Positions 1 to 64,000 of a stretch of 64,000 bases of DNA are shown here, piece by piece. The notes under the pieces are model-generated. The model made no database searches. It had not been told where the DNA came from and saw only the letters and a list, made by a program, of their open reading frames with translations. Source of the stretch: an uncultured Planctomycetaceae bacterium (GTDB taxonomy: Bacteria; Planctomycetota; Planctomycetia; Isosphaerales; Isosphaeraceae); NCBI GenBank assembly GCA_963833985.1, contig CAWIAD010000002.1, forward strand, positions 5,728,001-5,792,000, given 5' to 3'. Position numbers and translations under genes: made by a program. Each line of letters starts with the position of its first letter. Position 1 is the first letter of the stretch.

Positions 1-2543
1 GAAGTCCTCATTGAGCCCGTGGCCCGCGTGCGGGTAGGCGACCAGGTAGGCCGGACGCTTCAGATGCCGCAACAGGTTGAACAGCGACTCGCCCTCCCGG
101 CAATCGACCACGGTGTCTTGCCTTCCGACTCCGATCAGCAAGGGCGTTGTGATGCCGTGTGCCTGGTACATGAGCGAACTGGCAACGTAAGCCTGCGGAT
201 CTTCCCAGAAGGGAACCGGCATGCCGAGCGTCCGGAGCCAGCCGATCTCCGAATGCACATTCCCCCGGCGGCCGGTGAGGAGGTCATTCACCCAATCGAC
301 GACTGGACTGCCGGCGACTCCTGCGGCAAAGAGCTTCGACTTGCTCAGAACGAAGGCGGTTTCGTAGCCGCCATGGCTGATCCCCACCAAGCCGATCCGG
401 CCCGGGTTCACCTCGCCCCGAAGAAGCACGGCACGCACGGCGGACTCGACGCAGTCCACGGACGATGGGCCGACCTCGCGCGGCTGATGGACAATGTCCG
501 GCAGGAGCGCAAAGTAGCCCCTGCTCGCGAAAACCATCGGGTCGTCGAACGGGGCCGGGCTCGGGCGGAATCGGAAATGATCGTGGGAGCGAAGCCCGTA
601 GATCGAGACGATCATCGGGTACTTCTTCGAGCGATCGTAGGCGACAGGGTAGACCAGCGTAGCCTGCAACTCCCCCTCGTGCCGGTCGCGATACTGGATC
701 AGCTCTCGCCTGGGCCGCGGGACGGAATCGTCCCCCGGCTTGACATCGGTCATAGGGCATAGGTCGCCTCCCCGCGCGGTCGCCGTGCAGAAGTTGGGGG
801 GCGCGTCATAGGTTTCGCGCTGGAAGACGAACCGCTCGGCAGCGCGGGCCCTGGCCAATCGTTCAACCGCCCATGGCCCGAAGGCGATGACGTTCTCTGA
901 CCCGTCTGCACGAACGCGGACGTAACCCGAGTGTTTACTACGGGTCTCCTCCACGTGGAAGTCGAAGAAATCGCCGGACGCGTAGTCCCGGCCGGCGGTG
1001 GCGACAAAGCGGTACACTCGACCGCGCTCGCGGCCTCGAGTCAACCGCCGCGGGGTCGTCCCGTCCGGACGCAGTAACCAGGCGTCGTACCTGTCGTGTG
1101 CAATCAGGCCGCGGTCGTCGTCGAACCAGTCGACTCCCGTGATGGGCCCTCCACTGCCACGGGCCATCGCGAGATTGGCTTCGAAGGTCAGCTCGGGTGC
1201 AGGGGTGAGGTCGCGGCGAGAGCCATCGGTCGTATCGTAACTCCACCAGTGTCCCCGGTCGAAATAGGCCGCGTATCGGCCGGTGCGCGAAGGCGAGACA
1301 ACCGCAACCGGCCTCTTTGCCAGGGGGGTCCGAGTGCCGCTCTTCGGGTCGATGATGTCCCAATTGATGAGAACCGGGGTGCCCGAGAACGGTGCCACGG
1401 AATCAGCTCTGGGCACCAGCACGTTGCGGCCCCTGGGAAGCAGGACCATGGACGCCTGATCTTCGCTGGCAACCTTGACGATACGACCCTCGGCGGGGAT
1501 CCAGGCGAAGAGCCAGCCGCTCACCGGCGAGGTGCCCTCCTTCAGGCTGTCGTTCACGCTGTTGTAGATAACTAGATCGGTCGCCCGGTGGATTTCCACC
1601 TCGTCGTCTCGCGGCCGAGGCGGCCCGGCCACCGGCTCGTTTCGGACCACGAAGTAGACGATGGCCCCGGCATCCGCAACGCGGGGTTCGGAAGGATCCA
1701 GAAAGGCGTTCCGGGTCCAGGGTGCATGCGCGTCAAGCAGGATGCTCCGAACGCGCGGCGTCCTCGCCGTCGCGTCCTCGATCGCGACCATCAGGTCGGC
1801 CGCCTCTCCGTCGGGCCTGTCCTGCGCAACGACGATCGCCAGCGCGCGATGGTCGCCGCCCCATACCAGTGCCGTGACCTCGCCGCGGAAGTCGCAGACT
1901 CGCCGGGATTCGGATTCTCCCAGGCGCAGCACGTCCAGGTAGGCCCGACCGTTCTGCTCCGGTCTTGCGACCGCGACGAACCGACCGTCGCCGCTGAGCT
2001 GGTGCAGGGAGGCCGGGCCAATTGCACGGATCTTGTCGTCGATGAGCGAGTCGATGTAAACCTCCTCGGCACCTTCCGGCGCTTGCCTGCGCTTGGGTCT
2101 GTCATCCCGGGATGGCCCTTGATCACGAGATGCCGTGCATCAGGTGTCGCGGTGACGCTCGACGGAGACCGGAACGACCGTCTTGTCTTCAACGTCTCGA
2201 CGTCGAGGACGACATATTCAAATCCCCCCGGTGTGACGGTCGCGTAGATCAGAGATTTCGAGTCGGCGGCGAACATCGGCTCGCTCTGTCCTCCCTGCCC
2301 GCCCATGGTCTCGCCGACGACCTCCCGGCACGAGCGGCCGTCAGTCTCGCGGATCAGCAAGCGGCCCGTGCCTTGCCCCGAGTTGATGGTGCAGGCGAAC
2401 CAGCGTCCGTCGGGGGAGAGTACGGGCGATTGCGGGCTCACTGGCAGCTCAGCGGGGCCAGCACTCCCAGCGCCCGAGCCGGATGCTCGGGAGGTAGACG
2501 ACAAAGCCAGGATGGAAAGGATTGCAGCGTACAGGAAGGCCAT
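1..2543 (-). CDS. S9 (prolyl oligopeptidase/acylaminoacyl peptidase) family serine peptidase, secreted; 3' end runs off the window; one frameshift near 2070
   Basis: Signal peptide MAFLYAAILSILALSS and propeller-like N-terminus (LSPDGRWFA). After a frame change near 2070, a continuous frame read by hand gives KKYPMIVSIYG, RIGLVGISHGGY (GxSxG), LLIGVGRQDTVV (Asp) and LVAYPHAGHGL (His). Confidence 0.85.
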
Positions 2544-2687
2544 ATCGAGATATGCGCACACGTCGTTCAACTCCCGGGTGAATGAAGGTGTGACGTGAAG
2601 ATGAAGTCGATGAGACTGAGCCCGCTCAAATCGCGCCTGCTGCGGAGGCCATGGTTCCGGTCCCCGCGGGCCGGTTGTTCCGCCGGT

Positions 2688-3344
2688 CTACCTTCCGGGT
2701 TGGTGGGGACTGCCGAAGGGCATGGACGCCCGCCATCCGGCGCCAAACGACAGTTCAAGCTTCATCCGCAAGGCCTGTACGTCGACATCCTTGACCTCGA
2801 TGGAATTTCCCAGCTTCTTCCCGGCCTTCTCGAGGGGCACCGAGAACAGCGGCTGAGAGCCGGTACCGAATGCCTGCAGGACGTAGCGGGTGTCCTCCTT
2901 GCGGCTGGCCGTCAGGACAAGGCAGTTGATATCAAGCCGGCCGGCTTTTGGATCCTCATACACGGCGTTCTGCATTCGCCCCCGATCGACAAGCTGACCG
3001 TCGACGACCGGCATCCAGGCCAGGAACGTGAAGAGATAGCCGACCGGCACGCCGTATCCCTGGTGGACTTCCTTGCCTTGAAAGTCCGCCTTCTCGAGGT
3101 CCTTCTGAGGCACGAACAGGAAGAACGGCAGAGTTTGAGGGCGGATGCCGACCCCGGCGGCGTGCTCCGGATCGGCCTCGACCCGCGCGGGACATTTCCC
3201 GGGCGATTCCAGACCGGCCAGAAAGCTTTTTGCGGTACGCACGGCATCGCGCGGTCTCTGCGGGGAGAACTCCTGAGCGTCCGCGGCCGAGCCGACCAGC
3301 AACGCGATCACGGAGATGCACGATGGGTGAAACGTCATTCTCAT
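2688..3344 (-). CDS. Hypothetical secreted protein
   Basis: 218-aa ORF with signal peptide (SVIALLVGSAADA), GAAGGA upstream and GC3-rich codons. Confidence 0.7.
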   Translation of the reverse strand: MRMTFHPSCISVIALLVGSAADAQEFSPQRPRDAVRTAKSFLAGLESPGKCPARVEADPEHAAGVGIRPQTLPFFLFVPQKDLEKADFQGKEVHQGYGVPVGYLFTFLAWMPVVDGQLVDRGRMQNAVYEDPKAGRLDINCLVLTASRKEDTRYVLQAFGTGSQPLFSVPLEKAGKKLGNSIEVKDVDVQALRMKLELSFGAGWRASMPFGSPHQPGR

Positions 3345-3480
3345 GGCGATGTCCTTCGAGATTGGAACGGAAGGGAAGGGAAGGGAAGCAGCGAAGACCC
3401 AGAGAGACCACGGCGCAGAGCGCGGAATCTCCGCTGCCCGCAGTCTTGCGAGTCCAGGCCCACGAGGCTTTGTGTTTCGC

Positions 3481-4326
3481 TCAGAGCGAAGGAGTCTTCC
3501 CCGTGATGGCCCCGAGCGCCACGGCCATGCAGGTGAGGAAGGCGAGCAAGCTTGCCAGACTCACAAAGAGAAGGGTCCCATGGCGGCGAAAGCCGCCGGC
3601 GAAGGGGGCGTAACAGTCGCGTATGACCTCAGGCCAGCGCCAGGCAATGAAGCCGAGAAACGCCAGCGATAAGGATCCCAGCATCACGCAGGTGAAGGCG
3701 GTGATGGTGCCCAGAGGATACTGGCGGGCCCATGCGACGATCTCGTGGAAACCGCCTGCATCGGTCAAGAGCACCTCGGTCGTGACCGCGACCGCCAGCG
3801 GCCAGAGCAGCATCAGCACGGTCAAGGGGACATATACGGCGAGTAACGATGGGTAGATCAGCCACTTCTCCGGACCCCTGGGTTCGGCAATCGCCGAGAG
3901 CGAGGCGCGAGCCAGGACGAAGCTGAGCGCAAGCCCCACCAGCAGGAAAGGAAGCACCCCCGTGACGTGGAGCTCCAGGTTCAGGCATGCCGCCAGGAAC
4001 AGCGTCAGCGCCAGCATGACGAACGAGAGGTAGCCGAGCCGGAGGTCCTCCGGCCCCGACCGGAGCGCCAGCAAGGCCCGCTGCAAAAGGCCCAGCTCCT
4101 CCTGCGGGACCCACCGGGACGGGCTGCCAAGCTTGCGCAGGACGGCCTGCAACTCGGCGGTATCGACAGCCACATGGGCACCTGCCAGCGCGTGTTCGAT
4201 GTGCTCCTCAACGTCACGCTCGACTTCCGCCACATCGACGGACGCGCAATGCCGCAAGGACAGGCGCACTTCCGCCAGGTAGCCGTCCAGGCAGCGCCTG
4301 GCGGCGTCTGTGAGCTCGATCATCAT
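3481..4326 (-). CDS. HAAS-like N-terminal domain membrane protein, partner of PadR
   Basis: N-terminus LDGYLAEVRLSL...VEEHIEHAL...LRKLGSP, then about 5 hydrophobic helices. Start overlaps the PadR stop (ATGA). Confidence 0.8.
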   Translation of the reverse strand: MMIELTDAARRCLDGYLAEVRLSLRHCASVDVAEVERDVEEHIEHALAGAHVAVDTAELQAVLRKLGSPSRWVPQEELGLLQRALLALRSGPEDLRLGYLSFVMLALTLFLAACLNLELHVTGVLPFLLVGLALSFVLARASLSAIAEPRGPEKWLIYPSLLAVYVPLTVLMLLWPLAVAVTTEVLLTDAGGFHEIVAWARQYPLGTITAFTCVMLGSLSLAFLGFIAWRWPEVIRDCYAPFAGGFRRHGTLLFVSLASLLAFLTCMAVALGAITGKTPSL

Positions 4327-4670
4327 GGCTCCCCTTTCCGCAGGCATTTGACCCCCGCCTCGATCAGGTCCCAAGCGGCATTCATCCGCCCGAGAACTTT
4401 CTCGCCCTTCATCGTCAATTTGTAGTACTTGCGGACCGGGCCTCCGCTCGATTCCTCGAGCTCAACAGCCACCAGACCCTGGGCGCGGAACCGGCTGAGG
4501 ATGGGATAGATTGTCCCGTCGCCGATGACCAGCCCATCGACGATTCGCAGCCGCTTGACGATGTCATAGCCGTACAGCCGCTCCCCGCTCAGGGCATTCA
4601 AGATGCACAGCTCCAGCACGCCCTTCCGCGCCTGGACGTTCCAGTTTTCCAGCGCCTTGTCGATCTCCAT
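4323..4670 (-). CDS. PadR family transcriptional regulator
   Basis: RKGVLELCILNAL, YGYDI, GTIYPILSR and GPVRKYYKLT motifs. Confidence 0.95.
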   Translation of the reverse strand: MEIDKALENWNVQARKGVLELCILNALSGERLYGYDIVKRLRIVDGLVIGDGTIYPILSRFRAQGLVAVELEESSGGPVRKYYKLTMKGEKVLGRMNAAWDLIEAGVKCLRKGEP

Positions 4671-4675
4671 GAGCC

Positions 4676-4733
4676 CAGTATATGGCATCGCAAGATACTG
4701 TCAATAGCAGCTAGATGGTTTTACAAGATACTG
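4676..4733 (-). promoter_or_regulatory. sigma70-type promoter of the padR operon (probably leaderless) with overlapping operator
   Basis: Minus strand TTGACA (4699-4704), 16 nt, TATACT (4677-4682), 6 nt, ATG. Inverted repeat CAGTAT-N13-ATACTG (4676-4700). CAAGATACTG occurs at 4691 and again at 4724. Confidence 0.7.
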
Positions 4734-4888
4734 GTCCGGACAATCGCACAGCGCCGGCCCCGGACGGGAACTGGCAAGCTCACGGCCCGCCCACTACGAT
4801 GGATGCCACGCCAGGTTTTTTGCCCCATCCACAGGACGGGGAATGTTCGAGGTTCCATCGCATGCCATCGCGCCGATCTTCCGAGCTC

Positions 4889-7814
4889 ATGAGGTTTCTT
4901 CTTTATCTGTTCCTCTTGAACGCCCTCTGCGGTTTCGGCTTGCCGGTCAGTCGCGCGCGAGCCGACGAGCAGACCCTGCGTATCGAGGTTGACGCCCGTG
5001 AGCTGCCCCGGCGGCTGCTGCACACGCGTGTGCAGGTGGAGTGCAAGCCCGGACCCCTGGCGCTCTGGTATCCCAAGTGGATTCCGGGCACGCACGCCCC
5101 CAGCGGTCCGCTGGATTCGGTGGGTGGACTGAGGCTGAGGACCGCACAGGGCAAGGACATTCCCTGGCAGCGTGACGGGGTCGAACTCTATCGCCTGTGC
5201 TGCGAGGTGCCCGGCGGGACGCATGAGATTCAGGCCCTGCTCGACACAATCTGCAATGCGCCAAGCGTGGAGGCCAGCGGGCACCTGAGCTACGGGAACG
5301 CCTTGCTGGGCATCATCAACTGGCCCACGTGCCTGCTCTATCCCGAGGGCCCGACCGCCAGGCAAACGCGAGTTGCGCTGTCGCTGCGGCTGCCGCACGG
5401 CTGGAAATACGCCACGAGCCTCAAGATCCAGAGTGAGACCGAAGGAGTGATCCGGTTCGAGCCGGTCTCGCTCGCCACCCTGGCCGATTCACCGCTCATC
5501 GCCGGCACGCACCTGCGCACCATCCCGCTCGCGACCGGGCCCAATCCGCCCGCGTTCTTCCACTTGGCCTCCGAGTCTCCGGCCGCGCTCCAGCTTGCAC
5601 CAGCCACGGTGGACCTCTACAGCCGGGTGGTGCGCGAGGCCGGGGCGCTGTTCGGCGCCTGTCACTACGCCGAGTTCCATTTCCTGATCACGTGCAGCGA
5701 CGAGCTCGGCTACCTGGGGCTGGAGCACCTTTCGTCGAGCATCAACGGCGTGCGCGAGCGCGACCTCATCGACGGCACGAACCGCAGGGGCTGGGTCGCG
5801 AACCTCATCCCGCATGAATATGTCCATTCCTGGTGCGGCAAGTACCGGCGGCCCGCCGGACAGTGCACGGCCGACTTCCACACGCCCCAGCGCACTGCGC
5901 TGCTCTGGGTTTATGAGGGGCTGGGAGAGTACCTTGGCGAGCTGCTCATGGTGCGCAGCGGTCTGGTCTCGCCCAGCGCGTACCGCGAGAACCTGACCGC
6001 GTCGATCGGCGGCCTGATGCTGCGGACTGGCAGGAGCTGGCGCTCGTTGCAGGACACGGCCGTGGCATCGCATCTTCTTCGAGCCCCGAGCCTGAGCTGG
6101 AACGAGCTGCGCCGCGCCCAGGACTATTACCCGGAGGGCGGCGCTCATCTGGATGGAGGCCGACGCGATCATCCGGCAACGGAGCGACGGAGCACGCAGC
6201 CTGGATGATTTCTGCCGCAGGTTTCTGGGCCGGAACTCCTCCCCGGACGACACGGTGCCCTACGAGCTGCCGGAGATCATCACGCACCTCAAGGCAACGG
6301 CCAATTTCGACTGGGAGCGATTCCTCTCTGAGCGGACGAGCCGGCCGCTGGACGCACTGCCTCTGGAGCTGGTGGGCCGCCTCGGTTACCGCCTTCAGTA
6401 CGTTCCCGCGCCGCCGGATCAGGATCGCGGCATGGGCCGCGGCCGCACGGGCATCTCCGCTCAGCACTCGCTGGGCCTGAGCTTTGGCAATGAAGGCCAG
6501 ATCCTCGATATCGTCCCAGGGATGCCGGGTGATAAGGCTGGCCTGGCGCCGGGCATGAAGGTCATGGGTATTGGCGGCCGGCTCTTCAGCGCCCGGCGGC
6601 TTCAGGACGCGCTCGGTGAAAGCGTCGCCACCCGGCGCATCGAGCTGTTGGTCCTCGAGGGCGACCAGTTCAAGACGATCGTCATCCCCTACGCCGACGG
6701 CCCCAGGTATCTGACGATGGTTCGAGACGAATCGAAGCCAGACCTGCTGGGCCAGATCCTCAAGCCGATCGCGGAGCAGGAAAAGCCCATGCACTCGCCG
6801 CAGAGCGCGCGCCGTCCGGAAAGAGGTGCGTCCCTTCCCAGGGGTTACGTCGCCTATCGCGCGGAGAAACCGCTTCGTATCGACGGCAAGCTCGACGAGC
6901 CCGCCTGGCAGGCCGCACCCTGGACCGATGCGTTCGTGGATATCGAGGGCGACCGCAAACCGCATCCCAGGTATCCAACCCAGGCCAAAATGCTCTGGGA
7001 TGATCAGTACCTGTACGTCGCCGCCAGGCTCGACGAACCGCATGTCTGGGGCACGTTGACGAAGCATGACTCGGTCATCTTCCATGACAACGACTTCGAG
7101 GTCTTCATCGATCCCGACGGCGATCACCATGAATATTACGAGATCGAGATCAACGCGCTGGGCACCGAGTGGGACCTCTTCCTGAAGAAGCCCTATCGCG
7201 ACGGCGGACCGGCCGTGGACGCCTGGGAGATCCCCGGGCTCAGGTCGGCCGTCCATGTCGAGGGTACCTTGAACAACCCCGGCGACACGGATAGCTTCTG
7301 GGCGGTCGAGCTCGCGTTCCCCTGGAAAGTGCTGGCCGAGTATGCCCACCGTCCCGCGCCACCGCGCGACGGCGAGCAGTGGCGCATCAACTTCTCTCGC
7401 GTCGAGTGGCGGCACGAAGTGAAGGACGGGAAATACCGCAAGGTCCCGGACACGCCCGAGAACAACTGGGTCTGGTCGCCGCAGGGCGTCATCGACATGC
7501 ACCGGCCCGAGCGCTGGGGCGTCGTGCAGTTCTCCACCGCCGCGCCGGGAAGCATCACGTATCGACCCGATCCCGCGCTGCCGACCCGCGAGCGTCTGAT
7601 CGAGATCTATCACGCCCAGAAGCGGTTCCACGACAAGAACGGGCGCTGGGCCGAACGCAGCGACCAGCTCGACATTGCGGCCGCACCAGGGGAGAAGCCC
7701 GCCATCAAGGCCATGCCTGGTGGTTACGAGGCCGCTCTCACGTTCACACCCGAAGGGGGTGCGCAGCAAACCTGGACGATTCGCGAGGACTCGAGGATCA
7801 CGCGCAGGCCGTGA
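4889..7814 (+). CDS. M61 glycyl aminopeptidase + PDZ fused to a C-terminal CBM9-like sugar-binding domain; frameshift at about 6140
   Basis: LWYPKWIPGTH, GLEH, HEYVH zinc motif and WVYEG. An extra G at DYYPEG/ALIWMEAD joins ORFs 4715-6208 and 6153-7814. PDZ (PGDKAGLAPGMKV), then IDGKLDEPAW, KMLWDDQYLY, DNDFEVFID and WRINFSRVEW. Confidence 0.85.
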
Positions 7815-7821
7815 GGCGTTC

Positions 7822-10456
7822 TCATTCGGACCAGGCGAATTCGCCCGAATCGACGCCCCAGTCCATGCCAAAGAATCCGGCGGCCGCCAGGGCGGAATCT
7901 CCCAGTTCGGGCGCCCGGCGCGGAAGACCGTGCAGTCCGGATAGGCCACGCCCGACACGAAATAGGGGAGCCGAACCGTGAGCCGCAGCCCGGCCAGCCC
8001 CGTCCCGGACACGGCCGCCACCGAGGCCTTGTCGCTGTCGGGGCGAGACCGCAGGAACAGGCAGGCCAGGTCCTCGCCCGCAAGTTTGCGTTCTCCGATC
8101 CGCAGGCTGCCGCGCTTCACCTGAACGGGGCTGCCCGAGAGCAGCGCCGGCCAGGCCGCGTTGCTTTCGGAGTGGCCATAAAGGATCACGCTCCGGTCCT
8201 GGAACTCGGCCTTGCGGCCAGGGTCGAGAAACTGGCGGTCGGAGAGGAGATCGACCGAGCCATTGCCGCGGTACCAGAAGAGCTCGGCGTCGTAGCGGGC
8301 GCGAGCGAAGGACAGGGCGTTCTCCGGGGCGTTCCCCGCGGTGCCGTAGACGAGCACGAACCGATGGCGGAAGGCGTCCTTGAACGGTCCGTAACGATGC
8401 GGGCCCTTGAGCGCAGGGGATGGAGGCTCACTCAGGACAGACCAGCGCGGGCCATTGCGGACCATCCAGATCCGCAGCCCATTCTTCTCGCTCGAGACCC
8501 CGGCCGCGTGCAATGCCTGGCCGTCCAGGTTCAGCGAGACCGCCCCATCGCCACGGGGAAGCGCGCGCGTGAGGTCAAGCGCCAGGCGAGCCACATTCTC
8601 GGTGGTCCCCGTAAGGCGCCGCTGGCCGCGATCGAGCACCAGGTGCACAGCGCTGGGGGCCAGGCACCTGGTCTGGGCCTCGATTGTCGCCCAGCCAGAG
8701 CGGGGCGAGACTCCGGGACTCATCGTCACGAAATCAATCTTGCGCACGTCTTCCGGAGCAGGCAGCCTGCGCTCATTCAGGAATGCGAAGAGCGGAGGCC
8801 AGTCGACGCACGGAGAACCCCACCAGTGCCCGGCACCCGGCTGCTCGTGGTAGGCGAAGTCGGGATGAAACGTCCCCAGGACCTCGCGCATCCGCCGGGC
8901 CTGATCGACCGGGACGTTGTCGTCGGCGTCTCCGTGCAAGACGTAGACGCCGCGGGGAGCGAGGTTGCGGACCAGGGCGAGCGTGTCGCTGGGGTTACCC
9001 GCGCGTGCGACGAGCTGCTCGATCGCACTGGCCTTCTCGCTCTTCCGGGCCCCGGCATAGGACCACATGCTGATCCACCCCGCGCTGGGGGCGGCCACGG
9101 CGAACCGATCGGGGAACGTCACGCCCAGGTGCCAGGTTCCGTGTCCGCCCATGGAATGACCGGTCAGGTAGGTCCGGAGCGGATCTGTCTGGAGCTCCTG
9201 CCGCGCGCGTTCCAGCACCTCGATCGCGTCGAGGCGACCCCAGTCTTCCCAGTCGAAGCCGTAGGGGCGCCGGTTCGTGGGCGCGACCAGGTGCAGGCCC
9301 GGTTTGCCCGCATAGGCTTCGGCCTGGCCGATCGCTTCCACCGCCGCACCGTGGAGGGTCAGCACCAGACCGGGCCGGGCTGGTGGCGCCGGGGTCTGCG
9401 GTCGCGGGCCCGCCTCCGCACTCTGCTCAGGACGCGCGGGAAGCAGCGCGTAGTACTGGACGCTGCCGTCGACCGCGCTGCGGAACGTCCGCTTGCGCGC
9501 CTGGTCGGGCTGGCGAACGCGCAGTTTGAGGCTTGCGCGATCGAGTGTTTCGACTGGTGACTCACTGGTGCGCTGAATCCGCAAAGCGAGTGTCACGGAG
9601 GCGTCGCTGGTTTCTCGGGGCGCCGGGCCGGCAATCTGAAAGCCGACTTTACGGAGGGAACAGGGAGGAAGGGAAGGAACCCTGGTCTCGACGGGCTCCG
9701 CGGCGGCAAGCTGGCTCTGGATCGTCAGGTGGTCCAGAGCCTGCTCGGAACAGTTCATGACGATGATGGCCGCCTCGGCTTGCACCGGCTCGTCCGCCAC
9801 GAGATCCGGGGTGGTCAGATCGCCCGGGTCTAGCTCGGCGTCCGCTCGCGAGGGGCGGAGGCGGGCCGTCACGCGCCCTCCGCGGCCCGCCTGGAAGAGG
9901 AGGTGGTTCGACCCGCGCGACAAACGCACTGGCAGACACACATAACCGTGCGCATAGGGATCGCCCACGCGAGGCTCACCTTCCAGGTAAACCAGCGAGT
10001 GGCCTGCGGCCTCGAGCACCATGATTCGCTGGAAATCCGAGTGGACCTGGACAGCCAGGTAGCCTGCGCGGCCCGGGACCTCGAAGCTGCCTGCTGCGCT
10101 GGCCTCAATAGCTTTCCAGGTCCGCGTTTGCCCGTTTTTGAAGGCAACCCCCTGATCCTTCGCGGGCATGGTCCAGTTTCCGGCGACCATCTGCGCCGCC
10201 ACGGGATCCATGCTCATGAGCGACCGATCCACCCGTCCGGGCGTCTCGACGCCAGCGCCAGCCGGGGAAGAACGGGCGGTGGCGCCGAAGCCGGCGCGGA
10301 TGGATCGGGTGGCGAGACGGCCTGGAGGTCAATGGCCAGCACGAGCGTCAGGGCAAGCGCGAGGGCCGCGCTCCGGACGAGCTGGAGGCAGGCTGCCAGA
10401 GCGTCCAGGCGACTTCGAGAGCCGCGATGATTCGAAAGCCGGTGGTTACAAAGCAT
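7822..10456 (-). CDS. Secreted alpha/beta-hydrolase (S9-like peptidase/esterase); frameshifts near 10260 and 7900
   Basis: VLTLHGA, TGHSMGGHG nucleophile motif, LHGDADDNVP and GAGHWWG. The true C-terminus LAAAGFFGMDWGVDSGEFAWSE* is in another frame and ends at 7822. The signal peptide is in ORF 10214-10462; start approximate. Confidence 0.8.
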
Positions 10457-10625
10457 GGCCAATCTGTTCCGTCAACAGCGGAGAGCAATGTCGTGGCAGG
10501 TAACCTGGCGATGTGATTGTACCAGGCGGCCCGCGGCGATGTTGCCCTCGGGGCGGTTTCCAGGCTACGCTGAAAGTTGACATGTGTCGGATTGCCGCCA
10601 AACTCGACCAGCCAGGAGCAGAACC

Positions 10626-10874
10626 ATGTCGGGTCCCCAGCCGCAGCCGGAGCAGTCGACCGATCAGGTTGTGGAAGCCTGCGCGATCAGCGTTGGCCGG
10701 CAGGTGCTCGGTCGGGAGCTCTCGCCTGCTGAAATGCAGGCGCTGCGGGCCATCTTTTCCGCCGCGGCCCAGGCGCTCGCGGAGGGCTTCATCGAGCGGC
10801 TGGCGACGCAGGTTCTTGCCGAGCGCCGGGATGAGAAGATCGAGGAATTCTTCGAGAACGTGAAGACCGACTGA
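10626..10874 (+). CDS. Small acidic hypothetical protein
   Basis: AGGAG RBS upstream of ATG, 82 aa, helical character. Confidence 0.7.
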   Translation: MSGPQPQPEQSTDQVVEACAISVGRQVLGRELSPAEMQALRAIFSAAAQALAEGFIERLATQVLAERRDEKIEEFFENVKTD

Positions 10875-10888
10875 ATCAGCCCGCCGTT

Positions 10889-11362
10889 TCACTCGGCCAG
10901 ACGCCGGTACTTGCCCGCGTGGTAGAGAAGCGGCAGACCGGTTTGCAAGGCTCCCGCGACGATCTCGCCGATGAAGATCTCATGGTCGCCGCCGGGAAGG
11001 ATGTCGACCACGCGGCAATCAACGTAGGCCAGGCACTCGGCCAGGATCGGAGCCCCGGTTGCCTCGGTCTGAACCGACAGCCCCGTGAAGTCCTTCGGAC
11101 CAGGTGTCGCGAACCGCCGCGAGACCTCCTCCTGGTCCAGCCGCAGAATGTTCACCGCGAAGCAGCGGTTGATCCTGAGAAACTCCAGCGAGTGTGCCCT
11201 CTTGTCCACGGCCACCAGCAGCAGGGGCGGATCCAGCGAGAGTGAGGCGATCGCGTTGGCCGTCAAACCGTGCGGGCCGGCCGCACCATCGGTGGTCACC
11301 ACGGTCACGCCCGTGGCGAACTGCCCCATGATTCTCCGCTGTAGTGCCGGATCGAATGCCAT
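10889..11362 (-). CDS. Flavin reductase family protein (HpaC/RutF-like)
   Basis: MGQFATGVTVVT, SLSLDPPLLL, GGDHEIFIGE and PLLYH motifs. Confidence 0.95.
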   Translation of the reverse strand: MAFDPALQRRIMGQFATGVTVVTTDGAAGPHGLTANAIASLSLDPPLLLVAVDKRAHSLEFLRINRCFAVNILRLDQEEVSRRFATPGPKDFTGLSVQTEATGAPILAECLAYVDCRVVDILPGGDHEIFIGEIVAGALQTGLPLLYHAGKYRRLAE

Positions 11363-11438
11363 GCGACGACTCACCCTCCAACCACGGACCGGGAACCGAT
11401 ACACGCCCCCAGGCCGCCCCTGGCGCGTGCGTCACATT

Positions 11439-11579
11439 TTACACGATGGGTGTTCCTGGGAGCGACCGCTGCCGTCGCAACCGGTACTTCAGACCGGTCA
11501 CGAAAAAGCAAGCCGCGGCAACGCTCCCGAAGATCAATGGCGCGAAGCGAGGGAACCAGGCCATCGGCAGGATCGCCAC
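11439..11579 (-). pseudogene. Orphan 3' end of the Ser/Thr kinase gene (possibly a translated 46-aa mini-ORF)
   Basis: Translates to (V)AILPMAWFPRFAPLIFGSVAAACFFVTGLKYRLRRQRSLPGTPIV*, versus the kinase C-terminus AILPMTWFPQFAPLIFGTVASACFFVTGMKYRLRRQRTDP*. Confidence 0.9.
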
Positions 11580-12085
11580 TACGGCTTCGCGGCCGCCCGG
11601 ATGGTGCTCAGGGGAAGTAAGAGCCGCAGCTCGTCGGCCGTGAACGGCATGAACCCGAATCGCTCATAGAAGATCCTGGCCTGGGCGTCGAGAGCATCGA
11701 CGACCACCGCATGGATTCCCACCTTCTCCGATAGGTCGAGCGATCGTGTCATCGCATCGCGGAGCAGGAAGCCGCCCAGCCCTCTGCCTTGCAGGTCATG
11801 ATCGACGGCCAGCCGTGCGAGCAGAATGACTGGCACGGCGTGCCGGGGGAGCTTTCTGGCACGGCCCGCGGGCAGGTTTTCTACCTGAACCGCTCCGCAG
11901 GCGAGGGTGTAGTAACCCAGCACGCGCCGGTCGTCTCCCTGGAGCCCCACATAGGTCCGCCCCAGGTCCCGCTTCTCGTATTGTGTGACCAGCACGTGGA
12001 GAAAGTCGTTGAGCGCGGGCTTGCCACAGTCGAAGCCCGCTCGCACGTGGCTTCGGTCGAGCCGCACGATGCGCCACTCATCCAC
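11579..12085 (-). CDS. GNAT acetyltransferase toxin (AtaT/TacT-like)
   Basis: FDCGKPALNDFL, VLGYYTL, PVILLARLAVD, QGRGLG, VVVDALD and FYERFGF motifs. Confidence 0.92.
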   Translation of the reverse strand: MDEWRIVRLDRSHVRAGFDCGKPALNDFLHVLVTQYEKRDLGRTYVGLQGDDRRVLGYYTLACGAVQVENLPAGRARKLPRHAVPVILLARLAVDHDLQGRGLGGFLLRDAMTRSLDLSEKVGIHAVVVDALDAQARIFYERFGFMPFTADELRLLLPLSTIRAAAKP

Positions 12086-12356
12086 GCTTCCTAGCCTTTC
12101 CTGCCATCAGTCCGCGCAGCCTGGCATTGGGCTTCGGCGGATGATCGAGCGCTTGCAAGAACGACTCGCGATCACGATCTGATAGAACTATCGGCGTTTC
12201 TTCCACAAAACGGATCTCGTCTTCGGGGATCACCCGTGCCTTGCGGATGCGAAGTTCGTTCTCGCTCACCTGCTCGATGATGACAGTCGAGTTGGCGAAC
12301 GTTTTTGGCAGGCTCACGCGGCCCTTCGCGTCGGTCGATCTGGTTTCCAGACTCAT
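12078..12356 (-). CDS. Antitoxin: AbrB/MraZ-like N-terminus + DUF1778-like C-terminus
   Basis: N-terminus TDAKGRVSLPK; C-terminus IVLSDRDRESFLQALDHPPKPNARLRGLM. Overlaps the toxin start; AGAGG RBS. Confidence 0.85.
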   Translation of the reverse strand: MSLETRSTDAKGRVSLPKTFANSTVIIEQVSENELRIRKARVIPEDEIRFVEETPIVLSDRDRESFLQALDHPPKPNARLRGLMAGKARKRG

Positions 12357-12389
12357 TCTCGCCTCTTTCGATTGGTTGCGATCCAATTG

Positions 12390-12435
12390 ATCATAGGACC
12401 AGCAGAGATTGTGGGCAAGTGGGAATTTCCCACAA
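12390..12435 (-). promoter_or_regulatory. TA promoter and palindromic operator
   Basis: Minus strand TTGCCC (12413-12418), 17 nt, TATGAT (12390-12395). Inverted repeats TTGTGGG (12409-12415) / CCCACAA (12429-12435) and GTGGGA-ATT-TCCCAC (12419-12433). Confidence 0.75.
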
Positions 12436-12446
12436 AGCCGGGACAT

Positions 12447-14195
12447 TCAAGGATCAGTGCGCTGGCGCCGCAGCCGGTACTTCATACCGGTCACGAAAAA
12501 GCAGGCCGAGGCGACCGTGCCGAAGATTAACGGCGCGAACTGGGGAAACCAGGTCATCGGCAGGATCGCCAGCATCACCGCGGCCGCCTGGAAGTAGTAG
12601 AAGCCCGAGAGCAGACCCGCCTTGACCATGAACAACATACTGTTGGTCACCGCGATCATGGCGATGAGCGACAGCACGGGCAAACCCAGCAGCCACTCCA
12701 CCAGGAAAACCAGGTTGATCGCGACGATGCCCGAGCCCCAGATGTGCGCGAGCTGACGCTCGACGAAGCTGATGGGGCCACCCTGGCGGCGCAGTGCCCA
12801 GAAGAGCGCGGCCCATGCGCCCAGGCCCACGGTGAAGAGCCCCACGTACGGCCAACGGGCCGTCACTCCGGCCAGATGCAGGGCATTGGTGGCTCCGAAG
12901 AAGATGAGCAGGGCCACGCTGTGATAGATCCAGAGCTGGCCCCAGTTCTCGAGCACGCCGGCGTGGTGCGTCTCTCCCAGCAGCCGTGCTCCCAGGGCGC
13001 GCAGGCTGGTGGAGCGCGCGGAGACCGGTTCGTCGCGAAGGAATGCCTCGAGGTCCTCCGCCAGTGCCGCGGCGCTCGGGTACCGCAGCCCGGGCTGCTT
13101 TTGCAGGCAGCGCAAGGTGATCATCTCGAGGTCCGGACTGACGCGCGGGTTCAGGACCCGCGGCGGTAAAGGATCTTGCTCCAGCACCAGCATCACCGTT
13201 TCCACCGGGCTGGCGGCCTGGAACGGCGGCCGACCGGTGAGCATGTGGTAGAGAATCGCTCCCAGACTGTAGACATCGCAGGCCGGCCCGAGCGGACCGC
13301 GGCTTCGCAGGGCGCGGGCCTGCTCGGGAGGCATGTAACCCGGCGTGCCGACGATCGCACCGGACGGCGTGAGCGAGTCCTCGGCGTGGAGGTCCAGCCG
13401 CTTGGCCAGGCCGAAGTCGCTGACGTAGCCGTGGCCCTCAGTGTCGATCAGGATGTTGGATGGTTTGAGGTCGCGGTGCAGGATCCCGTGGTCGTGCGCA
13501 TAGTGGATGGCCCGGCAGATGGGAACCAGCAGGCGGGCCGCGTCCAGACCCGGCAGCGGGCCATCGGCCAGTTTCCGCGCCAGAGTGGTTCCCTTGATGT
13601 ACTGCATCGTGAAGAACGGCTGACCCTCGTGCTCGCCCACCTGGAGCACAGGGACGATGTGCGGATGCGCGAGCTGCTCGGCGGCCATCGCTTCCACGCG
13701 GAACCGCTCCACCTCCTGCGCCTTCGAGCCCACCCCGCGCAGCAGACGCTTCAGGGCCACGATGCGCCCGCGCCCGAGCTCGCGGGCGCGGTAGACCACC
13801 CCCATGCCGCCCTGGCCCAGCTCTTCGAAGACCTGATAGTCACCAAAGAAACGAGGCGACTCGGAGGATGCGAGCCGGTCCGACGATGCGTCGGCCGCCG
13901 GCGCGTGCAGGGCCTGCTCGCTCACGGGCCGTCGTGCCGGCCCCGCGCGTGCCAGCGATTCGGTGACCCGGATCGTTGCCCAGAGCGAGCGCAGCTCATC
14001 GGCCAGGCGGGGATATTCGCTGGCAATCGCCTCCACGTCGGCGTTTTCTCCCCGGCGGGCGGCTGCTGTCAGCTCATCGATCAGGTGCACCAGGAGCGAC
14101 GCGTCCGACTCGGTCAGGGGCAGCGGCTCGGCTGCCGATCCGCCCGCTCGATCGGGTGTTTCCATGGCGTGCGCTCCGTGAGACAGGGTCAGCAA
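12447..14195 (-). CDS. Ser/Thr protein kinase with C-terminal multi-pass membrane domain
   Basis: LGQGGMGVVY, VALK, HRDLKPSN, DFGLAK and GTPGYMPPEQ; about 6 C-terminal hydrophobic segments. Confidence 0.95.
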   Translation of the reverse strand: MLTLSHGAHAMETPDRAGGSAAEPLPLTESDASLLVHLIDELTAAARRGENADVEAIASEYPRLADELRSLWATIRVTESLARAGPARRPVSEQALHAPAADASSDRLASSESPRFFGDYQVFEELGQGGMGVVYRARELGRGRIVALKRLLRGVGSKAQEVERFRVEAMAAEQLAHPHIVPVLQVGEHEGQPFFTMQYIKGTTLARKLADGPLPGLDAARLLVPICRAIHYAHDHGILHRDLKPSNILIDTEGHGYVSDFGLAKRLDLHAEDSLTPSGAIVGTPGYMPPEQARALRSRGPLGPACDVYSLGAILYHMLTGRPPFQAASPVETVMLVLEQDPLPPRVLNPRVSPDLEMITLRCLQKQPGLRYPSAAALAEDLEAFLRDEPVSARSTSLRALGARLLGETHHAGVLENWGQLWIYHSVALLIFFGATNALHLAGVTARWPYVGLFTVGLGAWAALFWALRRQGGPISFVERQLAHIWGSGIVAINLVFLVEWLLGLPVLSLIAMIAVTNSMLFMVKAGLLSGFYYFQAAAVMLAILPMTWFPQFAPLIFGTVASACFFVTGMKYRLRRQRTDP

Positions 14196-14830
14196 AGTGA
14201 CGGGGCTTCGCCCAGGATCGAGCGCAGACGGCGGAGAGCGCGCAGATGGCGCATGCCGGCCGCGGCCTCGCTCAACCGCAGCGTCTGCGCGGCTTCGCTG
14301 TTGGAGAGCTGCTCGAAGTGGCGGAGCACGATGATCTCGCGGTCGGCATCGTCAAGACGATCAAGGGCCATCCGGAACCGGCGCTGGAGCTCTTCCCGCA
14401 ACGCCTCGGCCGCGGGAGTGAGCGCGGGATCGCAAAGCTGGCTAGCCAGGTCGAGCGCGGAGCGGTCGGCGAGCGCGCCTCGGGCGGAATTCCAGGCCAG
14501 CGGCTGCTCACGATCCAGGCTGCGCTTGCCCGCGCCGCGGTGCCGGCGGTGGGCGTCGATCACATGGTCGTGGGCAATCTGGCGGAGCCAGAGATGAAAT
14601 GGCAGGGCGGGGTTGCGCAGGTAGTCGCCAAGTCTCTGGCTGGCCTTCAGCAGCACATCCTGAACGATGTCGCTGGCGTCGACCCGCCGCCCCAGCGCCC
14701 GGTCCAGCCTCAGCCCGATCATCTGCCGCAGGGCAGGGCGGTGACGCTCCCACAGCTCGTCCGCGGCACCGGAATCGGACTGCTGGACCTGCTTCAAGAG
14801 CCGCTCGGTTTCACGGGCGTCTGGCCACAT
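14189..14830 (-). CDS. Planctomycete-type ECF sigma-70 factor, kinase-linked
   Basis: RRVDASDIVQD, FHLWLRQIA and DREIIVLRHFEQLSNSEAA; overlaps the kinase start. Confidence 0.93.
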   Translation of the reverse strand: MWPDARETERLLKQVQQSDSGAADELWERHRPALRQMIGLRLDRALGRRVDASDIVQDVLLKASQRLGDYLRNPALPFHLWLRQIAHDHVIDAHRRHRGAGKRSLDREQPLAWNSARGALADRSALDLASQLCDPALTPAAEALREELQRRFRMALDRLDDADREIIVLRHFEQLSNSEAAQTLRLSEAAAGMRHLRALRRLRSILGEAPSLC

Positions 14831-15108
14831 CCATCGATCCCTGCATTGGACGGCTCTGCCCGCGCGGCTGACTTCCACCCTGCCGTTCCGAGCGATGCGC
14901 CGGGCGCGGACCTGGACCGATTCGCCAGTATAACCGCCCGGGCGCAAGAGCGGCCATGAGCCCCGGCGTCTGGCCGCTTGCGGCCACGACCGGGGTTTTC
15001 CCCAGGCGCTCCGAAAAGGCGTGTTAATCTCCGGGCTGCCCTTTCGGTTCAATTCGTGAGACGTGCCGAAGAATCAAGAACCATGTCCCTGGAAGGGAGA
15101 ATTCTGCC

Positions 15109-15522
15109 ATGTACGCTGTGTACGCATACATCGTCTACCTGTTCATCAGCATCGGAGTGACGATCTGGGTCGCGCGGACGCTCTCCAGCAATGGACGCGT
15201 CTTCCTGATTGACACCTTCCTGCACAACGAGCCGCTGGCCAATGCGGTCAACAACCTGCTGGTGGTCGGCTTTTACCTGATCAATGCCGGTTACGTGGCA
15301 CTGGCATTGAAGTACGGCCCGAAGCCGACCGACCTGGCCGGCACCATTGAGACCATCAGCACGAAGGTGGGTCTGGTCCTGCTGGTGCTGGGCGCGATGC
15401 ATTTCTTCAACCTGTACGTGTTTTCCAGGATGCGCCGCAAGGCACTGCTGCGCAACCAGAAGCCGCCGGTGGCTCCTGAGCAGTTTCTGGCCCCGATTCA
15501 CACGTTTCAGACGGTCGAGTAA
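15109..15522 (+). CDS. Conserved small membrane protein (3 TM)
   Basis: RTLSSNGRVFL, AVNNLLVVGFYLINAGY and KVGLVLLVLGAMHFFN; GGGAG RBS. Confidence 0.85.
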   Translation: MYAVYAYIVYLFISIGVTIWVARTLSSNGRVFLIDTFLHNEPLANAVNNLLVVGFYLINAGYVALALKYGPKPTDLAGTIETISTKVGLVLLVLGAMHFFNLYVFSRMRRKALLRNQKPPVAPEQFLAPIHTFQTVE

Positions 15523-15637
15523 CCGTCATCCTCGGGCCGCCGTGGGACGCTCGAAGTTCAGCAGGTACGGCCGGCCGGAACCCGGTCTGCCGCCCAGGGC
15601 TGACCCACGGCCGTCCTTTTCCTCAAGGAGCAGTCCC

Positions 15638-16111
15638 ATGGAGAAGCTGTACGTCCTGTATGACGCTCGGTGTGGCCTGTGCAGCTGGGCGCGGCGGTGG
15701 CTGGCACAGCAGCCGGCGCACCTTCAGCTGGTCTTCATTCCGGCGGGGTCGGCCCTGGCGGCGCGGCTCTTTCCGGGGCTGGAGCGGCCGGGCGAGAGCG
15801 TGGAGGAATTAGTCGTGGTCAGCGATGAAGGGGGCGTTTACCACGAGGGTAACGCGTGGATCATGTGCCTGTTCGCGCTCGAAGAGTACCGCGACTGGGC
15901 CAATCGCCTGGCGCATCCGCTGCTTCGTCCGCTGGCCCGGCAGGCCTTCACCTTGCTGAGCGGCCAGCGGTCGCGCATCTCGCGCTGGCTGAAACTGGCC
16001 AGCGAGCGGGAAATCGCCGAGGCCCTCAGCCGCGTCAGCGCGCCGGCCTGCGCCACCGAGCCGACGCACGCACCGCACCGTACCTTGCCCATCACAGGGC
16101 TTGACGGCTGA
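15638..16111 (+). CDS. DCC1-like thiol-disulfide oxidoreductase (DUF393)
   Basis: VLYDARCGLC (DxxCxxC motif); AAGGAG RBS. Confidence 0.9.
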   Translation: MEKLYVLYDARCGLCSWARRWLAQQPAHLQLVFIPAGSALAARLFPGLERPGESVEELVVVSDEGGVYHEGNAWIMCLFALEEYRDWANRLAHPLLRPLARQAFTLLSGQRSRISRWLKLASEREIAEALSRVSAPACATEPTHAPHRTLPITGLDG

Positions 16112-17195
16112 TCTCCGCCAGCTTGGCCAGGCTCCAGACCTTGACCAGTCCGTCGTTGCCCGCGGTCACCAGGGTCTCACCGCTGGACGAGAGCGCCAGG
16201 CCTTTCACCCATCCGTCGTGCGCAGGGATGACCGCCTTCGGCTTCAGGGCGGCGATATCCCAGAAGGTCAGGTTGCCGTGCTCGTCGCCCGTGACGAGCG
16301 ATTCGTCGTGCCGCGTGAAGGCGACGGTGGTGTAGGTGGTCACCGTACCGTGAAGGACACGGCATTCCGCCCGGCCCGAGACGTCCCAGAGCTGCACGCC
16401 CTGTCCGGCCAGGGCCGTCGTGGCCACGAGATTGCCATCGGCGGAGAACGCCACCGCGAGCACGATCCCCTCGTGGGTTCGCAAGTCTGCCAGCTGCCGC
16501 GCGGGATCGATGCTCCAGAGCCGGATGCTTTCATCGTCTCCGGCGGACACCAGGGTCTGCCCACCGGGACTAAACGCCAGTGTCGAGACAGGGCCATGAT
16601 GCCCGCAGAGCGTGCCCAGCAGCCGGTGGGCGGGCAGGTCCCAGAGATAGATTCGTGAATCCGTGCTCGAGCAAGCCAGCCTGTTGCCGGCGGGCGAGAA
16701 CGCGACCACGAGGATCATTTCGGTGCCGGCGTGCAGGTCTGCTCGCTTCTCGCCTGTTGCGGTATCCCAGAGCGAGACCGTCCCATCCATGTTGCCCGCG
16801 GCCAGGGTGAGCCCATCCGGTGACAGCGCCAGCGACCGCGTGCCGCCGGGGTGATGTTCCGGGAGCAGTGTCTCGCCCCAGTCCACCTCCCGCCCCTGGC
16901 GCCAGACCCAGAGAGGCCGGTCTCGACACGTCGCGGCCAGGTGGCTGGCATCGGCCGATATCGCCAGGGTGGTCACGTCACCGGACAGATTGAATACCGC
17001 TTGAGCCGCCGGAAACCGCGAGGCGTCGTCGCCGTCGGGCCAAGCCAGAGGCAAGATCACGAAGACAAGCAACAGCGCAACGAGGAACGGCGATGGGAGC
17101 GAAAGCCTGAGCCGTCGCGCTCGATGCTTGATCCGCCAGGCAATACGCACGTTCTCGCCCGTGCCTTTCTGTAGCACGAAGGGAAGTCGGATCAT
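16092..17195 (-). CDS. WD40 repeat protein with N-terminal membrane anchor
   Basis: About 7 WD40 units (AFSPGG...SAGDDESIRLW; AHDGWV...TAGNDGLVKVW); GGAGG upstream. Confidence 0.9.
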   Translation of the reverse strand: MIRLPFVLQKGTGENVRIAWRIKHRARRLRLSLPSPFLVALLLVFVILPLAWPDGDDASRFPAAQAVFNLSGDVTTLAISADASHLAATCRDRPLWVWRQGREVDWGETLLPEHHPGGTRSLALSPDGLTLAAGNMDGTVSLWDTATGEKRADLHAGTEMILVVAFSPAGNRLACSSTDSRIYLWDLPAHRLLGTLCGHHGPVSTLAFSPGGQTLVSAGDDESIRLWSIDPARQLADLRTHEGIVLAVAFSADGNLVATTALAGQGVQLWDVSGRAECRVLHGTVTTYTTVAFTRHDESLVTGDEHGNLTFWDIAALKPKAVIPAHDGWVKGLALSSSGETLVTAGNDGLVKVWSLAKLAEISRQAL

Positions 17196-17701
17196 GATTC
17201 GCCCCTTCCATGAGCCTCCGGGGTGGTTCGCCTCTTCGCCAGCCCCAACTCAAATTGTAGGTCCTAAAACAGAAAAGGGAAAAAGTACAGAGCAGAAATC
17301 AAAGAATTTCAATGAGACGGCAAATGCAGCATGCACACTCCCGGATTGCACGGGAACCTCGATGATGGGATCGGCCGCCATTCGCTGCTTTCTTCAAAAA
17401 ACACGTGACATTGAGGTATCAGCAGCTATAGGATAAACCGATGGCCTGGCAGCGCCCCGGCTTCCCGGCCATCCCCGTGGCGTTCGTGCGGTCGGATCCT
17501 TGAAACCGAACAGCCCAGGGCCAGACCGAACGCCTGATAAAACGCCAAAAAAAACTTGATTCACGAGTCGCTCTGCACCGACGATCGTGTATAGTCGAGA
17601 AAGCCATCCATCAGGTGTGTCTGATGGTCGTAAGCTTCTTTTGCGGGAGACACTCGCGGAACCTGACCGGTTTCCCTTCCCAGCAATGACGGAGAGTTGC
17701 C

Positions 17702-18076
17702 ATGAACTGGAATCGACCCGAAGGTCGAAAGGGCCTGACCCCTGAACCACCGGAGAAGTATCTGCCTTCCCGGCTGCGCGCCTTGATCGACGAGGCGACC
17801 ACCGACAGCAACGACGAGAGCGACGAGCATACCGGACTTCTCGGGATGATCCGCGAGGAAGTGGCCTGCCCGTTCCGGGCACGTCTGGAGGGCGAGGACG
17901 TCGAGTGCACTCGCTTTGAATGGCCAAAAAACGGCTATGGCCTGAACGCGGTTTGCCTCACCCGAAAGGGCAGGACACGCGTGGTGGATATCAGCAAGCT
18001 GGAGTGGACCGACTCCGTCCCCGCGGGACACAAATGGATCGAGGCCTACCTCTCATGGCGTGACCAACTGGTCTGA
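17702..18076 (+). CDS. CcbP-like calcium-binding domain protein
   Basis: LIDEATTDSNDESDE, PFRARLEGEDV and WIEAYLSW resemble the CcbP family; GGAGAG RBS. Confidence 0.65.
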   Translation: MNWNRPEGRKGLTPEPPEKYLPSRLRALIDEATTDSNDESDEHTGLLGMIREEVACPFRARLEGEDVECTRFEWPKNGYGLNAVCLTRKGRTRVVDISKLEWTDSVPAGHKWIEAYLSWRDQLV

Positions 18077-18296
18077 GCCGCCGGGCCGGAAGGCCATCGG
18101 CCTGCGGGAAGCACGCAGCGAAGCAACGTCAGAAACGAAGTCGATGTCTTGGAAGTTCTCTGGTCTATGTTTTCTCTTAAAAATCTTGAATCTTTGATCC
18201 GACAGACTGTCTCCTGGAGTACCGCTGTCCTGTACTGAAAACGTTTGCCTTGGATCTGCCGCGCTCGGAAGAATCTGTCCTGATGGCTGCACCGGC

Positions 18297-19762
18297 TCAC
18301 GCCGTTCTCTCGGGTACGCTGAAGGGCTGGCGGTAGGGCCGGGTGAGCATCTGGTTGGCCTCATCGTCGCCTGCAAATGTTTCGGTGGCCGCGTCGAACG
18401 TGAGCCTGCGGCCGAGCCGGTAGTTCAGGCCGTCGAGCGCCACCTCGTTGCCGCGCAGGTGTTCTTCCATGCGCGCCAGTGTCTCCGCGGCTTCCTTATC
18501 ATCTCCGAAGGCCCCCGCGGGCTTGCTGAAGGGGACATCCGTGCCCAGCCGGTAAGAGATGTTGGCGAGGTGGCAAAGGGCCGCCGAGTAATGCCCCTGA
18601 AGGATATCGGCGTTCAGGTCCCCTGACCGGCGCGAGCGCATGGCCGCGATGAAGTTGGCGAAATGACCCTGGCCCGGCCCGCGAGGATCCGGCGCCAGAC
18701 CCAGCTTCGAGAGCGGTTCACCCTGCTTGCTGCCCTTGCGATAGAAGGTCTTCTCGACGATGGTTCCTTCCTCCAGGTGAGCAATGTTGCCCACCTTCTG
18801 GCCGAGATAGCCTTCCGTGGGCAGCCCGCGCACCTCGAAGATGAGCGGGGTACCGCCGAAATCCATGAGGCTGATCTGGGTATTCGCAGTCTGGCCCTGG
18901 TCGCTGTAGCCGAACCGGCCGCCGAGCGTGCGCACGGTCGTGGGGTACGTGGCACTTTCCCCCTTCGCTCCGGGGATCAGCCAGCGCGCGATGTCCATCT
19001 GGTGCACGCCCTGGTTGCCAATGTCGCCGTTGCCGAAATCCCAGAACCAGTGCCAGTTGTAATGCACCAGGTTGGCGTGATAGGCCTGCTGGGCGCGGGG
19101 CCAAGCCAGAGATTGAAGTCGACCTCGGCGGGTGGTGTCGCGTTCGGCCTGAAGCCGATCGAACCGCGCGGCTTGTAGCAGAGCGCCCGTGAGACAAGCA
19201 GCTTGCCGAACTTTCCGGATCGAACCGCCGCCACGGCCAGCGCCCAGTCCCGGCTCGAGCGGCTCTGTGTGCCATGCTGGACGATGCGTTGATACCGCCG
19301 CGCCGCCTCGACGGCGATCCGGCCCTCGTGGATGTTGTGGCTGCACGGCTTCTCGACATAGACGTCTTTCCCCGCCTGGCAGGCCCAGATCGTCATGAGC
19401 GCATGCCAGTGGTTCGGCGTGGCGATGGAAACCGCGTCCACATTCTTGTCGTCGAGCACGCGGCGGATGTCCTGGACGGTCGAGGGCGCCCGGCCCCCGC
19501 GCGACTCGATCCGGCGGATGCGCTTCTCGTAGGTCCGCGTGTCGGGGTCGACCAGGCAGGCGATGGCCACGCCGGGCATCTTCACGTACTCGTCGACGTG
19601 CGACCCGCCCCGTCCGTTGAGCCCGGCGATCGCCACGCGGATCGTATCATTCGCGCCGATGACCCGCCCGCTCGACCGCGTGCCGCTGATGGCGAACCCC
19701 GCGCCGGCCATGGCTACCGACCGGTGCAGGAACTGGCGACGACTCAGGTTGCTCTTCGGCAT
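18297..19762 (-). CDS. Tat-exported Gfo/Idh/MocA oxidoreductase; frameshift near 19095
   Basis: SRRQFL, GLNGRG, IATPNHWH, DVYVEKP and LWLGPAP, then (new frame) VHYNWHWFWDFGNGDIGNQGVHQMD ... LTRPYRQPF. Confidence 0.9.
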
Positions 19763-19964
19763 GGCGCGGGTCCTTTCTCTTGAGACGGGAACGTGCTCCG
19801 AATAGGCGTCGCCAGGCGGCGCGTCGGACATCGATAATGGAATACGCGCCATGATAAGTCATCAATCCGCCGATTCCCACACGGACCTCTCCCGCGCACA
19901 ACCGGACGCTTGGTTCACTTGCGGGCAAGCGTCGACTTTCTGGAAAGAGGGAGACACAAGCGCG

Positions 19965-20170
19965 ATGAGCGCACTCGCCCGAATCGAGCGCATCCTGGAA
20001 GGTCTCTCGGAGGATCGGATCCGCCAGTTGATTGATTTCGCTCGATTCCTCGCGCTGGAGCAGGAACGGCAAGAGTGGCTAGGATTTGGTCAGCAGCAGC
20101 TTGCGCGGGCCTATGGCTCGGATGAGCCCGATTAGAGTGAGGTGGACATACGGCCGAATCACCAATCATG
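19965..20170 (+). pseudogene. DUF2281-like antitoxin with probable premature stop; cognate toxin absent
   Basis: MSALARIERILEGLSEDRIRQLIDFARFL...LARAYGSDEPD*SEVDIRP. TAG at 20133-20135 lies where EPxY is expected. Confidence 0.6.
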
Positions 20171-20199
20171 CCCCCGAACGGGGCTGGCGAGAACGCGGT

Positions 20200-20325
20200 C
20201 GTGCCAGAGAGCCAAGACAGCGAGACCCTGCGCCCCCGGGCGTGCGCTCAGATGAAGAAGGGAAATCGCTTCGGGGGCCTCCGTATCCCAGGCACGAGGA
20301 GCTGTATGACCGCTTCGACCGATGA
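20200..20325 (+). pseudogene. C-terminal fragment of a VapB/DUF6364-like antitoxin
   Basis: ETLRPRACAQMKKGNRFGG, frameshift, then PYPRHEELYDRFDR*; no start codon or N-terminus. Confidence 0.45.
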
Positions 20326-20360
20326 TAGCTTGTGCGCACTGGATGCGAAGTAGCCGCCCG

Positions 20361-20590
20361 TCAATACCCCTCGTCATCGTCCTCCGCGACGATTTCCTGG
20401 GCGGCGATTTCTCGCCAGGGCTCAAGCGCAGATGATGGAGTGCCCGCGGCTCAATGGCAATCGGCGACGGGACCTTCGAATACCTTGAACTCGGGGAAGG
20501 TCAAGAGGAGGCGGCGTAGGTCGGTCAGGTCCGACGGCCCCTTGGCTGTCGCGGAGCGCTGGACCATGCTTTGCACCTTCTGAGCGACTA
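20361..20590 (-). pseudogene. C-terminal fragment of a nucleotidyltransferase (AbiEii-like) gene
   Basis: VAQKVQSMVQRSATAKGPSDLTDLRRLLLTFPEFKVFEGPVADCH*AAGTPSSALEPWREIAAQEIVAEDDDEGY*; in-frame TGA at 20451-20453. Confidence 0.55.
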
Positions 20591-20710
20591 GTCTAGGGAG
20601 CGAAATCGCGGAAAGTACAGTTCTCTGCGACCCGGCCCACTCTCCCCAAAACCCGCTAAAGATCAAGTTACACAGCAATATAGCATAACAGCATGCGAAC
20701 GTTACCCTCC

Positions 20711-21832
20711 TCACGGCTCCAGGAACTCTCGGGTCAAACGGGTGAAGGTGATGTACTGATAGCCGTGGGTGACGCCTCGCTCCCAGAGCAGGCCGACGCT
20801 CCGGTCCTTGAGGATCGTCAGGTCGGAATACGCGGCCGGGCCGGCGGAGATCGATCGTTCCACGGGGAAGGTCAGGCCCTCGTCGTAGCTGATCCGCAAG
20901 ACAAGGTTCTGCCGATCCGGACCTTTCGGCCCGGTCCAGATCATCCGGTCGCGATCGTCGCCAGACGCTTTCAGCGTGTAGCGCTCGATGGCGCAAGCGA
21001 CCGGTGTGACGGGGAGTCCGGGCCGGATGTCTGACCAGGTCGTGCCGCCGTCGCGGCTGGACGACTGGTACCGGCGCTTGTCGGTTTCCATCCGCAGGTC
21101 CATGAGCAGATCTCCGCCGGCACACTCGACGAGCTGGCATTCGTTGCCGCCGATACCCTCGATGAGGGAAGAACGCTGCCAGCTCTTGCCTTGGTCGTCG
21201 CTGTACAGGGCAAAGCTCATGAAAGGCTCGAACTTCCAGCACGGGGCCACGAGCCGGCCTGTCCGGGTCTGGATCATCCCCCCCGGCCCGGCCACGGTGA
21301 CGCGCCACCTGGGGTCGCCGAAATCCCGCGAGACACGGGTCAGGTCGATCGGCTCCGACCAGGTCAACCCGTTGTCGTCGCTGGTGCGCGCGAGTTGCTG
21401 CGAGTCGTCGGTGCCGGGACGGGCCGCGTCGGGGTTGCAGCCCGGCTTGCACCGCATGTAGAGCAACCAGACACGACCGTTCGTGCGGTCAACCAGGGTG
21501 GCCGGATTGCCGGCCGACCAGAGCTCGCCGGGATCCTCGATCACCTTCATCGGCGACCAGGTCTTGCCGCCGTCCGTGCTCCGCCGGGAAACCAGATCGA
21601 TGTCCTGACCCTTGAAACCCGGGTCGCCCAGGTGGTTCTTGCGTGCCTCCGCGAAGGCCAGCAGCGAGCCATCCGGTGCGGTCTCGATGGCCGGGATACG
21701 ATAGCCAAAGTAACCGCCGGTGTGCTCGACGAACAAATCGATTCCTGCCGGCGGCCCCTCCGCCCGCGCTGGCACCGTCAGGATGAGGGCGAGGACGACG
21801 ACGATCTGAAGTATCTGGATCACGCGCCGCAT
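20711..21832 (-). CDS. Sialidase family protein (GH33, BNR/Asp-box)
   Basis: Signal peptide, YRIPA motif and five Asp boxes (STDGGKTW, SDDNGLTW, SDDQGKSW, SRDGGTTW, SYDEGLTF); AYSDL. Confidence 0.93.
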   Translation of the reverse strand: MRRVIQILQIVVVLALILTVPARAEGPPAGIDLFVEHTGGYFGYRIPAIETAPDGSLLAFAEARKNHLGDPGFKGQDIDLVSRRSTDGGKTWSPMKVIEDPGELWSAGNPATLVDRTNGRVWLLYMRCKPGCNPDAARPGTDDSQQLARTSDDNGLTWSEPIDLTRVSRDFGDPRWRVTVAGPGGMIQTRTGRLVAPCWKFEPFMSFALYSDDQGKSWQRSSLIEGIGGNECQLVECAGGDLLMDLRMETDKRRYQSSSRDGGTTWSDIRPGLPVTPVACAIERYTLKASGDDRDRMIWTGPKGPDRQNLVLRISYDEGLTFPVERSISAGPAAYSDLTILKDRSVGLLWERGVTHGYQYITFTRLTREFLEP

Positions 21833-22030
21833 GGCTGCCACTCCCGCGCTCGCACGTTCGTGATGGTCTTCCTCACTCGATCCTGACCGGGGGGAAGCCG
21901 GCTTTCAACGGCCCAGCCAGCGGTTATCAAGCTGCATGCGGCCGCTGGTGGAGCTTCGTCCCAGCGCAGCACCGGCGCTGAACTTCGTACCCCCAGTTCC
22001 AATCCGGTCCGCCATGCCGGGGTCGGTGGG

Positions 22031-24190
22031 TCATCGAGCGTTCACGGGCTCACTCAAGCTCTCCAGCCCAGCCACATTGAGGAACCGGTTCGATGACGCG
22101 GGCGGTTTCTCGACAAGCAGGCGGATGCGGAGGGTGTGGCGGCCGGGGGCGAGGCCGCGCTGGGTCCAGTCGAACGGCAATTCGCGGCCGGGTCCGTATT
22201 GATCGACGGTGGCGACCACCTTGCCGTCGATGGAAACCTCGGCCGTGCCGGCATCGTCGAACCGGTAGCCCAGCCATCGCACGCCGGTCCCTTCAAACGA
22301 GCCCTCGGCGGTGGCGCCCACCTCGTTGCTGAAGCGGAAGACCCCGGCGTTGCTCCAGTGACCGGTGAAAGTCAGGTCGGCATGCGGGATGCGCTGGCCC
22401 ATGGTGGGGTCGAGATAGACGAAGTAACGCTGGGCGGGACCATAGGCGGCAAAGGGGCGGGCGAGCACGTCAGGCTTGCCGGCCAGGCGATAGTGCAAGG
22501 GCTTGCCGGCGACCGGTTCGAGCTGCCGCTCGATCGTCGTGAACTCCAGGTTCCGCAGCACCCGGGCGCTCGGGGCCTCGAACGCCAGCACGACGGGGCC
22601 AAGAAGAATGGCGGCGGGCTTCGCGTGAGCGGGGCTCAGGCGGGATTGTGCAAGCTTCATCGGCAAGCGCACGGAGAAGACGTCGCCGCTCTGCCAGCGC
22701 CGGCGCAGCCCTGCCCAGTGCCGGTCGCTCGCGTGCAGGCTCACAGCCTCGCCATTGACCTTCGCCTCGATCGGTGCGGCCAGCCAGCCCGGTACGCGAA
22801 AGCGGATGCTCAGCTCCACGGGCCCGGACACCGTGACCCTGAGACGCACCTCGTCGCTGGCCGGAAACGCGGTGCTCTGGGTCACCTTGACCAATTCATT
22901 GCCCTGTTTCCAGGCGACCGTCGCGGGCGTGAAGAGATTGACGTAGAGGCCGTCCGCGTCGCGGAAATAGACGAGATCCGTCATGTCGGCCACGGCCTGA
23001 GGCCGGGTCCCCGTGCAGCACGACCAGCCGAAGTCGGTGTTCCGCTTGGTCGCACCGTGCAGGTTGTAGTCCGAGTAGTAGAACACATGCCCGTCGGGCG
23101 TCATGGGGATGCCGGCGCAGAGACCGTTGTGAACCAGTTGCTCGATCCAGTCGCCGTAGGTTGCGTCGCCCGTGAATGTGATCAGGTATTTGGCCAGCTT
23201 GAAGACGGCCCAGGAACCGCACTGGGTCTCGAACGAGTTGTGAGTCAGGTCGAGCTTCTCCCGCAGCCTGTCGGCCGGCAGCAACTGCTCGTCGGGCCCG
23301 AAACCGCCGGTGGCGAAGCACTGGTGCTTGTGCAGAAAGACGTAAGCGTTGCGAAGGATGTCGAGGTCATGCGGGTTGCCCGTCACGCGATAGGCGGCCC
23401 CTGCTCCACCCAGGGTGTTGACGTGGCTATAAGCATGGTACGAGGTATTGTGCTGGCCGTCCGGCCGGGGTGCGAAGATGTCGCCCTGGCGCGCGTAAAT
23501 CTCCCAGTAGTCCCGGTACTCCCAGACCCTGGCGAATTCACGGTACTTCTGCTGGCCGGTGGCCAGATAGGCACGGTACAGGTTCTCGCTGAGCGTGTAC
23601 CATTCGGTGGAAGTGTCATTGACGCGGCGCGTGCGATCAAGGTGCTTGATGGCCCAGTCGGTGATCCGTTCCAGGTACCCTAGCGCCTCGGTGTTGCCGC
23701 AATACGCGTGGGCGTCGAGCAGGCCCCAGAGCATCTTGTCATAGATATAATGGGGCGCGTTCGGCTTGCGCGAGGCATAAAAGTAACCGTCCGGCTCAAT
23801 GCATGTGGCCCATTCGGATATCAGCCGGTTGGCCTTGTCGCGGCACGCCGGGTCGCCCGTGGCGGCGTATAGCCGGGCCAGGCCGGAGACGACCTGGCCG
23901 AAGACGTGGAACGTGTCGGAGCTGTACCAGCCTCCCAGGTCCTTGCCGGGCGCGGGTTTCCCGGCCCTGGTCCGGAAGCCCTTCAACAGGTCGTCATCGG
24001 AGATCGTCAGATAGAAGGCGCGGGTCTCGTCGACCTGCTGCTTGAGCGGGCCGTCGTCGAGTCGCACACCGCGATAGTCAAAGGGCTCGATGATCCGTGC
24101 ACCGGCCGGCTGGAAGGCCCTGCCGGCTGGGTCGTCGCCGGGAGAAACGGCCAGCAGACAGCATGCCAGGAGGGCGGTGGTGGGGCTCAT
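22031..24190 (-). CDS. GH127/GH146 beta-L-arabinofuranosidase-like protein with C-terminal beta-sandwich
   Basis: HAYSHVN, FATGG, FETQC, WSCCTGT, LYVNLF and FRVPGW motifs. Confidence 0.88.
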   Translation of the reverse strand: MSPTTALLACCLLAVSPGDDPAGRAFQPAGARIIEPFDYRGVRLDDGPLKQQVDETRAFYLTISDDDLLKGFRTRAGKPAPGKDLGGWYSSDTFHVFGQVVSGLARLYAATGDPACRDKANRLISEWATCIEPDGYFYASRKPNAPHYIYDKMLWGLLDAHAYCGNTEALGYLERITDWAIKHLDRTRRVNDTSTEWYTLSENLYRAYLATGQQKYREFARVWEYRDYWEIYARQGDIFAPRPDGQHNTSYHAYSHVNTLGGAGAAYRVTGNPHDLDILRNAYVFLHKHQCFATGGFGPDEQLLPADRLREKLDLTHNSFETQCGSWAVFKLAKYLITFTGDATYGDWIEQLVHNGLCAGIPMTPDGHVFYYSDYNLHGATKRNTDFGWSCCTGTRPQAVADMTDLVYFRDADGLYVNLFTPATVAWKQGNELVKVTQSTAFPASDEVRLRVTVSGPVELSIRFRVPGWLAAPIEAKVNGEAVSLHASDRHWAGLRRRWQSGDVFSVRLPMKLAQSRLSPAHAKPAAILLGPVVLAFEAPSARVLRNLEFTTIERQLEPVAGKPLHYRLAGKPDVLARPFAAYGPAQRYFVYLDPTMGQRIPHADLTFTGHWSNAGVFRFSNEVGATAEGSFEGTGVRWLGYRFDDAGTAEVSIDGKVVATVDQYGPGRELPFDWTQRGLAPGRHTLRIRLLVEKPPASSNRFLNVAGLESLSEPVNAR

Positions 24191-24468
24191 TTGCGGGCGC
24201 TTCCGGTGATTGCAGTTCCTCGGTGCGGTCTGGCTCAATGCCCGCGATCATACGACCACCAATTTCGATTGCAACGCACTACCGGGCTCGTTGCCCATCC
24301 ATTGCGGGCCGCGAAAATCACAAAACGCGACAAGGGGACAGGGAGGATCGGAGTCATCCACGGTCGCGACCTGAAAACGAAGCGGCCGCTGACGTTCTCC
24401 ACGCCAGCGGCCGCATTCAGCCCCCATTCTTCAGGCAATCTGGTACGAAGAGTCGACTCGAGAATGGA

Positions 24469-26544
24469 TCACGCCGGCCGGATGTGTGGCGAGCGCCTCT
24501 GGATCCGGTTGGATCGGCCCACGAGAACGCGATAGCCGCCCGCGGCCAGCACCGCGGTTCCGGCGAGTGCCGCCATGGCGCCGGAGCCAGAGCCCGTCAC
24601 GGAGGCTTGCTCCGAAAACGCTGGGGCCGGCGTCAACTCAAGGCGGTGGGGAAGGCTCACGCCGACCTGTGCCAGAGCCTCGTCGCGCAGCGCTTGCGCA
24701 GGATCGCCCGCGGGTTCGTCCGTCCCGGGTGTCATGGGAACTGCGGGGGCTTCGGCCGGAACCGCTTCGGTCGCCGGAGCCGAGTTCTGGTCAATCGCCG
24801 GAGCCGAGTTCTGATCAGCCGCGGGAGCCGTGTTCTGCTGAGCGGCTGGGGCGGCGGGGGGCGCGACGACCGGCACCGGGGGAGCGGCCTGGTCCGCAAG
24901 GGGCGTGCTGGTTTCGGTCGAGGCGTCGATCACCAGGCTGGGTGCGGGAGTGGAGACGGCCGCCGACACGCTTTGCCCGAGTGAGGCCGACGGAGTGGTG
25001 CTCGAGCTGCTCGCCGTTGCGCTTGCCTGGGACTGCGTTGAAACCACGGTCTGTGCCGTGGTGAAGCCCGAAGGCGTCGTCACGAGTGCCTGGATCGCGA
25101 GGCCGCTCGACGTCGTGGTGCCGCTGGCCAGACCACTGGCGACCAGGCCGGCGACGGTTGCTGGCGGAGCCGATGGTGCCGCAACGAGATCATACCGCGA
25201 CGCGGATCCGCTGACGTGGGCGGACGATGCTGTCACGGCAGCCTGTGCCGTGGTTGTTGGTGTGGTCGTCGAGACGCCGTTCTCGCTGAGGATGCCGGCG
25301 ATCACCAGGTTCGCCCGCGGCGAGCCCAGGCCGGTGACCAGGTCGTAACCGGTACCGGCGGAGTAGCCGTTGAAACCGCTGGTGACGTCATTGTAGAACG
25401 ACTTGGGCAGCGCGTAGAGATCGTTGAGCGCCTGCTGGTTGGCGAGTGTTCCCTTTCCGCCCTGTACCAGGCCCTGGTTGGCGACCGCAATCAGCCCCGC
25501 CCAGGCCGGAGTGGCGGCGCTGGTGCCGCCAACCTGAAACCAGCCGGACTGGCCGCCGTTGGGTATCGAGTCGTAGACCGGCACACCCGTGTTGGGGTCT
25601 GCATTCAAGGCCACGTCCGGCGTGGTCCGGACACCATAGCTGAGCCCCGCGGCCTGGAGCGACGCGTTCTGGTACGCAGGCTGCGGCTCGTAGCTCCTCC
25701 AGGACGTGTCGTAACCGCTGAACCCGCCTGTGCTGTACGTCCACCCAGATTCGCCGTTGTAGGCGTTGGTGGAGGTCAGGTTGAGCGTGGTGCCTCCGAC
25801 GGCCAGCACGTTCGGCGAGACCGACGGGTAGGACGGGCCGGACCACGCGCCCGAATCTCCCGAAGCGGCGACGAACGTCACGCCGATATGCCCGGCGGGC
25901 GTTGTGAACAGGCTGTCGTAGGAAGCTTCGCCGTAGAACTCGTTGGTTCCCCAGCTCATCGAGACAACGCTGACGTTGGGCAGGCTCTTGGCGACGCTGA
26001 CCGCGTTGAAAAGGTCGCTGAAGCTGGCCGAGGGGGCTTCAACGAGGTCGATGTAGGCCGCCGGCGCCATGGTATGGGCCCATTCCACGTCCAATGCGGT
26101 CTCCAGGGCCCAACCCGAGTCCGTCGTGGTGGCGCCCAGGTTCACGACATTCAGGGCCGCCGGGGCAGGCAAGCCGGTCTGGCGGTCGAAGGCGGCCAGG
26201 TCGGCGGCGATGTTGGGGTCGTTATAGGCGGTGACGATGGCAATGGTCTGACCTGCGCCATAGCCGCCGACCGTTCCGCCAGCGAACTTGACCTGCGGAA
26301 GGCCATAAGCGCTGCGGATGGCGCCGGGGGTCAATCCGGTGAGGCCGGTGACGGCCATCGGCTGGACAACCAGGTTCGGCTGGGCCGTGATCTGGCTGAG
26401 ATTCGGAGTGGACGTTGCGGCCGTCGAGAGCAGTTGCCGGCCTTCGAGCGTTTCGCAATCGAGCGTCAGGCGGGTGCGATTCGGAGCGCGGAACTGGGCG
26501 ACCGCGCCGGAACGCGATCGCGCGGCAAGTCTCCAGTCACTCAT
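24469..26544 (-). CDS. S53 (sedolisin/kumamolisin) peptidase with planctomycete extracellular motif
   Basis: ETLEGRQLLS, ETALDVEW, ASGDSG, GGTSAATP and GYDLVTGLGSP; low-complexity tail. Confidence 0.92.
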   Translation of the reverse strand: MSDWRLAARSRSGAVAQFRAPNRTRLTLDCETLEGRQLLSTAATSTPNLSQITAQPNLVVQPMAVTGLTGLTPGAIRSAYGLPQVKFAGGTVGGYGAGQTIAIVTAYNDPNIAADLAAFDRQTGLPAPAALNVVNLGATTTDSGWALETALDVEWAHTMAPAAYIDLVEAPSASFSDLFNAVSVAKSLPNVSVVSMSWGTNEFYGEASYDSLFTTPAGHIGVTFVAASGDSGAWSGPSYPSVSPNVLAVGGTTLNLTSTNAYNGESGWTYSTGGFSGYDTSWRSYEPQPAYQNASLQAAGLSYGVRTTPDVALNADPNTGVPVYDSIPNGGQSGWFQVGGTSAATPAWAGLIAVANQGLVQGGKGTLANQQALNDLYALPKSFYNDVTSGFNGYSAGTGYDLVTGLGSPRANLVIAGILSENGVSTTTPTTTAQAAVTASSAHVSGSASRYDLVAAPSAPPATVAGLVASGLASGTTTSSGLAIQALVTTPSGFTTAQTVVSTQSQASATASSSSTTPSASLGQSVSAAVSTPAPSLVIDASTETSTPLADQAAPPVPVVAPPAAPAAQQNTAPAADQNSAPAIDQNSAPATEAVPAEAPAVPMTPGTDEPAGDPAQALRDEALAQVGVSLPHRLELTPAPAFSEQASVTGSGSGAMAALAGTAVLAAGGYRVLVGRSNRIQRRSPHIRPA
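24773..24844. repeat. Three imperfect 24-bp tandem coding repeats
   Basis: gccggagccgagttctggtcaatc / gccggagccgagttctgatcagcc / gcgggagccgtgttctgctgagcg, encoding xxQN[ST]APA. Confidence 0.8.
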
Positions 26545-26762
26545 TGATGAACCTCATCGAGATGTCGGCACCAGGAGCGGAGGTAGTCGTTCAGAGACCG
26601 TCGGCGGGTTGAAGCCTCTCAGTGTGTCGCTTGCCGCAACCCCTCTAAAGTAGAACACGCAACTGCGGGCCAGAGGCGCGCGCGGTTCGTGGTTGAGCAG
26701 ATCCCCGAACGGTTTTCTGAACAAGGACCTCGGAATTGACAGCGCCAGGTGGTGTGCCGGCG

Positions 26763-27533
26763 TCATCCCAGCTCGGCGACCGGTATATGTGCCACGCTTT
26801 CAAACACGTGCGTCGGGCGATACGGGTAGGTTTCGATGAGCTCGCGGCTGGTGACGCCAGAGAGGACGAGGATGGTCTTCATGCCGGCCTCCGTGCCCGC
26901 AATGATGTCTGTATCCATCCGATCACCCACCATGAAGGCCTCGGCTGGACCGACCTGCAAGGTTCCCAGCGCCGTCCACATCATGAGCGGGTTTGGTTTG
27001 CCCACGAAATAGGGTTTCTTCCCCGTGGCGAGCTCGATGGGCGCCACCAGGGCTCCGCAGGCGGGGGTGATGCCCAGCTCGGTGGGACCGGTCAGGTCGG
27101 GATTGGTGGCGATGAACCGAGCGCCCTTGAGAATGAGGCGGACCGCGCGCTCGATCTTCTCGTAGTCATAGCTGCGGGTCTCGCCCACGACTACGTAATC
27201 GGGATTGTGCTCGGTGAGAGTGAATCCCACGCTGTAAAGGGCATGCGTCAGCCCCGCCCCGCCGATGACGTATGCGGTCCCGCCCGGTTTCTGTCGGCCC
27301 AGGAACTCCGCGGTGGCCAGCGCCGAGGTGTGGAAGGCGGCTTCATCGACCGAGATCCCCATCTGCTCGAGCTTGTGCTTCAGGTCGCGCGGGGTCCACT
27401 GGCTGTTGTTGGTCACAAAGAGGAATCTGTGCCCCCGCGACTGGAGGGTTTGCACGAACTCGACTGCGCCGGGGATCAACCTGCTGCCATGATAAATCAC
27501 GCCATCCATATCGCATACATAGCTCATCGGCAT
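26763..27533 (-). CDS. nagD: HAD-IIA family phosphatase
   Basis: CDMDGVIY, VTNNS, ATNPD, GKPNP and VGDRMDTDI motifs. Confidence 0.92.
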   Translation of the reverse strand: MPMSYVCDMDGVIYHGSRLIPGAVEFVQTLQSRGHRFLFVTNNSQWTPRDLKHKLEQMGISVDEAAFHTSALATAEFLGRQKPGGTAYVIGGAGLTHALYSVGFTLTEHNPDYVVVGETRSYDYEKIERAVRLILKGARFIATNPDLTGPTELGITPACGALVAPIELATGKKPYFVGKPNPLMMWTALGTLQVGPAEAFMVGDRMDTDIIAGTEAGMKTILVLSGVTSRELIETYPYRPTHVFESVAHIPVAELG

Positions 27534-27659
27534 CGGTGCTGTCTCCTGGTCGCAGAGGCGAACCGAGTCTCCGCGACGCGGCTTTTCGGTCGCTGCGCTT
27601 CATGATAAGATCCCTGAAACCTGCTCACAACCTCGACGAGCGCGGCACTCGAGACTGCC

Positions 27660-28064
27660 ATGATGGATGAGCGGAAGCGCCCTGGATTCCAGTTCTCGGT
27701 GAGGTCGCTGATGCTCGCGACGGCGGCAGGCGCCCTGCTGCTCACGCCGGTGGCCTGGGTGGCACGTGAACGGCGGCAGTTGCTGCAAGCCCAGCATGCC
27801 ATCCTGGCTGCACGCGAGACGGCCCTGCGTTCGGCCGTCCGCGAGGAGCAGAGGCGGCTCCGGCAGACAAAGTCACCTCCGGGAGAAACGTCCCCGCCGG
27901 CACCATCCGGCCCGAGCCTTGCTCTGCCGGGTGTGGAGAAGCTGCCGGCAGACGATCAACTGCGCGATGAGAACGTGCATCTCCGGCGGCAGGTTGAACA
28001 GCTTCGCCGCGAAGTGGAACGGCTCAAGCACGCGGCCGCACCGCCCGGCAACCCAAAACGATGA
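27660..28064 (+). CDS. Hypothetical membrane-anchored coiled-coil protein
   Basis: FQFSVRSLML N-terminus typical of planctomycetes, one TM segment, coiled-coil C-terminus. Confidence 0.7.
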   Translation: MMDERKRPGFQFSVRSLMLATAAGALLLTPVAWVARERRQLLQAQHAILAARETALRSAVREEQRRLRQTKSPPGETSPPAPSGPSLALPGVEKLPADDQLRDENVHLRRQVEQLRREVERLKHAAAPPGNPKR

Positions 28065-28274
28065 TCCGGTGAGTTCTCGGTGAACTTCCATGCGATCGAT
28101 CGTATCTCTTTGCCGCGAATGAGGCTTGTTCGGCGCGTCCGAGCATGGCGCGGCGAGCGGCCCAGGCGATCGTCCGTGCCGGGCTCGGTTCTCCCAGGGT
28201 GTCGCCAGCACCATCGCCGCCAGGGACCCGGATCCAGGCCGTTCTGATCCTCTTGAAAATCAGCGAGATGTCCC

Positions 28275-30173
28275 ATGGTTCCCCTGCTGCTCACCACGAT
28301 CTGTGCGATCCAGGCGCCAGGCGGCTTCCCGGCCGAGACCGGTCAAAAGCCGCACCCGTCGGTGCTCAAGGTTGACCCGCCGTCGTGGTGGCCCGGGCAC
28401 ACCATCAACCCGGTCCGGCTGCTGATCCGCGGCAGGCACCTCGGCGGTGCTCGGCTGCTCTCGAGCCGGCGCGACATCGGCATCCAGGACGTGTCCGTCA
28501 ATGCTTCCGGCACGTACCTCTTCGCGAGTCTGCGTATCGACGCGGGAGCCGCCCCGGGCGACCTGGCCTTGCGGCTACAGACCGATGGCGGCGAGGCTGA
28601 GGTTCCCTTCCGTCTCGAGCCGCCCTGGAACTCCAACACCTTTCAGGGTGCCCGCGGTATCACCGCCGATGATGTCATCTACCTGATCATGACCGACCGT
28701 TTCAGCGACGGCGATGCCGCGAACAACGTGCCGGCCGGCGCTCCGGCTCAGGCGACGGATCGCGGCCAGCCCAGGGGGTATCACGGCGGAGATTTCCGAG
28801 GTGTGATTGCCCGGCTGCCTTACCTTCAAGAGCTGGGCATCACAGCGCTCTGGCTGACACCCTGGTACGACAACTGGAATGGCTTTTACGAATGCGACAA
28901 GCCCTGGTGCCCGTACAGCTATTACCACGGCTATCACGCGGTGGATCACTACGCCGTCGAGGACCACTTCGGGACGCTCCAGACGCTTCGAGAGCTGGTG
29001 GGGCAGGCCCATTCCAGGGGCATCAAGGTGATCCAGGACCAGGTGTCCAACCAGGTGGGTTTGCATCATCCCTGGGTCAGCGAGCCCCCGCTGCCGGACT
29101 GGTTGCACGGCTCGCCCGATCGCCATCAGTCGAACCCGTTTCGCACCGAGTGGCTGTCGTCGCCGCACGCGGCCGCCGTTGATCGGGCTCGTGTGCTCGA
29201 CGGCTGGTTCAGCGCGGACTCGCCCGACCTCAACCAGGACGAGCCCGAAGTCGCCCGGTACCTCATCCAGAACGCGCTCTGGTGGGTGGCCGCGACCGGG
29301 ATCGACGGAATCCGTGAAGACACCGCGCAGTACGTACCGCGCCGTTATCTCCGCGACCTGACCGCGGCCTTGCACCGGCAGCATCCCCGAATCACGGTCG
29401 TGGGCGAGGTGCTCGATCTCGACCCGATCCACACGAGCTTTTACCTTGGCGGCCAAGCCGGCTGGGACGGCGTTGATACCGGGCTGGACTCGGTCTTTGA
29501 TTTCCCCTCCTGGGCCGTGGCCGTGAATGCGTTCTCCGGCAAGGCGCCGCTCCACGAGCTGAGGCGAGTCTTGCGGGCCGATCGGCTTTACCCCGACGCC
29601 GCGCGCCTCACGACCCTGACCAGCAACCACGATGTGCGCCGGTTTCCGAGCTGGCCGGGAGCCAGCCCCGATAAAGCCCGGCTGCAAATCGCCTTCACGC
29701 TCGCGCTGCGGGGGATCCCGCAGCTCTACTACGGCGATGAAATCGGCCTTGCCGGCAACGATGACCCGGACAACCGCCGAGACTTCCCCGGCGGTTTCGC
29801 GGGCGACCCGAAGAGCGCCTTCTCCGCGTCGGGACGGACTCCGGACCAGCAGCGCCTCTGGGCCTGGACTCGGGATTGGATCGCCCTTCGCCGGAACCAT
29901 GCGGCCCTCCGCCGTGGCGGGCTGACCGATCTCGACTCCGGACCCGACCACTACGTCTTCGCCCGCAGCGACGCCAGGGAGACGATCGTGATCGCGCTCC
30001 ATCGAGGCGACCGGCCGACCGTTGCGCGCTTCGCCACAGAAGCCCTCGGCGCCCGCGCGGGCATGTCTCTGTTTCCGATTCTGGGCGACGGCGGTCCGGT
30101 CCGTATCGAGGGCGGCCAGATCTCGCTACAACTCGCACCATGCAGCGCCACGGCTCTCGAGCTCAGACGATGA
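28275..30173 (+). CDS. GH13 alpha-amylase/cyclomaltodextrinase
   Basis: KVDPPSWW, IYLIMTDRF, YHGGDFRG, YHGY, GIREDT, GEV, NHD and YYGDEIG motifs. Confidence 0.93.
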   Translation: MVPLLLTTICAIQAPGGFPAETGQKPHPSVLKVDPPSWWPGHTINPVRLLIRGRHLGGARLLSSRRDIGIQDVSVNASGTYLFASLRIDAGAAPGDLALRLQTDGGEAEVPFRLEPPWNSNTFQGARGITADDVIYLIMTDRFSDGDAANNVPAGAPAQATDRGQPRGYHGGDFRGVIARLPYLQELGITALWLTPWYDNWNGFYECDKPWCPYSYYHGYHAVDHYAVEDHFGTLQTLRELVGQAHSRGIKVIQDQVSNQVGLHHPWVSEPPLPDWLHGSPDRHQSNPFRTEWLSSPHAAAVDRARVLDGWFSADSPDLNQDEPEVARYLIQNALWWVAATGIDGIREDTAQYVPRRYLRDLTAALHRQHPRITVVGEVLDLDPIHTSFYLGGQAGWDGVDTGLDSVFDFPSWAVAVNAFSGKAPLHELRRVLRADRLYPDAARLTTLTSNHDVRRFPSWPGASPDKARLQIAFTLALRGIPQLYYGDEIGLAGNDDPDNRRDFPGGFAGDPKSAFSASGRTPDQQRLWAWTRDWIALRRNHAALRRGGLTDLDSGPDHYVFARSDARETIVIALHRGDRPTVARFATEALGARAGMSLFPILGDGGPVRIEGGQISLQLAPCSATALELRR

Positions 30174-30203
30174 GCGGCACGAACACGCAGGAGGCATGCG
30201 ACC

Positions 30204-31922
30204 ATGGGAGATCTCCATTCCGGAGACGTGACGGTCTTCTTCCTCGGGTTGGCCGTTCTGTTAGGCTCGGCCCACGCCCTGGGAGAGATCGCCCGCCGAT
30301 TGGGACAGCCCGCGGTGATCGGCGAGATGGTCGCGGGGCTGCTGCTCGGCCCCACCGTGCTCGGAGCGCTGGCTCCGGCGTTCCAGGCGTGGCTCTTTCC
30401 CGCCCATGGACCGGCCGCCGTGGCGCTGGACGGCGTGATCGCCCTGGCCGTGGCGCTCCTGTTGCTGGTCGCTGGCCTGGAAGTGGATCTCTCGGCCGTG
30501 TGGCGGCAAGGCCGGGCGGCCGCGGTCGTGGCACTGGCGGGACTTCTTGTCCCCCTGGGGGTTGGCGGCCTCCTGGCCGGACTGATGCCCGGCTGGTGGG
30601 GCATACCCATTGAGGGAATGCCCTGGACCTTTGCCATCTTCTTCGGTACCGCGCTGGCCGTGAGCGCACTGCCGGTCATCGCCAAGATCCTGCTCGATCT
30701 GGATCTCTTTCAGACCGATTTTGGAATGCTCGCGCTGGTGGCGGCCACGCTCAACAACCTGCTCGCCTGGCTGATCTTCTCGGTGGTGCTGGGCGGCCGC
30801 GCCGGGGGGCAGCCGCTGGGCTACACCATCACACAGACGGTCGGCTTCGTGGTGCTGATGATGACGGTGGGGCGCTGGTCCGCAGACCGGGCCCTTCCCT
30901 GGGTGCAGGCGCACCTGGCCTGGCCCGGCGGGGTGCTCGGCTTCTTGCTGGTGACCGGCCTGGTCGGAGCGGCGATCACCGAGGCGATTGGCATCCACGC
31001 CATCTTCGGCGCGCTTCTGGCCGGGATCGTCCTGGGCGATTCACCGCATCTCCGCGAGCACACCCGCCATATCGTGCTCCGCTTCGTGGAGGGCGTGCTG
31101 GCGCCAATCTTCGTGGCGGCTATCGGCCTGGAAGTGAACTTCGTCACCAAGTTCGACCTCTGGCTGGTGCTCCGGGTCCTTGCCGTGGGGATGGCAGTCA
31201 AGGTGATCGGGTGCGCCGCGGCGGCTCGTCTGGGCGGGCTGCGCGGCAGCGAAGCCTGGGGCATGGGCTGGGCAATGAACGCTCGGGGCGAGCTGGGAAT
31301 CGTGCTGGGCCTGCTGGCCTGGCAAGCCGGCGTGATCCGCGAGCGCTTGTTCGTGGCGCTGGTCGTGCTGGCAATCGCCACGTCGGCCCTCGCCGGTCCC
31401 ATGCTCAAGCGGCTGCTGCGCAAGGAGCGAGCCTGGTCGCTGGCCACGATCCTGGATAGCGGGCTGTGTGTCACGGAGCTCGAGGCGGGCAATGTTTCCG
31501 AGGCCATCCACCGGCTCTCCGCCGTGGCCGCCGAGCGGGCCGTCCTGGACGAGGCGTGGGTGGCGCGCGCGGTGCTCGAGCGCGAGGCCCTGCGCGGCAC
31601 GGGCATTGGCAACGGGGTCGCGGTGCCGCACGCCCGGTTGATCAACCTCAAGGCGTCCCTGGTGGTGGTGGGACGCTCGAAGCAGGGCCTGGCCTTCGAC
31701 GCACCCGACCCGGAGCCGGTGCGGCTGGTGTTCCTGGTGCTGACGCCCGTGGCCGACAGCGGTGCCCAGGTGCGCATCCTCGGCTCGATCGCACGCCAGG
31801 TCCGCGTGCCCGAGGTCCGCGCCGCGGCGCTGGCCGCGCGCACGCCCACGGCCTTGCTGGCGGCCTTCCGCATTGCCGATGTGCTTCAGAAAACGTCAGA
31901 GATGGAGCCGAGCGCAACGTAG
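30204..31922 (+). CDS. Cation:proton antiporter (CPA2) fused to a PTS EIIA(Ntr/Fru)-type domain
   Basis: GQPAVIGEMVAGLLLGP, SALPVIAKIL and MNARGEL; C-terminus LEREALRGTGIGNGVAVPHAR. Confidence 0.92.
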   Translation: MGDLHSGDVTVFFLGLAVLLGSAHALGEIARRLGQPAVIGEMVAGLLLGPTVLGALAPAFQAWLFPAHGPAAVALDGVIALAVALLLLVAGLEVDLSAVWRQGRAAAVVALAGLLVPLGVGGLLAGLMPGWWGIPIEGMPWTFAIFFGTALAVSALPVIAKILLDLDLFQTDFGMLALVAATLNNLLAWLIFSVVLGGRAGGQPLGYTITQTVGFVVLMMTVGRWSADRALPWVQAHLAWPGGVLGFLLVTGLVGAAITEAIGIHAIFGALLAGIVLGDSPHLREHTRHIVLRFVEGVLAPIFVAAIGLEVNFVTKFDLWLVLRVLAVGMAVKVIGCAAAARLGGLRGSEAWGMGWAMNARGELGIVLGLLAWQAGVIRERLFVALVVLAIATSALAGPMLKRLLRKERAWSLATILDSGLCVTELEAGNVSEAIHRLSAVAAERAVLDEAWVARAVLEREALRGTGIGNGVAVPHARLINLKASLVVVGRSKQGLAFDAPDPEPVRLVFLVLTPVADSGAQVRILGSIARQVRVPEVRAAALAARTPTALLAAFRIADVLQKTSEMEPSAT

Positions 31923-32073
31923 TGAGGCAGAGAAAGCGGCTGTCGCCGGTGGGTCATGACTTTCAGGCCAGAATGTCGTCATGGCTTCCAGCGAAGCGAC
32001 ATGGTTAGATGGACTATGAGCAAACGTACAAGCTGTTTCGTCAGCATCAAGTGGCATTGGTTCCGGAGGCCGT

Positions 32074-35000
32074 GTGATGCGCCTGGTAAGTGCTCTCGTG
32101 ATGATCCTGGCTTTGGCGGCCGGCGTGGCGGACACGACGCGTGTTCAGGACAACGATACTGCCTTGACGCAGCTGGTCTTGCACGGACGATACCGCGAGC
32201 CGAAGCCGGGCGGATCGAAGGAGTTCGCCGTCCAGGAAAAAGCGCTCCAGTGGGAGCCTGAGCAAACGGCCATCATCATCTGCGATATGTGGAACCAGCA
32301 CTGGTGCAAGGGGGCGACGCGGCGCGTCGGCGAGCTTGCACCGGTGATGAACCGGGCGGTGGCCGCGGCCCGCAAGCGCGGCGTGCTGATCATCCATGCC
32401 CCCAGCAGTTGCATGGACGCCTACAAGGACCATCCGGCTCGGCGGTGCGCGCAGACGGCTCCGAAGGCGGCCAACCTGCCCACGGACATCGAAGGCTGGT
32501 GCAATCGCATCCCGGCGGAGGAGCGCGGGGTTTATCCCATCGACCAGTCCGACGGAGGCTGCGACGACGGGCCGAGGTGCCCGGAAGGGTCGCCCTGGAA
32601 GTCGCAGATCGCCGCCATCGAGATCCATGACGAGGACGCCATCAGCGATTCGGGCGTGGAGATCTGGAACCTGCTGGAGAGCCGTGGGATCCGTCACGTG
32701 ATGCTCATGGGAGTTCACACGAACATGTGTGTTCTTGGCCGTCCATTCGGGCTCCGCCAGCTTGCCCGCCACGGCAAGGATGTAGTGCTCGTTCGCGACC
32801 TGACCGACACCATGTACAACTCGCGAAGCTGGCCGTACGTCAGCCACTTCGAGGGGACGAACCGGATCATCGAGCACGTGGAGAAATACGTCTGCCCGAC
32901 GATCACATCCACCGACCTGACCGGCCAGCCAGCGTTTGCATTTCAGCCCGACAACCGGCCGCGCGCCGTCTTCGTGATCGGCGACGACGAGTACCGCACC
33001 GAGAAGACCCTGCCTGCGTTCGCGAGCTCGGAGCTGGAGCCCCTGGGCGTGCGCTGCACGTTCGTGGTTGCCGACCCCAAGACGCCGCACGATTTCAAGG
33101 GGATCGAGGCTCTGAACGACGCCGACCTGATGGTCCTGAGCGTGCGCCGGCGTGCTCCCACGATCGAGCAGATGAGCCTCATTCGCAAGTATCTCGAGTC
33201 GGGCAAGCCGCTGGTGGGCATCCGCACGGCGTGCCACGCGTTCGACGTACGCGGCCAGGCGCCCGCGGGTCACGCCGAGTGGCGGTCGTTCGATCCCGAC
33301 GTCCTCGGCGGCCATTACACGGGCCATCATGCCAACGAGTTGAAACCACGGGTCTCGACCGCCAGGGGAGCCGAGAGTCATCCGATCCTGGACGGCGTCA
33401 AGACGCCGTTTGCCGGACAGGGCTCGCTCTACAAGACGAGTCCGCTGGCAGCCTCGACGCGTGCCCTTTTGCTCGGCGAGATTGCCGGCCAGCCCGTCGA
33501 GCCGGTCGCATGGGTGAATCTCGCGGGGTCGTCGCGCGTCTTCTACACCTCGCTGGGCCATCCGGGCGACTTCGAGAACAGCGCCTTTCGCCGCCTGCTG
33601 CGTAATGCCGTGTTCTGGGCGATGAACCGCTCGCCGTCTGCTGGAACCAGCGCGAACTCAGCTCCCAATGCGACCTATCACGTTTCGCCGGGCGCAAAGC
33701 AGGCCGTGGCGGCCTTTCACGTTCCCGATGATTTGAAAATCGACCTGGTCCTGTCCGAGCCGGAGGTCCGCCAGCCGGTGAGCCTGAGCTTCGATGAGCG
33801 CGGGCGGATGTGGGTGGTGCAGTACCTGCAATATCCCTCGCCGGCCGGCCTCAAGATGGTCAGTCACGACAGCGTCTGGCGCACTGTGTATGACAAGGTG
33901 CCCCAGCCGCCCCCGCACCACGTTCGCGGCAAGGATAAGATCACCATCCATGAGGATACCGACGGCGACGGAGTGTACGACCGCCACAAGACGTTCGTCG
34001 AGGGTCTGAACATTGCCACCTCGGCGCTGCGCGGCCGCGGGGGCGTCTGGGTGCTCAACCCGCCGTACCTGCTCTTCTATCCCGATCGCAACAATGATGA
34101 CGTGCCCGACGGCGATCCCGAGGTGCATCTTCAGGGTTTCGGGCTCGAGGATACGCACTCGGTGGTGAACAGCTTGCGGTGGGGGCCCGACGGCTGGATC
34201 TACGCAGCCCAGGGCTCGACCGTGACCGGCCACGTGACGCGGCCCATCGTGGACAGGGGCAAGGAGCCGGTGCATTCAATGGGGCAATTGATCTGGCGCT
34301 ATCACCCCGAAACCGGGCGCTACGAGGTCTTCGCCGAGGGAGGCGGCAACGCGTTCGGCGTCGAGATCGACAGCAAAGGAAGGATCTTCTCCGGCCACAA
34401 CGGCGGCGACACGCGGGGGTTTCATTACGTTCAGGGGGGCTACTATCAAAAGGGCTTTGACAAGCACGGGCCGCTGTCGAACCCCTACGCCTTCGGCTAC
34501 TTTCCCGCCATGAAGCACAATCGCGTGCCGCGGTTCACGCACACCTTCACGATCTACGAGGCCGATGCGCTGCCTGAGCACTATCGCGGCGTGCTCTTCG
34601 GCGTCGCCCCTTTACTCAACCATGTCGTGATGAGCGAGGTTCGGCCCGACGGGTCATCGCTCCGGACGCATGACATCGGCCACGCCGTGACGACCACCGA
34701 CCCGTGCTTCCGGCCTGTCGACATCACGCTCGGCCCCGACGGTGCGCTCTACATCGCCGACTGGTACGACCGCCAGATCAACCACTACCGCAACCACGAG
34801 GGGCAGATCGATCCCGGCTCCGGTCGGATCTATCGCCTGGCAGCCCGGGATGGCGCTCGATCGACACGGCCCGTGAACCTTTCCGCGCTGACGACGGCCG
34901 GGCTGGTTCGTTGCCTGGCCAGCCCCAACCGATGGGTGCGCCAGACGGCCCTGCGGCTGATGGGAGACCGCAAGGACGCGTCGGTTGCTCGCGAGCTTCA

Positions 35001-36582
35001 CGGTCTGCTCGCGAGCGGCACCGGTCAGACCTCACTCGAGGCGCTCTGGGCCCTGAACCTGATCGGCAAGCTGGACGAAGCCACGGCCCTGGCGGCGCTC
35101 GATCACGGCGACAAATATGTTCGGCTCTGGGCGGCGCGGCTGCTCGGCGACGACGGGCAGCTTTCACCGGCACTGGCCGCGAAGCTGGCCTCACGCGCGG
35201 CGGTCGAACCGGACGTCGAGGTCCGCAGCCAGCTTGCTTGCTCCGCCAGGCGGCTGCGCAGCAGCGATGCCCTGCCCATCATCACCGCGCTCTTGACCCA
35301 CGACGAGGACGCGCACGACATCCACCTGCCGCTCTTGCTCTGGTGGGCCATTGAGGCCAAGGTCTCGACAGACCCCGACGCGGTCTTGAAGCTCTTTGAG
35401 AATCACGCGCTCTGGGACCGGCCCATCGTGGCCCGCAAGATCACCGAGCGGCTGATGCGCCGGTTTGCCGCGGCCGGCACTCGCAAGGACCTGGACCGCT
35501 GCGCCCGGCTGCTGGTGCTGGCGCCCGATGCCCGGCATGGGAAAGCTCTCATGGCAGGCTTCGAGGCGGCCTTTGCAGGCCGCTCGCTGGCGGGGCTGCC
35601 TCAGCCACTGGTCGATGCGCTCGCTCATTACAGCGGTCAGTCGGTCACACTAGGCCTGCGCCGGGGCAAGCCGGAGGCGATTGCCGAGGCTTTGAACCTG
35701 CTGGGGAACGAGCAGGGCGACCGCGCCAAGCAACTGCAATACCTTCAGATCCTGGGCGAGATCCGCGTGTCGGGCGCAACTCCCGTATTGCTCAAGCTGG
35801 CCTGCCACTCGCCCGATAACGCCTTGCGGGCTGCCGCCCTCGGGGCGCTGGTGAACTATGACGACCCTGCGATTGCCACGGAAGTTCTCAAGACCTGCGG
35901 CAGCCTGTCCGACGACCTGCAAGCGGCCGCCCAGGGATTGCTTGTCTCGCGTCGCGTCTGGGCCATTCAGCTTCTGGACGCGATCGAAGATCGCACCATC
36001 GATCCGCGCACCGTGCCCCGCGAGACGGCCGAGAAGCTTCTCCTGCTGGGTGATGAGCGCATCAAGGACCGGGTGACGCGCCTCTTCGGTCCCCTCACGC
36101 CGGCCACCTCGGCCGAGCTCCAGGCGCAGATCCAGCATCTGGCGGCTGTGGTGCGATCGGGTCCCGGAGTTCCCAAGCCGGGCAAGCAAATCTTCCAGGA
36201 GCAGTGTGCCCGCTGCCACACGCTTTTCGGCAAGGGCGGAAACGTCGGGCCCGACCTGACAACCTATCGCCGCGACGACCTGGAAGGGATGCTGCTGAAC
36301 ATCGTGAACCCCAGCGCCGAAGTTCGCGAGGGCTATGCCAGCCAGGTCATCGCCACGAGCGACGGCCGTACCCTGAGCGGCATCGTCGTCGAGCAGGACC
36401 CGAACGTGATCGTGCTCCGAGACAGCGATGGCAAGCAACGGACCCTGGCCCGCAGCACCGTGGAAGAGATGAAGGCCTCCCGCGCCTCGCTCATGCCCGA
36501 GGGCTTGCTCAAGGCGCTGAGCGAGCAGCAGGTGCGCGACCTGTTCGCGTACCTCAGGAGCACGCAGCCGCTGATCGATTGA
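32074..36582 (+). CDS. Multidomain protein: isochorismatase-like + ThuA-like + PVC-type dehydrogenase propeller + HEAT + cytochrome c
   Basis: IIICDMW and GVHTNMCV; RVFYTSLGHP; SFDERGRMWV and WGPDGWIY; CARCH...GPDLT...SLMPEGL. Confidence 0.9.
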   Translation: MMRLVSALVMILALAAGVADTTRVQDNDTALTQLVLHGRYREPKPGGSKEFAVQEKALQWEPEQTAIIICDMWNQHWCKGATRRVGELAPVMNRAVAAARKRGVLIIHAPSSCMDAYKDHPARRCAQTAPKAANLPTDIEGWCNRIPAEERGVYPIDQSDGGCDDGPRCPEGSPWKSQIAAIEIHDEDAISDSGVEIWNLLESRGIRHVMLMGVHTNMCVLGRPFGLRQLARHGKDVVLVRDLTDTMYNSRSWPYVSHFEGTNRIIEHVEKYVCPTITSTDLTGQPAFAFQPDNRPRAVFVIGDDEYRTEKTLPAFASSELEPLGVRCTFVVADPKTPHDFKGIEALNDADLMVLSVRRRAPTIEQMSLIRKYLESGKPLVGIRTACHAFDVRGQAPAGHAEWRSFDPDVLGGHYTGHHANELKPRVSTARGAESHPILDGVKTPFAGQGSLYKTSPLAASTRALLLGEIAGQPVEPVAWVNLAGSSRVFYTSLGHPGDFENSAFRRLLRNAVFWAMNRSPSAGTSANSAPNATYHVSPGAKQAVAAFHVPDDLKIDLVLSEPEVRQPVSLSFDERGRMWVVQYLQYPSPAGLKMVSHDSVWRTVYDKVPQPPPHHVRGKDKITIHEDTDGDGVYDRHKTFVEGLNIATSALRGRGGVWVLNPPYLLFYPDRNNDDVPDGDPEVHLQGFGLEDTHSVVNSLRWGPDGWIYAAQGSTVTGHVTRPIVDRGKEPVHSMGQLIWRYHPETGRYEVFAEGGGNAFGVEIDSKGRIFSGHNGGDTRGFHYVQGGYYQKGFDKHGPLSNPYAFGYFPAMKHNRVPRFTHTFTIYEADALPEHYRGVLFGVAPLLNHVVMSEVRPDGSSLRTHDIGHAVTTTDPCFRPVDITLGPDGALYIADWYDRQINHYRNHEGQIDPGSGRIYRLAARDGARSTRPVNLSALTTAGLVRCLASPNRWVRQTALRLMGDRKDASVARELHGLLASGTGQTSLEALWALNLIGKLDEATALAALDHGDKYVRLWAARLLGDDGQLSPALAAKLASRAAVEPDVEVRSQLACSARRLRSSDALPIITALLTHDEDAHDIHLPLLLWWAIEAKVSTDPDAVLKLFENHALWDRPIVARKITERLMRRFAAAGTRKDLDRCARLLVLAPDARHGKALMAGFEAAFAGRSLAGLPQPLVDALAHYSGQSVTLGLRRGKPEAIAEALNLLGNEQGDRAKQLQYLQILGEIRVSGATPVLLKLACHSPDNALRAAALGALVNYDDPAIATEVLKTCGSLSDDLQAAAQGLLVSRRVWAIQLLDAIEDRTIDPRTVPRETAEKLLLLGDERIKDRVTRLFGPLTPATSAELQAQIQHLAAVVRSGPGVPKPGKQIFQEQCARCHTLFGKGGNVGPDLTTYRRDDLEGMLLNIVNPSAEVREGYASQVIATSDGRTLSGIVVEQDPNVIVLRDSDGKQRTLARSTVEEMKASRASLMPEGLLKALSEQQVRDLFAYLRSTQPLID

Positions 36583-37308
36583 TCAAGGCGTTTTCACCGG
36601 CAGGTCGCTGTCAATCCGCGCGGCCAGATCGACAATCGCGCGAACCTTCCTGGCATGCACGCGATTCCCGGTTGCCGCTGATGCATCCGCCACGGCCGAC
36701 CCGAGATGGACCTCGCGCACTCCGGTGGTCGTGACCAGCGTCTGCAAGTCTTCCGCCTTCAACTGCCCGCCCGCCATGACGGCGATCCGCCCCTGGGCCT
36801 GCGCGACGAGCCTGCGCAGGTGGGTGCTCCCTTCGATGGCCGTGTTCTTGCCGCCCGAGGTGAGCACACGATCTACCCCGAGCGCGATCAGCGCATCGAG
36901 GGCCTCGTGCAGGTCGCGGGCCACGTCGAAAGCCTTGTGAAACGTGACGGACATTGGCCGGGCGAGCGCGACGAGCCTGGCGGCGGAGTCAGTGTCGATC
37001 GTCCCGTCCAGCCGCAACACCCCAAAGACCACGCCCGCGGCACCGAGCATCTTCGCCGTCACTATATCTAACTTCATGGCGGTCAGCTCGGCCTGTGATG
37101 GCACGAAGTCGCCCGCGCGCGGGCGGATCAGGACATGGACGGGGATGTTCAGGTGTCGACAGGCCTCGGCGATGGCCCCCGCGCTCGGCGTGGTCCCGCC
37201 CACGTCCAGGTCGGCACACAGCTCCACGCGGTGCGCCCTGCCCGCGCCGGCCGCGAGCGCGGACTCGAGATCACCCGCGCAGATTTCGACCGTCAGAGAG
37301 TTGCTCAT
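36583..37308 (-). CDS. cutC: Copper homeostasis protein CutC
   Basis: VEIC, RVELC, GGTTPS, LIRPRAGDF, TFHKAFD and RVLTSGG motifs. Confidence 0.95.
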   Translation of the reverse strand: MSNSLTVEICAGDLESALAAGAGRAHRVELCADLDVGGTTPSAGAIAEACRHLNIPVHVLIRPRAGDFVPSQAELTAMKLDIVTAKMLGAAGVVFGVLRLDGTIDTDSAARLVALARPMSVTFHKAFDVARDLHEALDALIALGVDRVLTSGGKNTAIEGSTHLRRLVAQAQGRIAVMAGGQLKAEDLQTLVTTTGVREVHLGSAVADASAATGNRVHARKVRAIVDLAARIDSDLPVKTP

Positions 37309-37329
37309 GTCGATGGAGCGATTCCCGGG

Positions 37330-37618
37330 TTCCTGGCCTGTGGGCGATGCTCCATAGACGTGTCGAATCAGTTCCTGGAGCCGAGCGAAATGATCATGGG
37401 CTTTTTCAGAATATCCTCGAGGTAGCGGAGCTCCTGTTCCGCGCCTCGGGGTTGTCGCTACGCAGTCTCTTGAAGGCGTAGTGGTGCTCGGATGCCCAGA
37501 TCAGCATCGTTTTCAATCTTTCCAGTTGCCGGTCAACCGGAGCCGGAGTTCCTCTTGCCTGGTCCCTGGGATGGTGTCCGGGCAGGAGGTATTCTCTGTC
37601 GTTCATGGTTGAGCTCAC
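37330..37618 (-). CDS. Possible small hypothetical protein (frameshifted)
   Basis: VDRQLERLKTMLIWASEHHYAFKRL, continuing in other frames as EQELRYLEDILK and AHDHFARLQELIRHVY. Confidence 0.35.
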
Positions 37619-37807
37619 GATCGATCCTTTGCAGCAAGATAGCAGAATCAGTTTGCCGAATCGTTACACAGTCTGCCAGTGAAGGGAGTTCTCTCCAACC
37701 GCTGGCGTCCGGGTGTTTCACAAGTTACGATTCAGGGATTCCCGGGTGGGCCCAGCTCATTGCGGCCCACGCAGCACCCGCCCGCTCACATGCAAGGAGA
37801 TCCCGCC

Positions 37808-39175
37808 GTGACCGACCGACCGCAAGCGATCTCTCCCGCATCGAATTCAGCATCGCCCGTGACCGAAAACGGAGACGGAACCACTTCGCGGCGTGATTTT
37901 CTGATAGGCTCAACCGTGGCGGGGGCGGCTGTGGTTTCCAGCAGCCTGTTCGTGCCGCTGGTGCACGCCGAGGGAAGCGGCACGCTCAAGATCGGGCTCG
38001 TGGGGTGCGGAGGCCGCGGCACCGGAGCGGCCGAGCAGGCGCTCACGGCCGATAAGGGCAACCGGCTGATCGCCATGGGAGATCTCTTCGCCGACCGGCT
38101 CGAGGATAGCCTCTCGGCGCTCAACGGATCCGCCGTCGCCAAGCAGATCGAGGTTCCGAAGGATCGCCAGTACAGCGGCTTTGACGCCTACAAGCACGTG
38201 ATCGACCAGGTCGATGTCGTGCTCCTTACCACGCCGCCCCATTTCCGGCCAATGCATCTGACCTATGCGGTCGAGAAGGGTGTGAACAGCTTCGTCGAAA
38301 AGCCCATGGCCGTCGATGGCCCCGGCCTGCGCAAGTTTATGCAGGCCTGCAAGGATGCGAAAGCAAAGAACCTGTCGCTGGTCAACGGCTTCTGCTGGCG
38401 GTATGACGGGCCGAGGCGCGAGACCATGAAGCAGGTCTTTGACGGCAGGATCGGCAACGTGGTCGCCATCGAGACGACCTACAACTCGCAGGGCGTGTGG
38501 GAACCGCGCAAGACCCGCGAGCAGTGCAACTCCGACATGGAGTACCAGCTCCGCAACTGGTACTACTACTGCTGGCTCTCGGGTGACCACATCGTCGAGC
38601 AGGCCATCCACGGCATCGATACGATGAACTGGGTGATGGAGGGGAAACTCCCCATGCGCTGCTGGGGCGTGGGCGGCCGGCAGTCGCGCACCGACGCGAA
38701 GTACGGCAACATCTGGGACCATTTCTCGGTGGTCTACGAATACCCCGACAACGTGCGCGGCTACCATCATTGCCGCCACTGGGTGAACACGCCCACCCAG
38801 GTGAAGGATTACATTCTTGGTGCCAAGGGTATGGCCGACGTCTTCGGCAGCGCCATCACGGGCGAGAACAGGTGGCGCCATCGCACGGGCAGGGTCCGCA
38901 CCGGCCAGGCCGGCGGCGAGCACCGAGACATGTACCAGGTGGAGCACGACGAGATGTTCGCCGCCATCCGCGCGGGCAAGCCCGTGAACAATGGCGAGCA
39001 GGCCGCCATCAGCACGCTGCTGGCACTCATGGGGCGTGAGGCTGCTTACAGCGGTGAGAGCATCACGCCGGAGCAGGTGCTGAACTCCAAGCTCGACCTC
39101 GGCCCGGCCAGCTACACCTTTGGTCCCAACAAGGTCCCGCCCGTGCCCGTTCCGGGGTTTACTAAGGTGGTGTGA
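37808..39175 (+). CDS. Tat-exported Gfo/Idh/MocA oxidoreductase
   Basis: AAGGAG RBS + GTG; SRRDFL, GCGGRGTGA, FVEKP and LSGDHIVEQAIH motifs. Confidence 0.93.
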   Translation: MTDRPQAISPASNSASPVTENGDGTTSRRDFLIGSTVAGAAVVSSSLFVPLVHAEGSGTLKIGLVGCGGRGTGAAEQALTADKGNRLIAMGDLFADRLEDSLSALNGSAVAKQIEVPKDRQYSGFDAYKHVIDQVDVVLLTTPPHFRPMHLTYAVEKGVNSFVEKPMAVDGPGLRKFMQACKDAKAKNLSLVNGFCWRYDGPRRETMKQVFDGRIGNVVAIETTYNSQGVWEPRKTREQCNSDMEYQLRNWYYYCWLSGDHIVEQAIHGIDTMNWVMEGKLPMRCWGVGGRQSRTDAKYGNIWDHFSVVYEYPDNVRGYHHCRHWVNTPTQVKDYILGAKGMADVFGSAITGENRWRHRTGRVRTGQAGGEHRDMYQVEHDEMFAAIRAGKPVNNGEQAAISTLLALMGREAAYSGESITPEQVLNSKLDLGPASYTFGPNKVPPVPVPGFTKVV

Positions 39176-42100
39176 GCAGGCTGCCTTCAGAAGGCGCCGG
39201 GCTGGCTTCTCGGACCTGAACCGTGCCGTCCGCCCCGGCGCTGGCCAGCCGGTTTCCATCAGGGCTGAAGGCGACGCTGGTGACGATGTCGGTGTGACCG
39301 CGGAGAGTGAGCACCTCCTGGCCGCTTTCGGCGTCCCAGAGCCGCACCGTCTGATCCTCGCTGGATGTGGCCAGCCGGCGGCCATCGGGGCTGAAGGCGA
39401 CGCAGAGAACGGACCGCATGTGGCCTTGCAGCATGGTCATCTGAAGGCCGCTGGCCACGTCCCAGACGATGACCGTGGAATCCCAGCTCGCCGAGGCGAG
39501 TCTGCTTCCATCGGGGCTGAAAACCACGTGCGAGACCAGCCGGCTATGGCCGTGAAGCTGGCGGACGACCTTGCCCGAGGCGAGCTCCCAGAGTGTCACC
39601 GTGTTCGTGTTGTCAGCCGTGGCCAGGAACCGTCCATCCGGGCTGATGGCCAGGTCGCGGATCATGCCCGTCGTCATCCCGTCGCTGCGCCAGAGGATCG
39701 CACGGCGATCCAGGTCGAAGACCACCACCAGGCCGTTGGCATAGGTGTCGTTGGGAGCGGCCTCGCCATTATCGAGCCGGGCATGGACCTGTCCCGCGAC
39801 AGCCAGTTTGCGTCCGTCCGGGCTGAAGGCCGCGCTCTGGAACCGGCTGGTCTTCTCATCGAACATGAAGCAGGGTTGCTGGTTCAGGACCCAGCGGATT
39901 TCAACCGAACCGCGCTGCGATGCCGCGGCGACCAGCCGGCTGTCCGGGCTGATGGCAATCCCGTCCACGGTCCGATGCCCATCGAATTCACGGGCGAAGA
40001 CGAGGGTCTGTTCCTTCATGGCCTGCTTCGTTTCCAGCACGGTCAAGAGAGGCTGCACCCGCCCGTTGGCGTTTTCCAGGTTTGCCGCAACGAGCAACCG
40101 GTGCCCGTCGGGGAAGAAAGCGACTCGCGCGATGGGACCGATTTCACCGTGCCATGCGAGCAGCTCGGGATCGCGGTCGGCCTCCCAGATCTTGAGAGTT
40201 TGATCGGAGCTGCCGGAGACGAGGTGGCGGCCGTCGGGGCTGAAGGTCACGCAGTTGACGTTCTGCTTGTGGCCGCGCAGGGTGAACAGCTCGTGGTTGC
40301 CCGCGGTTTCCCAGACCTTGATGGCGCCGTCGGCGCCCCCGCTGGCAAGCCGTCGGCCGTCCGGGCTGAATTCGACATGAAGCACCCAGTCCAGGTGGCC
40401 GGGCAGCGAGCGCAGCAGGTCGCCGGTCGAGGGATCCCAGAGCTTGATGGTCCGATCCCAGCTCGAGGTGGCGATCATGGTTCCGTCAGGATGATAGGCC
40501 ACGCACGTGAGCGGCCCGCTATGGCCGCGGATGGTCCGCACGGGCTCGCCAGTCGCGGCCTTGCGGAGGATCAGCTCGCCCGGCCTGCTGGCGGTCTGCG
40601 GGACGGCCAGCGCGGAGCCGCTCGCCGACGCGAGGATCTGGCCGTCGGGGCTGTAGACAAGTCCGGTGACGCTCTGGGTGTGACCGGAAAGCTGGCGCAG
40701 CAGGTGGCCCGTCGCGGCGTTCCAGCAGCGGACCACGCCACGCCCGCGCATGTGGTCGACCTCTTCCAGCGGCGGATAGCCGTGGCCCGAGGCGAGCATC
40801 TCGCCATCGGGGCTGTACGCCAGCGCATACACCGAGTCGCGGCACTTTGGTAAGGTGCGCACCAGCGCCCCGGTGTCTGTATTCCAGATGAGGATGTCCC
40901 CGCCGTCTCCGCCGGAGGCCAGCAAGTGGCCCCGGGGCTGGAACGCCAGCGACAGGGCATAGTGCTTGTGCCGTCCCAGCAGCCTGATCGCCTGGCCGGT
41001 GGCCGCGTCCCAGAGCCTGATGCTGCCGTCCCTGCTCGCCGAGGCCAGCCTCCGGCCATCCGGACTGTACCGCACGCAGGTGACCGACCAGGACTGCGAG
41101 GACGGCGGGGCGTGGTTCACGGAGAGCAGGGCGTGATGGCACTGGCTCATCAGGTACCGCCATTCCCAGCCCCGCAGGGTGGGCGGGCAGTCCTCCAGCA
41201 AGCGTTCCGCCCGATCAATATTGTTGGCCGACCATTCGCGCTCGGCCAGCGCCATGCGATGGAAGTAGAGAAAGCTCTCGGCGCGGAGACGCTGGCGGCC
41301 CTCGGCGGAGAGCGCTTGCTCGGTGGTCTGGAAGAGGTATTCCAGCCGCACGTGGTAGCGATAGCCAACGGCCAGCACGAAAATGGCCAGCACGGTGACC
41401 ACTCCCATGAGCCCGAGCGCTGCCTCCATGGGCCTGCACCGCGCCCGCCGCAAGCAGCGCTCGAAGAGGCTGATCGGTCGTGCCCGGACGGGTTCTCCCT
41501 CCAGGAAGTGGCGCAGGTCGCCGGCGAGCTCGCGGGCCGAGTCGTAGCGTTGCCTCGGGTCCTTGGCCATCGCCTTCATGCAGATGCTTTCCAGGTCGCG
41601 CGGCAGGGAGGCCACCAGCCGGCGCGGGCTGCGCGGCTCGGTGTCGATCACGCGCGAGAGCACCTCATGGCGGCTACCCGCGAAGGGGATCGTCCCGGTC
41701 AGCAGCTCGTAGAGCACGACACCCAGGCTGTAGATGTCAGTGCGATGATCGACGGCCAGCGCACGGTTGCGTCCCGCGGCTTGCTCCGGGCTCATGTAGG
41801 CGGGGGTGCCGATGATGGCCCCATCGTGAGTGAGCTGGGTTGCCTCCTGATCCAGGTAGGCCAGGCCAAAATCAACGATCCGGGGCTCGCCCGGCCACAG
41901 CGTGCTCGACTTTCCGCCATGGGTGATTGGCCCAACCGCATCAGGATCAAGCATGATGTTACCCGGCTTGATATCCCGATGGATGGCACCCATGGAGTGA
42001 GCATAATCAAGCGCGTCGGCAATGCGGGCAACCAGCTCGGCGACCGTGCCGTGAGCCAGGCGGCGGGTGGCCATCAGCTCGCGCAGCGAGGTTCCGGTCA

Positions 42101-42764
42101 CGAAGTCGCACACCATGACCGGCAGGCCATCCAGGACGGGAACTTCGTGCACCGTCACGATGCCTGGGTGGCGAAGCTGCGCCGCCGCCCGCACTTCGCG
42201 AAAGAACCGCGCGATGTCCTCGTTGCTCTCGATCACGTGCGGATGTGGCACCTTCAGCGCCACGATCCGGTTGAGCCGCACGTCGAAGGCCCGCCAGACG
42301 GTACCGAACCCGCCGACGCCCACCCGTTCCAGAAGCTGGAACGAGCCGAGCCGCCGGGGCTGGCTGTCCGTGACCGGCGGATCCGTGGTGGCATCGACCT
42401 CACCCGAGGAACGAACGAAACTCGCTTGCGTGCTGCCGTCGGTTTCGTCCTGGTCTTGCCCTGCGGGCATCGGGCGAAGCTGGGCCTCCAGCCACCGAAC
42501 ATCAAGCTCGCCGAGCCACTCCTGGTAGTCATCCGGCCGCGCTCGCTCGCCATGCTGCCTGCGGTACTCAATATCCAGGAGCACCAGTTCCTGGAGCAAG
42601 AACCGCCTCTCGGAGTCCGCTTCCGCCTCGACAAACGACTCGATGCGCGGCCGCTGCCGGGAATTCCAGGCGGATTCGAAGCTGTCGCAAACCTGGTCGA
42701 TGCGCCGGAGTTGCGCGTCGCTCAAGTCATCCACGCTCAGTGGCGCCCGCACGCCAACGCTCAT
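39162..42764 (-). CDS. Ser/Thr protein kinase with WD40 repeats
   Basis: IDQVCDSFE, GVGGFGTVW, HRDIKPGN, DFGLA, one TM segment, LRGWEWRYL, then many GH...WD repeats. Confidence 0.95.
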   Translation of the reverse strand: MSVGVRAPLSVDDLSDAQLRRIDQVCDSFESAWNSRQRPRIESFVEAEADSERRFLLQELVLLDIEYRRQHGERARPDDYQEWLGELDVRWLEAQLRPMPAGQDQDETDGSTQASFVRSSGEVDATTDPPVTDSQPRRLGSFQLLERVGVGGFGTVWRAFDVRLNRIVALKVPHPHVIESNEDIARFFREVRAAAQLRHPGIVTVHEVPVLDGLPVMVCDFVTGTSLRELMATRRLAHGTVAELVARIADALDYAHSMGAIHRDIKPGNIMLDPDAVGPITHGGKSSTLWPGEPRIVDFGLAYLDQEATQLTHDGAIIGTPAYMSPEQAAGRNRALAVDHRTDIYSLGVVLYELLTGTIPFAGSRHEVLSRVIDTEPRSPRRLVASLPRDLESICMKAMAKDPRQRYDSARELAGDLRHFLEGEPVRARPISLFERCLRRARCRPMEAALGLMGVVTVLAIFVLAVGYRYHVRLEYLFQTTEQALSAEGRQRLRAESFLYFHRMALAEREWSANNIDRAERLLEDCPPTLRGWEWRYLMSQCHHALLSVNHAPPSSQSWSVTCVRYSPDGRRLASASRDGSIRLWDAATGQAIRLLGRHKHYALSLAFQPRGHLLASGGDGGDILIWNTDTGALVRTLPKCRDSVYALAYSPDGEMLASGHGYPPLEEVDHMRGRGVVRCWNAATGHLLRQLSGHTQSVTGLVYSPDGQILASASGSALAVPQTASRPGELILRKAATGEPVRTIRGHSGPLTCVAYHPDGTMIATSSWDRTIKLWDPSTGDLLRSLPGHLDWVLHVEFSPDGRRLASGGADGAIKVWETAGNHELFTLRGHKQNVNCVTFSPDGRHLVSGSSDQTLKIWEADRDPELLAWHGEIGPIARVAFFPDGHRLLVAANLENANGRVQPLLTVLETKQAMKEQTLVFAREFDGHRTVDGIAISPDSRLVAAASQRGSVEIRWVLNQQPCFMFDEKTSRFQSAAFSPDGRKLAVAGQVHARLDNGEAAPNDTYANGLVVVFDLDRRAILWRSDGMTTGMIRDLAISPDGRFLATADNTNTVTLWELASGKVVRQLHGHSRLVSHVVFSPDGSRLASASWDSTVIVWDVASGLQMTMLQGHMRSVLCVAFSPDGRRLATSSEDQTVRLWDAESGQEVLTLRGHTDIVTSVAFSPDGNRLASAGADGTVQVREASPAPSEGSLLTPP

Positions 42765-43375
42765 GACAGAGCATCTCCCAGTTTCCAGAGCTTGCGCATG
42801 AGCTGAAGCTTGCGTTCGACCGTCCTGGACGTGCATCCGAGCTTGGAGGCAATCTCCTCGGTGGTGAACCCCTCCATTTTCCAGAGGGCAATGGCGCGGA
42901 GGATGGAATCGCTGATGGAGTCGAGCAGGCGCTGGCATTCCTCGGCGATCTGCAAGCTGTACTGAGGGTCGGGCTCGCGACCGATCAATTCCGCGAGTGC
43001 CGCCTCGGCATCGCTCTGGGTATTCACGCCGGCGGACTGGACCTCCAGCAGTCTGGCACCGCCGCGCTTGACGCGGCGCTCGTGGCGCAGCAGGTCGACG
43101 GCCTTATTCCTCGTGAGTGCCAGGAGCAAGGGCCACGGGTCAGCGTGGTCAGCGGCATGCGGGAACCGACCGTCCTTCGTGCCCCGGCAGAAACTCTTGA
43201 ACGCACTCAGGGCAACGTCTTCCTCGTCGGCCATGCGGCCGGGGGCGTTCTGCAACCTGGTCCGGGCCGCCTTCACCATCCTAAGGAAATAGGTGTTCCA
43301 GAGGTGCTGAGCCGCCTGAGGATCGCCCTCCTTGAGCTGCGCCACCCAGACCCCAACAGGAGCCAGTGAGCTCAT
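42761..43375 (-). CDS. ECF-type sigma factor, kinase-linked
   Basis: DEEDVALSAFKSF and MEGFTTEEIASKLGCTSRTVERKL; stop overlaps the kinase ATG. Confidence 0.93.
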   Translation of the reverse strand: MSSLAPVGVWVAQLKEGDPQAAQHLWNTYFLRMVKAARTRLQNAPGRMADEEDVALSAFKSFCRGTKDGRFPHAADHADPWPLLLALTRNKAVDLLRHERRVKRGGARLLEVQSAGVNTQSDAEAALAELIGREPDPQYSLQIAEECQRLLDSISDSILRAIALWKMEGFTTEEIASKLGCTSRTVERKLQLMRKLWKLGDALS

Positions 43376-43789
43376 GGGAGAAAACGCTCCGATGGAGCGA
43401 AGAAGCTGCACGGAACCGACAGCACGGAACGCACGAATACTCGCAAAACTCGACCGCCGACAATGCCGTGAAACGTGCGAAGGCACAACCCAAAGAAAGC
43501 GTGTCGGGCAATCGACAAGATTTGACGAGCTCATTACAGACGTCATTCTGGCTGCGAGGCCAGTGGTTTGTCAACCTTTCGCAGTGCGGCTCTCGTCCAG
43601 GCCTATGGCTGCACCCGGTGCTGTTTTTTCCGCGGCATACGCGGTTGACCGGGGGCCGACCAGGTTGCGCGATCGCCGTTCAAGTCGCTACCATTTATTC
43701 ATTGTCAACGCGTCGTCGTTCTGAGGCTCAGGCCTGATTCTTCTGGCTCAACCCATACTAGCTCCACCAGATGAGTGGACGGAGGATCC

Positions 43790-44008
43790 ATGCGCTCTCT
43801 CAGAAAGGTCCAGGTTACCGCCCTATCGATGAGCACGGCTTTTGCGCTGGCCATCCTCCTCTCCGGCTGTGATGCGCCGGGCAGCCAGGCGACGGAGACG
43901 AAGCCGATCCAGTCCGACATCCTCAAGAAGCTGGGCGCCGCGAGCAAGGAACAGGGCCAGACCGCACAGGGCAAACTGCCTGCTCGAGTCAAGAAGAAGG
44001 CCAAGTGA
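43790..44008 (+). CDS. Small lipoprotein
   Basis: GGAGG RBS, lipobox LLSG-C, Lys-rich tail. Confidence 0.75.
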   Translation: MRSLRKVQVTALSMSTAFALAILLSGCDAPGSQATETKPIQSDILKKLGAASKEQGQTAQGKLPARVKKKAK

Positions 44009-44156
44009 GCATGCCGTACCAGTGCTTCCACGGGCTTCCCGGGCCGCGGCCTGGGGTGGTTTGTGCGACCACACTGTCTTCTCCCAGGTCACTTCGTACA
44101 CATCGATCTGAAAGCTGTTTCGCATGTCTTTCATTTTCATGAGGAGGGATATTCTC

Positions 44157-45305
44157 GTGAGCCAGTCCCGTCACCGCGGCTTCACCCTGATCGAGCTTCT
44201 GGTGGTCATCGCCATCATCGCTGTTTTGATTTCCCTCTTGCTGCCGGCCGTGCAGTCCGCCCGCGAGGCCGCGCGCCGGGCGCAATGCGTGAACAACCTC
44301 AAGCAAATTGGCCTGGCGATGCACAACTATCACACGGGCATGGGTGTCTTCCCCCTGGGAAGCAGCATCGCGCCGCAGCAAGACGTTCCGAATCAACAAT
44401 CCATCTGGTCCGCGTGGAGCGCCCAGGCCATGATGCTGGGCTTCCTGGACCAGTCGCCGATCTACAATTCCTGCAATTTCTCGTGGGCGGTCCTCGACAC
44501 GAGCAACTTCAGCGGGTCGGCGAACGTGGCTTCCTCCTCGAACTACAACCAGACCGTGCTGTACACGAACCTGGCGATCTTCATGTGCCCGTCCGACCCG
44601 AACGTCGGTCAGCGCCAGAACAACAACAGCTACGCCGCCTCGTACGGCGCCACGACTTCCGGATGCTACAACTGGAACTCCAACGCCTCGGTGAACTGGG
44701 TGAGCCTGGAGAACCCCGGTGAATCGACGGGAGTTTTCACCATCGGCAAGTGCTACGGCCTTCAGAGCATCATCGACGGCTCGTCGAACACGGTTGCCTA
44801 TTCCGAAGCCCTGGTGGGCGACTCCAACGGCAGCGAGTTCGCCGGCAATACCACCAACCCCAGCCGCTACCGGGGCAATTACATCACCGGCAGCGTGACC
44901 ACGGCCGCCGGCGCCGAGAAGATGCTCAATATCCAGGGGAGCGCAGCGCTCATCTTCCAGTCGCTCCAGGAGTGCCAGAACGCCTTCCAGACCTCGCTCA
45001 CCTCCATCCAGGACGACCGCGGCTTCCGCTGGTGCATGGGAACCACCGGCTGGTCCATGTTCAACACGGTCCAGCTTCCCAGCGACCCGAAATATCCCAA
45101 CGGGGGCTGCCGCGACGGCGGCACACCCGGCCAGTTCCCCAATGACGGCTTCAGCTACGGGGCCAGCAGCACGCACCCGGGCGGGGCCAACGTTCTCTTT
45201 GGTGATGGATCAGTCAAGTTCATCAAGAGCTCCATCAGTTACCAGACCTGGTGGTCGCTGGGGACGCGGAACGGGGGCGAGGTCATCAGCGCCGACGCCT
45301 ATTGA
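44157..45305 (+). CDS. DUF1559 prepilin-type N-terminal cleavage/H-X9-DG protein
   Basis: [40 protein letters not shown] and [14 protein letters not shown] motifs. Confidence 0.96.
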
Positions 45306-45389
45306 CTGGGAAACCGTCCGTGCTGAACTCCCCACCTCGGTCGACGGCAATCGAGCACTTGCCGCCTGGTCCACACGAGAACCACGATG

Positions 45390-48368
45390 CCGATCGCGGC
45401 GGGCATCGTGGTTCTCGCCGCGCGCCCGGAGATCGAACCGATTGCGCCGCACCTTGTCCATCGCCCTTGGCGCCCTGCTCGCCGCCGGCGGCGCACTCTG
45501 GAGCATTGACGCCTGGCGGCTGCGGACGGAGTGGCAGGAAGCCCGGCGCGACATGGCCCGCGGCAGGCCGGCCACGGCGCGAGCCAGGCTGATCCGCCTG
45601 GCCGGGCGCTGGCCGCAAAGTGGAGAGGTCCATTACGACCTTGGGCTCTGCGAGCTGGCCCTGGGCCATGCGGATCGCGCCGAGACGGCCTGGGAGAAGA
45701 TTCCCCCCGGATCGCCGCACGCCGCTCGCGCCTCCATGCTGCGGCGCGCGAGGTGCTCAAGAAACACCGGTTCTCGTCCGCGGAGCCACTCCTGGTCCTC
45801 GCGCTGCGCGACCCGGGCGAACTTGGAAAGGAGGCACAGGAGACACTTGTTCACATCTACAAGCTTCAGGGGCGCTTCGACGAAGCCCGTCGGCTGGTTC
45901 GCGCCGGGTGGGAACGCTACGACCGTGTGGGCACCATCCAGGAGCTGGTGAGGCTGGACACGTCCAACCCGATCCCCATCGAGAAGGCTCGGCCCCTGCT
46001 TCAGCAAGCCGCCCAGTCCGCACCGGACGACGACCGCATCTGGCTGGGCCTTGCCAGCCTGGCGACCAGGCAGGGACGGTTCGAAGAAGCCAGGCGCTTG
46101 CTGGACCGCTGCGTGGACCGCCGGCCCGGGGATTCCGCTGTGTGGCGCGTGCGGCTGGACTGGGCCTCTTCGGCCGAGAACGAGCACGAGGTCCGGACCG
46201 CCCTGGCGCACCTGCCGCCCGACGCGCTCTCCCCCAAAGAGCAGCTCACGCTTCGCGCCTGGTTTGCCCACCGCGCTGGAGACACCGTGCGCGAGCGCCG
46301 CGCCCTGGAAGACCTGGTTGCGTGCGACCCCGGGGCGCTGGCGGCGATGGAAAGCCTCGCGGAGCTGTTGCTCCGCAACGGAGAAGCGGAACGGGCCAGG
46401 CAGCTACGCGCGCGGCGCGGCGAGCTGGAACGGACGCTCGACTGGTACATGTTCCATATCTTCCCCGAAGATCGGCTCGAGCACGCCGTGGAGCTGGCCA
46501 GGGCGGCGGAAACCGTCGGCCGTCGGTTCGAGGCACAGTGCTGGTGGAGGCTTGCGGCCGAGAAGCCGTCTCAGTCCGCCCAGGCTCGGGTTGAACTGGC
46601 CCGGCTTGATCGTGAGGATCAGGCTGCCGAGAGCGCGGCCTCCAGGTACACCCTGGCTGCGCTGCTTGCCGAGTTGCGTACCGAGGCGGCACCCGAGCAA
46701 GAGCAGCGCGTTCCGGAATCCAGCGGAGCGCCGCCCCGGTTCAGGGACGACGCCGCTGCCAGCGGCCTGGCCTTCACGTTCGATAACGGGCTGGAGAAAC
46801 TGCACCAGATTCCCGAAACGATGAGCGGCGGGGTGGGCCTGCTCGATTTTGACGGCGATGGCTGGCTCGACGTCTACGTCGTGCAGGGAGGCAGGTTTCC
46901 GCCCGGCCGGGACGCGGCCGGCTCCGGCGATCGCCTCTTCCGGAACCGGGGCAATGGCACATTTGAAGACGTGAGCGAGCGATCGGGAATTGCCGCACTG
47001 CCGCGCGGCTATGGCCACGGCGTCACCGTGGGCGACTACGACAACGACGGCCATCCCGACCTGTTCCTCACGCGCTGGCGTTCCTACGCGATCTTCCGTA
47101 ACAAGGGCGACGGCACGTTCGAGGATGCCACTGCCCGGGCAGGACTTGCGGGCCAGCGCGACTGGCCCACCTCGGCGGCTTTCGCGGACCTGGACGGCGA
47201 CGGCGACCTCGATCTTTACGTGTGCCACTACCTGAGCTGGGACAGCGATCACCCGCGGCCCTGCTGGGACCGCGTCCACAACGTGTTTGCATTCTGCGGA
47301 CCGCCCGAGTTTCCCTCCCTGCCCGATCATCTCTTCCGCAATGACGGCGGCCGTTTCGTGGACGTCTCGGGCGAGGCCGGAATCATCGACCGGACCGGCG
47401 AGGGGCTTGGCGTGGTGGCGGCCGACCTGAACGGCGACGGTCGGGTTGACCTGTTCGTCGCCAACGACCAGTCGGCGAAGTTCCTCTTCCTGAACCGGGG
47501 CGGCATGCACTTCGAGGAGGTGGGCCACGAGGCGGGAGTGGCCAGTAATAATGCGGGCGTTTACACGGCAAGCATGGGGGTTGCCTGCGGAGACGTCAAT
47601 GGCGACGGCCTGCCCGACCTGGCTGTCACGAACTTCTACAACGAATACACGGCGCTCTACAAGAACCTGGACGACGGCGTGTTCAGCGACCATTCGTCCG
47701 AGCTCGGTCTGGCCATTCCGAGCCGCTACCGGCTTGGCTTCGGGATGGCGTTTCTGGATTTCAACAACGACGGCTGGCTGGACCTGGTGACCGCCAACGG
47801 CCATGTCGACGACAACCGCAGCGACGTTCCCCAGCGCATGCCGGCTCAGCTCTTTGCCGGCACCATGGGCGGCCAGCGACTGAGGGATGTGACCGACCGC
47901 GCCGGGGCACCCTTTCAGGTTCCCCTGCTTGGCCGCGGGCTGGCGGCCGGCGACCTGGATAATGACGGACGGGTCGACTTCCTGATCCTCGCGCAGAACC
48001 AGCCGCTCTCCTACTTCCACAACCTGACCGAGGGCGGGCACTGGATCACCTTGCGGCTGGAAGGTCGTGGCCGTTCCAACCGTGACGCCGTCGGTGCCCG
48101 GGTCGTCGTGAGCGCGGGCGGCCGGCGCCACTTCGGCTGGCGCACCGGCGGGGGAAGCTACCAGTCCGCAGCGGACCCGCGACTCCACTTCGGCCTGGGC
48201 CAGGCGGTGCGCGTCGATTCCCTGGAAGTCACCTGGCCATCGGGAAAGGTCGAGCGATTCGCCGATCTCGCCGTGGACTGCGGCCACCTGCTCCGCGAGG
48301 GTGACGCTTTGCCCCAAGAACTGGCCGGCTATCCAATCAAACCTGCCGGAACCGAGGCCAGGGACTGA
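45390..48368 (+). CDS. TPR + FG-GAP/CRTAC1 (ASPIC/UnbV) protein; frameshift near 45744, start uncertain
   Basis: TM segment and TPRs, ETMSGGVGLLDFDGDGWLD, repeated DxDxDG motifs, GGGSYQSA...LHFGLG. Confidence 0.88.
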
Positions 48369-48377
48369 AGGTTCAAC

Positions 48378-50267
48378 GTGGCCATGCGCAGGAACGCGAG
48401 ACGACTCTGGGCTGGAGCCGCGCTGGTTGCGCTCCTTGGGACCGGAGTACTCCTCCTCTGGGGACAGCGGGGCCAGCCGTCAGCCACGCCTCTTGATGAT
48501 AGTTCCCGGGCCTATGACGCGGGCGATTGGGAAGTGGCCGCGACTGCGGCACGGCGGCATCTCGCGGCGCACAGGAACGACCCGGCGGCCATCCGCCTGC
48601 TCGCACGCTCTTCGATCCGGCTGGCCCGCGACTCGATCGCCCAGCCGCTCTACCAGCGGCTTGCTCCCGAGTTGCTGGGTGCCGAGGACCTGTACCTCAT
48701 GGGCTCGGTGATGCAGCGCGCCGGCGACAGGATGGGGAGCATCAGGTTCTGGGAACAAGCCCTGCCGCTCCAGCCCGACCACTCCGAGGCGCTCTTCGCC
48801 CTGGGCAGCCGCTATCTTGAAGGCGAGCAGTACCACATTGCGGCGCAGGCTGCATCGCGTCTGGCGGCATTGCCGGAATGGCGGTGTCAAGCGGACAACC
48901 TGCTGGGCAAGATCCACGCGGCACAGAACGACGCCGCCGGTGCGATCGATTGCTGGGAGCGAGCCCTACGTTCCTGGCCCAGCCAGAGCGACCCCGGCGC
49001 AACGATCGCAATGCGGCTTGACCTGGCACGAGCGCACCTGCGCATGCGGCAGCCGGCCCGGGCGCGATCGCAGTTGCGGGCAGTGCTCGAGCTTGGGCCG
49101 AACCCGGAGGCATCCTGGCTGCTCAGCCGCGCCTTGCTCCAGGAGGGCTCGGTCACCGGGGCGATGAAGGCTCTGGAAGACGCCGCCACGTACGCCGTTC
49201 TCGATCCCACCCGGTTCGAACCAGCGCCTTACGTGGGTGCGGCGCGGTGCTCGTACTGCCACTTCAGCAAGTATCAAGCCCAGCGCGTGACACGGCACGC
49301 CCGGACGTTCCACCGCCCGGCCGCCTTGACCAGCCTGTCTCTCGCTGCGCCCAGCATCGCCGACCCCGCGGAGGCGAAGGTGGCCCATACGCTACGGATG
49401 GCGAACGGCAGGCTGGTGCAAGAAACGCACGTCGAAGACCGGATATTCCGGGCGGTCGTCGACTATGCGTTCGGGTCCGGCGATATCGGTCGGTCGCTGA
49501 TCGGCCGGGACGAGGCGGGCAAGGTCAGGGAGCTGCGCCTCTCGGTCTACCAGGCGGAATCGCGCCTTCTCTGGGATGTGACGCCTGGCCAGCCGGCCCA
49601 CCCGCCCGCCGCTGAAGATTACCTGGGGGTGCCCATGACGCCCGATCATCTGTATGGGTGCTTTGGTTGTCACGTCACAAGCCCGCGCGCCGTGCTTCAG
49701 GGGACAGGGCCGGAGGCGGACGACGTTGCGATCGGCTGCGAGAAGTGCCACGGCCCGGGAGGCAACCACCTGCTGGCCGTTGATCGCAGGTTTCCCGACC
49801 TGGCGATCGGCCGGCCCGCCCTGGTCTCGGGCTTGCCTGTGGTGAAGATCTGCGCACAGTGCCACAACGGAAGGAGCGGTGCGCCGGTGCAACCCGGCGA
49901 CCCGGATGCGGTTCATTTCCAGACGGTCACGCTCACATGGAGCCGCTGCTTCACCGAAAGCGACAACAATCTGGACTGCGTGACCTGCCACGACCCGCAC
50001 CAGGATGCTTCCACCGACACGGCCTACTATGAGGCTCGTTGCCTGACCTGCCATGCCAGGTCCGGGAGCCAGACTCCCACGCGCAAGCGCAGACGGCTCG
50101 CGGCTCCGGCGAGTCCTCAGGAGGCCGTCGTCTGTCCCATCAAGCCAGACTCAGGCTGCATCGCGTGCCACATGCCTGCCGTGAAAGGCGCCATCTCACA
50201 CACGTCCCCGACCGATCACTTCATCCGCGTGCATCGGCAGAGCCCGGTCGCGGGCGAAGACGACTGA
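48378..50267 (+). CDS. TPR + multiheme cytochrome c (7 CxxCH)
   Basis: CSYCH, CFGCH, CEKCH, CAQCH, CVTCH, CLTCH and CIACH; TDHFIR terminus. Confidence 0.92.
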   Translation: MAMRRNARRLWAGAALVALLGTGVLLLWGQRGQPSATPLDDSSRAYDAGDWEVAATAARRHLAAHRNDPAAIRLLARSSIRLARDSIAQPLYQRLAPELLGAEDLYLMGSVMQRAGDRMGSIRFWEQALPLQPDHSEALFALGSRYLEGEQYHIAAQAASRLAALPEWRCQADNLLGKIHAAQNDAAGAIDCWERALRSWPSQSDPGATIAMRLDLARAHLRMRQPARARSQLRAVLELGPNPEASWLLSRALLQEGSVTGAMKALEDAATYAVLDPTRFEPAPYVGAARCSYCHFSKYQAQRVTRHARTFHRPAALTSLSLAAPSIADPAEAKVAHTLRMANGRLVQETHVEDRIFRAVVDYAFGSGDIGRSLIGRDEAGKVRELRLSVYQAESRLLWDVTPGQPAHPPAAEDYLGVPMTPDHLYGCFGCHVTSPRAVLQGTGPEADDVAIGCEKCHGPGGNHLLAVDRRFPDLAIGRPALVSGLPVVKICAQCHNGRSGAPVQPGDPDAVHFQTVTLTWSRCFTESDNNLDCVTCHDPHQDASTDTAYYEARCLTCHARSGSQTPTRKRRRLAAPASPQEAVVCPIKPDSGCIACHMPAVKGAISHTSPTDHFIRVHRQSPVAGEDD

Positions 50268-50283
50268 ACCGTCGCTCCGCGCC

Positions 50284-53200
50284 TCAAAACTTCGCCACCG
50301 CACTTTTTCGCTGGAGCTGGAGCACCTTGGCATCCGGGTCGACCACGATCGATTCTGGCTCGAAGGGACACGTGATCATCAATTCTTGCGATGCGTCTTT
50401 CCCGGCGGTGACCCGCGCTTCCTGGTACCCGGGCGACGGCTGACCCTTACTATCGAACCGCTCTCCTCGGACCGCGGCAACCTCGACGGGCATGGAACCC
50501 GTGCCGAGATTCTCGAGCCGGAAGGTAACCTTCCAGGATGCGCCCTCTCTTGTCCTGATCGGCTCGTGCAGCCGGTAATCGGGCAAGACCACCTTTTCGA
50601 ACCACTGCTGCGTGAAGTCGTCGAACGTGCTGGTATCGGGCGCAAAGCTCCGCATCGTCTTCAGGAAATCCTGGAGCACCGGGTGGTCGGGATTGCCGTG
50701 ATACGTCTTGCAGAAGGAATGAAGCCCCGCCAGGGTACGCTCGCGGCCCATGTGGTTCAGGAGCATCCAGAAGACCCAGCCGCCCTTGTCGTAGGTGACG
50801 GTGGTGTCGCCGTTGCGACTGCCGTCAATCTTCACCAGGGGCCGCTCGGAGTCCACGGAGCGTTCCTTGGCGTAGTTCGACTCGATCCGCGTGCAGAAGC
50901 TGATCCGCGCGGCGGGTCCCTTGACCTGATCCACCAGCAGCATCGTGGCGAAGTGCGCCATGCCTTCGGCCAGGATGTTGCCGCCCGGCCCCTTTCCCGG
51001 AGTGACGATGTTGCCCCACCACTGGTGGGCGGATTCATGCGCCGCGATCTCGAAGGCGAAATGGATCTCCGAGCTGTCCGCGGTCAGAAAGCCGACGCCT
51101 TCGGAAAAGGAGATGTTCGTGGGAAAGCCCTGGGCATAGGTCGCCAGCGCGGGAAACTCGCTGAGCCTGAGCTCCTTCCAGGGGTAGGGATAGAACCAGT
51201 CGGAGTAGTACCTGCGCCGGCGATGAGGCAGCCGAGGATCTCATCCACGTTGTACGGATGAGACGGATGATAGTAGACCTCCGCACCCGCGCCGCGTTTC
51301 ACGGTCAGCCGACCCGCGACGACGTTGAAGAAGGTGACCGGATGATCGCTCTCCCAGACCACGGTGCGCCGGTCCGCGGTGACGGTGTCGGCCGTCTTGA
51401 TGCCGACGGAGTTGAGCGTGAAATCCGCCGGACCGGTGATCTTGATGCGCGTGGAAAACGGCGCGCGCGTTCCCAGCAGCGACTCGGTCTGACCCTCGAA
51501 GAAATCGTCGCTGTACTCCCTGGCCTCGGCCTGATTCTCGTCGTCCACGCCGATTTCCGGATTGAAGCCCAGCGTGGGCACGAAGCTCGGGCGGAAACTG
51601 GTGAGCACGACCCCGGCGGGAAGGATGAACTCCATGGCACTCCCCCCCGCTTGCTGATGCCGCGCGGATACCGGCCTTCATGCCGGAAGCCAATCCGGGC
51701 GGTCTCGCCCGGGCGCAGCGGCACAGGGAGCCGGAAGACGTAAAGCCGTGCGCGGTCCTGCGGAGTGAAGGGCTGGCCATCGAGCGTCCAGGCCAGTTGC
51801 TCCCAGTGCGAGCCCCCGGTCAAGACAACCTCCCGTAACGCTCGATCGTGCGGGTTGATCAGGTCATAAGACCCCTCGACGCGGTAGCGGCTGGCGTTGG
51901 GATGGAGATCGAGGTTCAGATCAACGTGAGTCAGATCGGGAATGGGCACGTCGCGATAGGTCGCGATATTTTTGCGCCAGTAGTCCTTATCCCGCTGCCT
52001 GGCGGCCGCGCCCTCATGCCCCCGGCCGACTTCCAGGGCCAGCCACGTGCCGGCCGCGATGGGCACGAGCGCCACGGCGCCAGCCGCAGGGCCGTCTGTT
52101 GCAGCGCCCGCGGTCGGAGATGATGCACCAGCCGCGTGGGGTCGATCTCGCAACGCCGGAAGAAGCCGACGGTGAGCGCCAGGAAGAAGCCTGCCGCGCC
52201 CATCGCCAGCAGGCGGCTCAGCACCAGGGCCTTGCGGTCGAGCTCCAGGACGCTCATGTCGCTCCAGTGGATCGCGTCCCACATCGGCCAGTTACCTACC
52301 CAGTTGATCTCGCCCGCGAGCAGGCGGTATGCCGTGAAGGCGAAGACACCCAAGGCCAGGGCGATCGTGGTGTATCTATTGCGAGTGATGGTGTGGAGGG
52401 CCGTCACGAAGCACGTCCAGACCAGGAACACGGGGACCAGGAGCAGCCCCCACACCAGCGCGAAGGGGCGGAATTCGAGCGGCGCGCGACCCTGGATCAG
52501 CATGGCGATTGCGCCACCGGCGCCGGTGGCCAGCACGATCGCCAGCCCGACGGCCGCCAGAGCCAGGGCCTTGCCGAGCAGCAAGGAGCCGGTTCGGATG
52601 GGAGCCGAGTGGACGATCTCGGCGAGCCGTGAGACCTGCTCGCGGTCGAGCGTATCAACGGTGTACCAGAGCAAAAGCAGGCAGAGACACACGGTCAGCG
52701 AATCCATGGCTCCCACCGCGAACGATCCGGAAGTGATCAGGAGCGGCGTGTCCAGATACCCCGTCTTCAGCAGGCTGTGGCCGAGGCTCTGGAGCAGCAC
52801 CAGGGGCGCGAACAGATAGAGCCCGGGACTCCAGGCCAGTTCGACCAGCTCGATCCGGGCCACGTGCCAGGCGCCCCGGAGCAGGCTCGGCCGCACTGCC
52901 ATCATGTGCAGTGCTGCCAGCGGATCTCGTGCGCTGGCGGCCCGGGGGTCCTGCGCGGTCGCCGTCGCGGTCTCGGTTCCTAGCCGGCTTTTTGCCGGAC
53001 GGCCGTGGAGTGTGCGCGTGAAATGCCAGCGGGAAAGCGCCACGGCGCCCAGGCCGAGCAGGACGTAGACGAGCCGGCTGATCAAAAACGCCCGGTCATA
53101 CGTGATCGCGCTGGTATTGTAGAACGTCACGCCGCGATCCACCTTCAGCCAGGTCTCCTTGAGCCAGCGCGAGCCTCCTGGATCGATCAGCATGAGTGCA

Positions 53201-53898
53201 CGGTTCATCCGCGGGTCGAGCCAGCCCGGCGACCAGGTCGAGAGCAGGAAAAGCTCCGCCAGCAGGAAGCTCAAGGGGAGAACAAAGACCAGGATCGGGC
53301 GCCGCGTCCACTCGCCGATTGCCAGCGACGCTGCCGCCAGGAAGACGAGCGTGGGTATCGAGAAGACGAGCGCCGGACGCAGGTAGTTGAGCATCTGGAA
53401 CGGTCCGCGGATCTGCCTGGCCGGATCGCCGGGAAGCACGTGGAAACAGAACATCATGGCCAGCACATGAATGGCCAGTACTCCCAGCGTGCAGGCCAGT
53501 ACGGCCGCGAACTTTCCCCAGATGTATTCACCGGGCGTCAGCGATGTCGCGTGCAACAGGTCGCCCAGCCGCCATTCGGCATCCTGGATGACCGTCATCC
53601 CGGCCGCGATCGCCAGGAAGAAGGAATAGAGGATGAGCGTCAGGATGGAAAGCTGCTGGGCGACTGCGAACTCGGAGGTGATCCAGGCCTTCGTCCCGCC
53701 CACCGAGGAGTCGCCGCTCTGGATGGTCATGGACCCGGTCGACATGCCCCAGGCGGCCAGCACGAGGATCAGCGCCCAGATCCAGAACAGCGGTCGACGC
53801 ACGTGGAACGCGGCATCGGCCCGGAACACGGTCAGCAAGCGCCGCAGTCGGGCCGATGCGGACATCGAGTGAGTCGAGTGCGTGTGCTCCCTGCTCAT
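50284..53898 (-). CDS. ABC-2 permease fused to M1 aminopeptidase; frameshifts near 52080, 51645 and 51220
   Basis: Two membrane domains, then AQGFP, HESAHQWWG...LAEG (HExxH...E), TYDKGGWV and VDPD. Confidence 0.85.
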
Positions 53899-54830
53899 CG
53901 GACATCTCCGCTGAGGGCCGCCTTGTGAGACCCGGCGGCACTCGGGCCGGGCAGGCCGCCGGTCCTGGTCACCACGAGATAGGCGTCTTCTAGGGTGGCC
54001 TCCACCGCCGCGAAGTCCGCTGGCGGGTCCGCGTCGGGCTCGTAGATACGAACCCGATTGTTGCCCCCCACGAGGTACGCCTGGGTCACGCACCTGCTCG
54101 AATCGGCGATCAGTTGCTCATACGATTTTCCGGAGATCGAGGCCTCGAAGATGTATCCGTCGATGGCGCGGAGGGCTTGCCCGGGCGTGGTGCTGGCCAC
54201 CAGCCGCCCCTGCCGGATGATCGCGAACCGCGGGCAGAGCTGAGCGACGTCCTCGACGATATGCGTTGACAGGAGCACGATCCGGTCCTCGGCCAGCTCG
54301 GAGAGCAGGCGGTAGAAGCGCTGGCGCTCTTCCGGGTCGAGGCCGGCCGTGGGCTCGTCGACGATGATCAGGCGCGGGTCGCCAGCGATGGCCTGGGCAA
54401 TTCCCAGGCGCTGGCGCATGCCGCCAGAATAGGTCTTCACCTTGCGCCGGGCCGCGAAGGATAAGTTCACGCGCTCCAGCAGGGAATCGCAAAGACTGTC
54501 CAGGCCGCCAGGTGCCGTGACGCCCTTGAGGCGAAGAAGGTAACGGAGCATCGCCTTGCCGGTCAGGTGCGGAAAGAAGCCGAAGTCTTGCGGCAGATAG
54601 CCGAGCCGGCACCAGATGCTCTCGGGCCGATCCAGGATCGACTCACCGTCGAGCGTCGCGGTGCCGGATGTGGGCTCGAGCAGGCCCGCGAGGATGCGCA
54701 TCAGCGTGGTCTTGCCCGCGCCGTTGGCGCCAAGCAGCCCGAACATACCGTTGGGAATATCAAGATCGACGCCCTGGAGCGCGGCCACCGGACCGGGATA
54801 AACTTTCACGAGATCGCGAACCGTCAGCAT
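53895..54830 (-). CDS. ABC transporter ATP-binding protein
   Basis: GANGAGKTT, YSGGM, IIVDEPT and STH motifs. Confidence 0.96.
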   Translation of the reverse strand: MLTVRDLVKVYPGPVAALQGVDLDIPNGMFGLLGANGAGKTTLMRILAGLLEPTSGTATLDGESILDRPESIWCRLGYLPQDFGFFPHLTGKAMLRYLLRLKGVTAPGGLDSLCDSLLERVNLSFAARRKVKTYSGGMRQRLGIAQAIAGDPRLIIVDEPTAGLDPEERQRFYRLLSELAEDRIVLLSTHIVEDVAQLCPRFAIIRQGRLVASTTPGQALRAIDGYIFEASISGKSYEQLIADSSRCVTQAYLVGGNNRVRIYEPDADPPADFAAVEATLEDAYLVVTRTGGLPGPSAAGSHKAALSGDVR

Positions 54831-55081
54831 GCAGCGCTCCTTCTTATTGCCGTGCCCCGGACAACGTGGTTCCGGATGGTACAGAGGCGATTCGGCGGTT
54901 GCCAGCGATTATTGCGCCTGGTAGCCGGGCACGCCAGACTGATCGAGCAGGCCCGCAAGCCCGCTCTGCGTGCCCGTATGCCTTCGCCCGGGGCCGCTCT
55001 AGCCTCTTCCTTTTTGAAGGTTCTTCGACGAAGATTTGAGGGCATGAAGCCACGATTCTCCCGATCCGAGACAGAAGTCCC

Positions 55082-55945
55082 ATGGCCAGTTACGACCCAG
55101 AGTTCGACCACGCGCCCAAGTTCTCGCCCGAATACGACGATTCCCGACCCAGGCAGCGCGGCTGTCTCTTTTACGGCTGCGTGATCTCCGGCGTTCTGGC
55201 CGTGCTCGTGATCGTCCTGCTGGGAATCGGGGCTTACCTTGCCAGCCGCTGGTTCTCCGGGTTCATCGAGGAATGGACGTCACCGGCCCCCGCCGAGTTG
55301 CCCCGGGCCGAGCTCTCCGAGGATGCCCAGAAGGCCACCAAGGAGCGAGTGGACGCCTTCCGCAAAGCACTCGACGAGGGCACCGCGAATGAACCGCTGG
55401 TGCTCGACAGTGACGATCTCAATGCGCTCATCGAGTCGAACCCGGATTTCCGGGGCAAGGTGTTCGTCCGCGTGGAGGGCGACAAGCTCAAGGGGCAGGT
55501 GAGCATACCGCTGGAGAAGTTGCAACTCGGCATTCTCAAGGGTCGCTACCTCAACGGCGAGGCGGAGTTCAAGGCCCTGCTCAGCGACGGCATCCTGATC
55601 GTCACGCTCGATTCGCTGATCGTCAACGGCAAGACCCCGCCCGAGCAGTTCCTGGCCGAGATGCGGAAACAGAACCTCGCCAAGGACGCCTACAGCAATC
55701 CCAAGCACGCCGAGATGCTGCGCCGCTTCGAGAGCCTGAAGATCAGGGACGGCAAGGTCATTCTCACTCCACGGGCTCATACCGAGGGGCCGGCGTCCGA
55801 CGGTCCCCATCCGCCGGCCGAGAAATCCGCGCCTGCCAGCCCGGCGCCTACCCCGCCGGCATCAGTGCCTGCCCCGCCGGCATCAGTGCCTGCCGGGGCG
55901 CCTGGTCCCTCCCCTGCCCCGCCGGAAAAGAAGAAGGCCGGTTAG
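55082..55945 (+). CDS. Hypothetical membrane-anchored protein with Pro-rich tail
   Basis: RGCLFYGC + TM segment; tail contains a 21-bp tandem duplication (PPASVPA x2). Confidence 0.8.
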   Translation: MASYDPEFDHAPKFSPEYDDSRPRQRGCLFYGCVISGVLAVLVIVLLGIGAYLASRWFSGFIEEWTSPAPAELPRAELSEDAQKATKERVDAFRKALDEGTANEPLVLDSDDLNALIESNPDFRGKVFVRVEGDKLKGQVSIPLEKLQLGILKGRYLNGEAEFKALLSDGILIVTLDSLIVNGKTPPEQFLAEMRKQNLAKDAYSNPKHAEMLRRFESLKIRDGKVILTPRAHTEGPASDGPHPPAEKSAPASPAPTPPASVPAPPASVPAGAPGPSPAPPEKKKAG

Positions 55946-56017
55946 CGAACCTCTCATACGCTCGCCCGGCTCTGCCTGGCGAGATCGATCAGGATCGACA
56001 TTCTTGAAGGAGTTCTC

Positions 56018-58807
56018 ATGAGGTATACGGCAAGGTTTCACGTTCTTCTCGGTTTCGCCGTCCTGGTGCTGGGGCCAGCCACCGCGCCGGTGCGCTCCAG
56101 GGCAGCGGAAAAGCCCACCAAGGTAGCCACAGTGGAGGGAATCACGGAGTACCGCCTGGACAACGGCCTCCGCGTCTTGCTCTTTCCCGATCCCTCCCGG
56201 CCCAAGGTGACGGTCAACCTGACAGTGCTGGTTGGGTCGCGGCACGAGGGATACGGCGAGACGGGCATGGCCCACCTGCTGGAGCACATGGTCTTCAAAG
56301 GAACGCCCGACCATCCCAACATCCCGGCGGCCATGAAGGAGCGGGGCGCCCAGTTCAACGGCTCGACCTCCGAGGACCGGACGAACTATTACGAGACCCT
56401 GGCGGCCAGCGATGACAATCTGGAGTTCGCCCTCCGGCTCGAGGCCGACCGGATGGTCAACAGCCCCATCAAGGCCGAGGACCTGGCCACCGAGTTCTCG
56501 GTGGTGCGCAACGAGTTCGAGATGGGTGAGAACTCTCCCGAGAACGTGCTCTCGCAGCGCATGGCGGCGGTGGCCTACGAGTGGCACAACTACGGCAAGT
56601 CGACCATCGGCAACCGCACCGACATCGAGCGGGTTCCCCCCGACAGCCTGCGCGCCTTCTACAAGAAGTTCTACCAGCCGGACAATGGCGTGCTCGTCGT
56701 CGCCGGGAAGTTTGACGAGGCGAAGGCACTGGACCTGATCACCAGGTATTTTGGAGCCCTGCCGCGCCCCGAGCGCAAGCTGCCGGCCACTTACACCGAG
56801 GAGCCGCCTCAAGACGGCCAGCGGGTGGTGACCCTGCGGCGCGTGGGAAATGTTGGGCTGGTGGGCCTGCTCTACCACGTCCCTTCCGGGCCCCATCCCG
56901 AGTTTGCCGCCGTGCAGGTGCTTGCCAGCATCCTGGGGTCGGAACCTTCGGGCCGGCTCTACAAGGCACTTGTGGAAACGAAGAAGGCAGCCACCGTCTC
57001 GGCGCATGCCCAGGCACTCCACGACCCCGGCCTGTTCGAGATCATGGCCGAGGTCAACTCGAAGGAGATGGCAGGCCTTGAGCAGGTGCGCGACGTGATG
57101 TATTCAGTGGTCGACGAGGTGACCCGCTCTGGAGTCACTCAGGAGGAAGTGGATCGGGCGCGCCAGAAGATGCTGCGGGATCGCGAGCTCGCCTCGGCCG
57201 ACCCCAACCGCGTGGCCGTCATGCTTTCCAACTGGGCGGCACAGGGCGACTGGAGGCTCTACTTCCTGAGCCGCGACCGCATCGAGCAAGTCACCACCGC
57301 GCAGGTCCAGGAAGCGGCCTCGAAGTACTTGACGCCCAGCAATCGAACGGTGGGCTACTTCATCCCCGCAACGAAGCCCGAGCGGACGGCCGTGCCGCCA
57401 GCTCCCGACGTGGCCGGGATGGTAGATCGCTACAAGGGCCGGGAGGTGCAGTCGTCCGGCGAGTCATTCGATGTCTCGCCGCTGGCCATCGAGGCCCGCG
57501 TGCAGAAGCCTGAACCGCTGGATGGCGTGAAGGTGGCCCTGCTGCCGAAGAAAACGCGCGGCGGCGCTGTGCATGTCCATCTCAACCTTCACTACGGCAC
57601 GGCCGACAGCCTGAAAGGAAAGGTCGAGGCAGCGAGCTTCCTGTCGGGGCTCATGCTCCGCGGCACCAGGAACATGAACCGCCAGCAGATCGAGGACGCG
57701 CTGGACAAGAATTTCGCGCGGCTCGGCGGCGGGTTCGGTGGAATGGGAGGCCGTCGCGGTGGTGGTGGCGGAGGTGGTTCCCTGGGCACGCTGTCGTACT
57801 CGATCCAGACCCGGCACGCCAACCTGCCGGCGGTGCTGGAGATCCTCCGTCAGATCCTGCGCGAGCCCACTCTGCCCGAGAGCGAGTTCACGATCATGAA
57901 GAACGAGCGCCTGGCAGGACTGGAACAGGGCCGTTCCGACCCCATGCGGCTGGGCATGAACCGGATTCAACGGGTGCTCTCAAGCTATCCTCCCTCGGAT
58001 GTGCGCTACGTGCCGACCATCGAGGAAGACATCGAGCGCATGCGGCAGGTCACGGTGGAAGATGTCCGTGCGCTCTATCGCGACTTCCTCAGCGCCAGCC
58101 ATGGCGAGCTGACGATCGTGGGCGACTTCGAGCCCTCCGAGGCCCTCTCGGTGCTGGCCCGTAGCCTCGACGGCTGGAAAACCGCGCAGCCCTATGAACG
58201 CATCGAGCGGCCGTTCCAGGCGGACCTCAAGCCCGCCCGGGAGACGATCGAAACGCCCGACAAGGAAAACGCCACGTACTTCGCCGGCCTGACGCTGAAC
58301 ATGAAGGACAGCGACTCCGACTACCCGGCCATGGTGCTGGGCAACTACATCCTGGGCGGCGGTGCCATCTCGTCGCGGATCGCCGACCGCCTGCGTCAAA
58401 AGGGCGGGCTCTCCTATTCCGCCGCCTCCGGCTTCGCCGCCAACCCGCTTGATTCCCGTGCGACTCTGCTTGTCCGGGCCATCTACAACCCGGCCAACCG
58501 CCCCAAGGTCGTCACGGGTGTGGAAGAAGAGCTGACCAGGCTGCTTCATGGCGGCGTCACGGCCGAGGAATTGAAGCGCGCCAAGGATGGGTATCTCACG
58601 CAGCTTCAGGTTGGCCGGACCAACGACAACGCGCTGGCTTCCTCACTGGCCGAGAACCTGTTCGTCGGGCGCACCATGCAGTTCGACGCCGACCTCGAGG
58701 CCAGGATCAAGACCTTGACCGTCGACGAGGTCAATGCCGCACTGCGCAAGTACGTCCATCCCGATCGACTCTCCGTCATCACGGCCGGAGATTTCAAAGG
58801 CAAGTGA
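56018..58807 (+). CDS. M16 (pitrilysin/PqqL-like) zinc protease
   Basis: Signal peptide, LDNGLRVLL, HLLEH (HxxEH), VVRNE and RQKGGLSY motifs. Confidence 0.95.
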   Translation: MRYTARFHVLLGFAVLVLGPATAPVRSRAAEKPTKVATVEGITEYRLDNGLRVLLFPDPSRPKVTVNLTVLVGSRHEGYGETGMAHLLEHMVFKGTPDHPNIPAAMKERGAQFNGSTSEDRTNYYETLAASDDNLEFALRLEADRMVNSPIKAEDLATEFSVVRNEFEMGENSPENVLSQRMAAVAYEWHNYGKSTIGNRTDIERVPPDSLRAFYKKFYQPDNGVLVVAGKFDEAKALDLITRYFGALPRPERKLPATYTEEPPQDGQRVVTLRRVGNVGLVGLLYHVPSGPHPEFAAVQVLASILGSEPSGRLYKALVETKKAATVSAHAQALHDPGLFEIMAEVNSKEMAGLEQVRDVMYSVVDEVTRSGVTQEEVDRARQKMLRDRELASADPNRVAVMLSNWAAQGDWRLYFLSRDRIEQVTTAQVQEAASKYLTPSNRTVGYFIPATKPERTAVPPAPDVAGMVDRYKGREVQSSGESFDVSPLAIEARVQKPEPLDGVKVALLPKKTRGGAVHVHLNLHYGTADSLKGKVEAASFLSGLMLRGTRNMNRQQIEDALDKNFARLGGGFGGMGGRRGGGGGGGSLGTLSYSIQTRHANLPAVLEILRQILREPTLPESEFTIMKNERLAGLEQGRSDPMRLGMNRIQRVLSSYPPSDVRYVPTIEEDIERMRQVTVEDVRALYRDFLSASHGELTIVGDFEPSEALSVLARSLDGWKTAQPYERIERPFQADLKPARETIETPDKENATYFAGLTLNMKDSDSDYPAMVLGNYILGGGAISSRIADRLRQKGGLSYSAASGFAANPLDSRATLLVRAIYNPANRPKVVTGVEEELTRLLHGGVTAEELKRAKDGYLTQLQVGRTNDNALASSLAENLFVGRTMQFDADLEARIKTLTVDEVNAALRKYVHPDRLSVITAGDFKGK

Positions 58808-58810
58808 ACC

Positions 58811-58966
58811 GTGGGTGGTGGTGAGTGGTCAGTGGGCAGCGCAGTGGGCGGGAGGGAGAGACGTCCAGCGCTGCTTCCCACTGGCCACGAGCCAGTCACC
58901 GAACGACTTGCTACCGAACGCAGGCCATGGTTCACTGGCCACTTGCGGCTGTTCACTGGCCCACTC
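58811..58966. repeat. Degenerate heptamer-type palindromic intergenic repeat
   Basis: gtggtcagtgggcagc (58825-58840) pairs with gctgcttcccactggccac (58870-58888); further cactggccac-like copies at 58933 and 58954. Confidence 0.6.
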
Positions 58967-58985
58967 TTACTCCGGGAGCCTCTCC

Positions 58986-60050
58986 ATGCACCGGCGCGAT
59001 TTTCTCAAGCAGACGGGGACCGCGGCCCTGGCGGCGGCCTCGGGCCCGTTCGTGCACGCCAGCGACAAGAGCGGCGAGAAGCCGCCGATCGTGGGCGCGG
59101 GCGAGCACCGCTACGAGTGCCACCATAACTGGGGAGAGCTTCCCAGCTCGATCCACTGGGTGGAAACCCACGGCGTGGCCGTCGACGGCGAAGGATTCAT
59201 CTACATCAAGCACCGAGGGGGTGTCGCGAAGCCGAAGACCCCCGCGGAGGCCCAGGACACGATTGTCGTCTTCGATCCCTCCGGCAAGTTCGTCCGCTCG
59301 TTCGGAAAAGAATTCCACGGTGGCGGGCATGGCATTGATATCCGTCGAGAAAACGGGAAAGAATTTCTTTACCTTTGCTGCATGTTCCCCGTGAACCTGG
59401 TGGTCAAGACCGACCTGAAAGGTGAGCAGCTCTGGATCAAGCACGCACCTGCCGAGCCGCACGTCTACGACAAGCCGGGCACGCCTTTCTCGCCAACCAA
59501 CGTGGCCTTTGCACCCGACGGCGGCTTCTACGTGGGCGACGGCTACGGCTCGCATTACATCCACCAGTTCGACAGCGAGGGCCGCTGGGTGCGCACCTGG
59601 GGCGGCGAAGGGACCGAGCCGGGGAAGATGAAAACCCCGCACGGGCTCTGGTACGACAACCGGCCCGGTCGTGAGCCGGCGCTGGTGGTGGCCGACCGCG
59701 CCAACGCCCGACTCCAGTACTTCACCCTTGATGGCAAGTTCCTGGGTTTCGTGCACGACGTGTCATTCCCGGCCCATTTCGACATCAGGGGCGATGTCCT
59801 GCTGGTGCCCGACCTGCATGCGCGGGTGAGCCTCTTCGACAGGAACAACAAGGTACTGGCCCATCTGGGCTACGACCCCGCCTGGACGAGGGAAGTGCTC
59901 GACGGCTTCAAGATGCGCACTCAACCCGAGCGCTGGCCCGCGGGAAAGTTCATCCATCCGCATGACGCATGCTTCGACAAGGATGGAAATATCTTTGTCA
60001 CCGAATGGGTTGCGACAGGCCGGGTGTCGTTCCTTCGGCACCTGAGCTGA
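58986..60050 (+). CDS. Tat-exported NHL-repeat beta-propeller protein
   Basis: HRRDFLK, HGVAVD, YVGDGYG, PHG, VADRAN and HPHDACFD motifs. Confidence 0.9.
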   Translation: MHRRDFLKQTGTAALAAASGPFVHASDKSGEKPPIVGAGEHRYECHHNWGELPSSIHWVETHGVAVDGEGFIYIKHRGGVAKPKTPAEAQDTIVVFDPSGKFVRSFGKEFHGGGHGIDIRRENGKEFLYLCCMFPVNLVVKTDLKGEQLWIKHAPAEPHVYDKPGTPFSPTNVAFAPDGGFYVGDGYGSHYIHQFDSEGRWVRTWGGEGTEPGKMKTPHGLWYDNRPGREPALVVADRANARLQYFTLDGKFLGFVHDVSFPAHFDIRGDVLLVPDLHARVSLFDRNNKVLAHLGYDPAWTREVLDGFKMRTQPERWPAGKFIHPHDACFDKDGNIFVTEWVATGRVSFLRHLS

Positions 60051-60256
60051 GCGCAATGGAAGCATTCGCGGTATCTCCTGGGTACTCATGACCCCGCGGG
60101 ACAAATCCCGGCAATTCCGCGCTCGGTCCTCGACAATCGCCGCGCCGCGTGGTTTCATGGGCGTCCAGAGCCGGGTTGCGCTCCGCGAGGCCGCGCGAGA
60201 CGTTGCCTGTGGGTTCCCGCCACGACGGGGGCATTTGTCAGCGACGCAGGGTCATC

Positions 60257-60814
60257 ATGGAATCACTCCAAGGGCAATTGTTGATTGCATCGCCGTCGCT
60301 GGTGGACCCGAATTTTGCACGGACGGTCGTGCTGGTGGCCGTTCATGGCACCGATGGTGCGCTCGGGTTGGTCCTGAACCGCACGCTCAGCGTGGGACTG
60401 GAGGAGGTCTGGAGCCAGGTGAGCTCATCGGCATGCGTGCGATCCGAGACCGTGCGCAATGGCGGCCCGGTCAGCGGGACCTTGATGGCGGTCCATGACC
60501 GCCGTTCGCTGGCGAACCTGGTGATTGCCGATGACATCTATGTGGCGACCGAGCTCGGTACCATGGAATCACTGGCATCCAGCGACGAGGGACATGTTGC
60601 GTTCTTCCTGGGACATTCCGGATGGGGAGCCGGCCAGCTCGAGAGCGAGATGGCCGAGGGCTCCTGGCTGCTCTTACCCGCCACCTCGGACCATGTCTTC
60701 GGAGACACGGATACACTCGCCCTCTGGAAAGAATCCATGACCCACGCAGGCCGGCGCCGGCTCCAGGCAATCGTCCCGCTCAAACATCTCCCCGACAACC
60801 CGCGGGCGAACTGA
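60257..60814 (+). CDS. yqgE: YqgE/AlgH family protein
   Basis: LLIASPSLVDPNFARTVVL, GLVLNR, GGPV and GHSGWGAGQLESE motifs. Confidence 0.92.
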   Translation: MESLQGQLLIASPSLVDPNFARTVVLVAVHGTDGALGLVLNRTLSVGLEEVWSQVSSSACVRSETVRNGGPVSGTLMAVHDRRSLANLVIADDIYVATELGTMESLASSDEGHVAFFLGHSGWGAGQLESEMAEGSWLLLPATSDHVFGDTDTLALWKESMTHAGRRRLQAIVPLKHLPDNPRAN

Positions 60815-60819
60815 GCCGA

Positions 60820-62498
60820 TCAGCGTGATTCCGGCTGCCTGGCCGGCTCATGAACCAGGGCGCGAATGCGCGCCATCACCGGTGAAAAATCATCACTGGC
60901 GATGATCGCTTCGATGAGGAACGCTCCCACATGGCTCTCAGCCGCGGCCAGCGCTGCGTCCAGCTCGGCTACGTTCGTCACGCGCTGGGCGCGCGCACCA
61001 GCGCCCTGGCCAGGGCCGCATAGTCCCAGCTCCGCCGGTCGTAATCGGTGCGGGGGCGGTCAATGGCAGCGAGCATGCCGTAGCTGCTATTGTTGAGCAG
61101 CAGCACGATGGGCGCCAGTCCCTGGTCCACCATCGTCGCCAGCTCGGTTCCCGTCATCTGGAAGGCCCCATCGCCGACGATGGCAAACGGCCTGCGCGCT
61201 GGGTCGGCCATGCCGGCTCCCAGCGCGGCGGGGACGGCAAACCCCATCGAGGCATAGTAGCCCGCTGCCAGGAAAACCTCGGTGCGCAGCTCCAGCGCGA
61301 TGAACCAGCTATCGCCCACGTCGGCCGTGAAGCTGTACCGCGTGGTGTCCAGCTTCTTGAGCGCTCCAAGAATGTCCGCCACACGCAGAGGAGGAGGCGA
61401 GGCAAGGCCCGTATCCGCAAGGGCTCGCTCATTCACCGCGAGCGGCAACGCGACGGTCCGGTCGAATTGCGGTGCGGTGCGGTCGCTGGGGGGCAGCCGC
61501 TCGAGCAAGGCCTCGACCACCTGGCGAATCGCCAGCCCTTCATATCGGTGGAACCGCACGCGCACGCCGTCCGGATCGATCAGGATGCGCGCCTTGGGAT
61601 TGATGCGCTCGGTCCAGAAGCCCGTTCCCAGGTCGGTTCGTACGACACCGATGCCGAGGATGCAGTCAGAGCCGTCGAGCAGGTCGCGGACCATCGGGTC
61701 GCCCAGCGCGCCCATGTAAACGCCGGCGAACTGGGGATGGCTTTCAGGAATCGCCGCCTTGCCCAGCACATCGGTTGCCACCGGCAGCCGTAGCCGCTCG
61801 GCCAGGCGCACGACCAGCTCCGTGAGACCGTGCCGGCGCAGGCCGACTCCCACGTAGAGTGCCGGTCGCTGGGCCGCGGCCAGCATGCTCTGGATCTCGG
61901 CCACCAGCTCGTCGAGCGCCTCGGACTGGGCCCGCCGCGCCTCGGGGTCCAGCTCGAAGACCAGCCGGTTCGCGGGCGCGTCCACCGGCACATTCACGCG
62001 GTCGCGGGGGATCTCGAGATAGCCCGGCCGCTTGTGACGGACGACGTTGCGGATCACCCGGTCGATCGTCTCGGGCGCCGAGGCGGGATCATCCAGAATC
62101 GCCGCGTCGATGGTCACCTCGCGGAAGATCTGTAACTGGCTCTCGTAGGTCTTGACCACGTGATGCAGGTGGACCTCGTGCTCGCCCCGGCGCAAGGTCA
62201 TCTCAGGCCCGCCGCTGACCACAAGCAGGGGCGACTGCTCGGCATACGCACATGCCACCGGGTTGAGCGCGTTGAGTGCACCCGGACCATAGGTCAAGAG
62301 TGCCACGCCCAGCCCGCGCAGCCGTGCATAGGCATCGGCCGCAAAGCCAGCACCCGGCTCGTGGCAGCAGACCACCGTGGGGAACCCGATCGCCTCCTGC
62401 ACCGCGTAAACCGGAAGGACAAAGTCGCCCGGGATGCCGAAGGTGTGTCCGACACCCAGCTCGCGGAGGCGCTGAAAGAGGTATTCGGTCAGGTTCAT
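60820..62498 (-). CDS. TPP-dependent alpha-keto acid (indolepyruvate/phenylpyruvate-type) decarboxylase; frameshift near 60998
   Basis: FGIPGDF, AADAYAR, LHH and GDGAFQMTG...NN. The true C-terminus ELDAALAAAE...FLIEAII...PESR* is in another frame. Confidence 0.9.
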
Positions 62499-62663
62499 CA
62501 GCCGGCTGTGGTCCTGCTTGCCGCCGGAAGCGGAATGGCGACGACGCCACTCCTCAGGACCATCATAGAGAGTCGAGCCCGGACTTGAAACGGATCTGGA
62601 TGCCCGGGCCGCCGGGCGGGTTTCTTGCAGGCTGTCCGTGTGTGGGCCGCGCTCGCGCTGCGA

Positions 62664-62912
62664 TCAATGCACCGACGGGTTGCTGGTGCTCAGTTGAAGA
62701 TCGTCCGGGACCCAACTCTGAACCGTGCTGGGCACCGCAAGACCCAACCAGGCGTCGGATTCCCTGCGGATTGGCTGGCCGCGAGAGATCCGATCCCAGC
62801 CGGCGTCGATATTGATGAACCCGAACATCCGGGCGAAGCGAACCTGGCGGTAATAGGCGTACCAGGTTTGTCGGGCCCGGTCTCTCGTCCGTCGGCTGCG
62901 TTGTGCGTCCAT
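62664..62912 (-). CDS. Small hypothetical protein
   Basis: 82-aa ORF with non-random WYAYYRQVRFARMFGFINID core; fills an otherwise empty gap. Confidence 0.45.
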   Translation of the reverse strand: MDAQRSRRTRDRARQTWYAYYRQVRFARMFGFINIDAGWDRISRGQPIRRESDAWLGLAVPSTVQSWVPDDLQLSTSNPSVH

Positions 62913-63268
62913 GATCGTGCGTCCCGAGGTTTGCTGAGGTTTCGAACGGTAGTCGTCCTGACTGCGGGCGTGTTCATTGCTCCTCTATCAAAAAATCTAC
63001 GTTCTGTTTCCGGAAAACATGAAAAAAGTGCACGTCAGGAATTTCCTGGTCCGTCAAGCGGCCCTACGATCCGGCCAGCCTGGTGAAACGGGGTAAGCTG
63101 GGTGATTGCAAGGTCCGATCACCATAGGATCCCCAATTTCTCCCGGACAAGCACTTTGCGCCCATGCCGAGGGCTGAGGAGCGATACGGAACCACGGGGT
63201 TCCGCTCCCTTGTTGCGTGAAGAGGACGCAAGCGGCCGGCTGCGTTGGCCACAGGCCGCGAAACGAAC

Positions 63269-63326
63269 GAAGGCCGGCGCTCTCCACGCGGCATGGCTGG
63301 CATGCCTGGTGGAAAGCTCGGCCTTC
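63269..63326 (-). terminator. Stem-loop downstream of the metalloprotease gene
   Basis: gaaggccg...tccac / gtgga...cggccttc stem, followed on the minus strand by GTTCGTTT. Confidence 0.55.
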
Positions 63327-63369
63327 AGGCGGGCGAAGGAACGGCTCGATCGAGGCCGCCCCGCGTGGA

Positions 63370-64000
63370 TCAGGGCTCGTTGGCGTTCAGGTTGGCCTTC
63401 AGCACCCGCTCGGTTCGGTGCTTGATTTCCTTGAGGTGGGCCAGCGCGGTGTCATCGATCTTGAGATCCTTCTGAGCGATCAGCTTGTCGATCTTCTGGC
63501 CAAGCTCCTCAAGGTGCAGCCGCGCCAGGTTCTTGGCGTCCGGTGGGGCGGTTCCCGCGTTACCATAGAAGACGATATAGCGGTAGCTTTGCCCGTAGTA
63601 CGACTGGCTCTTCGGACCCAGCACCATCTCGCTGAGCCGCTTGATGTACTCGCGCTGGAGGTTGCGGCGGATGGTCGAGATGGTGAAGGGTGAGGAGCCA
63701 CTGGGGGCGGCCAGCTCGGTGAAGATACCGTCGGAGAGGACCCGGAAGATCTCGGCGATCTTGAGAGAATCCGCGCCCGGGTCGCTTTGTAGCTCCTGGT
63801 TCTGGATGCGCTGGAGCACCCCCGAGTCGAGGCACTGGTCGAGCACGATCTCCTGGATGTTGAGGATTGCCCGGAAGACCGGGTAATCATTGCTTCCGTA
63901 GGAGGAGTAGCGGCTGTCCTGCCACGCCTCGGTGATCAGCTTGCGAAGCAAGGCCGGTGAGAACTGGAACGCCTTGTCGGAAAGAATCTGCTCGGTGAGC
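63370..64000 (-). CDS. C-terminal part of a zinc-dependent metalloprotease (DUF4953-like); 5' end outside the window
   Basis: FQFSPALLRKL, ISTIRRNLQREYI and TALAHL. The catalytic motif is not in the window. Confidence 0.7.
   Translation of the reverse strand, partial: LTEQILSDKAFQFSPALLRKLITEAWQDSRYSSYGSNDYPVFRAILNIQEIVLDQCLDSGVLQRIQNQELQSDPGADSLKIAEIFRVLSDGIFTELAAPSGSSPFTISTIRRNLQREYIKRLSEMVLGPKSQSYYGQSYRYIVFYGNAGTAPPDAKNLARLHLEELGQKIDKLIAQKDLKIDDTALAHLKEIKHRTERVLKANLNANEP

What the first reader, a model, noticed from the sequence alone, without database searches (positions are those of the whole stretch)
11439..12571. TA cassette inserted by 3'-end replacement of a kinase gene, with no recombinase
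Seen: a 993-bp unit (new kinase 3' end + stop, promoter/operator, antitoxin, GNAT toxin) lies between two ungapped 112-bp copies of the kinase 3' end, 95/112 identical. The 17 differences give only 5 conservative amino-acid changes in 37 codons (A/T, R/Q, S/T, A/S, L/M); the rest are synonymous. Each copy has its own tail and stop (TDP* versus SLPGTPIV*). The orphan copy starts on the base right after the toxin TAG, and no integrase, transposase or terminal inverted repeat is present. Inference: both copies evolved as functional gene ends in different lineages, so this is not a decaying local duplication. The cassette probably arrived carrying an orthologous gene end that keeps the target intact, either by homology-facilitated illegitimate recombination or by an undescribed stop-codon-precise cassette mechanism. 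Recombination between the repeats could also excise it and swap kinase C-termini.
Basis: partly seen in the sequence, partly recalled or inferred. Interest (0 to 1): 0.85.

Follow-up and report, generated by a model that had tools for sequence, protein, structure and literature searches.

The report
Toxin-antitoxin pair hitchhiking on gene tail
A two-gene toxin-antitoxin module sits between a working and a dead copy of the last 112 bases of a kinase gene in a planctomycete; it likely arrived from a related species attached to that species' copy of the gene end and was likely spliced in by the cell's own recombination, a scar type already described for restriction-enzyme genes and seen at many other toxin-antitoxin sites of this genome.

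Summary
Confirmed: 112-bp direct repeats (95/112, 993 bp apart) flank a minimal promoter-antitoxin-GNAT toxin unit with no recombinase. The copies differ like orthologs of two species (dN/dS 0.13). Four relatives show the empty site. Two metagenome contigs of a sister species carry the same TA operator exactly 13 nt after this kinase's stop, with no orphan. That is the predicted donor-type allele. Best reading (0.55): homologous recombination in the kinase plus an illegitimate join at the toxin end (HFIR-like). It is not a one-off. 15 of 51 TA-family genes in this genome lie between such low-copy repeats, against 39 of 1517 small genes. It is not stop-codon-precise: cargo-to-orphan gaps run from 0 to over 1000 nt, with no shared junction motif. 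The orphan's 'own tail' is likely read-through into the flavin-reductase promoter box. The architecture matches published 'insertion with long target duplication' (restriction-modification cargo), here with TA cargo and two-species copies. This scan noted the pattern before in other genomes and elsewhere in this one. Side finding: the antitoxin appears to join an AbrB/MazE-like N-terminus to a TacA C-terminus.

The parts
10889..11362 (-). Flavin reductase-like gene; ancestral downstream neighbour of the kinase
   Evidence: PF01613 E 8e-44; directly follows the kinase in G002, G003, G005, G024
11436..11447 (-). Conserved ATCGTGTAAAAT box, likely the -10 element of the flavin reductase promoter; supplies the orphan's TAA
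   Evidence: Similar box found upstream of the flavin reductase in 13 of 13 genomes, 73 nt before the start in five; promoter role inferred
11439..11466 (-). Orphan tail (R)SLPGTPIV*; GGA at 11456-11454 aligns with the kinase TGA, so likely stop loss and read-through
   Evidence: Codon alignment; 82 of 120 homologs stop 8-9 residues after the G-x-K-Y motif, none at 14
11467..11578 (-). Orphan 112-bp copy of the kinase 3' end (likely the displaced resident end); starts flush after the toxin stop
11579..12085 (-). GNAT toxin of the TacT/AtaT/KacT type, 168 aa, intact QGRGLG acetyl-CoA motif
   Evidence: Pfam GNAT; 15 PDB matches E 1e-21 to 9e-28 including KacT and TacT/AtaT-complex entries; motif
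11588..11597 (-). 10-bp microhomology GGCGGCCGCG in the toxin end, 9 nt before the junction; matches kinase 12579-12588, 7 nt before the repeat
   Evidence: a match of 10 or more in 0.015% of random coding 25-mer pairs
12078..12356 (-). Antitoxin, 92 aa: TacA (DUF1778) C-terminal half, AbrB/MazE-like N-terminal half (weak); overlaps the toxin by 8 nt
   Evidence: PF08681 residues 53-85; 30 of 30 family members match TacA1, 25 of 30 match MazE_antitoxin at E<=0.1, best 6e-4; weak MraZ hits
12390..12418 (-). Predicted sigma-70-type promoter (TTGCCC-17-TATGAT) of the TA operon
   Evidence: region conserved across TA copies
12419..12433 (.). Palindromic operator-like site GTGGGAAATTCCCAC, 13 nt after the kinase stop
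   Evidence: Conserved in 11 aligned TA copies; same 13-nt spacing after the kinase in L058, L059
12447..12459 (-). Live kinase tail (R)TDP* with stop at the family's usual position
12460..12571 (-). Live 112-bp copy of the kinase 3' end (likely donor-derived)
12447..14165 (-). Ser/Thr kinase, 572 aa, with hydrophobic C-terminal region; target gene, left intact
   Evidence: PF00069 E 8e-48
12579..12588 (-). Kinase-side copy of the 10-bp microhomology
14189..14830 (-). ECF-type sigma factor upstream of the kinase (context, syntenic in relatives)

Best explanation
The cassette is a minimal type II toxin-antitoxin operon that likely entered on a DNA fragment from a related species in which it already lay just behind the same kinase gene, and was likely integrated by host recombination: an inferred homologous crossover in the kinase on one side and an inferred illegitimate join at the toxin end on the other. 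The donor's DNA beyond the toxin had no counterpart in the recipient, so the second join fell inside the recipient's own kinase, 112 bp before the point where the two ends stop matching. The incoming gene end became the live one and the resident end was left behind as an orphan in front of the flavin reductase promoter. Shown: anatomy, two-lineage origin of the copies, empty sites, a kinase-plus-TA allele without orphan in a sister species, many like scars in this genome. Inferred: direction of transfer, crossover position, uptake by natural transformation, RecA dependence, toxin activity. Such joins would fall anywhere; only those that leave the target gene whole survive, which explains the bias to gene ends without a dedicated enzyme.
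For: dN/dS 0.134 between the copies, with divergence equal to that between species. Empty sites in G002, G003, G005, G024. L058/L059 carry the TA operator 13 nt after the kinase TGA, the same spacing as here, against 68-2753 nt in 15 other TA loci measured. They have no orphan within 715 and 3994 nt, and unrelated DNA follows. L056 is 99.8% identical to L058 over 3600 nt but lacks the TA there; 3 of their 8 differences are in the last 19 nt of the kinase, so gene-end sequence travels with the TA. L060 has the same operator 203 nt after the stop. The TA is about as diverged from these relatives (84-89%) as the kinase is (about 85%). A 10-bp GC-rich microhomology lies beside the junction. 15 of 51 TA genes versus 39 of 1517 small genes lie between low-copy repeats at most 3 kb apart, p 2e-11. 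14 low-divergence scars show 49 synonymous against 29 non-synonymous differences, p 7e-12 against neutral. comEC, dprA and a comM/yifB-like gene are present. The same TA family sits between 384-bp copies of a methylmalonyl-CoA mutase 3' end in G011.
Against: No close relative (over 86%) was found, so trees cannot say which copy is resident; the 112-bp tree is unresolved and the kinase shows no mosaic step. The microhomology is 7/9 nt from the join, not at it. Recombination at about 15% divergence is rare. The L058/L059 TA remnant is closer to G011's TA (95%) than to this one (88.6%), and the two 13-nt spacers share only 6 letters. The comEC match falls in two frames, an assembly indel or a broken gene. 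Most copies of this TA family show no gene-end repeat: 7 of 33 loci have any enclosing repeat and 2 of 33 a partial gene-end copy. No reads span the locus.
Confidence: 0.55

Rival explanations
1. Campbell-type integration: the donor fragment (gene end + TA) first circularised at the toxin-end junction, then crossed over once within the 112 bp, as proposed for rhs tip displacement.
For: Gives exactly this layout; proposed for rhs orphans (PMC2935791, passages). Two Ku matches in the genome could support end joining. Two of 16 ungapped scars have an unusually long identical run.
Against: The longest identical run here is 18 bp, as expected by chance (mean 19.8). Across 16 scars there is no overall excess of identical runs (combined p 0.19). 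112 bp at 85% identity is a poor RecA substrate (established knowledge).
Confidence: 0.18
2. Same mechanism, mirror direction: kinase + TA was resident, and the incoming piece was the orphan end plus flavin reductase region, anchored downstream and joined illegitimately at the toxin stop.
For: The kinase-TA linkage looks old (same 13-nt spacing in a sister species, matching divergence). The flavin reductase of this genome has a long branch (0.18).
Against: Kinase then flavin reductase is the arrangement in four relatives of two genera, so orphan + reductase is the simpler resident state. Both the kinase and the reductase of this genome branch as sister to the same clade.
Confidence: 0.12
3. 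A dedicated trans-acting enzyme (integrase, HUH/Y1 transposase or unknown) moves TA cassettes precisely between stop codons.
For: Both ends are tight here (13 nt and 0 nt). The same operator sits behind this kinase in three lineages. In G011 a palindromic REP-like element lies 7 nt before the orphan. TA genes are about 11-fold enriched between repeats.
Against: Cargo-to-orphan gaps are 0 to 1337 nt and only this locus of 26 is flush. No shared motif by eye at 20 junctions, and the G011 palindrome core occurs only 3 times in this genome, none here. Repeat lengths span 40-897 bp and targets are unrelated genes. No integrase among 86 proteins at 20 loci, though 3 loci contain a transposase.
Confidence: 0.05
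4. Local duplication at insertion (true target duplication, slippage or break repair) or a truncated tandem paralog, followed by decay.
For: Simple; many scars in the genome are 95-100% identical. The orphan likely lost its stop.
Against: Neutral decay predicts about 3 non-synonymous per synonymous change. Observed 6:11, with most amino-acid changes on the live copy, and 29:49 in 14 young scars. No relative among 12 loci has a close tandem paralog; the only second kinase nearby (G010) is 40% identical and has no match to the C-terminal region.
Confidence: 0.04
5. Assembly chimera of two strains or species in a metagenome-assembled genome.
For: The genome shows indel-type splits, with 3.9% contamination. 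No read support was obtained.
Against: The unit is under 1.2 kb in a 6.6-Mb contig. The same layout occurs in G011 and at 3 of 39 PIN-toxin loci of near-complete genomes G004, G105, G123, G124. An artefact would not favour TA cargo.
Confidence: 0.04

Closest known systems
Insertion with long target duplication of restriction-modification genes (Furuta, Abe, Kobayashi 2010, PMC2853133; passages and sections 14, 15, 18 read)
   Same: Small addictive cargo, no mobile-element gene, unique direct repeats over 30 bp of variable length, often spanning a start or stop so the target gene stays whole, empty site in relatives, many cases in competent species.
   Different: Cargo is a TA operon with no DNA nuclease, so the paper's suggested link to DNA breakage by the cargo does not apply. 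Copies are 85% alike with a purifying-selection signature, so they come from two genomes rather than one duplicated target; listed RM cases were about 93-100% alike in the table rows seen.
[quoted passage not shown]
   Same: One-sided homology, foreign DNA joined at the far end, short microhomology near the join, no recombinase, transformation genes present.
   Different: Shown experimentally only in other phyla. The anchor and RecA dependence are inferred here, and the microhomology is adjacent to the join, not at it.
C-terminal displacement of rhs genes and T6SS effector-immunity arrays (PMC2935791, PMC5361080; passages read)
   Same: A new 3' end becomes live and the old one is left downstream as an orphan of variable length.
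   Different: There the exchanged tip is the selected cargo and the loci are specialised arrays. Here an ordinary signalling gene is only the handle and the tips are near-equivalent.
Integrative elements that restore a target gene's 3' end (phage and island attP/attB; recalled, not from a call)
   Same: Target gene kept whole by an incoming gene end; old end displaced to the far side.
   Different: No integrase, no fixed att core, variable repeat lengths, many unrelated targets.
TacAT / AtaRT / KacAT GNAT toxin-antitoxin family
   Same: Toxin homologous over its length with the acetyl-CoA motif; antitoxin C-terminus of DUF1778/TacA type; antitoxin-first operon with palindromic operator.
   Different: The antitoxin N-terminus matches AbrB/MazE/MraZ-type domains weakly rather than the ribbon-helix-helix seen in the canonical TacA elsewhere in this genome.

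Membership tests
Insertion with long target duplication (Furuta 2010 criteria) | Insert carries restriction and modification gene homologs | tested here: not met
   Cargo is antitoxin + GNAT toxin only
Insertion with long target duplication (Furuta 2010 criteria) | Insert under 20 kb without other mobile-element genes | tested here: met
   881 bp between the copies, two ORFs
Insertion with long target duplication (Furuta 2010 criteria) | Direct repeat over 30 bp, unique in the genome | tested here: met
   112 bp, two copies only
Insertion with long target duplication (Furuta 2010 criteria) | Empty site with a single copy in a related genome | tested here: met
   G002, G003, G005, G024; other species, not the same species
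Homology-facilitated illegitimate recombination | Donor with homology on one side only | tested here: inconclusive
   L058/L059 show an allele of that type (kinase-TA-unrelated DNA), but they are not the actual donor
Homology-facilitated illegitimate recombination | Join within a short microhomology | tested here: inconclusive
   10-bp match 7/9 nt before the join; mean best match near 20 junctions 4.75 against 3.65 permuted, open to edge-definition bias; the donor's sequence beyond the toxin is unknown
Homology-facilitated illegitimate recombination | Natural transformation machinery | tested here: inconclusive
   comEC (match in two frames), dprA and a comM/yifB-like gene found; competence itself not shown
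Homology-facilitated illegitimate recombination | RecA dependence | not testable with these tools
   Needs an experiment
Site-specific integrative element (att-type) | Integrase in or beside the element | tested here: not met
   None in the cassette; nearest tyrosine recombinase about 180 kb away; serine recombinases were not searched genome-wide
Site-specific integrative element (att-type) | Fixed core sequence shared by insertion sites | tested here: not met
   No shared motif seen at 20 junctions; inspection by eye plus five motif counts
Insertion sequence / MITE | Terminal inverted repeats and short target duplication | tested here: not met
   None at the cassette ends among the 25 longest of 57 inverted pairs; the TA has no second copy in the genome
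TacAT/AtaRT/KacAT | GNAT toxin homologous to TacT/AtaT/KacT with acetyl-CoA motif | tested here: met
TacAT/AtaRT/KacAT | DUF1778/TacA toxin-binding C-terminus | tested here: met
   PF08681 over cut-off, 30 of 30 members; top fold matches are TacA3 and AtaR peptides, all with E above 2
TacAT/AtaRT/KacAT | Ribbon-helix-helix DNA-binding N-terminus | tested here: not met
   No RHH family hit in 30 members; MazE/AbrB-like in 25 of 30 below cut-off; the model has a beta-hairpin at 25-39, not helices (pTM 0.32)
TacAT/AtaRT/KacAT | Acetylates aminoacyl-tRNA and is neutralised by the antitoxin | not testable with these tools
   Needs an assay

The most novel reading that the evidence does not exclude
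In Isosphaeraceae, toxin-antitoxin operons spread between species chiefly without any mobile element, by riding on the conserved end of whichever gene they sit behind. Host transformation and recombination capture them at up to 15-20% divergence, nearly a third of TA loci still bear the orphan-end scar, and addiction then locks the insert against excision. The orphan ends form a readable record of which alleles were resident. This locus, with donor-type, empty and captured alleles all on record, would be a test case for how stand-alone chromosomal TA modules move, and its antitoxin would be an undescribed AbrB-TacA hybrid partner for a GNAT toxin.
Probability: 0.3. Interest if true: 0.65.

Novelty: new variant of a known kind. 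Interest (0 to 1): 0.4.

Why it matters
How chromosomal TA modules with no transposase or integrase keep appearing at new sites is an open question (own knowledge). Here the three states of one site are visible: empty, TA behind the gene, and TA captured with an orphan. A genome-wide count shows TA genes about 11-fold enriched between such repeats. It extends 'insertion with long target duplication' from restriction systems to nuclease-free addictive cargo, and shows that the 'duplication' is two alleles from different genomes. That points to host recombination as the engine. It is not a new machine, and the scan has recorded the general pattern many times.

Tried and rejected
Reads: one run listed, share 0.08, no RNA holder listed. 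Its contigs did not cover the TA or the orphan, so nothing can be concluded. Assigning resident versus donor copy by trees and sliding identity failed for lack of relatives above 86%. An empty allele ending SLPGTPIV was not found in 12 loci, 18 metagenome loci or the best 120 of 607 protein hits. No genome among 121 of the family had kinase and TA adjacent at DNA-match level. Stop-codon precision was rejected. A shared junction motif and the REP-like palindrome as general driver were rejected. A crossover tract inside the repeats was not seen. The antitoxin fold search gave no match at E<=0.001, and the atlas returned only its own TacA-labelled clusters. A dimer prediction of the antitoxin N-terminus was not run, so the AbrB-type fold stays a sequence-level lead. 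Literature searches with no hit: TA + partial duplication + flanked by direct repeats + homologous recombination; TA + stand-alone + mobile + target duplication; GNAT toxin + AbrB + DUF1778; GNAT + TacT + MraZ; orphan + duplicated 3 + integrase-independent. One search gave two reviews; passages of one (PMC8138530) note mixed DNA-binding folds in VapB but no AbrB-GNAT pair; the other was seen only in the listing. The library lacks most subscription papers, and no supplements were read, so absence in print is not established. No earlier scan note matched the antitoxin sequence.
Full report
OBSERVATION. The repeats are as described: 11467-11578 and 12460-12571, ungapped, 95 of 112 identical, 993 apart. 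On the minus strand the order is ECF sigma factor, Ser/Thr kinase (572 aa, stop at 12447), 13 nt, a palindromic operator overlapping a predicted promoter, a 92-aa antitoxin, a 168-aa GNAT toxin, the orphan copy flush after the toxin TAG, and a flavin reductase. Neither the repeat nor the TA has another full copy in the 10.16-Mb genome. The nearest of 13 tyrosine-recombinase matches is about 180 kb away. Homologs place the organism in the Isosphaeraceae, Planctomycetota (record titles).

TWO WORKING ALLELES, NOT A DECAYING COPY. Over 36 codons pS is 0.405 and pN 0.074 (dN/dS 0.134, p 1.7e-4). The two copies are 95/112 alike, the same distance as to orthologs in G002, G003, G006 and G010 (89-96). 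Against outgroups, three of the five amino-acid changes (R>Q, A>S, L>M) are on the live copy, one is on the orphan and one is ambiguous. The orphan reads TCG CTC CCA GGA where the kinase reads ACT GAT CCT TGA, so its ancestral stop was likely lost. The TAA it now reaches is part of an ATCGTGTA(A/C)AAT-type box found before the flavin reductase in 13 of 13 genomes examined. 82 of 120 homologs stop 8-9 residues after the G-x-K-Y motif, like the live copy, and none at 14, like the orphan. Whether the short spacing between orphan and box is native or a later deletion is unknown.

RELATIVES. Of 40 related genomes searched, the kinase is followed directly by the flavin reductase in G002, G003, G005 and G024. 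G006 and G010 have other inserts of about 0.7 and 10 kb at the same spot without an orphan; in others the two genes are apart. G010's insert holds a second sigma-kinase pair, but it is 40% identical and has no match to the C-terminal region, so it is not the orphan's source. A metagenome scan gave 18 kinase loci. Two of them, L058 and L059 (near-identical to each other, so one observation; kinase about 86% aa in L058), have the same TA operator exactly 13 nt after the kinase TGA. It is followed by an internally deleted TA (toxin residues 123-168 remain), no orphan in 715 and 3994 nt, and unrelated DNA. In 15 other TA loci where it could be measured, the operator lies 68-2753 nt from the previous called gene. 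L056 is 99.8% identical to L058 over 3600 nt, lacks the TA at that spot, and 3 of the 8 differences fall in the last 19 nt of the kinase. L060 has the operator alone 203 nt after the stop. So a kinase-end + TA allele with one-sided homology to an empty recipient exists in nature. Against over-reading: that remnant is closer to G011's TA (95%) than to this one (88.6%), the 13-nt spacers share 6 letters, and trees do not resolve which copy is resident.

THE TA FAMILY ELSEWHERE. 33 loci were found in the genome collection, at many unrelated sites. Seven have some enclosing direct repeat. On inspection two are partial gene-end copies. L074, the same locus as L021 in G011, has 384 bp at 96% of a methylmalonyl-CoA mutase 3' end, with 14 differences and 3 amino-acid changes, and the orphan 59 nt after the toxin stop. 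L105 has 61 bp. Two more are whole or long gene copies, two are intergenic, and the rest show none. The scar is thus recurrent but not obligatory.

GENOME-WIDE CENSUS. With my own simple gene caller (8344 genes) and local self-BLAST, 38 repeat pairs have a live 3' end upstream and an orphan downstream. The other three orientations have 12, 16 and 18; all classes include noise from repeat proteins and IS pieces. 31 of the 38 passed a low-copy filter. Of 51 PIN, ParE, DUF433 and TacA matches, 15 lie between low-copy repeats at most 3 kb apart, against 39 of 1517 genes of 80-180 aa (p 2e-11). All 3 TacA loci do. The control is all small genes, not accessory genes only, so part of the excess may reflect mobility in general. 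For 26 pairs with cargo, the gap from the nearest cargo gene to the orphan is 0 here, 10 and 12 in two, overlapping in one Uma2 array, and 33-1337 in the rest: no stop-codon precision. Pooled over 40 pairs, pN/pS is 0.33. For 14 pairs at 91% identity or more with cargo and at least one coding difference, 49 differences are synonymous and 29 non-synonymous, against 26% synonymous expected (p 7e-12). I picked these, leaving out three without cargo, three without coding differences and the long yifB pair, which alone has 54:19. Pfam on 86 proteins at 20 of these loci found no integrase, a transposase inside 3 loci, and unrelated targets including fabF-like, selB, tadA-like, dprA, comEC and comM/yifB. 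Junctions share no motif by eye. The best short match just outside the repeat averages 4.75 nt against 3.65 permuted; here it is 10 nt (GGCGGCCGCG, 9 nt before the join in the toxin, 7 in the kinase), reached by 0.015% of random coding pairs. In near-complete genomes G004, G105, G123 and G124, 4 of 39 PIN loci fetched (of 49 listed; none from G125) are repeat-enclosed and 3 are gene-end orphans, so the layout is not peculiar to this assembly.

MECHANISM. Best reading (0.55): a fragment from a related species carrying kinase end + TA paired with the resident kinase and crossed over upstream. Lacking homology beyond the toxin, it was joined illegitimately inside the resident gene, perhaps helped by the adjacent microhomology. 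The target stayed whole, which is why such events survive at gene ends. comEC (match split over two frames), dprA and a comM-like gene make transformation a plausible route. Crossover site, direction, uptake route and RecA dependence are inferred. A circle intermediate (0.18) gives the same map, but the longest identical run is 18 bp, as expected by chance, and 16 scars show no excess of such runs. The mirror direction (0.12), a dedicated enzyme (0.05), local duplication (0.04) and a chimera (0.04) are less likely. Excision between repeats at 85% identity should be rare and would be penalised if the toxin is active (inference). A programmed swap of kinase tails has no support.

COMPARISON WITH WHAT IS KNOWN. 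Furuta et al. 2010 (PMC2853133; passages and sections 14, 15, 18 read) describe restriction-modification genes inserted with long, variable direct repeats and no mobile gene. The repeats often span a start or stop and so leave the target intact, mostly in competent species. This locus meets all their criteria but the RM cargo, so it works like that class without being a member. Orphan 3' ends by displacement are described for rhs (PMC2935791, passages) and T6SS arrays, where HFIR is proposed (PMC5361080, passages). HFIR itself is known here second-hand. My searches found no paper on TA cargo in this layout, within a library that lacks most subscription journals. Earlier notes of this scan report the pattern in other genomes and about twenty inserts in this one; they are leads, and my counts are my own.

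THE TA ITSELF. The toxin matches TacT/AtaT/KacT-type structures at E 1e-21 to 9e-28 and has the QGRGLG motif. The antitoxin's C-terminal half is TacA-like in 30 of 30 aligned members. Its N-terminal half matches MazE/AbrB (25 of 30 at E<=0.1, best 6e-4, below cut-off) and weakly MraZ, with no RHH hit, unlike the canonical TacA at C2:2738110. The model shows a beta-hairpin there but is of low overall confidence (pTM 0.32), and the fold search was not significant. This is a lead for a hybrid antitoxin, not a result.

VERDICT. A real feature. New variant of a known kind; interest 0.4.

Noticed in passing
window 12078-12356 (-): The antitoxin family appears to combine an AbrB/MazE/MraZ-like N-terminus with a TacA (DUF1778) C-terminus, paired with a GNAT toxin; no such pairing turned up in three paper searches.
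   Followed up: partly
G000 C1:1163058-1169315; C2:3094558-3103700; C2:3851786-3858048: Three transformation-related genes (dprA, comEC, comM/yifB-like) each carry stacked orphan 3' ends with cargo between them; dprA and comEC have two orphans each.
   Followed up: partly
L021:5398-5455 (G011); L056 about 70-110 nt after the kinase stop: REP-like palindrome GGGGACACCATA...TATGGTGTCC lies 7 nt before the orphan in G011 and in the kinase-downstream slot of L056; rare in this genome.
   Followed up: partly
L040, L041, L047, L053, L056, L057, L060: The kinase-flavin reductase gap is an insertion hot spot holding different DNA in many relatives; G006's insert appears bounded by an 8-bp overlap.
   Followed up: partly
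L087 and L084: The same TA family sits between two long copies (2.8 kb at 89%; 2.1 kb at 82%) of a large gene, possibly the long extreme of the same process.
   Followed up: no
G000 C2:1376238: An orphan end lacks about 30 nt relative to the live gene just inside its 5' edge, suggesting orphans erode by short deletions.
   Followed up: no
window 4889-6208 / 6153-7814 and 5946-10232: Reading frames look split or fused by single-base indels, consistent with long-read assembly errors.
   Followed up: no
G000 C2:3507461-3511747: A 134-bp 5' end of a 698-aa gene with an Hsp70-like start (recalled motif) occurs three times with small genes between: a 5'-end version of the scar.
   Followed up: no
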